Shown here piece after piece: positions 1 to 64,000 of a stretch of DNA of 64,000 bases. The stretch is from an uncultured Lachnospiraceae bacterium (lineage in GTDB: Bacteria > Bacillota > Clostridia > Lachnospirales > Lachnospiraceae): NCBI GenBank assembly GCA_934402055.1, contig CAKRTC010000005.1, forward strand, positions 19,267 through 83,266, read 5' to 3'. How positions within the stretch are numbered: the first letter of the stretch is position 1; each line of letters opens with the position of its first letter. The notes beneath the pieces were generated by a model that had not been told where the DNA came from, made no database searches, and worked only from the letters and a program-made list of their open reading frames with translations. The translations under genes and the position numbers were made by a program.

Positions 1-189
1 CTTTGCGGATTCATATCCGGCATCACTGCAGTGTTGGGAGATAAGCTTAATGACAGCATTCCGACAGCCGTCTTTTTACACGGCAGAGCAGGCTGTATAG
101 CCTCAGATACGGTGGGCTGTCACAGTGTGCTTGCGGAAGATATAGCGAATTCCGCAGGTAAAGCAATATTATCTTGCATAAAGTCATAA
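1..189 (+). CDS. Partial CDS (3' end only): C-terminal part of an NAD(P)H-hydrate dehydratase / carbohydrate-kinase (YjeF-C-like) protein
   Basis: Frame 1 reads ...GITAVLGDKLNDSIPTAVFLHGRAGCIASDTVGCHSVLAEDIANSAGKAILSCIKS* to a TAA at 187-189. The motif AAVFLHGxAGxIA plus a C-terminal AGK resembles the C-terminus of Nnr/YjeF family proteins. The gene is truncated by the window edge. Confidence 0.4.
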   Translation, partial: LCGFISGITAVLGDKLNDSIPTAVFLHGRAGCIASDTVGCHSVLAEDIANSAGKAILSCIKS

Positions 190-268
190 ATAGTTTTATA
201 CTTTAATGCTATAACGTAAAAAAATATTAAATTTTGTATAGCAGGATATACAAAAAGAAAGGAAGAAA

Positions 269-1351
269 ATGAGCAGAGTTTACAATTTCAGCGCGGGACC
301 TGCTGTTATGCCCGAAGAGGTATTGACAGAGATTAGAGATGAGGTACTTGAGTATGGTTCCTCAGGCATGTCCGTAATGGAGATGAGCCATCGATCTAAG
401 GATTTCGAAGCGATACTCCACGGCACTGAGAATACACTCAGAGAGCTTATGAGTATTCCGGATAATTACAAAGTCCTCTTTATTCAGGGTGGAGCTTCTC
501 AGCAGTTCGCCGCAGTACCTATGAACCTTATGAGAAATAAGGTAGCCGATTATATCAACACAGGAAACTGGACAAAGAAGGCAATTCAGGAGGCTAAGCT
601 CTTCGGCAAGGTCAATGTTATCGCTTCCTCGGAGGATAAGACATTTTCATATATCCCGGATGTGGACGATCTTCCGATATCAGAGGATGCGGATTACGTA
701 TACATTTGCCAGAACAACACTATCTACGGAACCAGATATTCAAAGCTTCCGGATACTAAGGGCAAGGATCTTGTAGCGGACGTTTCTTCGATGTTTGTTT
801 CGGAGCCTTTGGATGTATCAAAGTACGGCGTTATTTATGCCGGAGTTCAGAAGAACGCCGGTCCTGCCGGACTCGTTGTATCTATAGTCAGAGAGGATCT
901 CATCACAGACGAGTGCCTTCCGGGAACTCCTACCATGCTTAAGTGGAAGACTCAGGCAGATAACGATTCTATGTACAACACACCGAATACCTGGGCTATA
1001 TATGTTTGCGGCAAGGTATTTGACTGGATCAAGCGCAACGGCGGACTTACAGCCATGAAAGAGCGCAACGAGAAGAAGGCTGCATTGCTCTATGATTACC
1101 TTGACAGCTCCAAGCTCTTCAAGGGCACCGTTCGCAAGGATTCACGTTCTCTTATGAATGTTCCGTTCATTACAGGCAATGAGGAGCTTGATAAGGAGTT
1201 TATCGCTGTTTGCGGAGAGAACGGGCTCAAGAATATCAAGGGTCACAGATCCGTAGGCGGTATGAGAGCTTCCATATATAATGCCATGCCTTATGAAGGC
1301 GTTGCCAAGCTTGTAAGCGTTATGGAAGACTTCGAAAAGAAGCACATATAA
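269..1351 (+). CDS. serC: Phosphoserine aminotransferase
   Basis: 360 aa. The N-terminus MSRVYNFSAGPAVMPEEVL is typical of SerC, with the SHRSKDF and IQGGAS motifs. An RBS-like GAAAGGAAG lies upstream. Confidence 0.9.
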   Translation: MSRVYNFSAGPAVMPEEVLTEIRDEVLEYGSSGMSVMEMSHRSKDFEAILHGTENTLRELMSIPDNYKVLFIQGGASQQFAAVPMNLMRNKVADYINTGNWTKKAIQEAKLFGKVNVIASSEDKTFSYIPDVDDLPISEDADYVYICQNNTIYGTRYSKLPDTKGKDLVADVSSMFVSEPLDVSKYGVIYAGVQKNAGPAGLVVSIVREDLITDECLPGTPTMLKWKTQADNDSMYNTPNTWAIYVCGKVFDWIKRNGGLTAMKERNEKKAALLYDYLDSSKLFKGTVRKDSRSLMNVPFITGNEELDKEFIAVCGENGLKNIKGHRSVGGMRASIYNAMPYEGVAKLVSVMEDFEKKHI

Positions 1352-1474
1352 TACCTGAGTAAGAATTTATGTAATATTGAAAATGCGAAAGCTATAAAAC
1401 GGCAGACAGCCGGGCACACGGCATTTTCAGTAATAGACTATATATGAGCTATAGATAGTTCAGAGGGGACGAAA

Positions 1475-2647
1475 ATGAAGGACAGAAAGATTTTTCTGAT
1501 GAATAACATCAGTGATTACGGTCTCAGAGAGTTCAGAGACGGATACAGCTTTACAAATGATTTTGAGCAGGCACAGGGCGTACTTGTCAGATCGCAGAAG
1601 ATGCATGACACAGAGTTCCCGCCTTGCCTCAGAGTCATTGCCCGTGCCGGAGTAGGTCTTAACAATGTTCCGATAGACCGCTGCTCGGAGAACGGAATCG
1701 TTGTAATGAATACACCGGGTGCCAATGCCAATGCGGTTAAGGAGCTCGTTCTTGCCGGACTTATGCTTGCATCAAGAGATATCGTAGGCGGTATCGAATG
1801 GGTCAAGGCAAATGCTGCAGATGAGAATATCGCAGCAAGAACAGAGAAGGAGAAGAAGGCTTTCGCCGGCAACGAGGTCATCGGCAAGAAGATCGGTGTT
1901 ATAGGACTCGGTGCCATAGGTATCCAGGTAGCCAATATGTGCGCTTATCTCGGTATGGAAGTGTACGGCTATGATCCTTATATATCTGTAAATTCAGCAT
2001 GGAGACTGAAGAGAGAGGTCAAGCATGCTGAGAGCATGGACGAGCTCTTTGACAACTGTGATTATTTCACAGTACATGTTCCGGCAGTGGATTCCAGCAG
2101 AGATCTGCTTAACAAGATAAGCTTTGCCAAGATGAAGGACGGAGTAAAGATACTTAACTTCTCCCGTGAATTCGTTGTTAATGATGATGATATTGCCGAG
2201 GCTCTTGAGAGCGGAAAGGTAGCAAAGTATGTTACGGACTTCCCGGGAACCAAGACCGTCAAGATGAAGAATACCATCGTTACTCCGCATCTCGGAGCAT
2301 CTACGGAGGAGGCTGAGGACAATTGTGCCAAGCTTGCCGTAGAGGAGCTTCAGGATTACCTTGATAACGGTAATATCATGCATTCGGCAAATTTCCCGGA
2401 TGTAAATGTAGGTGTATGCAAGACAGACGCGAGACTTGCATTCCTTCACAGAAATATTCCGAACATGCTCGGACAGCTTACCGCTATAGTCGGTGAGGCA
2501 GGCTGCAACATTGCTAACATGCAGAATGCAAGTAAGGGACAGTACGCATACACAATTATGGACTTCGAGAGCAAGCTCTCGGCTGAGCTTATCGACAAAT
2601 TCAAGAATGTTGAAGGCATGCTCAGAGTTCGTGTCGTAAAAAACTGA
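1475..2647 (+). CDS. serA: D-3-phosphoglycerate dehydrogenase with a C-terminal ACT-like domain
   Basis: 390 aa. It is a 2-hydroxyacid dehydrogenase with the NAD-binding motif GVIGLGAIGIQVA, followed by a C-terminal regulatory domain. It is adjacent to serC. Confidence 0.9.
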   Translation: MKDRKIFLMNNISDYGLREFRDGYSFTNDFEQAQGVLVRSQKMHDTEFPPCLRVIARAGVGLNNVPIDRCSENGIVVMNTPGANANAVKELVLAGLMLASRDIVGGIEWVKANAADENIAARTEKEKKAFAGNEVIGKKIGVIGLGAIGIQVANMCAYLGMEVYGYDPYISVNSAWRLKREVKHAESMDELFDNCDYFTVHVPAVDSSRDLLNKISFAKMKDGVKILNFSREFVVNDDDIAEALESGKVAKYVTDFPGTKTVKMKNTIVTPHLGASTEEAEDNCAKLAVEELQDYLDNGNIMHSANFPDVNVGVCKTDARLAFLHRNIPNMLGQLTAIVGEAGCNIANMQNASKGQYAYTIMDFESKLSAELIDKFKNVEGMLRVRVVKN

Positions 2648-2675
2648 TTATAATTTAGAAATTGTTAGGATTTGG

Positions 2676-2706
2676 GAGGCCTGCATACTTGCAGGTCTCT
2701 TTGTGT
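2676..2706 (+). terminator. Rho-independent terminator after serA
   Basis: GAGGCCTGCA-tact-TGCAGGTCTC forms a roughly 10-bp stem, followed by TTTGTGT. Confidence 0.5.
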
Positions 2707-2794
2707 ATGGGTACAATTATAAAATGGCTTAATAAACAATTATCATCAGAGCATAAGCAGTATCAGGACTGCATGCATTATAAGGAGAAGTATT

Positions 2795-4147
2795 ATGGCG
2801 GATATAAGACCGTTTAAGGCAGTGAGACCTGCAAGAGACAAGGCAAGTGAAGTGGCTGCACTTCCGTATGATGTATATTCCGGAGAGGAGGCTGCCGAGG
2901 CAGTCAAGGGCAAGCCTCTCAGTTTCCTCAATATAGACAGACCGGAGACTATGTTTGCGCCGGATCATGACATGTATGCCGATGATGTATATGAGGCTGC
3001 AAGAGCAAGATATCTTGAGCAGAAGGCAGAGGGCGTATATATTTCGGATGATAAAAACTGCTACTACATTTACGAGCAGACTATGGACGGACGTGTTCAG
3101 ACGGGTATAGCTGCGCTTACGGCGGTAGATGATTATCTCGGAAATATATGCAAAAAGCATGAGAATACCGTAGAGAAAAAGGAACAGGACAGGATCAGAC
3201 ACGTTGATACCATGTCGGCACAGACCGGACCGATATTTTTGAGCTATCATTCCAGAGCCGGAATCAATGAGATAACGGATGCATGGAAGAAGTCTCATAC
3301 TGCGGAGTATGACTTTGAGAGTGAGGACGGAATACATCACAGAGTCTGGATCATTGATGACGCCGAGACAGTGGATAAGCTGAGCTGCGAATTTGCCGAG
3401 CTTGACTGCACATATATAGCTGACGGACATCACAGAGCAGCTTCCGCCGTTAAGGTTGCGCTTAAGAGAAGAGAGGCAGCCGGGGCGGACTATGACAAAA
3501 ATGCAGAGTTTAATTATTTCCTCTCTGTTCTGTTCCCGGATTCCGAGCTTAAGATAATGGATTACAACAGAGTTGTGAGAGACCTTAACGGACATGATCT
3601 CGACAGCTTCCTTGAGGGACTTGAGGAGGTATTTGATGTTGAGCTTACATCTCTTTCCTGCAGTGCTGAGGAGCATATAGGAAACGGCGGACTGCCGGGC
3701 ATTAAGTGCGGAGCCGAGATACTTAAGCCTGCAAAAAAATACGATATAGGTATGTACCTTAACGGACGAAGCTACACCTTGAGAGTGAAGCCGGAATACA
3801 TAGACGGTATAAAGGATGATCCGGTAAAGAGTCTCGATGTATCCGTGCTTCAGGAGGAGGTACTGGATAAACTCCTCGGCATCAAAGACCCGAGAACAGA
3901 TTCACGTATTAAATTCGTAGGCGGAATAAGAGGAGTAAGAGAGCTGGTTAAGGATGCCGATGCCTTTACTGCCGAAAATGCGAAAAACGGTGATAATACA
4001 GAGAGCGGTACGGCAGTGGCATTTGCAATGTATCCGACAGATATATCCGAGCTCTTCAGGGTAGCAGATGCGGGAATGCTTATGCCTCCTAAGTCGACCT
4101 GGTTCGAGCCTAAATTAAGAAGCGGATTGTTTATACATGAATTTTGA
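2795..4147 (+). CDS. DUF1015-family protein, function unknown
   Basis: 450 aa. The N-terminus MADIRPFKAVRPARDKASEVAALPYDVY matches the DUF1015 N-terminal signature as I recall it. It sits directly downstream of serC-serA, a recurring arrangement. Confidence 0.7.
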   Translation: MADIRPFKAVRPARDKASEVAALPYDVYSGEEAAEAVKGKPLSFLNIDRPETMFAPDHDMYADDVYEAARARYLEQKAEGVYISDDKNCYYIYEQTMDGRVQTGIAALTAVDDYLGNICKKHENTVEKKEQDRIRHVDTMSAQTGPIFLSYHSRAGINEITDAWKKSHTAEYDFESEDGIHHRVWIIDDAETVDKLSCEFAELDCTYIADGHHRAASAVKVALKRREAAGADYDKNAEFNYFLSVLFPDSELKIMDYNRVVRDLNGHDLDSFLEGLEEVFDVELTSLSCSAEEHIGNGGLPGIKCGAEILKPAKKYDIGMYLNGRSYTLRVKPEYIDGIKDDPVKSLDVSVLQEEVLDKLLGIKDPRTDSRIKFVGGIRGVRELVKDADAFTAENAKNGDNTESGTAVAFAMYPTDISELFRVADAGMLMPPKSTWFEPKLRSGLFIHEF

Positions 4148-4295
4148 TAAGCATAGCCCGGCTTGATACACTTAGCTGTAATATGCAATCAACTTTCGAT
4201 ACGGCGGGCAATAATACAGCGCCGCATACAATAACCCGGAGACGGAATAATCGAAATATGACGATAAAATAAAGAATTGTGGATAGAGTGAGATA

Positions 4296-5072
4296 ATGCA
4301 TCATTTTTTTGTGGATAAGGATAATGTGAGCGGTACGACCATAATTATCGACGACAAGGACGATCTTAATCATGCACTGAAGGTGCTGAGACTTAAGGAC
4401 GGAGAGAGGATCATAGTAAGTGATTCGGAGGGTACCGACTATATATGTGTTGTGGACGGCAGAGACGAGGAACAGGAGATACTTAAGCTGTCTGTTGAAG
4501 AAGTTAAGGAAGACAACCATGAGCTGCCGTCAAAGGTAGTGCTTTTTCAGTGCCTTCCGAAGTCAGAGAAGATGGAGCTAATCATACAGAAGGCAGTTGA
4601 GCTTGGAGTAAGCGATATAGTACCGGTTGCATCCAAGAACTGTGTGGTAAAGCTTGATGACAAGAAGGCTGCTTCGAAAACAAAGAGATGGCAGCTGATT
4701 GCCGAAAATGCGGCAAAACAGTCCAAGAGAAGCATAGTGCCTACTGTACATGAGCCGGTGAGCTTCAAGGATGCGGTCTCTATGTGCGAGGAATGTACGG
4801 TCAGCATCATTCCCTATGAAAATGAAGACGGTCTCACAGGCACCTGTGAGGCTATAGTAAGCTTCTTACCGGGCAACAGCATAGGTGTTATGGTAGGACC
4901 GGAGGGAGGCTTCGATCCTCTTGAGGCAGCAATGGCTAAACGCCACGGAATAAGGCCGATATCCCTGGGAAAGCGTATACTTCGTACCGAGACGGCGGCA
5001 ATAGCGATACTGAGCCTTATTATGATCAGGCTTGAGATAGCTGCCGGAATGGATCTTACAGTTGAGGAATAA
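4296..5072 (+). CDS. rsmE: 16S rRNA (uracil1498-N3)-methyltransferase
   Basis: 258 aa. It has an N-terminal PUA-like region (MHHFFVD...) and a C-terminal SPOUT fold (GPEGGFDPLE, LGKRILRTETAA). Confidence 0.85.
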   Translation: MHHFFVDKDNVSGTTIIIDDKDDLNHALKVLRLKDGERIIVSDSEGTDYICVVDGRDEEQEILKLSVEEVKEDNHELPSKVVLFQCLPKSEKMELIIQKAVELGVSDIVPVASKNCVVKLDDKKAASKTKRWQLIAENAAKQSKRSIVPTVHEPVSFKDAVSMCEECTVSIIPYENEDGLTGTCEAIVSFLPGNSIGVMVGPEGGFDPLEAAMAKRHGIRPISLGKRILRTETAAIAILSLIMIRLEIAAGMDLTVEE

Positions 5073-6236
5073 GTGCGGATGAGAGAGATATATTTTGATA
5101 ATGCGGCAACGACAAGAGTACGTCCCGAGGTAATAAGCCTCATGGATGAGGTGATGGGGGTGAATTACGGCAATCCGTCGTCGAGACATATATTGGGAGT
5201 AAGAGCCGAAAACTACGTTAAGACAGCTGCGCAGCAGATAGCGCAGTCGCTTAAGGTAAAGCCTGGTGAGATAGTGTTTACCTCAGGGGGGACCGAGGGC
5301 AACAATATGGCTCTTATAGGTACCGCTCTTGCGAGAAAGGGCTACGGCAGACATATAATAAGCACCAATATCGAACATGCCGCGGTATATAAGCCTCTGG
5401 AGTTCCTTGAGTCCATGGGTTATGAGATAAGCATAGTAGGCACAGATAACAAGGGACATGTGGATATTGATGCCCTTAAGAGTATGATAAGACCGGACAC
5501 CATACTTGTAAGCGTTATGTGGGTCAATAACGAGATGGGAGCCATAGAAGACATACCTGCCATAGGCAAGCTTATAAAGGAGATCAATCCGAGGACCTAT
5601 TTCCATACAGATGCCATACAGGCCTACGGAAAGCTGACTTTAAGACCGAAGGAAGCTAATGTGGACATGCTGACGGTAAGCTCTCATAAGATACACGGGC
5701 CTAAGGGAGCAGGATTTATCTATATCAACGAAAAAGCACATGTATCACCTATAATACTCGGAGGCGGACAGCAAAAGGATATGCGTTCGGGTACGGATAA
5801 TGTCCCGGGGATAGCCGGAACCGGACTTGCGGCAGAACTCTACAGAAAAGAGCATGCCGACATTGAAAAGAAGATGCTTGAAGTTAAGGACAGACTTATA
5901 GACAGACTTTCCGAGCTTGAGGGTGTAACTATCAATTCAGAGAGAGGAGCTCTCTCGGCACCGCATGTGGTGAGTGCTTCATTTGCGGGAGTAAGGGCAG
6001 AGGTGTTGCTGCATGCTCTGGAAGAGCGTGGAATATATGTTTCTTCCGGCTCGGCATGCTCATCAAACCATCCGGCTATCAGCGGAACCCTTAAGGCAAT
6101 AGGCGTGAAACAGGAACTCCTGGATTCGACTATCAGATTTTCTTTCGGAATATACAATGAGCCGGAGGAAGCTGATATTTGTGTCGAGGCTATAGCCGAG
6201 CTGCTGCCGCAGCTTAGGAGATTTTGGAGACATTAA
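5073..6236 (+). CDS. Cysteine desulfurase, class V aminotransferase of NifS/IscS type
   Basis: 387 aa with MREIYFDNAATTRV, the PLP-lysine motif SSHKIHGPKGAGFIY, and the active-site Cys loop SSGSACSS. Its start is coupled to the rsmE stop. Confidence 0.85.
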   Translation: MRMREIYFDNAATTRVRPEVISLMDEVMGVNYGNPSSRHILGVRAENYVKTAAQQIAQSLKVKPGEIVFTSGGTEGNNMALIGTALARKGYGRHIISTNIEHAAVYKPLEFLESMGYEISIVGTDNKGHVDIDALKSMIRPDTILVSVMWVNNEMGAIEDIPAIGKLIKEINPRTYFHTDAIQAYGKLTLRPKEANVDMLTVSSHKIHGPKGAGFIYINEKAHVSPIILGGGQQKDMRSGTDNVPGIAGTGLAAELYRKEHADIEKKMLEVKDRLIDRLSELEGVTINSERGALSAPHVVSASFAGVRAEVLLHALEERGIYVSSGSACSSNHPAISGTLKAIGVKQELLDSTIRFSFGIYNEPEEADICVEAIAELLPQLRRFWRH

Positions 6237-6318
6237 GCAATCTGCCCGGCATGTGTCATGAAAACACTTATGTGTTTACATTAATTCATCTATTCGATTG
6301 CTTAATACAAAATGACAA

Positions 6319-6327
6319 TGCTATAAT
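6319..6327 (+). promoter_or_regulatory. Candidate extended -10 (TGcTATAAT) upstream of fba
   Basis: TGCTATAAT lies about 65 nt upstream of the fba ATG. No strong -35 is present. Confidence 0.3.
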
Positions 6328-6392
6328 TAACTTTAACTAAGGATATTACAGAAATTTAATAACTCGAAGTTTATACAAAAGGGGATTTTAAT

Positions 6393-7361
6393 ATGGCACT
6401 TGTTACTACGACAGAGATGTTCAAAAAAGCTTACAACGGCGGATATGCCGTAGGTGCTTTTAATGTTAATAATATGGAGATAGTACAGGGAATCACCGAG
6501 GCATGCAAAGAGGAGCATGCGCCGGTCATCCTTCAGGTATCCAAGGGCGCAAGAGCTTATGCCAACAACACATATCTTATCAAACTTGTTGAGGCGGCTG
6601 TTATCGAGTGCCCGGACATTCCTATCGCACTTCATCTTGATCACGGTCCGGACTTTGAGACCTGCAAGTCCTGCATAGACTCAGGCTTCACTTCGGTTAT
6701 GATCGATGCATCCTCACAGAGCTTTGAGAAGAATATCGAGATCACCAAGCAGGTGGTTGAGTATGCTCATGCACACGGAGTGGTTGTTGAGGCAGAGCTC
6801 GGTACACTTGCCGGTGTTGAGGATGATGTCAAGGTAGCGGCAGAGGATTCGTCCTATACCCAGGCTTCGGATGTTCAGGAGTTCGTGGAGCGTACAGGCT
6901 GCGATTCTCTTGCCATAGCTATAGGAACCTCACACGGTGCATACAAATTCAAGCCGGAGCAGTGCACAAGAAACGATAAGGGCGTTCTTGTACCGCCGCC
7001 GCTCAGATTCGATATCCTCAAGGATGTCGCACAGAGACTGCCGGGCTTCCCTATAGTATTGCACGGATCTTCGTCTGTTCCGCAGGAATTTGTTAAGCTT
7101 ATCAACGAGAACGGCGGCAAGATGCCGGATGCCATAGGTATTCCGGAATATGAGCTCAGAGAAGCGGCAAAGCTTGCGGTATGCAAGATAAATATCGATT
7201 CAGATATCCGTCTTGCCATGACAGGAAGCATCAGACAGTATATGGCAGAGCATCCGGACAAATTCGATCCTAGAGAGTATCTTAAGCCGGCAAGAGCAAA
7301 TATCAAGGAGCTTGTACGTCATAAGCTTATTGATGTACTCGGCTGCGCGGGAAAGGCGTGA
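6393..7361 (+). CDS. fba: Fructose-1,6-bisphosphate aldolase, class II
   Basis: 322 aa. MALVTTTEMFKKAYNGGYAVGAFNVNNME, with zinc-binding His motifs (LHLDHG, SHGAYK). Confidence 0.9.
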   Translation: MALVTTTEMFKKAYNGGYAVGAFNVNNMEIVQGITEACKEEHAPVILQVSKGARAYANNTYLIKLVEAAVIECPDIPIALHLDHGPDFETCKSCIDSGFTSVMIDASSQSFEKNIEITKQVVEYAHAHGVVVEAELGTLAGVEDDVKVAAEDSSYTQASDVQEFVERTGCDSLAIAIGTSHGAYKFKPEQCTRNDKGVLVPPPLRFDILKDVAQRLPGFPIVLHGSSSVPQEFVKLINENGGKMPDAIGIPEYELREAAKLAVCKINIDSDIRLAMTGSIRQYMAEHPDKFDPREYLKPARANIKELVRHKLIDVLGCAGKA

Positions 7362-7375
7362 GGTGACTTGAGATC

Positions 7376-8638
7376 ATGGCAGAAGCATTAAAGGGAGCAC
7401 TCGTTGTAGGACAGTCGGGCGGTCCGAGTATAGTTATCAATGCGAGTGCTTTGGGCGTTATACGAACAGCATTTGCATCGGAGCATATAACCAAGGTATA
7501 CGGAGCTTATCACGGAATAGACGGAGTGCTTGACGATAAGCTTATGGATATGGATGAGGCGGGACTTATCGAGCTGGATAAGTTCATGTACTCGCCGGCA
7601 TCCGCACTCGGCTCATGCCGTACCAAGATGCCTGATCCCAAGGATGACGATACCAAGTACAGACAGGTGCTTGAGGTATTCAAGAAGCACAATGTAAGAT
7701 ATTTCTGCTATATCGGCGGAAATGATTCCATGGATACCTGCAACAAGATTTCCAAGTATATGAAATCGGTAGGCTACGACTGCAGGATAATGGGCGTTCC
7801 AAAGACTATAGATAACGATCTCTTCGGAACGGATCATTGCCCGGGCTACGGTTCATCGGCAAAGTATATCGCAACATCCATCATGGAAGTTGCAAGAGAT
7901 GCTGCCGTATATGAAAAGGGTGCGGTAACAGTATTTGAGTGCATGGGAAGACATGCGGGATGGCTTACCGCGGCTGCCGCACTTGCCAATGTAAACGGAC
8001 ATTGCCTCGATTATATCTATCTTCCGGAGAGAGATTTTGATATGGATAAGTTTATATCCGATATCAAGAGCTGCTATGAGAAGAACGGCAACTGCAATAT
8101 AGCGGTATCCGAGGGTGTTCATTATGCCGACGGAAGCTTCATCACCGAGGTTGCCGCATCTGCAACGGACGGTTTCGGACATGTTCAGCTCGGAGGTCTT
8201 GCGGCTTATCTTGCTGCGGAGATCAAGAATCGTCTCGGACTTAAGACAAGGGGAATAGAGTTCAGTCTCCTGCAGAGATGTGCCGCACATTGCTCATCAG
8301 GCAGAGATGTCGAAGAGGCATATATGTCGGGAAGAGCGGCTGTTGAGAGTATGCTTGAGGGTATTACCGATAAGATGGTCGGACTTGAGTGTGTAAGATA
8401 TCCGCACGGAGGCTTTGACAGCCATACCGTCCTCTTTGATCTTGATAAGGTTGCAAACTTCGAGAAGAAGGTTCCGCTTGAGTGGATCAATGAGGAAGGC
8501 AACAATGTGACGGATGCATTTATAGAGTATGCACTTCCGCTCATACAGGGAGATTCACCGGTACGCATGAGAAACGGACTTCCGGATTACACCGATTACA
8601 ATAAGGTATTTGTAGATCCGATTGGAAGTAAAAGATAA
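7376..8638 (+). CDS. pfp: 6-phosphofructokinase, probably pyrophosphate-dependent (PFP/PfkA family group III)
   Basis: 420 aa. It is PFK family, with GGNDS in place of GGDGS and PKTIDND in place of PGTIDND. An Asp at the second Gly position and the Lys are the classical PPi-specificity determinants. Confidence 0.8.
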   Translation: MAEALKGALVVGQSGGPSIVINASALGVIRTAFASEHITKVYGAYHGIDGVLDDKLMDMDEAGLIELDKFMYSPASALGSCRTKMPDPKDDDTKYRQVLEVFKKHNVRYFCYIGGNDSMDTCNKISKYMKSVGYDCRIMGVPKTIDNDLFGTDHCPGYGSSAKYIATSIMEVARDAAVYEKGAVTVFECMGRHAGWLTAAAALANVNGHCLDYIYLPERDFDMDKFISDIKSCYEKNGNCNIAVSEGVHYADGSFITEVAASATDGFGHVQLGGLAAYLAAEIKNRLGLKTRGIEFSLLQRCAAHCSSGRDVEEAYMSGRAAVESMLEGITDKMVGLECVRYPHGGFDSHTVLFDLDKVANFEKKVPLEWINEEGNNVTDAFIEYALPLIQGDSPVRMRNGLPDYTDYNKVFVDPIGSKR

Positions 8639-8660
8639 GAAATAGGTTGATTACGAGAAT

Positions 8661-9842
8661 ATGCATTATCAGAGTTTTTTGATCAAATATGCCGAAATAG
8701 GCACAAAGGGTAAGAACAGATATATCTTCGAGGATGCTCTTATGCACCAGATAAGAGAGCATCTTAAGAAGGTAGATGGCGAGTTTGCCGTACAGAAGGA
8801 ACAGGGCAGAGTATATGTAAATGCCAAATCGGATTATGATTATGATGAGGTACTTGATGCTCTGCGTCATGTCTTCGGAATTACGGCTATATGTCCGATG
8901 ATGCAGATAGAAAAATGCTCATACGACGAACTCAGGACCAAGGTGCTTGAGTTTGTTAAGACCGAGCATCCGGAGGAGGAGTTTAAGTTCAAAGTAAGAA
9001 CGAGACGTGCGGATAAACACTATCCGGTGACCTCCGATACTATCAATGCAGATGTAGGATACGATATTCTGACGGCATATCCGAAGTCTCATGTTGATGT
9101 GCATGAGCCTGACTTCGTAGTATATATCGAGGTCAGACAGAAGATCAATATATTCACTCAGGTGATCCCGGGTGCCGGAGGAATGCCTATAGGAACCAAC
9201 GGCAAGGCTATGCTCCTGTTGTCGGGAGGTATAGACAGTCCTGTTGCGGGTTATATGATAGCAAAGCGCGGAGTTATGGTGGAAGCTGTTTATTTCCATG
9301 CACCGCCGTATACCTCGGAGAGAGCAAAGCAGAAGGTAGTGGATCTTGCAAAGCAGGTAGCAAGCTATGCGGGAGCTATCAAGCTTCATGTTATCAATTT
9401 CACCGAGATACAGCTTGCAATATATGAAAAGTGTCCGCATGACGAGCTCACTATTATCATGCGCAGATACATGATGAGGATAGCAGAGAGACTGGCTAAT
9501 GCCAATGACTGTATAGGACTTATCACAGGTGAGTCTATAGGACAGGTTGCTTCACAGACTATGTTCTCACTTCGTTCAACAGATGAAGTATGTGAGCTTC
9601 CGGTATATCGTCCGGTAATAGGCTTTGACAAGCAGGAGATAATTGATCTCTCAGAGAAGATAGGAACCTTTGAAACAAGTATTCAGCCGTATGAGGATTG
9701 CTGTACTATCTTTGTGGCAAAGCATCCGGTAACCAAGCCTAATGTTAATGTTATAAAGCGTTCCGAGCTCAAGCTCTCGGATATTATCGATAAGATGATA
9801 GACGAGGCTGTTGCGAGCGACGAGGTGATCTGGTGCAGTTGA
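8661..9842 (+). CDS. thiI: tRNA 4-thiouridine synthase / tRNA sulfurtransferase
   Basis: 393 aa. It has an N-terminal THUMP domain (KYAEIGTKGKNR) and the PP-loop SGGIDSPVA. Confidence 0.9.
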   Translation: MHYQSFLIKYAEIGTKGKNRYIFEDALMHQIREHLKKVDGEFAVQKEQGRVYVNAKSDYDYDEVLDALRHVFGITAICPMMQIEKCSYDELRTKVLEFVKTEHPEEEFKFKVRTRRADKHYPVTSDTINADVGYDILTAYPKSHVDVHEPDFVVYIEVRQKINIFTQVIPGAGGMPIGTNGKAMLLLSGGIDSPVAGYMIAKRGVMVEAVYFHAPPYTSERAKQKVVDLAKQVASYAGAIKLHVINFTEIQLAIYEKCPHDELTIIMRRYMMRIAERLANANDCIGLITGESIGQVASQTMFSLRSTDEVCELPVYRPVIGFDKQEIIDLSEKIGTFETSIQPYEDCCTIFVAKHPVTKPNVNVIKRSELKLSDIIDKMIDEAVASDEVIWCS

Positions 9843-11152
9843 TGAGCGATAACAAGCCTAAGACATTTGCAATACACACACTTGGCTGCAAGGTCAATAC
9901 ATATGAGTCTGATGCCATGGCTGAGAGCCTGAGGGCATCAGGCTTTGTTGAGTTAGGCTTTGAAGATGCAGCAGATGTGTATATAATCAATACCTGTACG
10001 GTGACAAATATAGCAGACCGTAAGTCACGTCAGATGTTAAGACGTGCCAGAAAGTTCAATCCGGATGCGCTTATAGTAGCTGCAGGCTGCTATGTGGATG
10101 ATGCCATCAAGAATGATAAGCTGGATGAACTTATCGGAGATCATGTTATTGATCTGGCTGTCTCAAACAAGGATAAACAGAGTATAGTTAAGCTTATAAC
10201 AGAAAAATTATCCGTTAATACTGATGATACACAGTATGATGATAAAAAAACTATGTTTCTTACTCAGCTTGACGGACATTCGAGAGCCTTTATCAAGGTT
10301 CAGGACGGATGCAATATGTATTGTTCGTATTGTATCATTCCGTATGTAAGAGGAGCACTTCGTTCAAGAAGTCCGGAGGACGTACATGAAGAGGTGAGCC
10401 GCCTTGCCGCAAACGGTGTTGCCGAGGTGGTGATAACCGGCATACATTTAAGCTCTATGAGAGATAAGCTCCTTGATATTATTGCCGCTGCAGAGTCTGT
10501 TTCAGGCATAAAGCGTATCAGACTGGGCTCATTGGAACCAATGCTTATTACAGAGGAGTTTGTGTCCAAGCTTAAGAATTTTAAGAAGCTTTGTCCGCAT
10601 TTCCATCTTTCGCTTCAGTCCGGAAACGACGAGATACTTAAGGCGATGAACAGGCACTACACCACGGAGCAGTATGCAAAAAGCTGTGAGATACTTGAAA
10701 AAGCTTACAAGCATCCCGCAATAACCACGGATATTATTGTTGGGTTTCCGGGTGAAACTAAGGAGCAGTTTGAGAGCAGCATGAGCTTTGCCGAGCGTAT
10801 CGGCTTCTATGAGGCACATGTATTTAAGTATTCGAGAAGAAGAGGAACACCGGCCGATACCATGGAAGGACAGCTCACAGAGGCTGAAAAGGGCGTAAGA
10901 AGCGACAAACTGATAGGGCTTACAAACAGACTCTCTGAGGAATTCAGGGAATATTATCTCGGAAAAGAACTGGAATTCTTGAGCGAGGAGCTTATAGAGA
11001 TAGACGGCATATCCTATGAGACAGGATATACGAGAGAGTATGTAAGATGTATCAAGGCTTCATCAGAGCTTCATCAAAATGAATTAGTATATGGTAAAGC
11101 TTCACAGATTATTCGGGAAAAAACTGTGGACGGAGCAATCCTGTTGGTATAA
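9833..11152 (+). CDS. mtaB: MiaB-like radical-SAM methylthiotransferase (tRNA t6A37 methylthiotransferase MtaB-like)
   Basis: 439 aa. It has the UPF0004 N-terminus (TLGCKVNTYESD), a radical-SAM CxxxCxxC box (CNMYCSYCIIP) and a C-terminal TRAM domain. It overlaps the thiI stop. Confidence 0.8.
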   Translation: MQLMSDNKPKTFAIHTLGCKVNTYESDAMAESLRASGFVELGFEDAADVYIINTCTVTNIADRKSRQMLRRARKFNPDALIVAAGCYVDDAIKNDKLDELIGDHVIDLAVSNKDKQSIVKLITEKLSVNTDDTQYDDKKTMFLTQLDGHSRAFIKVQDGCNMYCSYCIIPYVRGALRSRSPEDVHEEVSRLAANGVAEVVITGIHLSSMRDKLLDIIAAAESVSGIKRIRLGSLEPMLITEEFVSKLKNFKKLCPHFHLSLQSGNDEILKAMNRHYTTEQYAKSCEILEKAYKHPAITTDIIVGFPGETKEQFESSMSFAERIGFYEAHVFKYSRRRGTPADTMEGQLTEAEKGVRSDKLIGLTNRLSEEFREYYLGKELEFLSEELIEIDGISYETGYTREYVRCIKASSELHQNELVYGKASQIIREKTVDGAILLV

Positions 11153-11238
11153 TATGATATCAAGGGTAAAAGTTCGTAAACATGAAACCGCAGCCTGAAT
11201 AGCCATATTTTTCAAAACTTTTTGAGGATTACAGATAA

Positions 11239-11505
11239 ATGAACAACATTGAGAATACACAGATAATGGAGCATGTTAAGCCGGTAGATCAGCCGAATGC
11301 GGCAGAGGTACTGGAGCTTGTTTACGGTGCACTGGTAGAGAAGGGTTATGATCCTATCAATCAGATCGTAGGATATATCATGTCCGGAGATCCTACCTAC
11401 ATCACAAGCCATAACAATGCCCGCAGCCTTATCATGAAGGTTGAGCGAGATGAGCTTCTTGAAGAGCTTATGGCAGCTTATGTTGATTCAAGATTAAGAA
11501 AGTGA
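11239..11505 (+). CDS. UPF0297 / IreB-family small regulatory protein
   Basis: 88 aa. ...[37 protein letters not shown] matches the YrzL/IreB family. It sits at the conserved position upstream of ruvX. Confidence 0.75.
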
Positions 11506-11577
11506 TTTCCGCTTCGAAATACTTTTATTTATTGCGCCTTTTTATGCCGACGCAGTTTACAAATTTATATCTGTTAT

Positions 11578-11611
11578 CAGCCTAAGTCCGGAAAAAATAC
11601 GGGCTTAGGCT
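11578..11611 (+). other. Stem-loop between ireB-like gene and ruvX (12-bp stem with one G.U)
   Basis: AGCCTAAGTCCG-gaaaaaata-CGGGCTTAGGCT. No clear U-tract follows, so it may be an RNA processing or attenuation structure rather than a terminator. Confidence 0.3.
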
Positions 11612-11646
11612 TAGTATGTTATATAGACATTTAGGGAGGAAGACAT

Positions 11647-12096
11647 TTGAAGAGACTTATGGGGCTTGATTTCGGCTCCAAGACTACCGGGGTGGCATTG
11701 AGTGATCCGATGCATACCATAGCCTCACCTCTTGAAACCATAGTCAGAGAGAAGGAAGGCAAACTGAGACCGACCTACAGACGCATAGCAGAGCTGGTTA
11801 AAGAATATGAGGTTGGTCTTATAGTTATAGGACTTCCGTTAAATATGGATGATACCAAGGGAGAGCGAGCCTATAAAGCGGAAGCATTCAGGGATGAGCT
11901 TGCTCACAGACTTGAAGCCGAGCGTCTTGAGACCGGGATAGTAATGTGGGACGAGAGATTAAGTACTGTCGGTGCTGATGAGATACTGGCTGAAGCCGAA
12001 GTAGTATCCTCGGAGCGCAAGCAGTATATAGATAAGATAGCAGCAGCACTGATACTTGAAGATTATATGAATAACAGAAAGGAAGAGGAAAACTGA
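11647..12096 (+). CDS. ruvX: Holliday-junction resolvase-like / pre-16S rRNA nuclease YqgF
   Basis: 149 aa from a TTG start. MGLDFGSKTTGVALSD is the RuvX/YqgF signature. GGAGG lies upstream. Confidence 0.85.
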   Translation: MKRLMGLDFGSKTTGVALSDPMHTIASPLETIVREKEGKLRPTYRRIAELVKEYEVGLIVIGLPLNMDDTKGERAYKAEAFRDELAHRLEAERLETGIVMWDERLSTVGADEILAEAEVVSSERKQYIDKIAAALILEDYMNNRKEEEN

Positions 12097-12097
12097 A

Positions 12098-12367
12098 ATG
12101 GAAGACAATATTATCGTAATGACACTTGATGACGGAACAGAGATGGAGTTCACCATACTCGACAGCACTGTTTTTAACGGCAACAGCTATATCCTTGTTA
12201 CCGATGCTCCGGATGATGAAGACGGAGAGTGCCGCGTATTCAAGGAGGTATCGGATCCGGATGCAGATGAGGCAATATACGAGGATATCATGGACGAGGA
12301 TGAGGAAAATGCGGTATTTGATATCTTTGAGAAGCAGATGTCCGGAGAGATAGAAATAGATAGATGA
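12098..12367 (+). CDS. DUF1292 (YrzB-like) small acidic protein
   Basis: 89 aa. ...MTLDDGTEMEFTILDSTVFNGNSYILV with an acidic tail. It has conserved synteny with ruvX. Confidence 0.75.
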   Translation: MEDNIIVMTLDDGTEMEFTILDSTVFNGNSYILVTDAPDDEDGECRVFKEVSDPDADEAIYEDIMDEDEENAVFDIFEKQMSGEIEIDR

Positions 12368-14367
12368 TGACAGAGAACAACAATATTAAAGATAATGAAA
12401 ATAATGCCGTAAAGCCGGAGACAAAAACTACCGGAAGGAGAAAGCCGGGAGCAAAGCGCGGCACAAAGCCCGCATCGGCAGGAGAAAACGGCAAGACTGC
12501 CAAGCAGGCAGCAAAAAAGAATACTCAGAGCAAGAAAAACTCAGTAAAGTCCTCTTCGCCAAAGACTGCAAAGACTAAGGAAACGTCCAAGACCGGAGAA
12601 GCATCCAAGACTAAAGAAACATCCAAAACCAAAGGAACAGCAAAGTCAGGAACACGCACAAGGCAGAAGCAGAGTGGATTTGATATAGTGAGATCTGTGC
12701 TTGCACCTAAGACACGCCGCAGCAATAAAAAGATACGCATCATTCCGCTCGGAGGACTTGAGCAGATAGGAATGAATATCACAGTCATAGAGACCGATAA
12801 CAGCATGGTCATAGTTGACTGCGGAATGGCATTTCCGGATGAGGAGATGCTCGGCATAGATCTTGTTATTCCGGATATTACCTATCTCAGGGATAATGCT
12901 GATAAGATAGAGGGATTTTTCATCACTCACGGACATGAGGATCATATAGGAGCGCTCCCTTATGTATTAAGAAATCTTAATGTTCCTGTATATGCGACCA
13001 GACTTACACGCGCACTTATAGAGAATAAGCTCAGAGAGCACGGACTCATAGAGAGCGCCAAGCTTAATACCGTGCAGTATGGTGATGTGGTCAAGGCAGG
13101 GGATTTTGCCGTAGAGTTTATCAAGACCAATCACTCTATTCAGGATGCGGCCGCACTTGCAATACATTCACCTGCGGGAGTGGTGCTGCATACCGGAGAT
13201 TTTAAGGTTGATTATACACCTGTATTCGGAGATACCATTGATCTGCAGAGATTTGCCGAGCTGGGAAAACAGGGTGTGCTTGCACTTTTGTGTGATTCTA
13301 CAAATGCCACAAGACAGGGCTTCACCATGTCTGAGAAGACGGTAGGTCATACCTTTGAGGGAATATTCGGAGAAAACAAAGACAAGAGGATAATAGTCGC
13401 TACCTTTGCATCAAATGTTGACAGAGTTCAGCAGATCATAAGCGTTGCAGAGGAATATGACAGAAAAGTAGTCATAGACGGCCGTTCAATGATAAATGTA
13501 ATCAGTACGGCTTCCGAGCTTGGATATATCAAGATGAAGGATAATACTCTTATCGATATTTCCGAGATCAAAAACTATCCGGATGATAAGATAGTACTTA
13601 TAGTTACGGGCAGTCAGGGAGAGCCGATGGCGGCACTTTCACGTATGGCTACAGGACAGCACCGCAAGGTTCAGCTGTCCGAACATGATCTCATAGTATT
13701 GAGCTCAACGCCTATACCGGGTAATGAAAAGGCGGTATCCAAGGTCATCAATGAGCTTTCAAGAAAGGGTACCAAGGTAATATATCAGGATACCCACGTA
13801 TCTGGACATGCGTGTGCTGAGGAGCTTAAGCTTATATATACGCTTGTACATCCTAAGTTCTCTATTCCGGTGCACGGTGAGCTAAGACACAGACTTGCAC
13901 AGAAGGAAGTGGCAATAGCAATAGGCATGCCTAAGGAAAACTGTCATCTTGTAGATACCGGTGATGTTGTAGAACTTACACAGGATAGCTGCAAGGTGGT
14001 AGATAAGGTTCAGGCAGGCCCGATACTGGTTGACGGTCTCGGTATCGGAGACGTCGGTAATGCGGTCCTCAAAGATAGACAAAGCATGTCGCAGAATGGT
14101 ATCATAGTTGCGGCGGTATCGGTTGAAAAGGCTACGGGAGAATTCGTAGCAGGTCCGGAGATACTTACCAGAGGACTTGTTTATGTCAAGGAAAATGAAG
14201 ACATAATCGATGAAGCAAGAGATGTCGTACTGAGAGTTATGGACGATTGCCGCGGCATGAGAGATCTTAACAGGGTCAAGAATACCATCCGTAACGAGCT
14301 CAGCGATTATGTATGGCGCAGGATACAGCGGACACCTATGATCCTCGCAGTCATTACAGAGGTTTGA
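12364..14367 (+). CDS. rnj: Ribonuclease J (metallo-beta-lactamase / beta-CASP) with a ~120-aa Lys/Thr/Ser-rich N-terminal extension
   Basis: 667 aa. The RNase J core begins at KIRIIPLGGLEQIGMN and carries HGHEDH. The N-terminal 120 aa are low-complexity basic sequence with (K)TKETSKT repeats. The ATG overlaps the DUF1292 stop (ATGA). Confidence 0.9.
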   Translation: MMTENNNIKDNENNAVKPETKTTGRRKPGAKRGTKPASAGENGKTAKQAAKKNTQSKKNSVKSSSPKTAKTKETSKTGEASKTKETSKTKGTAKSGTRTRQKQSGFDIVRSVLAPKTRRSNKKIRIIPLGGLEQIGMNITVIETDNSMVIVDCGMAFPDEEMLGIDLVIPDITYLRDNADKIEGFFITHGHEDHIGALPYVLRNLNVPVYATRLTRALIENKLREHGLIESAKLNTVQYGDVVKAGDFAVEFIKTNHSIQDAAALAIHSPAGVVLHTGDFKVDYTPVFGDTIDLQRFAELGKQGVLALLCDSTNATRQGFTMSEKTVGHTFEGIFGENKDKRIIVATFASNVDRVQQIISVAEEYDRKVVIDGRSMINVISTASELGYIKMKDNTLIDISEIKNYPDDKIVLIVTGSQGEPMAALSRMATGQHRKVQLSEHDLIVLSSTPIPGNEKAVSKVINELSRKGTKVIYQDTHVSGHACAEELKLIYTLVHPKFSIPVHGELRHRLAQKEVAIAIGMPKENCHLVDTGDVVELTQDSCKVVDKVQAGPILVDGLGIGDVGNAVLKDRQSMSQNGIIVAAVSVEKATGEFVAGPEILTRGLVYVKENEDIIDEARDVVLRVMDDCRGMRDLNRVKNTIRNELSDYVWRRIQRTPMILAVITEV

Positions 14368-14371
14368 TAAT

Positions 14372-14887
14372 ATGCAGTATGATGAAACCGATAACAATAT
14401 TTCAGGCATTGTAAGCGGAGTGGCAGTAAGAATAATCGTCATTACTCTGCTTGTATTTGTTTGCTATGCTGTTGCACATGAGTGCTTCAAATTCGGATTC
14501 ACCATGTTCTGTGCCGAATCCGTAGAGAAGGCTCCGGGTACGGATGTGGATATAACAGTCGATAAGGGCGAGACCATAGACGAACTTGCGGAGAGGCTGA
14601 GCGATGACAAGGTGATACCGAGTGAGTATGCATTCAGACTTCAGGCAAGACTTTATGAACTCAAGCTTTATCCGGGTACCTATAAGCTTAATACTTCGAT
14701 GTCAACGGGAGAGGCGGTCAAAGCCTTCAGTATGACGGAACAGGAGTATAATGATGCCAAAGCAGTGGAGAGTTCCACAGAGGAAGACGATCAGGGCTTC
14801 ATAGGCGGAGGCGATGAGGGAGCCGATGACTCACAGACAGCCGATGAAACCGGAATGACAGCGGATCCGTCGGCGCCGGATAATTAA
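14372..14887 (+). CDS. Membrane-anchored protein resembling only the N-terminal (LysM-like) lobe of MltG/YceG, with an acidic C-terminal tail
   Basis: 171 aa with one TM helix. GETIDELAERLSDDKVIPSEYAFRLQARLYELKLYPGTYKLNTSMSTGEAV resembles the MltG N-terminal lobe. It occupies the syntenic position of mltG (yrrL), but no catalytic YceG domain follows before the next gene at 14911. Confidence 0.5.
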   Translation: MQYDETDNNISGIVSGVAVRIIVITLLVFVCYAVAHECFKFGFTMFCAESVEKAPGTDVDITVDKGETIDELAERLSDDKVIPSEYAFRLQARLYELKLYPGTYKLNTSMSTGEAVKAFSMTEQEYNDAKAVESSTEEDDQGFIGGGDEGADDSQTADETGMTADPSAPDN

Positions 14888-14910
14888 AGATATGGAAACG
14901 GTACCGTATA

Positions 14911-15564
14911 ATGATCAACACGGATGCTTACAGAATATCGGAGTATCTGCATTCTCTTGAAGGGGATGCAGATACCTTCCTTGCAGAATTGAGATCCTAT
15001 GCAGCCGAACATGAAGTTCCGATAATACGTATAGAGACCGAGAGCTTTATAAGGACGCTGCTTAAGCTTATAAGACCAAGGAATATACTGGAGATAGGGG
15101 CTGCTATAGGCTACAGCTCGGTCGTTATGGCTAAGGCAAGTGAAGCCGATATACTGACTATAGAAAATTATGATAAACGTATTCCGATCGCGGAGTCAAA
15201 TATAGCAAGATCGGGATATTCAGATCGTATCAGACTTGTTGCAGATGATGCAGGCAAGGTGCTTAAGACACTTAAGACCGAAGGAAGAGCCTTTGATATG
15301 ATCTTTCTGGATGCTGCCAAGGGACAGTATCCTGTATGGCTGCCGGATATAAAGGCACTTATGCATGAGGGCTCGGTGCTTCTTGCGGATAATGTATTGC
15401 AGGAGGGTACTGTAACCGAGTCAAGATTTACTATATCGAGGAGAGAACGTACAACTCATGAGCGCATGAGAGATTTTCTCTATACTATAAAGCATGATGA
15501 ACAGCTTGAGAGTTCGGTATTAAATATCGGGGACGGAGTATCGCTCAGTGTAAGACTGCAGTGA
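14911..15564 (+). CDS. trmR: Class I SAM-dependent O-methyltransferase (family 3; YrrM/TrmR-like tRNA ho5U methyltransferase)
   Basis: 217 aa with LEIGAAIGYSS and DMIFLDAAKGQY motifs. It has conserved synteny with the following U32 peptidase gene. Confidence 0.7.
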   Translation: MINTDAYRISEYLHSLEGDADTFLAELRSYAAEHEVPIIRIETESFIRTLLKLIRPRNILEIGAAIGYSSVVMAKASEADILTIENYDKRIPIAESNIARSGYSDRIRLVADDAGKVLKTLKTEGRAFDMIFLDAAKGQYPVWLPDIKALMHEGSVLLADNVLQEGTVTESRFTISRRERTTHERMRDFLYTIKHDEQLESSVLNIGDGVSLSVRLQ

Positions 15565-15605
15565 TACTATTATTGTTTAATAAAGGAAGAACTGACAGAG
15601 TATAT

Positions 15606-16838
15606 ATGAAGAAACCGGAGTTACTTATCCCGGCAGGGAATCTGGATACACTGAAAACAGCCGTTATCTACGGAGCCGATGCGGTATATATAGGCGGAGA
15701 ATCGTTTTCGCTCAGAGCGAAGGCAGATAATTTTGACCGCAACTCAATGACGGAAGCAATAGCCTTTGCACACGAACACGGTGTAAAGGTATATGTGACC
15801 GTCAATATTTTCGCACATAATTATGATCTTGAGGCTGCTAAAGGATACTTTACGGAGCTTAAGGAAATAAAGCCGGATGCACTTATAATATCGGATCCGG
15901 GACTTTTTGCGATGGCAAGGCGCATAGTGCCGGAGATAGATATACATATATCTACTCAGATGAGCACAAGCAACTATGAGTCGTTTCTGTTCTGGCAGCA
16001 GCTTGGAGCGAAAAGAGTGGTAAATGCCAGAGAGCTCTCACTGAAGGAACTTAAGGAAATAAGAGCAAAGATCGACCCTGAGCTTGAGATCGAGTCCTTT
16101 GTTCACGGTGCCATGTGCATATCATATTCGGGACGCTGTCTGCTCTCGGGCTTTATGACAGGAAGATCTGCCAATCAGGGTGCCTGCACACATCCGTGCA
16201 GGTGGAATTATGCCGTAATGGAGGAAAAGCGCCCGGGAGAGTATTTCCCTGTTGAAGAGACAGAGAGAGGAACCTTTATCTTCAATTCCAAGGATCTGTG
16301 TATGATAGACCATATACCGGAACTGATAGATGCAGGCATAGACAGCTTTAAGGTCGAGGGACGTATGAAGACCGCACTTTATGTTGCGGTTACCGCAAGG
16401 GTATACAGAAGAGCTATAGACGATTATCTCAAGGATCCCAAGCTCTACAAGGCATCGCTTGATTTCTACAGAGAAGAGATTGCAAAGTGCACCTATAGAG
16501 AGTTTACAACCGGCTTCTATTTCGGAAAGCCGGACAGCAGTGCACAGATATATGATAATAATACCTATGTAAGAAATTACATCTATCTCGGAACGACCGA
16601 GGAGGTGCTGCCTGACGGAGGCATTATTATAGAACAGAAGAACAAGTTTTCTGTCGGTGATGAGATCGAGATACTTAAGCCGAATTGCGAGAGCGAGAAG
16701 GTTAAGGTTCTGGGCATAAATGATGCTCTTACCGGAGAAGCTCAGGAGAGCTGTCCTCATTCAAAGCAGAAACTTATCATACATTTAAGCAAGACGCCCG
16801 AGGTATATGAGCTGCTTGCGGTCAAGGCTAAGGAGTAA
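15606..16838 (+). CDS. Peptidase U32 family protein (YrrO/TrhP-like, tRNA ho5U biosynthesis)
   Basis: The six-frame ORF is 15561..16838. I place the start at MKKPELLIPAGNLDTLK, the typical U32 N-terminus. It carries the conserved Cys-rich segment CTHPCRWNY. Confidence 0.8.
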   Translation: MKKPELLIPAGNLDTLKTAVIYGADAVYIGGESFSLRAKADNFDRNSMTEAIAFAHEHGVKVYVTVNIFAHNYDLEAAKGYFTELKEIKPDALIISDPGLFAMARRIVPEIDIHISTQMSTSNYESFLFWQQLGAKRVVNARELSLKELKEIRAKIDPELEIESFVHGAMCISYSGRCLLSGFMTGRSANQGACTHPCRWNYAVMEEKRPGEYFPVEETERGTFIFNSKDLCMIDHIPELIDAGIDSFKVEGRMKTALYVAVTARVYRRAIDDYLKDPKLYKASLDFYREEIAKCTYREFTTGFYFGKPDSSAQIYDNNTYVRNYIYLGTTEEVLPDGGIIIEQKNKFSVGDEIEILKPNCESEKVKVLGINDALTGEAQESCPHSKQKLIIHLSKTPEVYELLAVKAKE

Positions 16839-17696
16839 ATGAAAGCAAAGCTTTTATCATTAATATTCTTCCTTTGTGCGGGACTGTGCATAGTCTATTT
16901 CGGAATGATAGTAGGTTACAGCGGGTTCGGCACTTCCTTGTCGTACATCTGGCCTGTTTTTGCATGCATATTTGCCGCTATGGGCGTTATGGTGAGGAAG
17001 CTTCGCAGGGAAAGGGAAGAGATGCCGAGCTTTATGCCGGTCTTTATCTTTACGAGTTTCGGACTCATGCTTGCTATCTTTGCGGTAATAATGGATCTGG
17101 TCGTTGTTTCATCCAAGAGTGACAAGGAACAGAGGGTGGATTACTGCATAGTGATGGGAGCAAGAGTTTACTCCGACGGCATTTCAAAGACCTTGAAATA
17201 CAGGCTGGATAATGCAGAGCATCTGTATTTCAGGCATCCTAATATGGTACTGGTGCTTAGCGGAGGACAGGAACCGGGAGATCCTATACCGGAGGCTTTC
17301 GCAATGTATAACTACTTAAGTCTCAGAGGAATACCGAGCGATAATATGCTTATTGAGGCTATGGGAGATTCGACCTGCAGCATCATACAAAATGCTTCAA
17401 GGACTATAGCGGCGGATTTTGAAAAACGGCGTCTGCCGAAAGGACCGGGAGACAGAACATATCCTCCGGATTATGTTCCGACTGTCGGAATAATCACAAG
17501 TGATTATCATATGTTCCGTTCTGTAACGCTTGCAAAGGAAAACGGCATATCGAATCCGGTATCTATATCGGCAAAATCCGATGATGTGCTGTTTATACAT
17601 AATTGCGTGCGTGAGAGCGTAGCTATATTAAAAGATTTTTTTATGGGGAATGTTACAGTAAATGATGAACACATGCCAATCATACCGTTTAATTGA
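16839..17696 (+). CDS. DUF218 (YdcF/ElyC-like) membrane protein
   Basis: 285 aa with three N-terminal TM helices, then the DUF218 core (YCIVMGARVYSDG...LVLSGGQ). Confidence 0.7.
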   Translation: MKAKLLSLIFFLCAGLCIVYFGMIVGYSGFGTSLSYIWPVFACIFAAMGVMVRKLRREREEMPSFMPVFIFTSFGLMLAIFAVIMDLVVVSSKSDKEQRVDYCIVMGARVYSDGISKTLKYRLDNAEHLYFRHPNMVLVLSGGQEPGDPIPEAFAMYNYLSLRGIPSDNMLIEAMGDSTCSIIQNASRTIAADFEKRRLPKGPGDRTYPPDYVPTVGIITSDYHMFRSVTLAKENGISNPVSISAKSDDVLFIHNCVRESVAILKDFFMGNVTVNDEHMPIIPFN

Positions 17697-20598
17697 GAAA
17701 AGAGATATAGAGGAGCTGAACGGAACAGGTCTTCTTTATGAACATATCAAGAGCGGCGCCAAGCTCTTTGTAATAAAAAACAACGATAAGAACAAAGTAT
17801 TTACTATAGGCTTCAGGACTACACCGAAGGATTCTACAGGAGTGGCTCATATCATGGAGCATTCTGTACTCTGCGGTTCGAGAAAATATCCTCTCAAGGA
17901 CCCTTTTGTTGAGCTGGCTAAGGGCTCGCTCAATACCTTCCTTAATGCAATGACATTTCCGGATAAGACTATATATCCTATAGCATCCATGAACGACAAG
18001 GATTTCATGAATCTGATGGATGTATATATGGATTCTGTATTTTATCCTAATGTATACAAGGATGAAAGGATATTCAGACAGGAAGGCTGGCATTACGAGC
18101 TACTTAACAGAGGAAAGTCCGATGAGGAGCTTAAGATCAACGGTGTCGTATATAACGAGATGAAGGGTGCCTTCTCAAATCCGGACTCTGTACTAGAGAG
18201 CCGTATTACACGTGCGCTTTATCCGGATACTACCTATGCCAATGAATCCGGAGGACTTCCTTCGGATATACCTGAGCTTAGCTATGAGGATTTTCTTGAT
18301 TTTCACAAGAGCTACTATCACCCATCCAATTCTTATATCTATCTCTACGGAGACCTGGATGTTGAAGAGAAACTTGCATGGATAGATGACAATTATCTTT
18401 CACATTTTGACAGGATAGAAGTCGATTCACATATAGATAAGCAGCAGGCATTCAAAGAAGCTGTATCGGAGACAAGTGAGTACGCAATAGGTCTCAATGA
18501 GGACAGTGAAAACAAAGCATACCTCTCTGTCAATTTCAGCATAGAGGATGAGCCGACTCAGGTAAATGCAATCGCGTGGCAGATACTTGAATCTGTTTTG
18601 CTGAGCTCTACGGGTGCGATACTTAGAGAGGCTTTGGTCAAGGCAGGAATAGGAGAGGACATCTACGGAGGTATCTGTCAGGAAATTGCACAGCCGTTTT
18701 TTTCTGTTGTAGCCAAAAATACCGACATTAAAAAACAAAATGACTTCTTAAACATAATAAATGACACACTTATCAAGCTTGTCAAGGAAGGCATAGACAA
18801 GAAAAGCCTCAGAGCGGAGCTTAATTATCTTGAGTTCAAATTCAGAGAGAGCGATTACGGAAGCATCCCGGCCGGACTTGCCGTATGCATCAATATGTTC
18901 GGAAGCTGGCTCTATGATGACAGTCCGTTTACCTATTGCATGTACAATGATGCGATCAGAGAGCTTAAAGAGCTTATCGATACGGATTTCTTCGAGCAGA
19001 AGATACAGCGCTTCCTCATAGATAATAAGTTCAGGGCCTGTGTCAATATCGTGCCGAACAACGGCCTTACAGATAAGGAGAATGAAGCACTTAAGACAAA
19101 ACTTGCCGCATATAAGGACACACTTTCTGACAGGGAAAAAGATGAAATAGCGTCTGAGACAGAGGCACTTAAGGCATACCAGGAAGAAAAGGATGCTCCC
19201 GAGGTCATAGCCATGCTTCCTGTGCTTAAGGTGAGCGACATAGAGAAAAATGCCGAGAAGCTGAATTACACAAAGAAGCAGAACAGGATATTTACCGAGG
19301 CGGATACAAAGGGTATTGCATATGCAAGGATCATGTTCGACACTACAGGTCTTAATGAGGATGAGATACAGTTTGCCGCTCTGCTCTCGGATATACTCGG
19401 AGATATGAATACGAGTAAGCACAGCTATACCGAGCTTTATAATGAGGTATTGCTGAACACCGGAGGAATATCAGTGCTTACGGAGCCTTTCGGAACAAGA
19501 AACGGAGCCGGCTTCGGCTTCAAGGGCATGGTGTCGGCAGACATCCATACTCTTGACTCAATGGTGGAAAAGGGCTTCGAGCTTGCGGCAGAGATGATAT
19601 GTGATACCGTACTTGATGATGAGGCAAGGCTTACCGAGCTTTTGCTTGAGACCAAGAGCAGACTGAAATCAAAGATAGATTCGGCAGCACATATGCTTGC
19701 CGTTACAAGAGCATCCTCATATATATCAGAGGGTTCGAGATTTTCAGATCTCACCGCAGGCATAGCTTATTATGACTTTATCAATGCTGCATGCAGACTT
19801 ACCAAGGAACCGCTGCACATGAAGCGTTTTATCAAGTCGCTTAAAGCTGTCAGAAACCTTGTTTTTGATAAAGAACGTGTTACTTATGCAATGTACGGAA
19901 GCAAGGCTGCGGATGAGGCAATGACCAAGGCTATAGCTTCATTTGAAGCTCACCTTGCCAAGACAGAGCATAAGGCTTCAGACAAGTTAAGCACAGGCAG
20001 AGCCTTAAGTCCGATAAGCACACTTAATGAGGGCTTCAGGACAAGTGCACAGGTCAACTATGTTGCACGCTGCGGTAATTTTGCATCTGAAGGCCTTCCT
20101 TATACCGGAGTGCTCAAGGTACTCAAGGTAATGCTTAATTATGAGTATCTCTGGATCAAGCTCCGTGTACTCGGAGGAGCTTACGGATGTATGTCGGCAT
20201 TTACCAGAAACGGAAGAAGCTACCTTGTTTCATACAGAGATCCGGAAGTCAGAAAGACCAATGAGGTATATGAGGCTCTTACGGAGTATCTTGAGCAGTG
20301 GGATGCAGATGAGACTACTGTGACAAAATATATAATAGGTGCGATATCGGCGCTTGACAGACCGCTTCAGCCATCAGACAATTCGCTTACTGCTGTTGCC
20401 GACTGCTTCTTCGGAACAAGCAATGAGGAGCTTCAGCAGGAGCGAGACGAGATACTCAATTGTTCTGCCGAGGACATAAGGGGCTGTGCAGCATATATAA
20501 GAGCGCTGCTGAAAAGCGGAGCAATATGCACCATAGGAAACGAAGGACAGATAAATAAAGATGCGGAGCTCTTCAAGTCCTTGAGAGATCTGAGTTAA
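17662..20598 (+). CDS. M16C family Zn-metallopeptidase (PreP / insulinase-like)
   Basis: 978 aa. The inverted zinc motif HIMEHSVLCGSRKYP sits in an N-terminal M16 domain, and the long length is typical of PreP-like enzymes. Confidence 0.85.
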   Translation: MMNTCQSYRLIEKRDIEELNGTGLLYEHIKSGAKLFVIKNNDKNKVFTIGFRTTPKDSTGVAHIMEHSVLCGSRKYPLKDPFVELAKGSLNTFLNAMTFPDKTIYPIASMNDKDFMNLMDVYMDSVFYPNVYKDERIFRQEGWHYELLNRGKSDEELKINGVVYNEMKGAFSNPDSVLESRITRALYPDTTYANESGGLPSDIPELSYEDFLDFHKSYYHPSNSYIYLYGDLDVEEKLAWIDDNYLSHFDRIEVDSHIDKQQAFKEAVSETSEYAIGLNEDSENKAYLSVNFSIEDEPTQVNAIAWQILESVLLSSTGAILREALVKAGIGEDIYGGICQEIAQPFFSVVAKNTDIKKQNDFLNIINDTLIKLVKEGIDKKSLRAELNYLEFKFRESDYGSIPAGLAVCINMFGSWLYDDSPFTYCMYNDAIRELKELIDTDFFEQKIQRFLIDNKFRACVNIVPNNGLTDKENEALKTKLAAYKDTLSDREKDEIASETEALKAYQEEKDAPEVIAMLPVLKVSDIEKNAEKLNYTKKQNRIFTEADTKGIAYARIMFDTTGLNEDEIQFAALLSDILGDMNTSKHSYTELYNEVLLNTGGISVLTEPFGTRNGAGFGFKGMVSADIHTLDSMVEKGFELAAEMICDTVLDDEARLTELLLETKSRLKSKIDSAAHMLAVTRASSYISEGSRFSDLTAGIAYYDFINAACRLTKEPLHMKRFIKSLKAVRNLVFDKERVTYAMYGSKAADEAMTKAIASFEAHLAKTEHKASDKLSTGRALSPISTLNEGFRTSAQVNYVARCGNFASEGLPYTGVLKVLKVMLNYEYLWIKLRVLGGAYGCMSAFTRNGRSYLVSYRDPEVRKTNEVYEALTEYLEQWDADETTVTKYIIGAISALDRPLQPSDNSLTAVADCFFGTSNEELQQERDEILNCSAEDIRGCAAYIRALLKSGAICTIGNEGQINKDAELFKSLRDLS

Positions 20599-20621
20599 AC
20601 ATTGCAATAACGGAGAAATAT

Positions 20622-21527
20622 ATGAAATCAGGCTATGCAGCACTTGTGGGACGTCCGAATGTCGGCAAATCCACACTTATGAATAAGCTCATAGGGCAGA
20701 AGATCGCTATCATATCAGATCGCCCGCAGACAACAAGAGACAGGATAGAGACTGTCTATACAGATGAACGCGGACAGATCGTATTCATGGATACGCCGGG
20801 TATACATAAGGCTAAAAACAAATTAGGCGAGTACATGGACACGGTTGCCGAGAGGACCTTTTCGGATGCAGATGTCGTACTCTGGCTGGTTGAGCCTACT
20901 ACATATATAGGTGCGGGTGAGGAGCATATAGCTTCCATGCTTTCTGCGCTTAATAAGACCAAGCATCCTGTTGTGCTTGTTATTAATAAGGCAGATACCA
21001 TAAGCAATCCGTCTATGGTTGAGGATGTCATCAAGACTTATTCCGCAAAATGCGAATACAATGACATCATCTGCGTTTCTGCTGCAACAGGCAAGAATAC
21101 AGACGAGCTTATGGACACGATATTCAAGTACATGCCGGAAGGACCTATGTATTATGATGAGGAGACCGTGACCGAGATCCCTATGCGTTCGATCGCAGAG
21201 GAACTTATCAGAGAGCAGATGCTTAAATATCTTAAGGATGAGATACCTCACGGAGTTGCTGTTGTTATCAACAAGTTCAGCGAGAGGAAAAACGGTCTTT
21301 TTGATATCGAGGCAGATATAATCTGCGAGAGAGACAGTCACAAGGGAATCATTATCGGAAAGGGCGGAGCCATGCTTAAGCGCATAGGTACCGGTGCCAG
21401 AGCCGAGATAGAGGATCAGCTCGGGGCACAGATCAATTTGCGCCTTTTCGTAAAGGTCAGAAAAAACTGGCGTGATGACGAAGGCTTTATCAAGAGCTTC
21501 GGCTACGATCTTAAGAAATACAGATGA
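20622..21527 (+). CDS. era: GTPase Era
   Basis: 301 aa. [12 protein letters not shown] is the G1 motif, DTPG the G3 motif, and a C-terminal KH domain follows. Confidence 0.9.
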   Translation: MKSGYAALVGRPNVGKSTLMNKLIGQKIAIISDRPQTTRDRIETVYTDERGQIVFMDTPGIHKAKNKLGEYMDTVAERTFSDADVVLWLVEPTTYIGAGEEHIASMLSALNKTKHPVVLVINKADTISNPSMVEDVIKTYSAKCEYNDIICVSAATGKNTDELMDTIFKYMPEGPMYYDEETVTEIPMRSIAEELIREQMLKYLKDEIPHGVAVVINKFSERKNGLFDIEADIICERDSHKGIIIGKGGAMLKRIGTGARAEIEDQLGAQINLRLFVKVRKNWRDDEGFIKSFGYDLKKYR

Positions 21528-22180
21528 GCGATGAACTGACGGTAAAGGGAATAATTCTGAGTACGGCACCTCAGGGGGAGTACGGAAGGCGTATCAGGAT
21601 GCTGACGGACAAGCTTGGCAGGATCACTGTGTTTGCCGGCGGTGCTGCCAAGGCAAGTTCCAAGCTTATAGGCATGATACGTCCCATGACCTGTGCGGTC
21701 TTTAAGATAGCAAAGGGCAGGGAGGCGTATAATCTGCACGGAGCAGAGCTTATAGATGCATTTGATGATATTGCCTTTGATTTTGAAGCTTCGGTTTATG
21801 CAATGTACGTGCTTGAGGCAGGAGATTATTTTTCCGAAGAGGGTATGCCGGAGCAGGAGGCGAAGAGCCTCCTGAATCTGATGTATGTAAGCCTTAGAGC
21901 ACTCAGAGAAAAGGCACTTTCGGAAGAGCTTATAGCAAGCATATACGAGCTGAGGCTGCTTGTGCTTCAGGGCGAATATACGCTCATGCCCTCCTACTAT
22001 AAGTCCGAGGAGACTGTAGAGATTTGGCAAAGATGTATATCAGCTCCGCTAAGTTCGCTGTACAAGACAGATTATTTCAGAGTGCTTGACACAGAGGAGT
22101 TCACGGCAAATGCCAAGCTCTTGTTTGATCGTCAGGTAAAACACAGCTTCCGCACACTCGATGTTTTGAAAAAGCTGTAG
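21524..22180 (+). CDS. recO: DNA repair protein RecO
   Basis: 218 aa with an N-terminal OB fold (GIILSTAPQGEYGRRIRMLT). It follows era, as is common, and its start is coupled to the era stop. Confidence 0.75.
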   Translation: MSDELTVKGIILSTAPQGEYGRRIRMLTDKLGRITVFAGGAAKASSKLIGMIRPMTCAVFKIAKGREAYNLHGAELIDAFDDIAFDFEASVYAMYVLEAGDYFSEEGMPEQEAKSLLNLMYVSLRALREKALSEELIASIYELRLLVLQGEYTLMPSYYKSEETVEIWQRCISAPLSSLYKTDYFRVLDTEEFTANAKLLFDRQVKHSFRTLDVLKKL

Positions 22181-22199
22181 AGCAGACTCTGAGCCGACA

Positions 22200-22460
22200 T
22201 AAAGCAGCAGCCCGGAAATGAGCGGTGCTGATAGGTCTGAGATATAAAACAAGCCTTGTACAAGCTTGCGATATCGGGCGGAAAAGGGTATACTTTGCTC
22301 AAATGTATTTTATTTCATAGATAATTACGAGCTATGTAATAAAATTACGCTCCGCGGGGTGTATACTTGCGCGAATGCGGTAAAAAGTCGCAGGCGACCG
22401 CGCTCGGCGCGGGGATGTGCCAAGACGCATTCTTTTTATAAAATAAAGTAATGAGGACAA
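22200..22460 (+). promoter_or_regulatory. Long structured leader of the glycyl-tRNA synthetase gene; possible T-box-type antitermination element ending in an intrinsic terminator
   Basis: A 284-nt untranslated gap lies upstream of the glyRS gene. GAATGCG...CGCATTC with an inner CCGCGC-tcg-GCGCGG helix is followed by TTCTTTTTAT just before the RBS. The T-box-like stretch AGGCGACCGCG is only a partial match to the consensus. Confidence 0.3.
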
Positions 22461-22464
22461 GCAA

Positions 22465-23880
22465 ATGGACAGAAGTAAGTTGAAAATGGAAGATATCATT
22501 GCTCTCTGCAAGACACGTGGATTCATATATCCGGGTTCGGAGATCTACGGCGGTCTTGCCAATACCTGGGATTATGGTAATCTCGGTGTAGAGCTTAAGA
22601 ATAATGTCAAGAAGGCATGGTGGAAGAAGTTCGTTGAGGGCTCCAAGCTTAATGTCGGTGTTGACTGTGCTATCCTTATGAACCCTCAGACCTGGGTTGC
22701 TTCGGGACATCTCTCAAGCTTTTCGGATCCGCTTATGGACTGCAAGAAGTGTAAGGAGCGTTTCAGAGCAGATAAGCTTATCGAGGACTTCTGTAATGAT
22801 AACGGCAAGGATATCCCCGGAGGTTCTGCAGACAGCATGAGCCAGGCAGAGATGCAGCAGTTTATAAGCGACAATCATATCGTGTGTCCTTCATGCGGCG
22901 GATTCGACTGGACAGATATCCGCAGCTTCAACCTTATGTTCAAGACCTTCCAGGGCGTTACTGAGGATGCTAAGAATACTGTTTATCTCAGACCTGAGAC
23001 TGCACAGGGTATCTTTGTCAACTTCAAGAATGTTCAGAGAACATCAAGAAAGAAGCTCCCATTCGGTATCGGACAGATAGGAAAGTCATTCCGTAACGAG
23101 ATCACACCGGGTAACTTTACCTTCCGTACAAGAGAGTTTGAGCAGATGGAGCTTGAGTTTTTCTGCAAGCCTGATACAGACCTTGAGTGGTTTGCATACT
23201 GGAAGGAGTTCTGTATAAAGTGGCTTCAGGATCTCGGCATCAAGCCTGAGGAGATGAGAGCAAGAGATCATTCACAGGATGAGCTTACCTTCTATTCCAA
23301 GGCAACAACAGACCTTGAGTTCCTCTTCCCGTTCGGCTGGGGTGAGCTTTGGGGCATTGCCGACAGAACAAATTACGACCTTACTCAGCATATGAATGTG
23401 TCTAAGGCAGATCTTACTTATCTTGATGATGAGACCAATGAGAAGTATGTGCCTTATGTAGTAGAGCCTTCACTCGGTGCAGACAGAGTTACACTTGCCT
23501 TCCTTTGCTCGGCTTATGATGAGGAAGAGCTTGAGGGCGGTGATAAGCGTACCGTTATGCATTTCCATCCGGCACTTGCTCCGGTCAAGATCGCAGTGCT
23601 TCCGTTGTCAAAGAAGCTTAACGATAATGCAGAGAAGGTATTCGATACACTTCTTAACAAGTATTATTGCGAGTTTGATGACAGAGGAAGTATCGGTAAG
23701 AGATACCGCAGACAGGATGAGATCGGTACACCGTTCTGCATCACCTACGATTTCGAGACAGACGATCCGGAATCACCGAACTATCAGACCGTAACCATTC
23801 GTCACCGTGACAGCATGGAGCAGGAGAGAGTTAAGCTTGACGAGCTTCTTGCTTACTTTGACGGCAAGTTCGATTTCTAA
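22465..23880 (+). CDS. glyQS: Glycine--tRNA ligase (class II, alpha2 dimeric type)
   Basis: 471 aa. [31 protein letters not shown] is the typical N-terminus. Class II motifs are present. Confidence 0.9.
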
Positions 23881-23905
23881 AAGAGTCAGGCTTATCTTAG
23901 TTTAG

Positions 23906-24967
23906 ATGAAATTATTTACAAGGCTCGCCTTAACTGTTTTTATAGCGACATTTGTTCCGATAGCCCTTCTTGGTTTGATCATGAAGGGCTTTCTGACTTA
24001 TGAGAATTTTATACTGCTGACAGTGATGCTCGGTCTTTTGCTTACGGCAGGCTTATATATTTCTATCATAAGGCCGCTGGATGCCCTGAAGAGGAGCATC
24101 AACAAGGTGAAGGACGGCGATCTCAACTTCACTCTCGAAGTTGAAAATGATGATGAGATAGGAGAACTGACCGCTTCCTTTGAGGAAATGCGTATCAGAC
24201 TCAGGGATTCGCGGGAAGAGAAGCTCAACTATGATTCCGAGCTCAAGGATCTTATCAGCAATATAGCACATGATCTCAAGACTCCCATTACCACCATAAG
24301 AGGTTATGCAGAGGGCATAATGGACGGGGTTGCATCGACTCCGGAGATGAGAGATAAATATCTTAAGACTATATATAATAAATCTGTCGAGATGACGGGA
24401 CTCATAGAGGAACTGTCATTCTATGCCAAGATCGGCACAAATAAGATACCGTATAACTTCACAAGGCTTAATATCAAGGCATATTTTGATGATTGTGCCG
24501 AGGATATAGGCATAGATATGGAGGCAAAGGGCATATTATTCAGATATAAGTGCTCTGTTGAAGCCGATACCAAGGTCATAGCCGACAGTGAACAGCTTCA
24601 TAAGGTCATCAGTAATATCATAGGCAATTCGGTCAAATATATGACCATTTCTCCTAAGCGCATAGACATGGAGCTTAAGGATATAGGAGACTTTGTACAA
24701 TGTGATATAACGGATAACGGCAAAGGCGTGGACAAGAAGGATCTGAGCAAGATATTCGAGCGTTTCTACAGGACCGATACAAGCCGTAATTCTTCACAGG
24801 GCGGCAGCGGCATAGGACTTTCCATTGTCAAAAAGATAATAGAGGATCACGGAGGCAGGATATGGGCCTCTTGTGAGACAGGCTGTGGATTGAGCGTGCA
24901 CTTTATACTCAGAAAGTATGTTGAGGTTAATATAAATGGCGAAAAAGATACTGATAATCGAGGATGA
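23906..24967 (+). CDS. Sensor histidine kinase (TM-HAMP-HisKA-HATPase)
   Basis: 353 aa with two TM segments. The H-box is ISNIAHDLKTPITTIRGY, the N-box is ISNIIGNSVKY, and the G-box is GGSGIGLSIVK. Confidence 0.85.
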   Translation: MKLFTRLALTVFIATFVPIALLGLIMKGFLTYENFILLTVMLGLLLTAGLYISIIRPLDALKRSINKVKDGDLNFTLEVENDDEIGELTASFEEMRIRLRDSREEKLNYDSELKDLISNIAHDLKTPITTIRGYAEGIMDGVASTPEMRDKYLKTIYNKSVEMTGLIEELSFYAKIGTNKIPYNFTRLNIKAYFDDCAEDIGIDMEAKGILFRYKCSVEADTKVIADSEQLHKVISNIIGNSVKYMTISPKRIDMELKDIGDFVQCDITDNGKGVDKKDLSKIFERFYRTDTSRNSSQGGSGIGLSIVKKIIEDHGGRIWASCETGCGLSVHFILRKYVEVNINGEKDTDNRG

Positions 24968-25646
24968 GATAAGCATAGCAGAGCTTGAGAAGGATTATCT
25001 TGAGCTTTCGGGCTTTACCGTAGTGATGAAGCATGACGGTCTTACCGGAGAAGCCGAGGCACTGGGAAACGATTATGATCTCATAATACTTGATGTTATG
25101 CTTCCGGGAACCGACGGTTTTGACATACTTGCCAATATTCGCTCGGAGAAGAACACTCCTATAATCATGGTTACAGCCAAGAAGGAAGACATAGATAAGA
25201 TAAGAGGCTTAGGACTCGGTGCGGATGATTATATGACAAAGCCTTTCTCACCTTCTGAGCTTGTTGCAAGAGTCAAGGCACATCTTACCAGATATGAGAG
25301 GCTTGTAGGTGAAAATGCTTCGGCATTTAACGGAAGAAACAAAAAGGCAGAGCTGGTTATAAGAGGACTTAAGATCAATAAGGACTCAAGACAGGTCTGG
25401 GTAGACGGCGAAGAGAAGTCGTTGACAAGTAAGGAGTACGAGCTTTTGCTGTTTCTGGCTGAGCATCCCAATAAGGTATTTACCAAGGAAGAACTGTTCA
25501 AACAGATCTGGGAGCTTGATGCAGCCGGAGATAATGCGACTGTAACCGTACATATCAAGAAAATAAGAGAAAAAATAGAGTATAATACGGCAAAACCACA
25601 GTATATTGAGACAGTTTGGGGTGTTGGATATAGATTCAAGGTATAA
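24936..25646 (+). CDS. OmpR-family response regulator (REC plus winged-helix)
   Basis: 236 aa. KILIIEDE precedes the phosphoacceptor Asp in LIILDVMLPG. The C-terminal trans_reg_C domain contains VWGVGYRF. It overlaps the HK gene end. Confidence 0.9.
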   Translation: MAKKILIIEDEISIAELEKDYLELSGFTVVMKHDGLTGEAEALGNDYDLIILDVMLPGTDGFDILANIRSEKNTPIIMVTAKKEDIDKIRGLGLGADDYMTKPFSPSELVARVKAHLTRYERLVGENASAFNGRNKKAELVIRGLKINKDSRQVWVDGEEKSLTSKEYELLLFLAEHPNKVFTKEELFKQIWELDAAGDNATVTVHIKKIREKIEYNTAKPQYIETVWGVGYRFKV

Positions 25647-25680
25647 GCCGTTATACATAGAATAAGAGAGGTACAAAAGT

Positions 25681-26256
25681 ATGAACAGAATAATAACTAT
25701 CAGTCGTGAATTCGGAAGCGGTGGACGTACAATAGGAAAGAAGCTTGCGGAGGAACTAGGAATAAAGTGTTATGATGCCGATCTTATTCACAAGATCGCA
25801 GAGGAAAGCGGATTCAGTGAGAACTATATCAAGGATGCCGGTGAGTATACACCGGGAGGTTTCCTTTCATCGGCGCTTGCAAACAGAGCTTTCGGACAGA
25901 CCAATGAGGACTATCTCTGGAAGATACAGTATAAGATCATTTCCGAGATCGCCGAGAAGGAGTCCTGTGTCATCGTAGGAAGATGCGCTGATTATATACT
26001 TAACGGTAAGGCGGATCTGCTCAGAGTATTCATCCATGCCGATATGGATTTCCGTGCGGAGCGTATAGTCAAGGTGTACGGTGAGCGTGAGGAATCACCG
26101 GAGCAGAGACTTAAGAGCAAGGATAAGCGCCGTGCGGCTTATCACAGATTCTATACCGATATGAAGTGGGGAGATTACAAGAATTATGATATCGCTCTCA
26201 ACAGCGGTAATGTCGGTATCGATAAGTGCGTAGAGATGCTTAAGTCACTGTATTGA
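25681..26256 (+). CDS. Cytidylate-kinase-like family protein (P-loop NTPase, function unknown)
   Basis: 191 aa. ITISREFGSGGRTIGKKLAEELG matches the Cytidylate_kin2-like N-terminus. Confidence 0.65.
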   Translation: MNRIITISREFGSGGRTIGKKLAEELGIKCYDADLIHKIAEESGFSENYIKDAGEYTPGGFLSSALANRAFGQTNEDYLWKIQYKIISEIAEKESCVIVGRCADYILNGKADLLRVFIHADMDFRAERIVKVYGEREESPEQRLKSKDKRRAAYHRFYTDMKWGDYKNYDIALNSGNVGIDKCVEMLKSLY

Positions 26257-26323
26257 TATCACCGACAGGCTTTATATCCGAAATATAAATGATAATATAA
26301 TAGCTTCGGTCTTTGACCGAAGG

Positions 26324-26376
26324 GTAAAAACAAGCTGCCACATTGATGAATATCTTCATCGCTGTGACAGCTTGTT
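26324..26376 (-). terminator. Intrinsic terminator (minus strand) downstream of azlD, convergent with the cytidylate-kinase-like gene
   Basis: AACAAGCTGCCAC...GTGACAGCTTGTT forms a 13-bp stem with one mismatch around a nested GATGAA-tatc-TTCATC hairpin. A U-tract (AAAAA on plus) follows on the minus strand. Confidence 0.5.
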
Positions 26377-26482
26377 TAAAGCTTTAGTTCATGCCGACAG
26401 GTTTTGGTTCATATCCCGGTTTAGCAGCTGCGGCATAAATAATAATCCGCAAGCTGACTGAAAAAGTTCAGCTCGTTTTCGG

Positions 26483-26788
26483 TCAGAACAGCATATTCAT
26501 TATAAGAACAGCAAGACAGCAGCATATCTCAACAAGGAACATATTGCCGGTTATCCATGAGAGTACTACTCCCAGTATAAAGGCTATGATGCCGTATACC
26601 GGACTCGAGGTTGCTTCAACGATTGCCGGGAAGGTCATAAGAGCCAGAGTGACATAAGGCACATAGAACAGAAACGATTTGACGAATCTGTTTGTTATAG
26701 GCTTTCTGAGCAGGGTCAGAGGAATGACTCTTATGGCATAGGTGACCGCAAACATAACGAGTATATATAAATATATATCAGGTTTCAT
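26483..26788 (-). CDS. azlD: Branched-chain amino acid transport protein AzlD
   Basis: The AzlD fold begins at MKPDIYLYILVMFAVTYAIRVIPL. I place the start at the internal ATG preceded by GAGGAGG, not at the longer ORF start at 26845. Confidence 0.75.
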   Translation of the reverse strand: MKPDIYLYILVMFAVTYAIRVIPLTLLRKPITNRFVKSFLFYVPYVTLALMTFPAIVEATSSPVYGIIAFILGVVLSWITGNMFLVEICCCLAVLIMNMLF

Positions 26789-27605
26789 CCTCAGCCTCCT
26801 CAACTTTATGGATCTCGGCGGCTTCTGCCGCTTCTTCCTCTTCATATTCTTCCTCGACCTCGGTCACCACGGTACCGACAGTCTCTCTTACGGGAGCTAT
26901 TATTGCTGCGGCAGAAGCAATTATGATAGTTAGTATCATAACTCTTGTGCCTGAGGCCATAGTCGAAAACAGCGGAGCATAGCTTGCTGCAAGACCGATT
27001 ACAAAGCTTGCGATAACGGCAGCAAGTACATGTGGATTCTTCTTTCCAGGAGGGATCACTATGGCAAGGAACATTGCGAATATCGCAACATTCATAGCCT
27101 CAACGAATACCGGAGGAAGTATGTTTCCTACTATGACGCCGAGTATGGTTCCGAGAGCCCAACCTGATACTGAGGTGGCTATCGCCGCATACATATAAGA
27201 CGGACGCAGGTAACCCGGAGTCATGATGGCAAGCCCAAACATCTCATCAGTAAGACCGAAGCCTATGATAAGTCGCTGTATAAGGCCGGCACCGGGAGCA
27301 AACTTCTGACTTATGGCACAGCTCATAAGCAGATAGCGGGCATTTGCAATAAGTATCATGAGAGCAAGCTCAATGTATGTGGCACCCTCGGAATACAGCA
27401 ATATACCTGCGTATTCTCCGGAAGAGGAAACGCTGGTTACGCTAAGCAAAAAGCCCTGGAACGCATTGAAGCCGACGTTTCCGGCGGCAATACCGAGAGA
27501 AAATGCTACGGCAAAATAACCCAGGAAAACAGGGATCGCATCACGGGCACCCTTGGCAGGAGTCCATGCATCGCCAAAGGTGCTTGAATTTATCTTTTCT
27601 TCCAT
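26778..27605 (-). CDS. azlC: AzlC-family branched-chain amino acid permease with a ~40-aa polyacidic C-terminal tail
   Basis: 275 aa with multiple TM helices. The AzlC-like core is GYFAVAFSLGIAAG. The tail is EVEEEYEEEEAAEAAEIHKVEEAEDET. Confidence 0.8.
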   Translation of the reverse strand: MEEKINSSTFGDAWTPAKGARDAIPVFLGYFAVAFSLGIAAGNVGFNAFQGFLLSVTSVSSSGEYAGILLYSEGATYIELALMILIANARYLLMSCAISQKFAPGAGLIQRLIIGFGLTDEMFGLAIMTPGYLRPSYMYAAIATSVSGWALGTILGVIVGNILPPVFVEAMNVAIFAMFLAIVIPPGKKNPHVLAAVIASFVIGLAASYAPLFSTMASGTRVMILTIIIASAAAIIAPVRETVGTVVTEVEEEYEEEEAAEAAEIHKVEEAEDET

Positions 27606-27607
27606 CG

Positions 27608-28492
27608 TTATTTCTTGTCTACGAACTTTCCGTCAAGAACATCCTTGAGGTACTTACCGTACTGATTCTTCTTGAGAGGCTCATAGGACTCAAGCACCTG
27701 CTCACGTGTGATCCATCCGTTGAGATAAGCGATCTCCTCAAGGCATGCGATCTTACGGTGCTGATGAGTCTCCATGGTACGAACGAAATTGCCTGCATCC
27801 ATGAGAGATTCGTGAGTACCTGTATCAAGCCAGGTAAAGCCCTGTCCCAAAAGCTCTACATCAAGCTCATTGTTCTCAAGATATATGCGGTTAAGATCGG
27901 TGATCTCAAGCTCGCCCCTAGCTGAAGGCTTAAGAGCCTTGGCGTACTCAACCACCTTGTTGTCATAGAAATAAAGTCCGGTTACACAGTAATTTGACTT
28001 AGGATGCTCAGGCTTTTCCTCTATGGAGACAGCCTTGCCGTCCTTATCAAATTCAACTATACCGAAACGCTCCGGATCGTCTACATAGTAACCGAATACA
28101 GTTGCACCGGTCTCCTTGTCAGCGGCTTTCTTGAGCTTCTCCTTGAAGCCGTGACCTGCAAAAATATTGTCTCCGAGTATCATGGCAACCTTATCGTCAC
28201 CTATGAAATCCTCTCCGATGATGAAAGCCTGTGCAAGTCCGTCCGGTGAAGGCTGAACCTTGTAGCTTAAATTAAGTCCGAACTGACTTCCGTTACTTAA
28301 AAGATCCTCAAATCTCGGCGTATCGCTCGGTGTAGAGATGATAAGAATGTCCCTGATGCCGGCGCTCATAAGCACAGACAGCGGGTAATAGATCATCGGC
28401 TTGTCATATATAGGCAAAAGCTGCTTTGAAGTAACTTTTGTAAGCGGATATAATCTTGTGCCGGAGCCGCCGGCGAGAATAATACCTTTCAT
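27608..28492 (-). CDS. rfbA: Glucose-1-phosphate thymidylyltransferase
   Basis: 294 aa. [18 protein letters not shown] is the canonical RmlA N-terminus. Its stop lies 2 nt from the azlC start. Confidence 0.9.
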
Positions 28493-28748
28493 GGTAACCC
28501 TCCGTAAAAAAACGAAATATACAGACGCAGCTTAAAACTACGCCCACTTAAAAGAAGTATACTATTTTTAGCTGATTTATGGTAGTATATTTTGATGGAT
28601 GTGAAGCATTACGGATGATCATGACGGTAAATCATTCTTTATCGTTATTAAGCTTGTCCGGTGCATGGAACAAAGGATTCGGGCAGATCGACTCAGCATA
28701 TGGAGAACAAGGCATGCCCGTTAATTTAAGAAAATACAAAAAGAGGAA

Positions 28749-29822
28749 ATGATAATGAGAAAATATCTTGTAACAGGATGTGCAGGATTCATCGGCAGCA
28801 ATTTTATATATTACATGCTCAAGAAGTATGATGACATTCTTATCGTAAACCTTGATAAGCTTACCTATTGCGGAAACTTAGAGAACCTTAAGGGGGTTGA
28901 GAATGATAAGAGACACATCTTTGTACAGGGAGATATATGTGACAAGGAGCTTGTTGCGGGACTTATCAAGCAGTACGATCCGGACTTTATCATCAACTTT
29001 GCGGCAGAATCTCATGTAGACCGTTCTATAGCTAATCCGGAGATATTTGTTCAGTCCAATGTAATGGGTACTGTAAATCTTCTTCAGAGAGCCAAGGATG
29101 CGTGGTATGACTCGGACAATAAGAGCTGGAAGGAAGGAAAGAAGTACCTTCAGGTTTCTACAGATGAAGTATACGGAGCACTCGGAGCCGAGGGCTTCTT
29201 CATGGAGACAACTCCTATCGATCCGCACAGCCCGTATTCAAGTTCAAAGGCATCTGCGGATATGTTTGTTAAGGCCTTCCACGATACCTACGGAATGCCT
29301 ATGAATATTACACGCTGCTCCAACAACTACGGACCTTACCAGTTCCCGGAGAAGCTCATTCCGCTTATGATCAACAATGTCAAGCATCATCATCAGCTCC
29401 CGGTATACGGAGACGGAATGCAGATCAGAGACTGGCTGTATGTTGAGGATCACTGCAAGGCTATAGATATGGTAGCCAATGACGGCAAGCCGGGTGAGAT
29501 CTACAATGTAGGCGGACATAACGAGAGAGCCAATATATTTATAGTCAAGACAATTATCGAGCAGCTCCATGACAGACTTCATGATGATGCCATCAATGAG
29601 AGTCTTATCAAGCATGTTGAGGACAGACTCGGACATGACAGAAGATACGGAATCGATCCGTCCAAGATCAAGAGAGATCTCGGATGGTATCCGGAGACTC
29701 CTTTCGAAAAGGGTATAGTACTTACCATTGACTGGTACCTTGACAATGAGGAGTGGATGAATAATGTTACCTCCGGCAATTATCAGAAGTACTATGCCGA
29801 GATGTACAAGAACCGTGTCTGA
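28749..29822 (+). CDS. rfbB: dTDP-glucose 4,6-dehydratase
   Basis: 357 aa. It has GCAGFIGSNF (Rossmann) and YSSSKASAD (catalytic YxxxK). It is divergent from rfbA. Confidence 0.9.
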   Translation: MIMRKYLVTGCAGFIGSNFIYYMLKKYDDILIVNLDKLTYCGNLENLKGVENDKRHIFVQGDICDKELVAGLIKQYDPDFIINFAAESHVDRSIANPEIFVQSNVMGTVNLLQRAKDAWYDSDNKSWKEGKKYLQVSTDEVYGALGAEGFFMETTPIDPHSPYSSSKASADMFVKAFHDTYGMPMNITRCSNNYGPYQFPEKLIPLMINNVKHHHQLPVYGDGMQIRDWLYVEDHCKAIDMVANDGKPGEIYNVGGHNERANIFIVKTIIEQLHDRLHDDAINESLIKHVEDRLGHDRRYGIDPSKIKRDLGWYPETPFEKGIVLTIDWYLDNEEWMNNVTSGNYQKYYAEMYKNRV

Positions 29823-29860
29823 TAAAGCAAAGCAATTAAGTATATACGGCGAGTGAGATA

Positions 29861-30709
29861 ATGAAGATACTTGTAACAGGCATACGCGGCCAGCTCGGTC
29901 ACGATGTGGTTGAAGAATTAACAAAGAGACATATTGAGGCAGTCGGCGTCAATTCCGATGATATGAATATCACGGATAAGCACAGCGTCGACACCTGTTT
30001 TGACAGCATTCATCCGGATGCTGTCATTCATTGTGCGGCATGGACAGCAGTGGATGCTGCCGAGGATGAAGTTGCAGCCTGCAGGGCTGTAAATGTTGAC
30101 GGTACGGAGTATATTGCCGAGGCGTGCAGACGCTTTGACATACCTATGATGTATTTTTCCACCGATTACGTTTTTAACGGTGAAGGCACAAGACCGTGGA
30201 AGCCGGAGGATAAGACCGCTCCTATAGGCGTATACGGACAGTCCAAGCTTGACGGAGAAGAGGCGGTAAGACGTATACTTCCGGACAAGCATTTTATAAT
30301 CAGACTTCAGTGGGTATACGGCATCAACGGCAAGAATTTCGTCAAGACCATGCTTAAGCTTGCAGAGACACATGACAGACTGACCGTAGTAAGCGATCAG
30401 ATAGGCGGACCGTCATATACGAGAGATATAGCAAGTCTTGCCTGCGATATGATAGTAACGGATAAGTACGGCACTTATCATGCCGCCAACACAGGCTATT
30501 GCTCATGGTATGAATTTGCCAAAGCTATATTTGCGGAAGCCGGAAAGCAGGTAGATGTTGTTCCGGTAAGCTCTGAGGAATATCCTTCCAAGGCCAAGAG
30601 ACCTCACAATTCAAGGCTCGATACATCAAAGCTTGAGGAAGCGGGATTTACAAAGATGCCGTCGTGGCAGGATGCCTTGCATCGTTTTATAGCAGAATTG
30701 AACGCCTGA
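29861..30709 (+). CDS. rfbD: dTDP-4-dehydrorhamnose reductase
   Basis: 282 aa. MKILVTGIRGQLG and YGQSKLDGE are typical RmlD motifs. Confidence 0.85.
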   Translation: MKILVTGIRGQLGHDVVEELTKRHIEAVGVNSDDMNITDKHSVDTCFDSIHPDAVIHCAAWTAVDAAEDEVAACRAVNVDGTEYIAEACRRFDIPMMYFSTDYVFNGEGTRPWKPEDKTAPIGVYGQSKLDGEEAVRRILPDKHFIIRLQWVYGINGKNFVKTMLKLAETHDRLTVVSDQIGGPSYTRDIASLACDMIVTDKYGTYHAANTGYCSWYEFAKAIFAEAGKQVDVVPVSSEEYPSKAKRPHNSRLDTSKLEEAGFTKMPSWQDALHRFIAELNA

Positions 30710-30730
30710 ACTGGCAGGACGGAGAATAAA

Positions 30731-32086
30731 GTGGGAAAGTATTTCGGAACAGACGGTTTCAGAGGTGAGGCAAATGTTGATCTCACCGTCGGAGATGCAT
30801 TTAAGGTAGGAAGATTTCTTGGCTGGTATTACGGCAGGAAACATCCCGGAGTTAAGTGCCGCATAGTTATAGGCAAGGATACAAGACGTTCTTCATATAT
30901 GTTTGAGGATGCTCTTTCATCAGGTATAACGGCATCAGGAGCAGACGTATATCTTATGCACGTAACGACAACTCCTTCGGTATCCTATATAACCAGAGTA
31001 GATGAATTTGACTGCGGAGTGATGATATCCGCATCACATAACCCTTACTATGACAATGGTATCAAGGTCATAAACGGCAACGGAGAGAAGCTTGGTGACG
31101 ATACCATAGAGAGGATAGAGGAGTATCTTGACGGCAAGATAGGTGAGATACCGCTGGCTGTAAGAGATGAGATCGGAAGGACTGTCGATTATGCTTCGGG
31201 TCGTAACCGTTATATCGGATATCTCATATCCATAGCCAAAAACTCGTTCAAGGATAAGCATGTTGCCCTTGACTGTGCAAACGGTTCGGCTTCCGCTATT
31301 GCTAAGCCTGTTTTCGACGCATTGGGCGCACATGTTCATATCATGGGCAACGAGCCTAACGGCACAAATATTAATGATAAGGTAGGTTCTACCCATCTTG
31401 AGGCATTGCAGCAGTTTGTCATATCCGAGGGCTGTGATATCGGCTTCGCATATGACGGAGACGCCGACCGCTGTCTTGCAGTCGATGAGAAGGGACATGT
31501 AGTTAACGGCGACAAAATAATGTATGCCTGTGCCGTAAGTATGAAGAATGAAGGCATACTTAAGAAGGATACCGTAGTAGTTACCGTTATGTCCAATTTC
31601 GGACTCTTCAAAGCCTTTGACAGAGCCGGAATCAAATACGAAAAGACTGCTGTCGGAGACAGATATGTCTGGGAGAATATGGCAAAGAACAACTACTCTC
31701 TCGGCGGAGAACAGTCGGGACATATAATTTTCTCAAAGCATGCGACCACAGGGGACGGCATACTTACCTCGATCAACCTTATGGACGTATTTGTTGAGTC
31801 CAAGCAGGAGGCATCCAAGCTTTTTGAGGATTGTCCTATGTATCCTCAGTGTCTCAAGAATGTCAGAGTCAGCGATAAAAATGCAGCAATGACAGATCCG
31901 AAGATACTTGAGGAAGTAGATAAGGTAGGAAAGGAACTCGGAGATTCCGGACGTATACTCTACAGACCTTCGGGAACAGAGCCTCTCGTAAGAGTTATGG
32001 TCGAAGCAAGCACAGAGGAAGCCTGCGAGGCTTATGTAGACAGAGTTATTGCCGTCATCAGAGAAAGCGGAAACGCAGCAGAATGA
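30731..32086 (+). CDS. Phosphohexose mutase of the alpha-D-phosphohexomutase family (GlmM / phosphoglucomutase-like)
   Basis: 451 aa. It has the YFGTDGFRG N-terminus, the active-site ISASHNPYYDNGIK, and the metal-binding loop DGDADR. Confidence 0.75.
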   Translation: MGKYFGTDGFRGEANVDLTVGDAFKVGRFLGWYYGRKHPGVKCRIVIGKDTRRSSYMFEDALSSGITASGADVYLMHVTTTPSVSYITRVDEFDCGVMISASHNPYYDNGIKVINGNGEKLGDDTIERIEEYLDGKIGEIPLAVRDEIGRTVDYASGRNRYIGYLISIAKNSFKDKHVALDCANGSASAIAKPVFDALGAHVHIMGNEPNGTNINDKVGSTHLEALQQFVISEGCDIGFAYDGDADRCLAVDEKGHVVNGDKIMYACAVSMKNEGILKKDTVVVTVMSNFGLFKAFDRAGIKYEKTAVGDRYVWENMAKNNYSLGGEQSGHIIFSKHATTGDGILTSINLMDVFVESKQEASKLFEDCPMYPQCLKNVRVSDKNAAMTDPKILEEVDKVGKELGDSGRILYRPSGTEPLVRVMVEASTEEACEAYVDRVIAVIRESGNAAE

Positions 32087-33081
32087 ATATAGTTTATAAC
32101 TGTAATGATGCCTTTGCCGTACATACTGCGGTAAGCATTGCCTCTTTATTCGATAATAACCGTGGCAGTGATCTTATCAATGTATATATACTCGCCAATG
32201 CCCTGAGCAGCGAAAGCAAGGAGCGTTTTGCAAAGCTTGAGTCGGAATTCGACACTAAGGAGCGTCCAAGGCATATTGAGACTATAGATCTTAAGGACTA
32301 TTCGAAGATGCTGAAGCTTGCCTTCGGAGGCAAGGTGGATACCGGAAGCTTTGACCCGACTGTGCTTGCAAGACTGTTTGCACCGGCGCATTTACCGGAT
32401 GAAGTTGAAAGGTATATATACCTTGATGCCGATACTGTTGTGCTCGGAGATATAAGCAGGCTGTGGGAGACAAAGCTTGACGGGGCCGTATGCGGTATGG
32501 CAGCGGAGCCTACCATATATGCAAAGACGAAGCAGATACTCGGTATGTCAGAGGATGATGCCTATTATAACAGCGGCGTGATACTTACCGACAGACTTAA
32601 GTGGGAAGAGGAAGGCATAAGTTCAAAGTGCATAGACTGCTATAATGAAGCAGGCGGTAAGGGTCTTGATTTTCCTGATCAGGATATAATAAATGTCGTG
32701 CTTAAGGGCAGGATCAGGACACTTTGGCAGGGCTGGAATTTCTTTTCAAATTATCATTACAGAGATTATAAGAGCCTTAAGCTGCAGGCCGGCTGGTACG
32801 CCGGGCTTGTCACAAAAGAGGCGTATGAAGCTGCGAGACTAAGCCCAAGTATAGTGCATTTTGCCGGAGGCGAGAGGCCGTGGTTAAGAGCTAACCGTAA
32901 TCCTTACAGAGAGAGCTATGCGCATTATCTTGAGTTTACCGAATGGCGTGGTACTCCTCTGCAAAAAGGCAAAGAAGCCGATATGCTTTTGTATCATTGT
33001 GTTAATCTTGTTACAAAAGCCTGCCCGAGAATACGCATGCTTATATCTGCTTTGTATCTGAAGATACGAACAAGGAAGTAA
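32083..33081 (+). CDS. Glycosyltransferase family 8 (LPS alpha-galactosyl/glucosyltransferase-like)
   Basis: 332 aa. It has the GT8 hallmarks IVYNCNDAFAVHT and DxD (YLDADTVV), and the NSGVIL motif. Confidence 0.7.
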   Translation: MNIVYNCNDAFAVHTAVSIASLFDNNRGSDLINVYILANALSSESKERFAKLESEFDTKERPRHIETIDLKDYSKMLKLAFGGKVDTGSFDPTVLARLFAPAHLPDEVERYIYLDADTVVLGDISRLWETKLDGAVCGMAAEPTIYAKTKQILGMSEDDAYYNSGVILTDRLKWEEEGISSKCIDCYNEAGGKGLDFPDQDIINVVLKGRIRTLWQGWNFFSNYHYRDYKSLKLQAGWYAGLVTKEAYEAARLSPSIVHFAGGERPWLRANRNPYRESYAHYLEFTEWRGTPLQKGKEADMLLYHCVNLVTKACPRIRMLISALYLKIRTRK

Positions 33082-33131
33082 GAAAGCAAATGCACTATGG
33101 ATATCAGGCAGATATCCGGAAATGATAGTTT

Positions 33132-34151
33132 ATGAAAATCGCAATTGTATTACTTAATTATAATGATGCGAAAGGAACCGTTGATGCGTTAAAACGCATT
33201 GACGGCTTTTCTTGTTTTAATGATGTCATAGTTGTAGACAACGCATCCTGTGATGACAGTGCTGTGCAGATCGAAAAGGCTGTTGAGGGAAGCGGTATTC
33301 ATTTTATAAAGGCACCCAAGAACGGCGGTTACGGCTACGGCAATAATATCGGAGTCAGATACGCATACGAAAAGCTGCATGACGAACTTGTGCTTATAGC
33401 AAATCCGGATGCAGAATTTGACGAAGCCCTGATACTTGCTATGGGCAGACTGTTTGAATATAAGGAAAATGTCGGGGCTGTCGGTGCGGTAATGCGCGTT
33501 CATAGTAAGAAAAAGCAAAAGCACAGCCGATATATCGAACTTGGTGCAGTAAAGGCAGACAAAGGCACAGCAGCACAGATAACTAATGAAAAGCAGGATA
33601 TTCATTTTTCTTATGAGGAGTATCTTGCCTCAGGCTGGAAGAGGAGAGGCTTCCTTGGAAGTCTGATAAACTCAGGTCCTGTATTAAGACGATTATTTAG
33701 GCATAGCATCAATTATCCGTATGAGCATTATCTGGGAATAAAGCCTGATGATAATAAGAATGACAATATCGAACCGGGACTTCCTTCGGCATGCAAGGTG
33801 TATGCGGTACACGGGTCATTGCTCATGGTGTCGGCAGCAGTCTTCTGCAGCTTAGGCGGCTATGACGAGGGAATGTTTCTCTACGGAGAGGAAAATGTAC
33901 TCGCTGAAAAGCTCTTAAGAGCAGGCTTTGATTCATATCTTGTCAATATGGGATATAAGCATGCAGGCTCGGTCAGCATAAGCGGTTCCGGTCATACGGC
34001 TGTAAAACGTCAGCGCTTCCGAAACGAATCGGAAAACTATTATTACAGAAAATACTTAGCTTGTTCCAAGCTTAAACTTATGCTTGCAAAATCAGTACAG
34101 AACATAGTGCTTGCCGAGACGAAGCTGGCAGCGTTGTTTGGAATATTGTAA
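33132..34151 (+). CDS. Glycosyltransferase family 2
   Basis: 339 aa. Its N-terminus MKIAIVLLNYNDAKGTVDALKRI and VIVVDNAS are typical of GT2-like rhamnosyltransferases. Confidence 0.65.
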   Translation: MKIAIVLLNYNDAKGTVDALKRIDGFSCFNDVIVVDNASCDDSAVQIEKAVEGSGIHFIKAPKNGGYGYGNNIGVRYAYEKLHDELVLIANPDAEFDEALILAMGRLFEYKENVGAVGAVMRVHSKKKQKHSRYIELGAVKADKGTAAQITNEKQDIHFSYEEYLASGWKRRGFLGSLINSGPVLRRLFRHSINYPYEHYLGIKPDDNKNDNIEPGLPSACKVYAVHGSLLMVSAAVFCSLGGYDEGMFLYGEENVLAEKLLRAGFDSYLVNMGYKHAGSVSISGSGHTAVKRQRFRNESENYYYRKYLACSKLKLMLAKSVQNIVLAETKLAALFGIL

Positions 34152-34326
34152 ATACCATCGATGCCGGATCATTGCGTAAGCAATCGAGCCGGGCGCAAGT
34201 ATGCGCCAAGGAGTATCTTTTTTATAATTGCGACTAAATAAAAGCGTCAGCGATCCGGTATGAGGTGGGAAAGTTTTGATACAAAGATCCTAAGATGACA
34301 TCAAGATATATTGTTAAAGAACATAC

Positions 34327-35424
34327 ATGACGACAGATACAAATAACAACAATAAAATATCGATTAGAGAATACGATAAGGAGCTTCCGCTTATAAGCGT
34401 GATCATGCCTGCCTACAATTCGGAGGCTAGCATTGAGAAGGCGGTGCTTTCATGTACGGGACAAAGTTATCCGAATGTCGAAATAATCATAGTAGATAAC
34501 GGCTCGTCCGACGAGACACTTAAGGTCGCAAATAAGCTGTGTGAAAGCTGTTTCTTTAAGATGCCGGACGGAAGCAAAGCTCCGCGTATCAGGATAATTG
34601 CGCAGGATAACAAGGGCGTGTCCGCCGCAAGAAATATAGCAATTAAAAATGCCGGTGGTGAGTATTTTGTTTCACTTGATTCGGATGATTATTATGACTT
34701 TGATACTATAGAAAGTCTGTATAAGACACTGACAGAGAATGATGCTGATGTCAGCATATGCGGCATAAGAAAGGTCTGGGAGCAGGAACCCGAGAAAAAT
34801 ACCGAGTATATTCCCGTAGCATTTTCAGGAGATATAAAGGCATTTTCTGATGAAAGCTTTGTAAGGCTGTACGATCTTAATCTTATAGGTACGCATTCCA
34901 ATAAGCTTTATAAGAGCTCTTTGATCAGAGATAACTCTATATATTATAACGAGGGTCTTGCCGTAAATGAGGATATTGATTTCGTATTAAGATATCTTGC
35001 CGTATGCAGGAGGATGAGTGTAGTACCGAGAGCTTTTTTAAGCTATGTTCAGCACGAAAGAGGACAGAGCCTCATCAATACCTTTCAGCCGCACGGACTT
35101 AAGGGAGCGCTCATAGTATTGCAAAGCGCCGAAAGCTTCATGGATACCGCCGGCACGGAGGATAAGGTCAGACAGGAGATGTATAGACGCATGTTCGTGC
35201 ATATCTGCTCTTTCGCAGGACTTATGTATTACAGAAGCGATTACGGCAGAGCCAAGATACGTGAAGAGCTGCATATGATGTGCGCAGACTCCGGATTTAA
35301 GCATTTGCTTAAGGAATACAAATGCAGCGAACCAAAGGAGGCACTGGCGCATTTTCTGCTTAAGCACGGCCTCGTAAGGATTTATGACGGTCTCTGTAGG
35401 ATTATTTACAAAAATAAGCACTAA
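34327..35424 (+). CDS. Glycosyltransferase family 2
   Basis: 365 aa with ISVIMPAYNSEASIEKAVLSCTGQSYPNVEIIIVDNGSSD and SLDSDD (DxD). Confidence 0.75.
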   Translation: MTTDTNNNNKISIREYDKELPLISVIMPAYNSEASIEKAVLSCTGQSYPNVEIIIVDNGSSDETLKVANKLCESCFFKMPDGSKAPRIRIIAQDNKGVSAARNIAIKNAGGEYFVSLDSDDYYDFDTIESLYKTLTENDADVSICGIRKVWEQEPEKNTEYIPVAFSGDIKAFSDESFVRLYDLNLIGTHSNKLYKSSLIRDNSIYYNEGLAVNEDIDFVLRYLAVCRRMSVVPRAFLSYVQHERGQSLINTFQPHGLKGALIVLQSAESFMDTAGTEDKVRQEMYRRMFVHICSFAGLMYYRSDYGRAKIREELHMMCADSGFKHLLKEYKCSEPKEALAHFLLKHGLVRIYDGLCRIIYKNKH

Positions 35425-35590
35425 ACGGGATGAAAATGTTTACTTTTCTTAAGATAATATTCAAGAAATAAAGGAAGAAGCATGATATATTATTGTCAGC
35501 ACAAGGATATAAGACATACACATAAAATGTTTTGATCATATTCATACATCCTTATATATAAATTCAAGAGAATCGGGAGGAGAGGACACA

Positions 35591-36541
35591 ATGAGAAAGA
35601 GTTTAAAGAGAGCCGCACTTATTGCAGCAACAGGAGCAATGCTTATAGGAAGCGCATTCTCCGCACAGGCTGCTTCGGTATACAACGGACAGTGGTGCCA
35701 GGAGTCAAACGGAGGCTGGTGGTACAAGCTTACAGAGGATGGTAAGACCTTCCTTGCAAACACTTGGTACTGGATCAAGGATGCGGATGGTGTTGTAAGA
35801 TGCTACTACTTTGATTACAACGGATGGCTTCAGAAAGACAAGACTATCGACGGTGAGACAGTAGATTCTGACGGACGTTGGGTAAAGAACGGCAAGGTAC
35901 AGGAGGCAGATGCTTCCAAGGAGTATGCTACAAGCATAGACTTTGCAAAGCTTCACCAGACAACAACAAGCAACACAAGCACCAACAAGACAACAACAAG
36001 TACAGCAGGACTTAAGAAGAACGGCGGTAAGAAGACATATAAGTCATCCGGTAAGGGAGATAATCCGAAGTCGGTAGCAGCAACACAGGGCTATACCAAC
36101 TCCACCGTAACAGGTTCAACCATTACCAACAGCTGGGCTAACTTCCAGTTTACACTTTCGGGAGCTACTCCTAAGGTTGATACAACAGGATCCGGAACAG
36201 ATATCTATACAGATTCGGATACAACATCAGATCTGTTTATCACATATTATCCGATGGATAAGTATACCGCAGGCAATACCAATATAGATACCTTCATCAC
36301 AGGCTTCCTTGCAGACGCAAGAGGATATAAGGGCGGAGCCAAGGCAGCGGATATACAGCTCGGAGCATATACCTTCAAGCAGCTTACAAAGACTGTCAAC
36401 ACACCTGAGGGTAAGATGTACGATAATGCTTATATCAGAGCAATCGACGGAACAAACTACGCAATGGTCATCACAGTTGAGAAGAACGGTAATTCACAGG
36501 ATTATCTGTCATCACTCAAGACCATGGCTAAGGTAAGATAA
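35591..36541 (+). CDS. Secreted protein with N-terminal cell-wall-binding (choline-binding-type) repeats, a Thr/Asn/Ser-rich linker and a C-terminal domain of unknown function
   Basis: 316 aa. The signal peptide MRKSLKRAALIAATGAMLIGSAFSAQA precedes three aromatic repeats of roughly 20 aa (GGWWYKLTEDGK, WYWIKDADG, NGWLQKDKTIDG). The linker reads TTTSNTSTNKTTTST. Confidence 0.55.
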   Translation: MRKSLKRAALIAATGAMLIGSAFSAQAASVYNGQWCQESNGGWWYKLTEDGKTFLANTWYWIKDADGVVRCYYFDYNGWLQKDKTIDGETVDSDGRWVKNGKVQEADASKEYATSIDFAKLHQTTTSNTSTNKTTTSTAGLKKNGGKKTYKSSGKGDNPKSVAATQGYTNSTVTGSTITNSWANFQFTLSGATPKVDTTGSGTDIYTDSDTTSDLFITYYPMDKYTAGNTNIDTFITGFLADARGYKGGAKAADIQLGAYTFKQLTKTVNTPEGKMYDNAYIRAIDGTNYAMVITVEKNGNSQDYLSSLKTMAKVR

Positions 36542-36562
36542 TAGAATTACATAGTTAATAAG

Positions 36563-36603
36563 ACGATCCCGCAGGATAAAACCTGCGGGATCGTTGTTAT
36601 GTT
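36563..36603 (+). terminator. Rho-independent terminator closing the glycosyltransferase / surface-protein block
   Basis: ACGATCCCGCAGG-ataaaa-CCTGCGGGATCGT forms a perfect 13-bp stem, then TGTTATGTT. Confidence 0.7.
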
Positions 36604-36767
36604 AAAGAAAAGATTTACATTGATTATTAATTCTTGGAACTGTCCTAAAAGGCAGCGAAAACATCTGTATTTGAGATTTTGCACTTGTGGCAATCGACTC
36701 AATCAACTATAATCAATTAGTTAATTAGAAAATACTAAGGAAGCAAGTGCGCATAAAGGAGAATATA

Positions 36768-37865
36768 ATGAAATTAGGTATCGTCGGATTGCCGAATGTC
36801 GGTAAATCCACACTTTTCAATTCAATAACCAAGGCAGGCGCAGAGTCGGCAAACTATCCGTTCTGCACCATAGATCCGAACGTTGGAGTCGTAGCTGTTC
36901 CGGATGAGAGACTTGACAAGCTTACCAAGCTCTACAATTCCAAGAGCACTGTACCGGCTGTTATAGAGTTTGTAGATATAGCCGGCCTTGTTAAGGGTGC
37001 CTCCAAGGGTGAAGGACTCGGCAACCAGTTCCTTGCCAATATCAGAGAGTGCGATGCCATAATTCATGTTGTAAGATGCTTTGAGGATCCTAATGTAATC
37101 CACGTAGAGGGATCTGTAGATCCGATCAGAGATATCGACACCATCAATCTTGAGCTCATATTTGCCGATATCGAGACACTTGACAAGCGCATCGCAAGAA
37201 CAGCTAAGCTTGCCAATAACGACAAGACAGCCAAGAAGGAGCTTGAGACACTTAAGCGCCTTAAGGCAGTGCTTGAGGAGGGCAAGATGGCATCAAGCCT
37301 TGAGCCTGAGGATGATGACGAGAAGGCATTTATAGATTCGTTGTATTTGCTTACAACTAAGCCCGTCATCTTTGCAGCAAATGTTGCAGAGGATGATCTT
37401 GCCGATGACGGAGCCGACAACGAGTATGTACAGAGAGTGCGTGAGTATGCGGCCTCCACAGGCAACGGAGTATTTGTTATCTCGGCTCGTATCGAGGAAG
37501 AGATAGCAGATCTTGATGATGAGGAGAAGGCTGAGTATCTTGAGTCACTCGGCATCACAGAGTCAGGTCTCGACAAGCTCATCAAGGCAAGCTATGATTT
37601 GCTCGGGCTTATGTCTTTCCTTACCGCAGGAGAGAAGGAGACAAGAGCATGGACCATCAAGAAGGGTACCAAGGCTCCTCAGGCAGCAGGTAAGATCCAT
37701 TCCGATTTTGAGAGAGGTTTCATCAGAGCCGAGGTCATCAATTATCAGGAACTTCTTGACTGCGGTTCACTTGCAGCAGCAAGAGAGAAGGGCTTGGTTC
37801 GCTCCGAGGGTAAGGACTACGTGGTACAGGACGGAGATACCATACTTTTCCGTTTCAATGTATGA
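36768..37865 (+). CDS. ychF: Ribosome-binding ATPase YchF (Obg-family GTPase fold)
   Basis: [18 protein letters not shown] and FCTIDPN are YchF signatures, and a C-terminal TGS domain is present. The start is set at the ATG preceded by AAAGGAG. Confidence 0.9.
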
Positions 37866-38101
37866 TAATTGCCGCTTGGCAATCAGATTTTATATAGAAT
37901 TTTAAAGTTTAGGGGTCAGTTATAGGTATATGTCTAATTCATTTTTGATTTTTTATGCTCTTGTGGCTATTATGTTATTGGCTTTATCAAAGAAGTTTGT
38001 TTGTGCGGTTTTGGAATTGGTAAGAGAGATCTTCAGATAAGCAGGTATCAGAGCCGGTACGATTTCTTTTGATTACAAGATAATATAAGTTATAAAATAA
38101 G

Positions 38102-38146
38102 AAAGCACTTTCATGAATGCAGGTAGCATTCACGAAAGTGCTTTTT
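38102..38146. terminator. Bidirectional intrinsic terminator between convergent ychF and Hpt genes
   Basis: AAAGCACTTTCATGAATGC-aggta-GCATTCACGAAAGTGCTTT forms a stem of about 18 bp with one mismatch. An A-run flanks it on one side and a T-run on the other. Confidence 0.6.
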
Positions 38147-38237
38147 ACAGTTTGCGCGCCATGGGCACACTCTGACGGGTGCAATAGGACGGCACACATT
38201 ATTTCATCAATAATAGCAATATGAGCAGGCAGACGAA

Positions 38238-38612
38238 TCAGTCCTTTTCTGCAGAAAATCGGCTGAGGGTATCAATGACCAGACTGTAAGCATCCTTAAG
38301 TTCTCCGACAAGTCCGGCATCAGGAGTTACATCGGTCTTGCCGCGAAGCTGCTCGGTGAGTTCTGAGGAAGCCTTACATAGGCGTGTAAAGCCTAAGTTT
38401 GCAGCAATTCCCTTCATGGTATGCGCAGCCTGAAATATCTGTTGTGTATCATTGTTTTCAAGAGCAGCGAGCATAGCATCCATGGTTTTATCTGAAGGAA
38501 ATTTCATTATAAACTTCTCAACAAGAGCATCATTCATCATCCTTGACAATGCATCATCGTAATCTCCGCCAAGTGTTTCAAAGCATTCACGTAATTCCAT
38601 TGTTTCCTCCAA
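38238..38612 (-). CDS. Stand-alone histidine phosphotransfer (Hpt) domain protein
   Basis: 124 aa, all-helical. AAHTMKGIAANLGF matches the Hpt HxxKG phosphoacceptor motif. No other domain is present. Confidence 0.65.
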   Translation of the reverse strand: MEETMELRECFETLGGDYDDALSRMMNDALVEKFIMKFPSDKTMDAMLAALENNDTQQIFQAAHTMKGIAANLGFTRLCKASSELTEQLRGKTDVTPDAGLVGELKDAYSLVIDTLSRFSAEKD

Positions 38613-38740
38613 GTAAGTGATAATCTGTTTTTGATCCTATATGTCGTTTTATATTAAAATCGACATCTTTATGTCTATATACACAGACAATAAGATAATA
38701 GCATAAGTAAGTATTGAATTCTATAAAAGGCATGTCATAT

Positions 38741-38781
38741 GAAAAAAAATACTTCCCTACCACTAAAAGACTTAGTGGTAG
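38741..38781 (-). terminator. Intrinsic terminator (minus strand) after the DUF4340 gene
   Basis: On the plus strand, CTACCACTAA-aagac-TTAGTGGTAG forms a perfect 10-bp stem preceded by an A8 run. That run is a U-tract on the minus strand. It separates the ABC operon from the Hpt gene. Confidence 0.7.
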
Positions 38782-38822
38782 AGAAGTTAAATAGGTAAAG
38801 CTTTGTTTTTATGAACCGTAGT

Positions 38823-40283
38823 TTAACCTAAAACTATCGAATAAACCGCCTCGCAAAGAGCAACAACACTCTTACGGGATACAAGCTTGCTGCTCTTGTC
38901 CGGAGAAACAAGTATGCAGTCACTGCCGTTATAACGGTAGATGTCGAGAGTTTCATCAGGATGAGAACTGTCGGAGCTCTTAAGGTGTATGCTGAGCTCT
39001 TTCTTTAATGCAGGAGTCTCATCTGTAACAGCAGTTGCCTTAACAGCTTCTATGGCACTCTGAATATTGCTTATGTCCACGGTGCTGCCGTTATAGCTCC
39101 AGTCTGTTCCGCCTACAAGCTTCTTATCGCCTGTAAATGTATAAGTATTTCCGTCAAGCTCAAAATCTATACTCTCTGCCTTATCAAAACCTGAAGGAAT
39201 GAGTTCGGATTTTACGAAGTCGCCCAATTTTGCTGCGGTAATAGTCTTATAATCCTCATCGCTGAGTTTGTATACGAGCTTGGAATCATTAAAGCGTATG
39301 TAGGTACTTGCGCTGCTCTCTTTATCGGAGTCGGCATCAGATGTTGCATCGGCTGTGTCCTCGGAGCTATCCTCCAATAGTTTTCCTTGTGCATCAAACT
39401 TATCCTTGTCCTTTGGATCTATACCTATGCTGAAGCTGTATTCACCGGTTTCGCCTGTTTTTTTACCCTTGTCGTCTGTCTTAGGATAGCTTATATCGAC
39501 AGAGAGTACAGGCTGATCGAGACCGTATTCTCCGAGCTTGTCCTCACTGAAGTTATGATCCACGCAGTTATCAAGAGAGACTTCCGAAACCGCCTCGAGA
39601 TAGCTCTTAACTTTTTCGGAATCAAGTGCCTCATTATTGCAATAGTAAACATCTTCATCACTGTAGGCAGCGGAATTATTTATATTATAGCTGATACTGT
39701 ATTCTGTATCTATTTCGCTTCCGGATACCTTGATGCTGTCTGCGGTCTCAGGGGCAGGGATCTCGTCTGACTTTGTAAAGTAATCCAGAGTCTTGTTGAA
39801 GGCATCAAGAGGATCGGTCTTTACCAGATATACATTGCCGTCATCAATGGAGACATAACGCTCCTGATCCATGGTGCTGAAACCGCCGAGTTTGACAGTA
39901 TAATCCTTATCGGAGGTACTGAAGCTTATGGTGCATTCTGGTTGATCGAGACCGTAATCCGAGAGCTTCTCAGGTTCCTCAATAATGAAGCTTACGCCGA
40001 ATTCCTCGAAGAGCTTAAGCAGCTCGTTTATCTTATCTTCGTCAACCGGAAGGCTTGCGTCATCATCACTCTGCCATACTCCGTCTTTTTTACTGAAGGA
40101 GAGCTTACTGCCGTCATGCTCCCAGGAGAGCTTGGCAACATCATCACTCGGAACTTCAAGCACTATATCATCGCTTGCCTTGATCTTTTCCTTCTTTATC
40201 TCATGACTGCTTACAATGATGGTTGCGATACACACAACAGCAAGTACGGCAAGCAGTATACCTAACTTTTTCAGCTTATCCAT
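38823..40283 (-). CDS. DUF4340-like exported/lipo-protein, last gene of a GldG-type ABC operon
   Basis: 486 aa with an N-terminal signal/anchor MDKLKKLGILLAVLAVVCIATIIVS. It sits at the conserved position after the GldG-like gene and overlaps the GldG-like stop by 8 nt. Confidence 0.6.
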   Translation of the reverse strand: MDKLKKLGILLAVLAVVCIATIIVSSHEIKKEKIKASDDIVLEVPSDDVAKLSWEHDGSKLSFSKKDGVWQSDDDASLPVDEDKINELLKLFEEFGVSFIIEEPEKLSDYGLDQPECTISFSTSDKDYTVKLGGFSTMDQERYVSIDDGNVYLVKTDPLDAFNKTLDYFTKSDEIPAPETADSIKVSGSEIDTEYSISYNINNSAAYSDEDVYYCNNEALDSEKVKSYLEAVSEVSLDNCVDHNFSEDKLGEYGLDQPVLSVDISYPKTDDKGKKTGETGEYSFSIGIDPKDKDKFDAQGKLLEDSSEDTADATSDADSDKESSASTYIRFNDSKLVYKLSDEDYKTITAAKLGDFVKSELIPSGFDKAESIDFELDGNTYTFTGDKKLVGGTDWSYNGSTVDISNIQSAIEAVKATAVTDETPALKKELSIHLKSSDSSHPDETLDIYRYNGSDCILVSPDKSSKLVSRKSVVALCEAVYSIVLG

Positions 40284-41676
40284 TTTTCTTTCTCCTCCTT
40301 ACAAGCACTACGGCAATACCGGCAGCAACGAAGAAAACAGGGATAATGCCTATCATGATTGCTTTAAGCAAAGCGGCGTCGGATGCATTTATTGTAAGGT
40401 AATTATATCCTAATGACTTTGTTCTGATAGCTATATGTTCGTCGTCACCTATAAGCGAGCTTAAGGCATTCATGCAGAAGTTAAGGTTGGCACCTGATGA
40501 GTATGCGTTATAAAGCTCGTCGGTAAATGCTGAGGAGGATACCCAGATGATCTTGCCTTCGTTTTCTGTGCTTACAGAAACAGCAAGTGCAAACGGTCCT
40601 GATGCGTCGCCGGCTTCCTTTTCATAGCTTTTGATATTAAGACCGTCAGCCTTGCAGAATGAATCATCGGATGTGACTAAGAGCTCCTTGGCATGAGAGG
40701 TATCGGATACCTTCATTCCCTGGGCTATGGCAACGACTACTTTGTAATTGTCATTAACGATAGGATCTGTTATATCACTGTTCTCTATATCGGGAAGCAA
40801 TACATACGGAGCCTGCAATGCATAGTGCTCTCTGTCTCCTTCGACTACCACACCGTCTACAGGCTCAACTCCGTAGTCTGCCATGAGTGAGTACAGATTG
40901 CTGAGTGTTCCGCTTTGTGTAGGACCGGCAAATACGAAGAGCTTGCCTCCCATGGCAGTGTAGTTTTTAAGCATATCGCATTCTGTCTCGGAAATATCGC
41001 TTGCAGGAGCGTTGATTATGATGCAGTCGGCATCCTCAGGGATATTATCCTCGTTAAGTAGGGATATGGACTCAATATCGGCGTTGTCCTTTTTGATCTC
41101 ATTTTTAAGATTGTCGCTGAGCTCGGCTTCGCCGTGACCCGTAAGAGTGTATACATGAGACGAATCATCACTTACCACATAATTAATGGCAGAGGTGATC
41201 TGACCCTCGCCGTCAAAGGAGTAGCTCTGTGTATAATAGCTCGAATCAATATCACTGAGATATATGCTGTCAAAGCCTATATAACGGCTGCGGTCACCGC
41301 ATTCAACGACAAGACTGTTGTTAGCAACGGTATCATCTGTATATTGTGACGCAAATGTCGGAAATACATCAGGATTCTTCCTTGTCAGATGTATATGATC
41401 GGACATGGCATCATATTTATTGAGCAGGTTTTCAAGAACAGCGTCCTCCTTGCCGTCCTGAACTATCCAATAGATATCAACGTCCTTATCGAGCGCATTG
41501 ACAACTGCCTTTGTATTGCTTGTTACCGAATAGAGCTTCTGCGAGCTGATATCAAGCTTTGTAAGATTGTCAGGAAGGACAGATACAAATATATTGAGCA
41601 CAACAAGTATGGCAAGCACTATGGCTGTAGCTGCAAGTGAATACATACCGCCGCGCAGCGCATTTTTATTTTTCAT
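40276..41676 (-). CDS. GldG-like ABC-transporter auxiliary component (ABC-type uncharacterised transport system)
   Basis: 466 aa with N- and C-terminal TM helices flanking a large extracytoplasmic domain. Operon order ATPase-permease-GldG-like matches the gldA-gldF-gldG arrangement. Confidence 0.65.
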   Translation of the reverse strand: MKNKNALRGGMYSLAATAIVLAILVVLNIFVSVLPDNLTKLDISSQKLYSVTSNTKAVVNALDKDVDIYWIVQDGKEDAVLENLLNKYDAMSDHIHLTRKNPDVFPTFASQYTDDTVANNSLVVECGDRSRYIGFDSIYLSDIDSSYYTQSYSFDGEGQITSAINYVVSDDSSHVYTLTGHGEAELSDNLKNEIKKDNADIESISLLNEDNIPEDADCIIINAPASDISETECDMLKNYTAMGGKLFVFAGPTQSGTLSNLYSLMADYGVEPVDGVVVEGDREHYALQAPYVLLPDIENSDITDPIVNDNYKVVVAIAQGMKVSDTSHAKELLVTSDDSFCKADGLNIKSYEKEAGDASGPFALAVSVSTENEGKIIWVSSSAFTDELYNAYSSGANLNFCMNALSSLIGDDEHIAIRTKSLGYNYLTINASDAALLKAIMIGIIPVFFVAAGIAVVLVRRRKKNG

Positions 41677-42539
41677 CAGTTGTACCTCCTTTTCTCAAGA
41701 GACTGTACGGTAAGAAATAAGAAAAATGCCGCAACGCTTAAGTAAAATACCACGGAGCCTATATCAAATACTCCGTTTACAAAGGTGGCGAATCTTGAGA
41801 ATAATGAAAGCTTTGACATTATGGCAGGAACAAGTCCTGTGTAAATATCGGATTTCAGATAATAGCTTATGCCGAGTGCAAGAATGATCACTATAAATAA
41901 TACACAGGCGATATTGTCATTTTTTGTGCAATAGTAGACTACCAGAGCAAGGATAGCGACACAGATCATAAGCACTATCAATGAACCGAAAGCCGAAGAG
42001 GAGACCTGCTCGGCAAGACTGACACTAAAGTAGTTAAAAAGCAGTATCGGTATGGTAATGCCGGCGGCAATACCTTGATTTTCGGTTAGAGACGAAATAA
42101 ACATGCCCACCGCTATCATTGCAGCTCCCATCAGAAAAAATGCGAGCAATGCACCATAGGATGTAAGCAGATATACCTCACCGAAATGAGCAAAGATCAT
42201 CGGATAAATCGCAATAACGGCGAGCGGAACAAAGAATACAAGCAATACCGCAAGGAATTTGCCGATGACTATGTTCGAAGCCGTTATAGGCAGCGAATAT
42301 AAGAGCTTATCTGTACGCTGTCTTTTTTCGTCCGAGATGATACGCATGGTAAGTATAGGGAGTATGACAACTGTTACTATACAGATAAACTGCAAAACAT
42401 ACTCAAAATTGGCAACTGCGGATTGTATATTGTACAGCATTGCTCCAATGCCGGTGAATATGAGCAAGAATGCGCAGAACAGATAAGTTATAAATGAGTG
42501 CAGGTAAGCCTTAAGCTCATGCCTGAATATAGCAATCAT
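41676..42539 (-). CDS. ABC-2 family transporter permease
   Basis: 287 aa with 6 predicted TM helices. It overlaps the ATPase gene by 4 nt. Confidence 0.7.
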   Translation of the reverse strand: MIAIFRHELKAYLHSFITYLFCAFLLIFTGIGAMLYNIQSAVANFEYVLQFICIVTVVILPILTMRIISDEKRQRTDKLLYSLPITASNIVIGKFLAVLLVFFVPLAVIAIYPMIFAHFGEVYLLTSYGALLAFFLMGAAMIAVGMFISSLTENQGIAAGITIPILLFNYFSVSLAEQVSSSAFGSLIVLMICVAILALVVYYCTKNDNIACVLFIVIILALGISYYLKSDIYTGLVPAIMSKLSLFSRFATFVNGVFDIGSVVFYLSVAAFFLFLTVQSLEKRRYN

Positions 42540-43507
42540 GCTTCTTTGACCTCACTTTCTTCGGAGCTTGTAAGCTCTAGGAATATTTCTTCAAGATCTG
42601 CCTTGTGAGAACTGATCTCATATATAGGGAGCTTTTTTTCGGCAAAACTTAAGACAAGCTCGCAGCAGATATCGTTAAGCTCCTGTTTATCGGTCTGTGC
42701 ATTTACAGTGATTCCGTCTGAACAGTCCTCAATGTCATAGCTTAGGATATGTTCATCACCCTTAAGCAGTTCATCAGCCTCGGCCTTTGTGGCACGAACC
42801 TTAAAGCTTATGCTTCCGGAAGCTGTCATAACATCCTCAAGTCCGGCTGTTGTGTTATACGCAACAAGCTTACCGTGCGACAGTATAAGCACCTTATCGC
42901 AGATGGCCTGTACTTCGGACAGTATGTGAGAGCTGAATATGACAGTGTGAGTTTCACCAAGCTTGCGGATAAGCTCTCGTATCTCGATTATCTGTAAGGG
43001 ATCGAGACCTACGGTCGGCTCATCCAGGATTATAAGCTTGGGGTCTCCGAGCAGAGCCTCGGCTATACCTACTCTCTGTCTGTATCCCTTTGATAATGAA
43101 GAGATAAGTCTGCCGCGCATAGGTGTAAGACCGGTCTTTTCAATAACATCCTCTATACCGGCCTTAAACTTGTCACCCTTAAGTCCTTTGGCTTCGGCTA
43201 CAAAACGAAGATATTCTTCGGGAGTCTCACTGACGTAGAGCGGAGGGATCTCGGGAAGGTAACCTATAAGCTTTTTTGCGGTTTCGGGTTCTTCGAAAAT
43301 ATCGTGACCGTCTATGCTGACGCTTCCTTCTGTGGCGGAAAGACAGCCGGTTATGATATTCATGGTAGTGGATTTACCGGCTCCGTTGGGACCGAGAAAA
43401 CCGTATACATGACCGTCGTCTATCTCAAAGGACAGATCGTCGACAGCCTTGAAGCTGCCGTAGCATTTGGTCAAATGCTCTATTTTGATCATAAAAACAC
43501 CTCTCAT
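42536..43507 (-). CDS. ABC transporter ATP-binding protein
   Basis: 323 aa. Walker A is GPNGAGKST, the signature is LSKGYRQRV, and Walker B is LIILDEPTVGLD. Confidence 0.9.
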   Translation of the reverse strand: MRGVFMIKIEHLTKCYGSFKAVDDLSFEIDDGHVYGFLGPNGAGKSTTMNIITGCLSATEGSVSIDGHDIFEEPETAKKLIGYLPEIPPLYVSETPEEYLRFVAEAKGLKGDKFKAGIEDVIEKTGLTPMRGRLISSLSKGYRQRVGIAEALLGDPKLIILDEPTVGLDPLQIIEIRELIRKLGETHTVIFSSHILSEVQAICDKVLILSHGKLVAYNTTAGLEDVMTASGSISFKVRATKAEADELLKGDEHILSYDIEDCSDGITVNAQTDKQELNDICCELVLSFAEKKLPIYEISSHKADLEEIFLELTSSEESEVKEA

Positions 43508-43685
43508 TTGTTTTTTCTTGATGGTAGGCAGAAAATGTGACTTAACGGTGAAGTTTTAATGGAGATGCTGTGTACAAAGCCTTGAAGCGTATTCTTCATT
43601 GAAAAAAAAGGCCTTATATGCTATGATATTTTAGTTTTATCAGCGAATGCTGAAAGTAGAGAAAAAGTAAGGCAGGTAATGTTAA

Positions 43686-45893
43686 ATGAAAGAACAAAGC
43701 AAGCTTAAGTCGATCCTCTGGGTCATCGGCATCGTGGTTCTTACGGCATTGGCGTTATTCGGTGCTGCAAAGAATGCCGACGACATCAAGCTCGGACTTG
43801 ATCTTGACGGTGGTGTCAGCATAACCTACGAGGCAGAGGAGGAGAATCCTTCTTCCGTAGATATGGCAGATACTATCTACAAGATCCAGAAGAGAGTAGA
43901 GGGTTACTCAAACGAGTCATCCGTATATCAGGAAGGTTCAAACAGGATCAACGTTGATATTCCGGGTGTATCTGATGCAAATGCTATCCTTGAGGAACTC
44001 GGCAAGCCGGGATCACTCATCTTCACGACCATGGAGTATGACGCCGACGGTAAGCTTACCGGCAATATCGGTGAGACCGTATGTGAGGGTTCGGATATCA
44101 AGAGTGCCGGAGTATCAATGGTAAAGGGCACCAACGGTGCAGCAGATACCTATGAGGTAGGAGTAAGCTTCACAGATGAGGGAACAAAGAAGTTCGCAGA
44201 GGCTACCAAGGCTAATGTAGGCAAGCAGATCGCCATCATCTATGATAACAATATCGTATCTGCGCCGGTAGTTAACGAGGCTATCACAGGCGGACAGTGT
44301 TCGATCACCGGTAACTTCACTCAGGACGAGGCATATAACCTTGCACAGACCATCCGTCTCGGTGCTCTTAAGCTTGAACTTAAGGAGATACGTTCAAACG
44401 TAGTAGGTGCAAGACTCGGACAGCAGGCTATAGATCTGTCTCTTAAGGCAGGTGCCATCGGCTTCATTTTCGTTGTTGCCATCATGCTCATCGTATACAG
44501 AATGGCAGGTCTGGCTGCATCTATAGCACTCAGCTTCTATGTAGGTATTATAGTAATATTGCTTGATGCATTTGAGATAACACTTACTCTTCCGGGTATT
44601 GCAGGTATCATCCTGTCGGTAGGTATGGCTGTAGATGCCAACGTTATCATCTTCACCAGCATCAAGGAGGAGCTTGGCAACAAGAAGAGCGTTGAGGAGG
44701 CTATTCAGGCAGGATTCCACAAGGCACTTTCTGCTATCGTCGATGGTAACGTAACAACACTTATCGCTGCTGTTGTTATCTATCTCAAGGGTACGGGTAC
44801 GGTCAAGGGCTTTGCTCAGACACTTGCACTCGGTATCGTATTGTCGATGATCACAGCCCTCTTTGTTACAAGATGGCTCATCAATGCTTTCTATTGGCTC
44901 GGCTGCAATAAGCCTGCATTCTTCGGAATTAAGAAGCCTGTAGAGAAGCCTTTCGATTTTGTAGGCAAGAGCAAGATCTTCTATGCTATATCAATACTCG
45001 TTATAGTCTGCGGACTCGGATCTATGGGTCTCAACAAGACTAACACAGGAGATATGTTCAACTACGGACTTGATTTCAAGGGAGGTACATCTTCCAATGT
45101 TACCTTCAATGAGGATCTTGACATCGACTATCTTTCTGAAAATGTTGCACCTGTAGTAACAGAGGCAACCGGAGATGCCAATCCGCAGATCTCAAAGGTT
45201 GCGGGAACAAACGAAGTACTTATCAGAACACTTTCGCTTGATGCGGACGGACGTGAGAAGCTTAACGATGCTCTTGCAGATAAGTTCGGAGTTGACAAGG
45301 AGCTTATCACAGCAGAGAACATCTCAGGAAGCGTATCGGTAGAGATGAAGAAGGATGCCGTTATAGCTATTGCACTTGCAGCGGTATTCATGCTCATCTA
45401 CATCTGGTTCAGATTTAAGAATATCAATTTCGCATCTTCTTCGGTGCTTGCGCTTTTGCATGACGTAATGGTTACCATAACATGCTATGCGGTATTCAAG
45501 TGGTCTGTAGGTACTACCTTTATCGCCTGCATACTTACCATTGTCGGATATTCGATAAATGCGACTATCGTCATCTTCGACAGAATACGTCGTAATCGCA
45601 AGGAAGCAGGCTACGGAGCAGATACGGCATATATCGTTAATAAGTCTATATCGGAGACACTTTCAAGAACGATATTTACATCAACAACTACCTTTGTTAT
45701 GGTACTTTGCCTCTTCCTCTTCGGTACCTCATCAATCAGAGAGTTTGCTCTTCCGATCATGATCGGTATCGTATGCGGAGGATATTCTTCGGTATTTATC
45801 ACAGGACCGCTTTGGAATTTCCTTAATGCAAGAAGCAAGGCTGCAAAGGCAAATAAGCTTGCGGAGCAGGAAGCTTCCAAGAAACGTAAGTAA
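43686..45893 (+). CDS. secDF: Protein translocase subunit SecDF (fused SecD-SecF)
   Basis: 735 aa with 12 TM helices and two periplasmic-type loops. The SecD N-terminus is GLDLDGG and a SecF-like second half follows. Confidence 0.9.
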   Translation: MKEQSKLKSILWVIGIVVLTALALFGAAKNADDIKLGLDLDGGVSITYEAEEENPSSVDMADTIYKIQKRVEGYSNESSVYQEGSNRINVDIPGVSDANAILEELGKPGSLIFTTMEYDADGKLTGNIGETVCEGSDIKSAGVSMVKGTNGAADTYEVGVSFTDEGTKKFAEATKANVGKQIAIIYDNNIVSAPVVNEAITGGQCSITGNFTQDEAYNLAQTIRLGALKLELKEIRSNVVGARLGQQAIDLSLKAGAIGFIFVVAIMLIVYRMAGLAASIALSFYVGIIVILLDAFEITLTLPGIAGIILSVGMAVDANVIIFTSIKEELGNKKSVEEAIQAGFHKALSAIVDGNVTTLIAAVVIYLKGTGTVKGFAQTLALGIVLSMITALFVTRWLINAFYWLGCNKPAFFGIKKPVEKPFDFVGKSKIFYAISILVIVCGLGSMGLNKTNTGDMFNYGLDFKGGTSSNVTFNEDLDIDYLSENVAPVVTEATGDANPQISKVAGTNEVLIRTLSLDADGREKLNDALADKFGVDKELITAENISGSVSVEMKKDAVIAIALAAVFMLIYIWFRFKNINFASSSVLALLHDVMVTITCYAVFKWSVGTTFIACILTIVGYSINATIVIFDRIRRNRKEAGYGADTAYIVNKSISETLSRTIFTSTTTFVMVLCLFLFGTSSIREFALPIMIGIVCGGYSSVFITGPLWNFLNARSKAAKANKLAEQEASKKRK

Positions 45894-45895
45894 TT

Positions 45896-47032
45896 ATGAA
45901 ATATGAAATAGTTGCCGAACAGGGCAGAGCCAAATCGGCACATATCGAGACCGTGCACGGCAGTATAGAGACTCCGGTCTTTATGAATGTCGGCACGGTA
46001 GGTGCCATCAAGGGTGCTGTATCGACCTGTGATCTTAAGGAGATAGGCTGCCAGGTTGAGTTGTCCAATACCTATCATCTGCATGTAAGGACCGGAGATA
46101 AGCTTATCAAGCAGCTGGGCGGTCTTCATAAGTTTATGAACTGGGACAGACCGATACTTACGGACAGCGGAGGATTCCAGGTGTTCTCGCTTGCATCCAT
46201 ACGCAAGATCAAGGAAGAGGGCGTTAACTTCAGATCTCATATAGACGGAAGCAAGATCTTTATGGGACCTGAGGAGAGCATGCAGATACAGTCCAATCTC
46301 GGATCTACGATTGCCATGGCATTTGATGAGTGTCCGCCGGCACTTGCGGAACGTAAGTACATCGAACAAAGTGTTGCACGTACCGTCAGATGGCTTAAGC
46401 GCTGTAAGACGGAGATGGCAAGACTCAATACTCTGGAGGATACGGTTAACAAGGATCAGCTCCTGTTTGGAATCAACCAAGGCGGAATACTTGCCGATGT
46501 GCGTAAGGACAACGCAGATGAGATATCAGAGCTTGATCTTGACGGATATGCTGTAGGAGGTCTTGCTGTAGGCGAGACCCATGAGGAGATGTATTACATA
46601 TTGGATGAGACGGTACCGCATCTTCCGCGCAAGAAGCCTACTTACCTTATGGGAGTCGGTACGCCGCTCAATATTATCGAGGGTGTTGCGAGAGGAGTTG
46701 ATTTCTTCGACTGTGTATATCCAAGCCGCAACGGAAGACACGGACATGTGTATACGCATTACGGTAAGCTCAATCTCTTCAACAAAAAGTATGAGGCTGA
46801 TATGTCACCGATAGAGGAAGGCTGCGACTGTCCTGCCTGCAGAAATTACTCAAGAGCATATATCAGACATCTTTTGAAAGCAGGAGAGATGCTCGGACTC
46901 AGATTATGCACATTGCACAATTTGTATTTTTACAATAAAATGATGGAGGACATCAGAACTGCCATAAGAGAAGGCAGCTTTGACGATTACAGACGCCGCA
47001 TGAACGAGGCTTTGGCCGAGGACAAGCGATAA
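45896..47032 (+). CDS. tgt: Queuine tRNA-ribosyltransferase
   Basis: 378 aa. It has TPVFMNVGT and DSGGFQ motifs and the zinc site CDCPAC...H. Confidence 0.9.
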   Translation: MKYEIVAEQGRAKSAHIETVHGSIETPVFMNVGTVGAIKGAVSTCDLKEIGCQVELSNTYHLHVRTGDKLIKQLGGLHKFMNWDRPILTDSGGFQVFSLASIRKIKEEGVNFRSHIDGSKIFMGPEESMQIQSNLGSTIAMAFDECPPALAERKYIEQSVARTVRWLKRCKTEMARLNTLEDTVNKDQLLFGINQGGILADVRKDNADEISELDLDGYAVGGLAVGETHEEMYYILDETVPHLPRKKPTYLMGVGTPLNIIEGVARGVDFFDCVYPSRNGRHGHVYTHYGKLNLFNKKYEADMSPIEEGCDCPACRNYSRAYIRHLLKAGEMLGLRLCTLHNLYFYNKMMEDIRTAIREGSFDDYRRRMNEALAEDKR

Positions 47033-47063
47033 GCGGTACAAAGCTTTTATTTGGAGGATAAGC

Positions 47064-47375
47064 ATGAACAACACATTTTTAATTATCTATGTTGTAGTAT
47101 TTGTTGCAATCATCTGGTTCTTCGGACCTATGTCACAGAAGAAGGAGAAGAAAAAGAGAGAGGCTCTTATGTCAAGCCTTTCTGTAGGTGATTATGTACT
47201 TACAACATCAGGCATGTACGGACAGATCATCGACATTACCAATGATATGGTAATCGTGGAGTTCGGCGGCAAGAACTGCCGTATTCCTATGCTTAAGGCC
47301 GCTATCGCAAGCGTTGAGAAGGCTGATGCACTTGCAAAGGGCGAGGTAAGCGAGGAGGCTAAGAAGGAAGGCTGA
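47064..47375 (+). CDS. yajC: Preprotein translocase subunit YajC
   Basis: 103 aa with a single TM helix. L..GDYVLTTSGMYGQIIDI is the YajC core. Confidence 0.8.
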   Translation: MNNTFLIIYVVVFVAIIWFFGPMSQKKEKKKREALMSSLSVGDYVLTTSGMYGQIIDITNDMVIVEFGGKNCRIPMLKAAIASVEKADALAKGEVSEEAKKEG

Positions 47376-47404
47376 TTCCTTCAAACTATAATACTGTTTA
47401 AGAT

Positions 47405-47441
47405 AATCGGGGGTCAGGTCAACTGCCTCCGATTTTTTTAT
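47405..47441 (+). terminator. Rho-independent terminator after yajC
   Basis: ATCGGGGG-tcaggtcaactg-CCTCCGAT is followed by T7. Confidence 0.7.
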
Positions 47442-47644
47442 CGATAAGAGGATTAAAGCCGGACTGCAGTCGCGAAGAAGACTAATTTAATTTATAATGA
47501 TAGCTTTTATCTCGTCGGTGCTGATATAATGTGATATGTGCGGTCACAAACGCAGAAGCTTCTATACTTGGGATAGTGAAAAAGGTGAAGGACTTAAGCG
47601 GAAAAGGCGGTACGAATCACTATAATAATTTGTGAGGTTATGCC

Positions 47645-48868
47645 ATGAAATCTATCAGAGATATATACAAGGTCGGAACAGGACCTTCAAGCTCCCATAC
47701 TATGGGACCTGTAGCAGCGGCTAAGCTTTTTAAGGGAGAGAATCCCAACGCGGATGAATATAAGATCATTCTCTACGGTTCCTTGTCCAAGACCGGTAAG
47801 GGCCACGGAACAGACAGAGCAGTCATTGCGGAGCTTGCTCCGGTCAAGACTGAGGTCATATTTTCAACGGAAGAAATAGATGATATGAAGCATCCGAACA
47901 CCATGGATCTTATAGCTTATAGGGATGGTGCCGAGACTGCTTCGATGAGAGTCTACAGTATAGGCGGCGGAGATATACAGGTTGAAGGCCGTCCCGAGAT
48001 CTCATCCGGAGCAAGTGAGGAGATATATCTTGAAAATTCATTTGCAGAGATCAAGCAGTTCTGTGAGTTCAGATATATCGATCTTATCGAATATATAACT
48101 ATCAATGAGGGTGAGGAGATATGGGAGTTCCTTGCCGAAATATGGGAAGTGATGAAACAGGCTATACATGACGGACTCAATAAGGAAGGCATACTCCCCG
48201 GCGGACTCAATATACAGAGAAAGGCAAAATTTCTCTACAATCATGAGCTTGAGACAGAACATCCGGAGGTCATAGAGTGTCAGAAGGTCTGCTCCTATGC
48301 CTATGCCGTGAGCGAGCAGAATGCCGATAACGGAATAATAGTTACGGCTCCTACCTGCGGTGCCTGCGGAGTGCTTCCGGCTGTTATGTATTACCTTCAG
48401 ACCAAGAAGAACCGTGATGATATAGAGATTATACATGCGCTTGGCGTGGCAGGACTCTTCGGTGAGCTCGCCAAGAAGAATGCTTCCGTGTCGGGTGCCG
48501 AATGCGGTTGTCAGGCGGAGATAGGAGTTGCTTGTTCCATGGCTGCGGCTGCAACGGGACAGTTCTTTAACTACAGCATAGACCAGATAGAGTATGCGGC
48601 AGAGATAGCCCTGGAGCATCATCTCGGACTTACTTGTGATCCTATATGCGGGCTTGTACAGGTTCCGTGTATAGAGCGAAATGCCGTAGCCGCCATGCGT
48701 GCCATTACTTCTGCAAACCTTGCATACTTCCTGTCATCAACAAGACGTATAAGCTTTGACATGGTGCTTAAGAGTATGTACCGTACCGGAATCGATATGA
48801 ATCAGATGTACAGGGAGACCTCTGAGGGCGGACTTGCGGCTGCATATGCAAGACGCTCGCTGCAGTAA
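47645..48868 (+). CDS. sdaA: L-serine dehydratase, iron-sulfur dependent, single-chain (SdaA-type)
   Basis: 407 aa. IYKVGTGPSSSHTMGP is the SDH beta-domain start. The alpha-domain Cys ligands (CGACG...C) lie in the same polypeptide. Confidence 0.85.
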   Translation: MKSIRDIYKVGTGPSSSHTMGPVAAAKLFKGENPNADEYKIILYGSLSKTGKGHGTDRAVIAELAPVKTEVIFSTEEIDDMKHPNTMDLIAYRDGAETASMRVYSIGGGDIQVEGRPEISSGASEEIYLENSFAEIKQFCEFRYIDLIEYITINEGEEIWEFLAEIWEVMKQAIHDGLNKEGILPGGLNIQRKAKFLYNHELETEHPEVIECQKVCSYAYAVSEQNADNGIIVTAPTCGACGVLPAVMYYLQTKKNRDDIEIIHALGVAGLFGELAKKNASVSGAECGCQAEIGVACSMAAAATGQFFNYSIDQIEYAAEIALEHHLGLTCDPICGLVQVPCIERNAVAAMRAITSANLAYFLSSTRRISFDMVLKSMYRTGIDMNQMYRETSEGGLAAAYARRSLQ

Positions 48869-49056
48869 AAAACATTTTTCAAATGCCGCTAAATCGGTGG
48901 ATGTGAGCGAAATCAGGCTATTATTAAGTGCCTTAATAATTTCATAAGAATTAATTTAATCTTACTTCAAACACTTTATTTGGCGGCATGATATACTTCA
49001 GACAACAAAAGAAATTAATTAGCACTTAATCCTTTTACATCCTACTACATATTAGA

Positions 49057-49087
49057 CCTCAACGATGTGATCGTTGGGGTTTTTTAT
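49057..49087 (+). terminator. Rho-independent terminator about 190 nt downstream of the sdaA stop
   Basis: CCTCAACGA-tgtga-TCGTTGGGG is followed by TTTTTTATT. Confidence 0.6.
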
Positions 49088-49195
49088 TATTTCACAGGAG
49101 ATTGCCTCCCAAGAAATAATAAAACGCTCCGCTTCTTTTTTTAAATAAAGTGTGGTATCTTATACACGAAAAAATTGATAATGAAGGGCATTACA

Positions 49196-50260
49196 ATGAA
49201 TAAGAAAAATATAGCCGTAATCTTCGGAGGACAGTCATCCGAGCATGACATTTCCTGTATCTCAGTTTGCAACGTTTTGGACAATATCGATACCGATGAG
49301 TGGAATCCTGTGCTTATCGGCATAACAAAGGAAGGTGAGTGGCTCCTTGTTGACAGCATTGAGTCAATAAAGAACGGAAGCTGGACCGGATCAAAGACAA
49401 GCGCCGAGATAAGCCCGGATGCTACCAAGAAGCATGTTATTGTAAGCGATGATAAGGGGATGAGAGAAATCAGACTTGATTGTGCTTTCCCTGTATTGCA
49501 TGGCAAGTACGGCGAAGACGGAACCATACAGGGACTGTTTGAACTTATGCAGCTTCCATATGTCGGCTGCGGTGTTATAGCATCTGCGGCAGGCATGGAT
49601 AAATTCTATACCAAGATAATAGTTGATACCATAGGCGTAAGACAGGCTAAGTTTGTCGGTGTCAGAAGCTACGAGCTTAAGGACATTGAGGCTGTTGTAA
49701 AGCGTGCGGAGGAGGCTCTCGGATATCCTATGTTCGTTAAGCCGAGTCAGGCAGGATCTTCATGCGGAGTATCCAAGGTAAAGGATGCTTCGGAGCTTAA
49801 GGAAGCGCTTAATAAGGCTGCCGAGTATGACAGCAAGATACTTATTGAGGAATTCATCAAGGGCAGAGAGATAGAATGTGCCGTATTCGGCGGTGGATTC
49901 AAGAAGGTACAGGCGAGCGGAGTCGGAGAGATACTTGCAGCAGCTGATTTCTATGATTATGATGCCAAGTACAACAATCCGGATTCCAAGACGGTTATAG
50001 ATCCGGATCTTAAGGAAGAGACTGTCGAGGGCATAAGAGATGATGCAAGAAACATTTTCAATGCACTTGACGGCTATGGGCTTGCCAGAGTTGATTTCTT
50101 TGTCAAGGACGACGGTGAGATCGTATTCAACGAGATCAATACCATGCCCGGATTCACCGCTATATCCATGTATCCCATGCTCTGGGAGAACAAAGGTATC
50201 TCCAAGAAGGAGCTTGTTAAGATGCTTATAGATAATGCGCTCGAAAGAGGCGTGCATTAA
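49196..50260 (+). CDS. ddl: D-alanine--D-alanine ligase
   Basis: MNKKNIAVIFGGQSSEHDISCIS is the typical Ddl N-terminus, followed by an ATP-grasp domain. The start is set at the ATG preceded by GAAGGG. Confidence 0.9.
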   Translation: MNKKNIAVIFGGQSSEHDISCISVCNVLDNIDTDEWNPVLIGITKEGEWLLVDSIESIKNGSWTGSKTSAEISPDATKKHVIVSDDKGMREIRLDCAFPVLHGKYGEDGTIQGLFELMQLPYVGCGVIASAAGMDKFYTKIIVDTIGVRQAKFVGVRSYELKDIEAVVKRAEEALGYPMFVKPSQAGSSCGVSKVKDASELKEALNKAAEYDSKILIEEFIKGREIECAVFGGGFKKVQASGVGEILAAADFYDYDAKYNNPDSKTVIDPDLKEETVEGIRDDARNIFNALDGYGLARVDFFVKDDGEIVFNEINTMPGFTAISMYPMLWENKGISKKELVKMLIDNALERGVH

Positions 50261-50261
50261 T

Positions 50262-50291
50262 AAAAAAGACCATCGCAAACGCGATGGTCTT
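50262..50291. terminator. Hairpin terminator between convergent ddl and the minus-strand membrane-protein gene
   Basis: AAGACCATCGC-aaac-GCGATGGTCTT forms a perfect 11-bp stem. The A-run on plus gives a U-tract for the minus-strand transcript. Confidence 0.65.
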
Positions 50292-50308
50292 AAATCATTG
50301 TTGAAATA

Positions 50309-50767
50309 TTAGCTGTTCTTGGCTGCCTTCTTCTCGGCCTTTTCCTTTGCTTTCTTACGCTTCTTGATGTTGCGCTCACTCGGTACGGCACCCTGCAGGA
50401 TCTCCATGAGATACATACCGCTTACTCTTGCTTTGATGGTAGCCTTAAGCGGAACGTCCTCAAAGGTATCTCTGTCGCACATAAGGTCGAATACCTTAGG
50501 ACCTACCTTGGCTCTTACGACATATACCTTCATGAACTTGGCACGTCTAGGAGCTGTCTCAAAAACTTCCTTTGGGAACGGTGCCTCTTTGAACTTCATT
50601 TTCTTCTTGTCGATAACGAGGAGTGTGGCAACCTGTGCGAACTTGTCAAGCATGACCTGATTCTGAGCCTGTTCTGTCTGCATCTTCATTCCGGCACGAT
50701 AGAGGAAGAATAATGCGATTGCCGCAATAATAAGCACAATAATAAGTACTGTTATAAATGTGTACAT
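50309..50767 (-). CDS. Hypothetical single-pass membrane protein with a polybasic C-terminal tail
   Basis: 152 aa. The N-terminal TM helix is FITVLIIVLIIAAIALFFLY and the tail is KKRKKAKEKAEKKAAKNS. I recognise no family for it. It is divergent from rpoB. Confidence 0.45.
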   Translation of the reverse strand: MYTFITVLIIVLIIAAIALFFLYRAGMKMQTEQAQNQVMLDKFAQVATLLVIDKKKMKFKEAPFPKEVFETAPRRAKFMKVYVVRAKVGPKVFDLMCDRDTFEDVPLKATIKARVSGMYLMEILQGAVPSERNIKKRKKAKEKAEKKAAKNS

Positions 50768-50838
50768 ATAAAAGAACTCCTTAACTGGTATATTAGGAAA
50801 TATCTTAACATCTTATGAAAAAAAACTCAAGCAGATAC

Positions 50839-50897
50839 TTGACGATTGACAACAGATGTGTTAACCTAAAATTTGCATTATTATGGCGTTGTGCGCC
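50839..50897 (+). promoter_or_regulatory. Candidate rpoBC promoter region with a GC-rich discriminator-like motif (TATTAT-GGCGTTGTGCGCC)
   Basis: It contains overlapping TTGACG/TTGACA, a TG-n-...TATTAT stretch, and a GC-rich run in an otherwise AT-rich leader. The exact -35/-10 pairing is ambiguous. Confidence 0.3.
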
Positions 50898-50989
50898 TTA
50901 ATGCTTAAGTATTTTACTACTATTGCATAACATTTGCAATAGCTTACAGAACGTAGTTGTATAAATTATTAATGAGGTGGAGAATATCT

Positions 50990-53900
50990 ATGGATAAAAG
51001 CAGGATGCACGTGGTCAAAGCCGGCAAGGGTTTGAGAATGAGCTTCTCCGAAGCAAAAGAAGTTCTCGAGATGCCGAACTTGATCGAGATTCAGAAGAAT
51101 TCTTACAACTGGTTCCTTACTGACGGACTTAAGGAGGCGTTCGATGATATATCACCGATCACCGACTATGCAGGTCATCTCAGCCTGGAATTCATGGACT
51201 TTGCTTTGCGCAGAGATGAAGTAAAGTATACCATTGAAGAGTGCAAGGAGAGAGATGCAACTTATGCAGCACCGCTCAAGGTTAAGGTAAGACTTATCAA
51301 TAATGATAAGGATGAGATCAGCGAACATGACATTTTCATGGGAGATCTTCCGCTGATGACCGATACCGGATCGTTCGTTATAAACGGTGCCGAGAGAGTT
51401 ATTGTTTCGCAGTTGGTAAGAAGCCCGGGTATTTATTATGATATCAATCATGATAAGGTGGGTAAGGAGTTATTCTCGTGCACTGTTATCCCTAACAGAG
51501 GTGCATGGCTTGAGTATGAGACAGACTCTAACAACATTTTCTGGGTAAGAGTCGATCGTACACGTAAGGTGCCTGTAACGGTACTCATCAGAGCACTCGG
51601 TATAGGAACAAACAGAGAGATCATCGATCTTTTCGGAGAAGAGCCTAAGCTTATAGATACTATGGCAAAGGATGCTTCCGAGAGTTATCAGGATGGTCTT
51701 CTTGAGCTGTACAAAAAGATCAGACCGGGCGAGCCGCTTTCTGTTGATTCCGCAGAGTCATTGATCCGTTCAATGTTCTTCGATGCAAGAAGATACGATC
51801 TTGCAAAGGTCGGCAGATATAAGTTCAATAAGAAGCTCCTCCTCAAGAACCGTATAGAGGGCAAGATCCTTGCAGAGGATGTTGTTGATAAGGAGACCGG
51901 AGAGATCATTGCCGAGGCAGGAATGACTCTTGATCGTGAGACCTGTGACCGCATTCAGAATACAGGATGCATCTATGTCAATGTCAGAGGCAAGGTAGAT
52001 GCCGAGAATACAGAAGGAAGGATAGTAAGAGTCCTTTCCAACCGTATGGTAGATCTTGGAGCTTTTGTAAGTTTCGATCCTAAGGAAGCAGATGTACACG
52101 AGCTGGTTTACTATCCGGCACTCAAGGAGCTTTTGAGTGAGAACGAGGGAGCTTCTGAGGATGAGCTTAAGGCTGCCATCAGGAAGAATCTTTCACTTCT
52201 CATCCCTAAGCATATTACAAGAGAGGATATTCTCGTATCTATCAACTACAATATGCATATAGAGGAAGGCATCGGAGATGCTGACGATATCGACCACCTC
52301 GGTAACCGTCGTATCCGTGCCGTAGGCGAATTGCTTCAGAACCAGTACCGTATCGGTCTCAGCCGTATGGAGAGAGTTGTAAGAGAGCGTATGTCAACTC
52401 AGGATATTGACGACATTACTCCTACATCACTTGTCAACATCAAGCCTGTTACCGCAGCGGTTAAGGAGTTCTTCGGCTCATCACAGCTTTCACAGTTCAT
52501 GGACCAGAACAATCCGCTTTCAGAGCTTACACACAAGCGTCGTCTTTCGGCACTCGGACCGGGCGGACTTTCAAGAGACCGTGCGGGATTCGAGGTTCGA
52601 GATGTTCATTATACTCACTACGGACGTATGTGCCCTATCGAGACTCCTGAGGGACCGAACATCGGTCTTATCAACTCACTTGCATCTTATGCAAGGATCA
52701 ATGAATACGGATTCATCGAGGCACCTTACCGCGTAGTTGACAAGAGTGATCCGACCAATCCTGTTGTAACAGAGAAGATCGTATATCTTACAGCAGATGA
52801 AGAGGATAACTACAGAGTTGCTCAGGCTAACGAGCCTCTTGATGATGAGGGACATTTCAAGAATAAGAATGTTTCCGGTCGTTTCAGAGAGGAGACAACC
52901 AGCTTTAACCGTAATTCGGTAGATCTCATGGATGTATCTCCTAAGATGCTTCTTTCGGTAGCTACATCAATGATACCTTTCCTTGAGAACGATGACCCGA
53001 CACGTGCCCTCATGGGATCGAACATGCAGCGTCAGGCGGTTCCGCTTCTTAAGACAGAGGCTTCCGTAATAGGTACAGGTATTGATGATAAGGTTGCCAA
53101 GGACTCAGGTGTATGTGTTGTTGCACTTCATGACGGAACTGTTACACACGTTGCCGCAAACCGTATCGAGGTTAAGCCGGACAAGGGCAATCTTGACGTA
53201 TATAAGCTTACAAAGTTTATGCGTTCAAACCAGTCAAACTGCTACAACCAGAGACCTATAGTCAATGTAGGAGATAAGGTCAAGGCGGGCGAGATCATTG
53301 CCGACGGTCCGTCTACATCAAACGGAGAGATCGCACTCGGAAAGAACCCGCTTATCGGATTCATGACATGGGAAGGTTACAACTACGAGGATGCCGTTCT
53401 TCTGTCAGAGAGACTTGTTCAGGATGATGTATACACTTCCGTACATATCGAGGAGTATGAGTGCGAGGCAAGAGATACCAAGCTCGGACCTGAGGAGATA
53501 ACAAAGGATGTTCCGGGTGTTGGTGACGATGCCCTCAAGAACCTTAACGACAACGGTATCATTCGTATCGGTGCAGAGGTTCGCGCCGGCGACATTCTTG
53601 TAGGTAAGGTTACTCCTAAGGGAGAGACTGAGCTTACACCTGAGGAGAGACTTCTCCGTGCCATCTTCGGTGAGAAGGCACGAGAGGTACGTGATACCTC
53701 GCTTAAGGTTCCTCACGGAGCATACGGCGTAGTAGTTGACGCAAAGGTATTTACAAGAGAGAATTCGGACGAGCTCTCACCGGGAGTAAACAAGTCCGTA
53801 AGAATTTATATAGCACAGAAGCGTAAGATCGGTGTCGGAGATAAGATGGCCGGCCGTCACGGAAACAAGGGAGTTGTCTCAAGAGTTCTTCCTGTTGAGG

Positions 53901-54877
53901 ATATGCCTTATCTTCCTAACGGACGTCCGCTTGATATCGTACTTAACCCGCTCGGCGTTCCTTCCCGAATGAACATAGGACAGGTCCTTGAGTTCCACTT
54001 AAGCCTTGCTGCAAGAGCCCTCGGCTTCAATATCGCAACACCTATATTCGAAGGCGCAAACGAGAATGATATCCAGGACTGCCTTGAGATGGCAAATGAT
54101 TATGTAAATGGTTCCTGGGAGGACTTTGAGGCTAAGTATAAGGATGTACTTAAGCCGGATGTTATGGAGTACCTCGGTACACATCTTGAGCACAGAGAGC
54201 TTTGGAAGGGTGTTCCGATAAGCCGTGACGGTAAGGTTCGTCTGAGAGACGGACGCTCGGGAGAGTATTTTGACTCACCGGTTTCTGTAGGACACATGCA
54301 TTATCTTAAGCTTCATCACCTTGTTGACGATAAGATCCATGCACGTTCGACAGGTCCTTACTCACTCGTTACACAGCAGCCGCTCGGTGGTAAAGCACAG
54401 TTCGGCGGACAGCGTTTCGGAGAGATGGAGGTTTGGGCACTTGAGGCTTACGGCGCTGCTTATACACTTCAGGAGATCCTTACCATGAAGTCTGATGATG
54501 TTGTGGGACGTGTTAAGACCTACGAGGCTATCATTAAGGGCGAGAACATTCCTAAGGCCGGCATACCGGAGTCCTTCAAGGTTCTTGTCAAGGAGCTTCA
54601 GTCACTTGCCATGGATATCAATGTACTTGATGAGAACGGCAACGTTGTTGAGCTTAAGGAGAATCTTGACGATACCGATATGAATCTTCACAGACTTCTT
54701 GAGGGAGACAGAAGATATCGTGATCAGGATAAGAGAGAGTTCTCTGATTACGGATATATGACTCAGGAATTTAACGATCAGGGAGAGCTTGAAGGAGCGG
54801 AAGACAGCGAGCTTGAGCTTGAAGATTCCAAGGCTGACGATAATTTTGATTCGGAAGACTTTTCAGATGAGACTTGA
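50990..54877 (+). CDS. rpoB: DNA-directed RNA polymerase subunit beta
   Basis: The ORF track begins at a TTG at 50957. I place the start at ATG 50990 (MDKSRM...) after GAGGTGGAG. It matches RpoB throughout and has an acidic C-terminal tail. Confidence 0.95.
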
Positions 54878-54896
54878 GAGAGGAGAAGCGTAAAAT

Positions 54897-57800
54897 ATGG
54901 CACAAAATCAGGAAAATTACGAGCCGATGACATTCGACTCGATACAGATTAGACTTGCATCTCCGGAGAAGATACTTGAATGGTCACATGGTGAGGTAAC
55001 AAAGCCTGAGACTATCAACTATCGTACTCTTAAGCCTGAGAAAGACGGACTTTATTGCGAGAGGATATTCGGACCGAGCAAGGACTGGGAATGCCATTGC
55101 GGAAAATATAAGAAGATGCGCTTTAAGGGCGTTGTCTGCGATAAGTGCGGAGTCGAGGTAACCAAGTCTTCTGTAAGACGTGAGAGACTCGGACATATCA
55201 CACTTGCCGCACCTGTATCACATATATGGTACTTCAAGGGAATACCGTCAAGAATGGGACTCATTCTTGACATATCCCCGAGAGTTCTTGAGAAGGTACT
55301 TTACTTTGCTTCTTATATTGTTCTTGATCCGGGAGCAACAAGCCTGTCCTATAAGCAGGTACTCTCGGAGAAGGAGTACAGAGACGAGGTTGCAAAGAAC
55401 GGCTATGATGCATTCCGCGTAGGTATGGGTGCCGAGGCTGTACTTGAGCTTCTTAAGAATATTGATCTTGAGAAGGAAGCTGAGCAGCTTAAGAGTGAGC
55501 TCCATGACAGCTCCGGACAGAAGCGTGCACGTATAGTCAAGAGACTTGAGGTAGTTGAAGCATTCAGACTTTCGGGCAACAAGCCTGAGTGGATGGTGCT
55601 CACAGTCATTCCGGTAATTCCTCCGGATATCAGACCTATGGTTCAGCTTGACGGCGGAAGATTCGCTACATCCGATCTTAACGACCTTTACAGAAGGATT
55701 ATTAACAGAAATAACAGACTTGCGAGACTGCTTGAGCTCGGAGCGCCTGAGATCATTATTCGTAATGAGAAGAGAATGCTTCAGGAGGCTGTAGACGCAC
55801 TTATCGATAACGGCAGACGCGGACGTCCGGTAACAGGACCGGGGAATCGTGCGCTTAAGTCACTTTCCGATATGCTTAAGGGTAAGCAGGGACGTTTCCG
55901 TCAGAACCTCCTCGGTAAGCGAGTAGACTATTCGGGACGTTCGGTTATTGTCGTAGGACCTGAGCTTAAGATCTATCAGTGCGGTCTTCCTAAGGAGATG
56001 GCAATAGAACTCTTTAAGCCTTTCGTTATGAAGGAGCTTGTTCAGAACGGTTCCGCTCACAATATCAAGGCTGCCAAGAAGATGGTAGAGAGACTTGAGT
56101 CGGGAGTATGGGATGTACTTGAGGATGTTATCAAAGAGCATCCGGTTATGCTTAACCGTGCCCCCACACTTCACAGACTCGGTATTCAGGCGTTTGAGCC
56201 TATCCTTGTAGAGGGTAAGGCTATCAAGCTTCATCCGCTTGTTTGTACAGCGTTCAACGCCGACTTCGACGGAGACCAGATGGCTGTGCATCTTCCGATT
56301 ACACTTGAGGCTCAGGCAGAGTGCCGTTTCATGCTCCTCAGCCCGAACAACCTCCTCAAGCCTTCGGACGGATCCGTAGTTGCCGTTCCTTCACAGGATA
56401 TGGTCCTCGGTATCTACTACCTTACACAGGAGAGACCGGGAACAACAGGCGAAGGATCTGCATTTAAGAGTGTAAATGAAGCTATACTTGCATACGAGAA
56501 CGGTGCTGTAGACCTTCATGCAAGAGTCAAGACCAGAGTTGAGAGAACTGCTGAAGACGGAAGCGTTATACATCCGGTGATCGAGACTACAGTAGGAAGA
56601 CTTATATTCAATGAGCTTATCCCTCAGGATCTCGGTTTTGTTGACAGAAGCGTTGAGGATAAGAAGTATGCACCTGAGGTTGACTTCCTTGTTAAGAAGG
56701 GAGAACTTAAGGAGGTACTTGAGAGGATCATGAATATCCACGGTGCGACAGCTACAGCGGTAGCACTTGATAACATCAAGGCACTCGGATACAAGTTCTC
56801 AACAAGAGCTGCCCTTACTGTATCCATCTCTGATATGGTGGTTCCTGAGGATAAACAGGAGATAATCGACAAGGCTCAGAAGACAGTTGACAGGATCGCA
56901 CGTGATAAGGCTCGTGGTCTTATTACCGAAGAAGAGCGTTATAAGGAAGTTATCGATACATGGAAGGCAGCCGATGATCTGCTTACCAATGAGCTTATCG
57001 CCGGACTTGACCAGTACAACAACCTTAAGATGATGGCCGATTCCGGAGCCCGTGGATCTAATAAGCAGATCAAGCAGCTTGCAGGTATGCGAGGACTCAT
57101 GGCTGATACAACAGGACACACCATCGAGCTTCCTATCACATCAAACTTCCGTGAAGGACTTGATATCCTTGAGTATTTCATTTCTGCACACGGAGCACGT
57201 AAGGGACTTTCCGATACAGCTCTTCGTACAGCCGACTCGGGATACCTTACAAGACGACTTGTAGATGTATCTCAGGAGCTCATCATCAAGGAAGAGGATT
57301 GCTCGGTAGGCAAGAGCGAGGAACAGCTTCCTTCAATGGAGATAAGCGGATTTACCGACGGTCAGGAGGTTATCGAGAATCTTGAGGAGCGTATCACAGG
57401 AAGATGCGTTGCCGAGACTATTATCGATCCTGAGACCAACGAGATCGCAATCAAGGCAAATGATCTTTGTACCGTTGCCAAGGCTAAGAAGGTCGTTAAG
57501 GCACTTGAAAAGCTTGGCAGAAACACAGTCAAGATCCGTACAGTACTTACCTGCCGTTCAAAGTCGGGTGTATGTGCTAAGTGCTACGGTGCGAACATGG
57601 CAACAAGATCTGCTGTTCAGGTCGGTGAAGCTGTCGGAGTTATTGCTGCTCAGTCTATCGGTGAGCCGGGTACTCAGCTTACCATGCGTAACTTCCATAC
57701 AGGTGGTGTCGCATCTAACCAGGATATCACTCAGGGTCTTCCGAGAGTCGAGGAGTTGTTTGAGGCAAGAAAGCCAAAGGGACTTGCTATCATCTCCGAG

Positions 57801-58559
57801 ATACCGGGCGTTGTTTCACTTAAGGAAACAAAGAGAAAGCGTGAGATCACCGTTACCGACAACGAGAGCAATGAGGCTAAGACTTATCTTATTCCTTACG
57901 GCTCAAGACTTAAGGTTCAGGACGGAGATGTTCTTGAGGCAGGTGACGAGATCACAGAGGGTTCTGTCAATCCGCATGACCTCCTTCGCATAAAGGGAGC
58001 AAGAGCTGTTCAGGACTACATGCTTAAGGAAGTACAGCGTGTATATCGTCTTCAGGGTGTTGATATCAACGATAAGCATATCGAGCTCATAGTAAGACAG
58101 ATGATGAAGAAGGTAAGAATAGAGGAGCAGGGAGATTCCGAGTTCCTTCCGGGCATGAGTGTTAATCTCATAGACTTCAACGAAGTTAATGAGGAGCTTG
58201 AGGCCGAGGGCAAGAATCCGGCTGAAGGCAAGATAACCATGCTTGGTATCACAAAGGCATCTCTTGCAACAGATTCGTTCCTTTCCGCTGCATCCTTCCA
58301 GGAGACCACAAAGGTCCTTACAGAGGCTGCAATCAACGGCAAGGTCGATCATCTTAACGGACTTAAGGAAAATGTCCTTATCGGTAAGCTTATTCCTGCC
58401 GGTACAGGCATGAAGTGCTACAGCGATATCGCACTTTCCACAGACGAAGAGATGAAGTCTCACGATCCTATCTTCTCATACGAAAGCTATGATAAGAATG
58501 CCGCATATGAGCCTGCAAATGAGCTTGATGCAGAGGAAGAAGCACCTGTAGAAGAGTAA
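54897..58559 (+). CDS. rpoC: DNA-directed RNA polymerase subunit beta-prime
   Basis: 1220 aa. It has the zinc-finger [20 protein letters not shown] and the NADFDGD catalytic motif. Confidence 0.95.
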
Positions 58560-58592
58560 TTAAAGCAAACTTATTAAAAATAATAAAAAAGC

Positions 58593-58621
58593 TTGACTTT
58601 TAAACTCAATACTAATATTAT
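58593..58621 (+). promoter_or_regulatory. Sigma-A-type promoter of the str operon (TTGACT-17-TATTAT)
   Basis: TTGACT at 58593-58598, a 17-nt spacer, TATTAT at 58616-58621. Confidence 0.55.
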
Positions 58622-58624
58622 TAT

Positions 58625-58650
58625 ATGGCGCGTGCGCATGCACGCGTCAT
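58625..58650 (+). promoter_or_regulatory. GC-rich near-palindrome / 5'-leader hairpin of the str operon
   Basis: ATGGCGCGTGC-gcat-GCACGCGTCAT forms an 11-bp stem with one G.U, immediately downstream of the -10. Confidence 0.4.
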
Positions 58651-58698
58651 ATTTGTTGCTTAAATAACAACCATTGAATCTCAAAGGAGGTGAAAAGA

Positions 58699-59118
58699 AT
58701 GCCAACAATTAACCAGCTGGTTAGAAAGGGAAGACAGACATTAGCAAAGAAGTCAACAGCACCTGCACTTCAGAAGGGATTTAACTCTCTTAAGAAGCAT
58801 GCGACTGATGAATCATCACCGCAGAAGCGTGGTGTTTGTACAGCAGTTAAGACAGCTACACCTAAGAAGCCTAACTCCGCACTTCGTAAGATCGCCAGAG
58901 TACGTCTTTCAAACGGAATCGAAGTAACAAGCTACATCCCGGGAGAGGGTCACAACCTTCAGGAGCATAGCGTAGTACTTATCAGAGGAGGCCGTGTTAA
59001 GGACCTTCCGGGTACACGTTATCACATCATCCGCGGAACACTTGATACAGCAGGCGTTGCAAACCGCAAGCAGGCACGTTCCAAGTACGGCGCTAAGAAG
59101 CCGAAAGAGAAGAAGTAA
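58699..59118 (+). CDS. rpsL: 30S ribosomal protein S12
   Basis: [12 protein letters not shown]... The start is the ATG at 58699, after AAAGGAGG. Confidence 0.95.
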
Positions 59119-59223
59119 TTCGTATAACTTGGATTTTGAGATTTAATGGTTGTAACAATACATGTCTCAATTTCTGAGAGTACCGATGATCTAATGTAAA
59201 ACGTAATTAAGGAGGGAAGTATC

Positions 59224-59694
59224 GTGCCGCGTAAAGGACATACTCAAAAGAGAGACGTTCTGGCAGATCCGATCTACGGAAATAAGGTAGTTACAAAGCT
59301 CATCAATCAGATAATGCTTGATGGTAAGCGCGGAGTTGCACAGAAAATCGTTTACGGCGCCTTCGAAGAGGTCGAGGCTAAGAGCGGAAAGCCGGCTGTC
59401 GAGGTATTCGAGGAAGCTATGAATAACATTATGCCTGTTCTTGAGGTTAAGGCAAAGCGTATCGGTGGTGCTACATATCAGGTACCGATCGAGGTTAAGC
59501 CGGAGAGAAGACAGGCTCTCGGTCTTCGTTGGTTAACAACATTCTCACGTAAGAGAGGCGAGAAGACTCAGAGAGAAAGACTTGCAAACGAGATAATGGA
59601 TGCTGCCAACAACACAGGCGCTTCCGTAAAGAGAAAAGAAGAGATGCATAGAATGGCAGAGGCTAACAAGGCATTTGCTCACTATCGTTTCTGA
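59224..59694 (+). CDS. rpsG: 30S ribosomal protein S7
   Basis: 156 aa from a GTG start, [20 protein letters not shown], after AAGGAGGG. Confidence 0.95.
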
Positions 59695-59723
59695 TTCTCG
59701 CGTTTTTAAGGAGCGTTTAATAA

Positions 59724-61841
59724 ATGGGAAGAGAATATCCGTTAGAAAGAACACGTAATATCGGAATCATGGCTCATATCGATGCAGGTAAGACTACATT
59801 GACAGAGCGTATCCTTTATTACACAGGTGTTAACTACAAAATCGGTGATACCCACGAAGGAACTGCTACCATGGACTGGATGGCTCAGGAGCAGGAGCGT
59901 GGTATCACTATCACATCAGCTGCTACGACCTGCCACTGGACAAAGCACAAGAACAATAAGCCGGATCCGAATGAACCGGAGAACCGTATCAACATCATTG
60001 ATACTCCGGGTCACGTTGACTTCACAGTAGAGGTTGAGCGTTCACTCAGAGTACTTGACGGAGCTGTCGGTGTATTCTGTGCCAAGGGCGGAGTTGAGCC
60101 TCAGTCAGAGAACGTATGGAGACAGGCTGATACCTACAATGTACCTCGTATGGCTTTCATCAACAAGATGGATATACTTGGTGCTAACTTCTTCGGAGCT
60201 GTTCAGCAGATCCATGACAGACTCGGTAAGAATACTATCATCACTCAGCTTCCTATCGGCAAGGAGGATTCCTTCAAGGGAATCGTTGACCTTTTCGAGA
60301 TGAAGGCTTATATCTTCAACGATGATAAAGGTGATGATGTTTCTATCGTAGATATCCCTGAGGATATGAAGGACGATGCTGAGATGTATCGTGAAGAGCT
60401 TGTAGAGAAGATCTGTGAGCTTGATGACGAGCTTACCATGATGTTCCTTGACGGAGAGATTCCGACAGAGGAGCAGCTTAAGGCAGCACTCAGAAAGGGA
60501 TGCTGTGAGTGTACAGCAATTCCGGTTTGCTGTGGTTCGGCATACAGAAACAAGGGTATCCAGAAGCTTCTTGATGCTATCATTGACTTCATGCCTTCAC
60601 CGCTTGATGTTCCGCCTATCGACGGAGTTGATCTTGACGGTAATGAGGTCGTTCGTCATTCATCTGATGAAGAGCCGTTTGCTGCTCTTGCATTTAAGAT
60701 CATGACAGATCCTTTCGTAGGAAAGCTCGCTTACTTCAGAGTTTACTCAGGTACTGTAAACTCAGGTTCTTATGTACTTAACGCTACAAAGAACAAGAAG
60801 GAGCGTGTAGGACGTATCCTTCAGATGCATGCCAACAAGCGTCATGAGCTTGATAAGTGCTATTCGGGTGATATCGCTGCTGCAGTAGGCTTCAAGTTCA
60901 CAGGTACAGGTGATACCATCTGTGACGAGCAGCATCCGGTTATCCTTGAGTCTATGGAGTTCCCGGAGCCGGTTATCGATGTTGCTATCGAGCCTAAGAC
61001 CAAGGCTTCACAGGGCAAGATGGGCGAGGCTCTTGCAAAGCTTGCAGAAGAGGATCCTACATTCAGAACAAAGACAGATACCGAGACAGGTCAGACTATC
61101 ATCTCAGGTATGGGTGAGCTTCACCTTGAGATCATTGTTGACAGACTTCTTCGTGAGTTCAACGTTGAGGCTAATGTCGGTGCACCTCAGGTTGCATATA
61201 AGGAGACAATTACCAAGCCTGCAGACGTAGATTCCAAGTACGTTAAGCAGTCAGGTGGTAAGGGTCAGTACGGACATTGTAAGGTTAAGTTTGCTCCTAT
61301 GGATGCAAACGGCGAAGAGCTTTACAAGTTCGAGAATACCGTTGTCGGCGGTGCTATTCCTAAGGAGTACATCGAGCCTGTTAACGAGGGTATTCAGGAA
61401 GCAATGAAGGCAGGCCCGCTCGGCGGATTCCCGGTTATCGGTATTTCCGCAAATGTTTGGGACGGAAGTTACCACGAGGTCGACTCTTCGGAGATGGCAT
61501 TCCATATTGCAGGTTCACTTGCACTTAAGGAGGCTATGGCTAAGGGCGCACCTACACTTCTTGAGCCTATCATGAAGGTAGAGGTTACTGTTCCTGAGGA
61601 GTACACAGGATTCGTTAACGGTGACTTCAACAGACGTAGAGGTCAGGTTATGGAGATGGACGATGTAGGAGGCGGAAAGATCATCAAGGCTACAGTTCCG
61701 CTTGCTGAGATGTTCGGCTATTCTACAGAACTTCGTTCCGGAACTCAGGGACGTGGTAACTACTCCATGTTCTTTGATCACTATCAGGCTGTACCGAAGA
61801 ACGTACAGGAGAAGATCCTGAACGAGAAGAAGGGCAAGTAA
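59724..61841 (+). CDS. fusA: Elongation factor G
   Basis: 705 aa. The G1 motif is AHIDAGKTT, with an insertion after the G domain that is typical for some Firmicutes. Confidence 0.95.
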
Positions 61842-61851
61842 TTGCATATAC

Positions 61852-61880
61852 TTGAAAATTGGCTATAAATAAATTATAAT
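61852..61880 (+). promoter_or_regulatory. Candidate internal promoter for tuf (TTGAAA-17-TATAAT)
   Basis: TTGAAA at 61852-61857, a 17-nt spacer, TATAAT at 61875-61880, in the fusA-tuf spacer. Confidence 0.5.
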
Positions 61881-61937
61881 AGACCAAGACTTTTTTAATA
61901 GTAATTATTTACTAAACCAATTGAGGAGGAGATTCCA

Positions 61938-63128
61938 ATGGCAAAGGAACATTTTAACAGAAGTAAGCCGCATTTAAATATCGGAACTATCGGACACGTT
62001 GACCACGGTAAGACAACTCTTACAGCTGCTATCACAAGAGTACTTTCAGAGAGAATTGCCGGTAACGATAAGGTAGACTTCGAGAACATCGATAAGGCTC
62101 CGGAAGAGAGAGAGAGAGGTATCACAATCAACACTGCTCACGTTGAGTATCAGACAGAGAAGCGTCACTATGCTCACGTTGACTGCCCTGGCCATGCTGA
62201 CTACGTTAAGAACATGATCACAGGTGCTGCACAGATGGATGGTGCTATCCTCGTTGTTGCTGCTACTGACGGAGTTATGGCTCAGACAAGAGAGCATATC
62301 CTTCTTGCTCGTCAGGTAGGCGTTCCTTACATCGTTGTATTCATGAACAAGTGCGACATGGTTGAGGATGATGAGCTTCTTGAGCTCGTTGAGATGGAGA
62401 TCAGAGATCTTCTTAACGAGTATGACTTCCCGGGCGATGACGTTCCGATCATCCGTGGTTCAGCTCTTAAGGCTCTTGAGGGAGAGAAAGAGTGGGAGGA
62501 CAAGATCATGGAGCTTATGGATGCCGTTGATGAGTATATTCCGGATCCTGCTCGTGAGACAGATAAGCCTTTCCTTATGCCTGTTGAGGACGTATTCACA
62601 ATCACAGGTCGTGGAACAGTTGCTACAGGTAGAGTAGAGCGTGGTGTTCTTCACCTCAATGATGCTCTTGAGATCGTTGGTATCAAGGAAGACAACATGA
62701 AGACTGTTGTTACAGGTATCGAGATGTTCCGTAAGCTTCTTGATGAGGCTCAGGCAGGAGATAACATCGGTGCACTTCTTCGTGGTGTTAACAGAGATCA
62801 GATCGAGCGTGGACAGGTTCTCTGCAAGCCGGATTCTGTAAAGTGCTACAAGAACTTCAAGGGTCAGGTTTACGTTCTTACAAAGGACGAGGGTGGCCGT
62901 CATACACCGTTCTTCACACATTACAGACCGCAGTTCTACTTCCGTACAACAGATATCACAGGTCAGTGTGATCTTCCGGAAGGCGTAGAGATGTGTATGC
63001 CTGGCGATAACGTAGAGATGACTGTAGAGCTCATCCACCCAATCGCTATGGAGAAGGGACTTCGTTTCGCTATCCGTGAGGGTGGCCGTACAGTAGGTTC
63101 AGGAAGAGTTTCTGAGATCCTTGGCTAA
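61938..63128 (+). CDS. tuf: Elongation factor Tu
   Basis: 396 aa. [15 protein letters not shown] and DCPGHADY are the EF-Tu G motifs. Confidence 0.95.
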
Positions 63129-63130
63129 CA

Positions 63131-63168
63131 ATGAGTTAGGTGCCATATAGGCATAATAAAGAGGCTGC
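63131..63168. repeat. Inverted, internally deleted copy of the downstream 92-nt repeat unit (left arm)
   Basis: ATGAGTTAGGTGCCA is the reverse complement of the unit 3' end TGGCACCTAACTCAT/GTT. AGGCATAATAAAGAGGCT is the reverse complement of the unit 5' end AAGCCTCTTTTATTATGCCT. Together they form a long imperfect hairpin with copy A across the tuf stop region. Confidence 0.6.
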
Positions 63169-63180
63169 AAGCTTGCTTGC

Positions 63181-63272
63181 AAGCCTCTTTTATTATGCCT
63201 ATGACGACATTCAACGAATGTCGTCAATCGACGAAAAGCGAAGCTTTTTGGAGATTGGCACCTAACTCGTTG
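63181..63272. repeat. Direct repeat unit, copy A (92 nt, contains two perfect hairpins)
   Basis: It is identical to copy B except for one base (A at 63241 versus G at 63373). It contains GACGACATTC-aac-GAATGTCGTC and AAAAGC-gaa-GCTTTT. Confidence 0.8.
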
Positions 63273-63312
63273 TTAAGTTTGTATAATGGAGATACACGCT
63301 TAACTCTTTCAC

Positions 63313-63404
63313 AAGCCTCTTTTATTATGCCTATGACGACATTCAACGAATGTCGTCAATCGACGAAAAGCGGAGCTTTTTGGAGATTGGCACCTAACTC
63401 GTTA
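63313..63404. repeat. Direct repeat unit, copy B
   Basis: It is a 132-nt-period tandem duplicate of copy A. Both copies are followed by related TGTATAATGGAG / TGTGTAGAATGGAGG segments. Confidence 0.8.
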
Positions 63405-63474
63405 TTAATTGTGTAGAATGGAGGCATAATGCACGCGATCGACGAACGCGAAGCGTTTGTAGATATTTCCACAG

Positions 63475-63500
63475 CAAAAAAGCGGCCTTTCGACCGCTGT
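63475..63500 (-). terminator. Weak candidate terminator for the marR-family gene (minus strand)
   Basis: On the minus strand, GCGGTCGAAAGGCCGC is followed by TTTTT. The stem is imperfect. Confidence 0.35.
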
Positions 63501-63530
63501 ATTACTCTTTGCATATAGTTTAACTTTATA

Positions 63531-63968
63531 TCAGTTCTGGTTGGCAAGTCTTGCCGCGTTATCGGCAATGACCTTAAGATGGTGTCTGAACACATCCATC
63601 TGTTCATCACTTAAGCCTTCGGTGACTTCGTGATTAAGACGGGTAATGATATCGTTGACAGGAGTCTCAAGGGCTTTGCCTGCATCTGTAAGATGAACGA
63701 TAACCTTACGTCTGTCATCCATGCGGAATGAACGGTTGATAAGCTCCTTATCTTCGAGTCTGCCCAGTATACCGGTTACTGTCGAAGAGTCAAGATTCAA
63801 GGTCTCTGCAAGCTGAGACGGCATTTGTCCGTCCTCTTCCCAGAGACATTTAAGTGTTGCATACTGAATCGGTGTAACATCAAGACAGGCAAGTTCTCTT
63901 TTAAAATATGTGAATACAGTATTCTGTGCGTTGGTTAATAAAAAGTTGATACATTCCTGTAATTTCAT
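63531..63968 (-). CDS. MarR-family transcriptional regulator
   Basis: 145 aa with a winged HTH (LDVTPIQYATLKCLWEEDGQMPSQLAETLNLDSSTVTGILGRLE). It is convergent with tuf. Confidence 0.85.
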   Translation of the reverse strand: MKLQECINFLLTNAQNTVFTYFKRELACLDVTPIQYATLKCLWEEDGQMPSQLAETLNLDSSTVTGILGRLEDKELINRSFRMDDRRKVIVHLTDAGKALETPVNDIITRLNHEVTEGLSDEQMDVFRHHLKVIADNAARLANQN

Positions 63969-64000
63969 AGAACATCCCTTTCACTCACTGTCTTTCAATT

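Follow-up and report, generated by a model that had tools for sequence, protein, structure and literature searches.

In the 64-kb window analyzed here, from an uncultured Lachnospiraceae bacterium, the open reading frame of tuf ends at position 63128 and faces a convergent gene for a MarR protein (63531-63968, minus strand; MarR by Pfam). The spacer between them holds a direct repeat, whose copies at 63180-63291 and 63312-63423 match over 112 nt with 96% identity at a period of 132 nt. Tandem Repeats Finder reports it as 1.8 copies of a 132-nt tandem repeat at 63180-63423 (without strand; 95% matches, score 453), the sole sizeable tandem repeat in the window. Read directly from the sequence, the 92-nt core of the two copies differs at a lone position, A63241 versus G63373. 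The first-pass annotation had likewise placed the end of tuf at 63128 and had described two direct copies with a period of 132 and a single A/G core difference, and the ORF call, the repeat analysis and the direct reading all agree with it. Its hairpin with a 10-bp stem and a 3-nt loop (GACGACATTC-AAC-GAATGTCGTC) occurs twice, against zero occurrences expected by chance, and both copies also carry its second hairpin, AAAAGC-GRA-GCTTTT. The repeat searches also bear out that the unit does not recur elsewhere within the 64 kb. As had been proposed, the locus can fold into a large structure: the 416-nt region has a minimum free energy (MFE) of −159.8 kcal/mol, against −99.1 kcal/mol in shuffles (z = −10.9). 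The far boundary of the array is the intrinsic terminator of marR on the minus strand (63471-63498), AGCGGTCGAAAGGCCGCT followed by TTTTTTGCTGT.

The unit of this family measures about 130-150 nt and has four stems, and the spacer is a small array of such units. As modeled from the fold and the Rfam alignment, 63126-63275 is a single intact unit of about 150 bases, here termed alpha, with its parts on the plus strand. The 5' strand of its closing stem P1 (63126-63144, TAACAATGAGTTAGGTGCC) contains the tuf stop codon TAA (63126-63128) and pairs through 20-nt arms at 95% with the 3' strand (63257-63275, GGCACCTAACTCGTTGTTA); this 5' strand is P1 of RF01699 in the Rfam alignment and belongs to the closing helix of the four-way junction in the MFE fold. 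Enclosed by P1 are P2 (63147-63202), a long 56-nt hairpin with a G(CUUG)C tip, and P3 (63203-63225), the perfect 10-bp hairpin with the 3-nt loop, whose stem has a different sequence in the beta, gamma, delta, epsilon and zeta units, the changes there being compensatory. They are followed by P4 (63226-63256), AAUC-GA-CGAAAAGC-GAA-GCUUUUUG-GA-GAUU, which matches a structural descriptor and features tandem G.A pairs, one G.U pair and a GNA triloop, with a ΔG of −11.1 on the plus strand versus −4.3 on the reverse complement. A K-turn reading of P4 was rejected, as its register clashes with the covarying apical stem. The segment 63131-63168 had been taken for an inverted, internally deleted copy. 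The complementarity itself stands, as 63126-63160 is complementary to the ends of the upstream direct copy (copy A; one set of arms 20 nt long at 95%, the other 14 nt long at 100%), but the segment is not a separate element, because in both the Rfam alignment and the MFE fold it closes one four-way junction with copy A, for which it supplies the 5' strands of P1 and P2.

Comparison with Rfam (cmscan) aligned 63138-63263 to RF01699, the Clostridiales-1 RNA, with 43.6 bits (E = 4.8e-8); the gathering threshold of this family is 48 bits, a score that nothing in the window reaches. The alpha unit is a sub-threshold, divergent relative of this orphan RNA. Sister variant units score 35.8 and 28.1 bits and most others have no match at all, and canonical Clostridiales-1 copies with 115-117 bits coexist in the same species as a separate subfamily; the host species carries at least four variant units and one canonical unit. 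The cmscan alignment spans model positions 1-166 with all four stems, and the fold of the lone unit gives the matching topology of a closing P1 and three hairpins. The long P2 with its G(CUUG)C cap is also shared (alpha AAG-CUUG-CUU aligned to the model GCUUGC); this tip recurs in the gamma, delta and epsilon units, with UUUA in beta and zeta. Further likenesses are a P4 with a GNA triloop and a purine-rich internal loop, an origin in human-gut Clostridia (our loci come from human-gut metagenomes and MAGs), several copies per genome, the lack of a fixed gene association and the orphan status itself. The differences lie within the stems. The units studied here have AAUC-GA-CGA...UUG-GA-GAUU in P4 in place of the canonical GGAUUGC-GRGA...GGA-GCAAUCC (a GGAUUGC/GCAAUCC stem with a GRGA/GGA loop), and cmscan flags non-canonical pairs in the alpha P4; their P3 is short and perfect, whereas that of canonical copies has GA-rich internal loops; and their P2, unlike that of Clostridiales-1, bears A and U tracts and is terminator-like. 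A minus-strand match to TD-1 (E = 0.065) was discarded. Weinberg et al. (2010, PMC2864571) placed Clostridiales-1 among the probable sRNAs without a cis-regulatory role; in the literature searched, we found no report on its function since 2010 and no description of arrays with truncated units of this type.

Across the family, each of 13 units out of 13 folds by itself into P1 and three hairpins, with stem sequences that are unrelated. Of 10 positions, 8-10 are paired between cognate P1 strands, against 4.0 ± 1.9 between non-cognate ones. The stem columns show 3-5 pair types each, and shuffled partners pair at 46-73%, never attaining the observed level in 1000 trials; the columns are anchored on each unit's own MFE stems and hence partly circular, so that a value of "100% paired" arises partly by construction. 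MAFFT alignments of the whole units, and of the units with P2 excised, were excluded from pair counting and covariance models because stem registers had shifted in both. Between alpha and zeta, P2 is 78% identical (57 ± 4% for shuffles) and both P1 strands differ, yet each pair is still complementary; we count this co-change beside a common P2 as selection for P1 closure. The tuf-sense strand is the more stable one in 13 of 13 units, by 6-20 kcal/mol, and P4 alone is about 7 kcal/mol more stable on that strand. The structural descriptor of P4 gave 39 matches in 330 kb of Clostridia DNA versus none in 379 kb of control DNA; all matches carry AUC-GA-CGA...UUG-GA-GAU, and the base sequence of P4 is invariant in at least five genera. 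An initial pattern used on the genome collection had been too loose, with about 50 of 68 loci being chance matches from unrelated phyla, and these were reused as a negative control. P4 is probably best regarded as a candidate protein-binding hairpin. A role at the level of DNA is also possible, as tandem G.A and G.T pairs and GCGAAGC mini-hairpins are stable in single-stranded DNA too.

The first-pass annotation had argued that the locus is not a plain tuf terminator, which holds, and that no U-tract follows the main hairpin, which does not: it overlooked the hairpin at 63147-63202. The G+C-rich core of this P2 (63161-63187) is immediately followed by the U-tract TTTTATTA (63188-63195), just past the tuf stop codon, as is characteristic of intrinsic terminators, and a terminator scan of the window gave terminator-like hits at 63166-63184. 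We scored terminators explicitly by the ΔG of the core hairpin and the count of U over 8 nt. The alpha core has −15.6 kcal/mol with 6 of 8 U downstream, and the alpha, beta and zeta cores together have −15.6, −21.4 and −22.7 kcal/mol, each with 5-7 U among the 8 nt that follow. The plain tuf terminators found in sister species without a unit have −18.7 and −23.2 kcal/mol with 5-7 U, and the alpha core with its U-tract is comparable to them. The built-in terminator scan missed the P2 of beta and zeta; we consider it uninformative on these two, as the plain tuf terminator of one species (L091), which is undisputed, escaped it too. In all three, the stem is lengthened by an A-run that pairs with the U-tract. 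Thus, we infer that the P2 of the tuf-proximal unit is likely the intrinsic terminator of tuf.

Downstream of the intact unit, the array consists of partial units and linkers, all on the plus strand. Tail A (63276-63293, AGTTTGTATAATGGAGAT) is a linker ending in the GGAGAT of P4, and is homologous to tail B and to the tails in L002 and L080. It is followed by a beta-type leftover, the 3' P1 strand ACACGCTTAACTC and then TTTCAC (63294-63312), which matches GCACGCTTAACTC-TTTCAC, the closing sequence of the intact beta unit in L004, L006 and L008. Copy B (63313-63407) is a 5'-truncated alpha unit by repeat comparison, MFE fold and P4 descriptor. It comprises the 3' half of P2 (63313-63334; unpaired in the MFE fold), P3 (63335-63357), P4 (63358-63388) and the 3' P1 strand (63389-63407), and it is unable to close because it is devoid of the 5' P1 strand and the 5' half of P2. 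The same truncated alpha piece lies behind the intact beta units of L004, L006 and L008, and twice in L080. Substitutions in the 3' P1 strand, read by hand, number 0 in intact and 4 in truncated alpha units, a non-significant difference; in the automated fuzzy-pattern version of this comparison, one column and the full/partial labels were mis-registered. Tail B (63408-63428, ATTGTGTAGAATGGAGGCATA) has the motif GGAGG, which is GAAGG in L080, and leads into a second beta-type leftover, the 3' half of P3 and P4 (63429-63464, ATGCACGC and GATCGACGAACGCGAAGCGTTTGTAGAT), in a register identical to the interior of the intact beta units of L003 and L004; in the window strain, GGAG of this leftover P4 has become GTAG.

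Tails A and B are the two boxes that had been read as promoter- and Shine-Dalgarno-like. The promoter scan did not detect them, and both lack a −35 element and a TG at the correct spacing. The 29-codon ORF (63429-63518, plus strand) that was supposed to begin after GGAGG-N5-ATG does exist, but not as a conserved gene with its own ribosome-binding site: its frame recurs within every beta unit, with no Shine-Dalgarno sequence, shrinks to 11 codons in L003 and L007, loses its GGAGG in L080, and extends in the window through the marR terminator. Hence, it is an accidental frame. This calls for caution when small ORFs or promoters are annotated in spacers of this kind.

The tuf spacer varies between strains. 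Its alleles measure 204, 206, 270, 377, 402 and 420 nt and hold alpha units or, with the tuf-proximal unit replaced by the other type, beta units, and the number of alpha copies, whose variation between strains had been proposed as a check, is one in L001 and L005, two in the window and three in L080. L003 and L007 have no 3' P1 strand at this locus, so closure is dispensable there. Among other species, the spacer of a sister species contains a zeta unit and, behind it, a truncated alpha unit, one sister species has an IS66 inserted in the spacer (L090), and two more distant species have a plain tuf terminator and no unit. Spacers free of units were found only in distant species, with unrelated sequence. 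In L004, a tuf frameshift swamped the SNP table, of which the marR-side pattern and a few tuf sites are usable. Beyond tuf, the gamma locus (L029, L077, L079) has an intact unit followed by truncated units in varying number, and the groEL-apt spacer of another species (L065, L078, L082) carries 0, 1 or 2 extra modules. The family is dispersed in the genome of the host species and across several Lachnospiraceae genera. P1 is completely different among the alpha, beta, gamma, delta, epsilon and zeta units of the host lineage, and P1, P3 and P4 are nearly identical among the L-type units of five Lachnospiraceae genera. A strict P4 pattern finds few copies per genome, about five, and the metagenome scan yielded 6 loci only. 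Units are positioned after genes in 11 of 16 cases. Two units, the one behind tuf in the window and the one behind rpe in L024, start exactly in the stop codon. Searches of viral, plasmid and phage collections returned no copies, and no transposase was seen beside units, save the unrelated IS66 in L090 and a PDDEXK_2 gene in L023.

We favor, with moderate confidence, the reading that these units form a dispersed, recombining family of structured RNA-like elements, of which a VNTR of decaying copies has accumulated behind tuf. Under this reading, the family would act as RNA from the tuf-sense strand: the P2 of the tuf-proximal unit would end tuf transcription, and read-through transcripts would fold into the closed junction, presenting P4. 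The array may grow, shrink and be overwritten via DNA recombination, by unequal crossing-over between the 132-nt repeats and by breakage and joining at hairpin tips and at the short common GGAGAT, routes that we infer solely from the positions of the junctions. If so, the truncated copies would be decaying debris and not separate genes. With efficient termination at P2, most transcripts would not reach P3, P4 or the 3' P1 strand, so that the junction would form only in read-through RNA, which fits awkwardly with the strong covariation of P1. Also against the favored reading, the Rfam score lies below threshold and most other variant units have no Rfam match.

It is unlikely, though conceivable, that the units are instead self-propagating modular structured elements of an undescribed kind. 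Such an element would settle behind highly expressed genes, at their 3' ends (tuf, groEL, rpe, guaB, proS), where its P2 would take over the role of terminator, and would overwrite resident copies from the 5' side, leaving a stack of 5'-truncated predecessors. Copying could proceed via an RNA or single-stranded-DNA intermediate recognized at the invariant P4, and module swapping with the P1 strands kept matched, as seen in the comparisons of alpha with zeta and of the gamma loci L029 and L079, would belong to the mechanism. A MITE had also been suggested, which could for instance be of the IS630/mariner type with a TA target duplication; P1 would then be the terminal inverted repeat (TIR) and the partial copies nested or abortive insertions. 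The inverted repeats bounding units, which start with TAAC and end with GTTA, the near-identical P1, P3 and P4 of L-type units in five genera, the exact stop-codon starts of the tuf and rpe units and the IS66 in the tuf spacer of a sister species are all in keeping with this. However, each copy in the host species has a different P1, so that there are no shared TIRs and no single site for a transposase; the TA flanks present at units are self-complementary, may merely extend P1 and are indistinguishable from P1 pairs; the spacers compared include no empty site with a single TA; the searches turned up only about 5 copies in each genome and none in the viral, plasmid or phage collections; and the internal stems covary, which MITEs do not need. 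We therefore regard a MITE as quite unlikely. The idea of attachment-site scars, in which an integrase targets the 3' part of an RNA gene and each integration leaves a displaced 3' partial copy, draws on the intact gene with direct 3' partial repeats at three loci. Such a layout is the classic signature of att sites, and tRNA and tmRNA genes show such duplications. Here, though, the linkers between copies are merely 19-40 nt long, no integrase or island separates the copies in 11 of 11 alleles, and no viral copies were found, which leaves this origin scarcely credible. A CRISPR-like array was dismissed as its "spacers" are identical, and a diversity-generating retroelement or retron as the gene calls in the flanks examined include no reverse transcriptase.

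Other readings turn on transcription. That the locus is a small-RNA gene acting in trans, perhaps as a sponge for a protein or the ribosome, is a doubtful but real possibility; its product would be the intact unit, or perhaps each P4 module with its GGAG, and it is equally doubtful that extra modules add binding sites in the manner of the multi-hairpin CsrB/RsmZ-type RNAs. In CsrA-binding sites, GGA lies in a loop; in P4 it lies within a helix. The invariance of P4 and the retention of an intact or near-intact P4 in most truncated copies are consistent with a small-RNA gene, as are canonical promoters just before several units (TTGACA-16-TATAAT in L063; TTGACT-17-TATAAT in L065, L078 and L082), a promoter-like −10 box at the gamma locus (TGATATACT, read by eye) and the assignment of Clostridiales-1 to probable non-cis-regulatory sRNAs (PMC2864571). 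Against it, the promoter scan found no promoter in the window, where the unit begins inside the tuf stop codon and leaves no room for one, the terminator-like P2 would cut the RNA, and the extra modules are unequal in extent at three loci, which decay fits better than design. Some of the same loci suggest a cis-regulatory leader or attenuator, in which the 3' P1 strand switches pairing and controls read-through: the unit of L063 lies in a purF-like leader, those of L065, L078 and L082 lie upstream of apt, and the gamma locus runs from promoter through unit, truncated modules and an alternative hairpin, formed by the last 3' P1 strand with downstream TGAGCCGTG and a U-tract, to the Shine-Dalgarno sequence and ATG of an isochorismatase gene. 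We deem this very unlikely for the family, given that 11 of 16 units lie after genes and not before them, that no consistent gene class adjoins them and that Weinberg et al. scored the family as not cis-regulatory (PMC2864571), and just as unlikely for the window, which has no co-oriented downstream gene and where read-through would run antisense into marR. Finally, a recent functionless duplication of an ordinary terminator region would account for two copies that are 95-96% identical, for the strain-variable copy number and for strains that do without a closable unit. It would be valid only for the truncated copies, which are debris in the favored reading too; for the intact unit, this null is refuted by dispersed relatives and a P4 conserved across genera, and with the massive compensatory variation and the recurrence of the intact-plus-truncated layout at unrelated loci and in other species it is highly improbable.

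The finding of a dispersed family of repeated structured elements upholds the REP-like or small-RNA-like character proposed in the first-pass annotation, with marked differences from described repeats. REP and BIME sequences of enterobacteria act as 3'-end stabilizers and partial terminators. Like the units here, they are hairpin-rich, extragenic, placed after stop codons and often between convergent genes, with a copy number per locus that varies between strains. In contrast, a REP is a single conserved hairpin, about 35 nt long, with hundreds of near-identical copies and a link to RAYT transposases, whereas our units are four-way junctions of about 140 nt that occur a few times in a genome, each copy with stems of its own. 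The BOX elements of Streptococcus pneumoniae (boxA-boxB(n)-boxC) and RUP/Correia-type MITEs resemble the array as modular intergenic repeats, and BOX elements have a predicted stable RNA structure and are co-transcribed with neighboring genes. Yet, in BOX it is the internal module that varies in number and here the 5'-truncated unit; the two have no sequence relationship, and BOX modules are conserved in sequence where here only P4 is. The tRNA and tmRNA duplications at att sites share the intact structured-RNA gene with direct 3' repeats, and differ from the array in their integrase, their island and the spacing of their copies.

Through this sister subfamily, the orphan, gut-abundant Clostridiales-1 RNA gains testable handles: a location directly behind tuf, groEL and other core genes, a seeming role as terminator, and an invariant P4 amid covariation. 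The hypervariable VNTR beside a universal marker gene is useful in strain typing and a hazard in assembly. Further, wild gut strains provide a natural allelic series, with no unit, an unclosable unit, or one, two or three copies.

In the window, tuf (61938-63128, plus strand) and the convergent marR (63531-63968, minus strand) are separated by a spacer of 402 nt, which probably holds an array in which one intact unit is accompanied by several decaying ones, all from a dispersed family of structured-RNA elements related to the orphan RNA motif Clostridiales-1. The direct repeat reported here by the first-pass annotation is borne out: 63180-63291 and 63312-63423 show 96% identity with a period of 132, and Tandem Repeats Finder agrees, returning 63180-63423 (1.8 copies, 95% matches) as the sole large tandem repeat in the window. 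A 23-nt hairpin occurs exactly twice in the 64 kb (expected 0), and the repeat region folds better than shuffles by 10.9 standard deviations. Two short in-ORF tandem repeats elsewhere, at 12571-12639 (period 18, 3.8 copies) and 35958-36000 (period 15, 2.9 copies), are probably low-complexity coding repeats.

The segment 63131-63168, earlier taken for an inverted, internally deleted copy of the repeat, is no element in its own right: of its two halves, the first is complementary to the end of copy A, the first direct copy (TAACAATGAGTTAGGTGCCA with TGGCACCTAACTCGTTGTTA, 20 nt, 95%), and the second to the start of that copy (14 nt, 100%). Thus, 63126-63275 folds into one closed four-way junction, in which the closing stem P1 encloses P2 (a hairpin of 56 nt tipped by G(CUUG)C), P3 (a hairpin whose 10-bp stem is perfectly paired) and P4 (AAUC-GA-CGAAAAGC-GAA-GCUUUUUG-GA-GAUU). 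Copy B (63313-63407) retains just the 3' half of P2, followed by P3, P4 and the 3' P1 strand, and is a 5'-truncated unit, unable to close. Truncation points fall repeatedly at hairpin tips, namely the P2 loop in copy B and in comparison loci L004 and L023, and the P3 loop in L039 and the stump described below. Just upstream of the 5'-truncated L-type unit in L023 lies a PD-(D/E)XK nuclease-family transposase gene (PDDEXK_2; 5685-6407), a single instance.

We defined the strain set for the tuf locus as the assemblies encoding an identical MarR protein, among which the spacer measures 204, 206, 270, 377, 402 or 420 nt; the types of unit are called alpha, beta, gamma, delta, epsilon and zeta. The window has an intact alpha, then the remnant 3' P1 strand of a beta, a truncated alpha and a beta stump; L001 and L005 have one intact alpha and then a beta stump; the tuf locus of L080 has an intact alpha and then two truncated alpha; L004, L006 and L008 have an intact beta, a truncated alpha and a beta stump; and L003 and L007 have a beta unit without its 3' P1 strand. 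Copy number therefore varies between strains, a check that the annotation had proposed, with one (L001, L005), two (window) or three (L080) copies of alpha. The tuf-proximal slot is occupied throughout by one intact unit, but in L003 and L007 this is the beta lacking its 3' P1 strand. Beta has a P2 unrelated to that of alpha, and departs from alpha in P1, P3 and apical P4 through compensatory changes. The flanking SNPs are mosaic, with no linkage to unit type. In L004 (3816-5008), tuf appears as a pair of ORFs of 304 and 93 aa owing to a frameshift, probably an error of assembly, which also spoiled the SNP table.

Against this background, the proposed 29-codon ORF does not stand as a gene: it is the beta stump (half of P3 plus P4) continuing into the marR terminator, its frame, which every beta unit contains, spans just 11 codons in two strains, and the SD-like GGAGG assigned to it is lost in L080. 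The two promoter-like boxes likewise lack support, being absent from the promoter scan, and neither has a -35 element or a TG at the proper spacing; they are homologous "tails", ending in GGAGAT as in P4.

Through MarR orthologues we reached three other species. Where MarR identity is 92%, an intact zeta unit comes after tuf and a truncated alpha-like unit behind that; where it is 83% and 73%, tuf ends at an ordinary intrinsic terminator and the spacer is free of units, so that the array is a lineage-specific acquisition. In one strain of the 83% species, an IS66-family element (TnpB_IS66 and DDE_Tnp_IS66; L090:3090-5441) is inserted in the spacer beside marR, where other strains have tuf, and this spacer looks like an insertion hot spot. 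Past the hydratase gene, comparison of L001 with L003 and L080 shows strain-dependent gene content right at the unit-bearing spacer (an OCD-like gene in some strains, a 240-aa ORF and a two-component system in others); the structured units are located at the edge of strain-variable DNA.

The species representative (GCA_030540255.1) has more units, in which P4 is the same but P1, P2 and P3 are new, namely gamma (L029) and delta with a mini-unit (L059). In other genera, L-type units sharing the P4 base occur in Blautia, Acetatifactor, Coprococcus, Candidatus Limivivens and unnamed Lachnospiraceae. Epsilon (L080:11540-11870, minus strand) has four stems, with P1 AAAATGCC/GGCATTTT, a CUUG-capped P2 and a different P4; it follows an OCD/mu-crystallin-like gene and is succeeded by two P4-like modules ~116 nt apart. 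The intact-then-truncated layout, in variable number, recurs at two other places: the gamma locus, where the truncated units have a period of 76 (L029, L077, L079), and the groEL-apt spacer of another species, with 0, 1 or 2 extra modules of period about 66 (L065, L078, L082).

All 13 units studied fold alone into P1 and three hairpins, and a P1 strand matches its cognate at 8-10 of 10 positions, versus 4.0 +/- 1.9 with non-cognates. Stem columns show 3-5 pair types, and shuffled partners fell below the observed pairing in all 1000 trials, a test that is partly circular because the stems were drawn from each unit's own MFE fold. The given strand is more stable than its reverse complement in 13/13 units, by 6-20 kcal/mol, and the tandem G.A pairs, G.U pair, GNA triloops and CUUG tetraloop are meaningful on that strand only. 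A sequence-free P4 descriptor (outer stem, GA, 6-10-bp stem, GNA loop, returning stem, GA, outer stem) matched 39 modules across 330 kb of DNA from Clostridia and 0 across 379 kb of control DNA; all 39 carry AUC-GA-CGA...UUG-GA-GAU, with covariation in the apical stem only. P4 is the sole sequence-constrained part of the family, and thus the likely contact site for a putative partner.

In Rfam's sensitive mode, 63138-63263 aligned over the full length of the Clostridiales-1 model (RF01699, positions 1-166) with 43.6 bits (E = 4.8e-8), under the gathering score of 48. Canonical, high-scoring copies in the same species reach 115-117 bits (L080, L075), one of them (117 bits; L080:11364-11523, plus strand) ~1.8 kb past the array, just outside the 3' end of the window; the units here are thus a distinct divergent subfamily, not orthologues of the canonical RNA. 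This canonical copy and epsilon are convergent, a few hundred nt apart and each in sense to its own upstream gene, so that orientation by transcription fits better than orientation by replication. The canonical RNA of L080 directly follows the enoyl-CoA hydratase terminator, and its genome also contains the divergent subfamily; in L075 (1-1053), the canonical copy is separated by ~120 nt from a pair of tRNA genes and the 16S rRNA gene start, which are on the opposite strand. Across window positions 1-64000, gathering-mode Rfam returned zero RNA families and ARAGORN zero tRNAs; there is no gathering match although a conserved run of large ORFs and then rpsL-rpsG-fusA-tuf is present, where ribosomal-protein leaders could be expected.

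A strong hairpin with a U-tract, which the annotation had missed, exists at 63147-63202. In folding energy and U content, the G+C-bounded P2 cores of alpha (-15.6 kcal/mol), beta (-21.4 kcal/mol) and zeta (-22.7 kcal/mol), with 5-7 U among the 8 nt that follow, are on a par with the plain tuf terminators of the species lacking a unit (-18.7 and -23.2 kcal/mol, 5-7 U); the P2 of promoter-led and canonical units is mostly without terminator features. The built-in terminator scan flagged alpha P2 and missed beta P2, zeta P2 and the plain terminator, because pairing of the A-run with the U-run extends the stem; since the plain terminator is missed too, the beta and zeta negatives are uninformative. 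We infer that P2 ends tuf transcription. Alpha and zeta have P2 in common (78% identity versus 57 +/- 4% for shuffles), with P1 and P3 at background, so both P1 strands were replaced together around P2; this joint replacement argues for selection on closure, yet L003 and L007 persist without it. Between gamma of L029 and that of L079, P1, P3 and P4 are 100% alike and P2 is near background (64%). Both comparisons point to exchange of modules between units.

In the array reading, tuf would owe its terminator to the intact unit, which in read-through transcripts would close into a junction displaying P4; the 132-nt repeat would be a VNTR produced by recombination. A trans-acting sRNA or sponge is possible, if doubtful. 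The unit stands behind a divergent gene in 5 of 16 loci, three of which (gamma, L063, L065) have a promoter-like box, read by eye, just upstream of it, and stands just downstream of a co-oriented gene in the other 11. These upstream genes include EF-Tu, GroEL, Rpe, ProRS, IMPDH, DnaB, PMI-ROK and an enoyl-CoA hydratase, and the stop codons of tuf (window) and Rpe (L024) lie inside P1. We consider a MITE unlikely.

A cis-regulator appears distinctly unlikely, with no consistent gene class beside the units among the 16 loci; Weinberg et al. considered Clostridiales-1 probably an RNA and not cis-regulatory (PMC2864571), and our literature search found no functional work on it after theirs. Pure debris, as which the truncated copies also count in the array reading, is very improbable for the locus as a whole, and an att scar is scarcely plausible; our searches of viral, phage and plasmid collections found no unit copy.

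L-type units also lie beside purine-metabolism genes, namely in the leader of a purF-like gene, ahead of apt and after guaB (IMPDH) (L063, L065, L078, L082, L039); three such neighbors in about 16 loci may or may not be chance. At the gamma locus of L077 (~7100-7300, minus strand), the last 3' P1 strand, GCACGGCTCA, can alternatively pair with a downstream TGAGCCGTG. A U-rich run comes after TGAGCCGTG, immediately ahead of the SD and start ATG of an isochorismatase gene, a predicted arrangement that would resemble a riboswitch layout.
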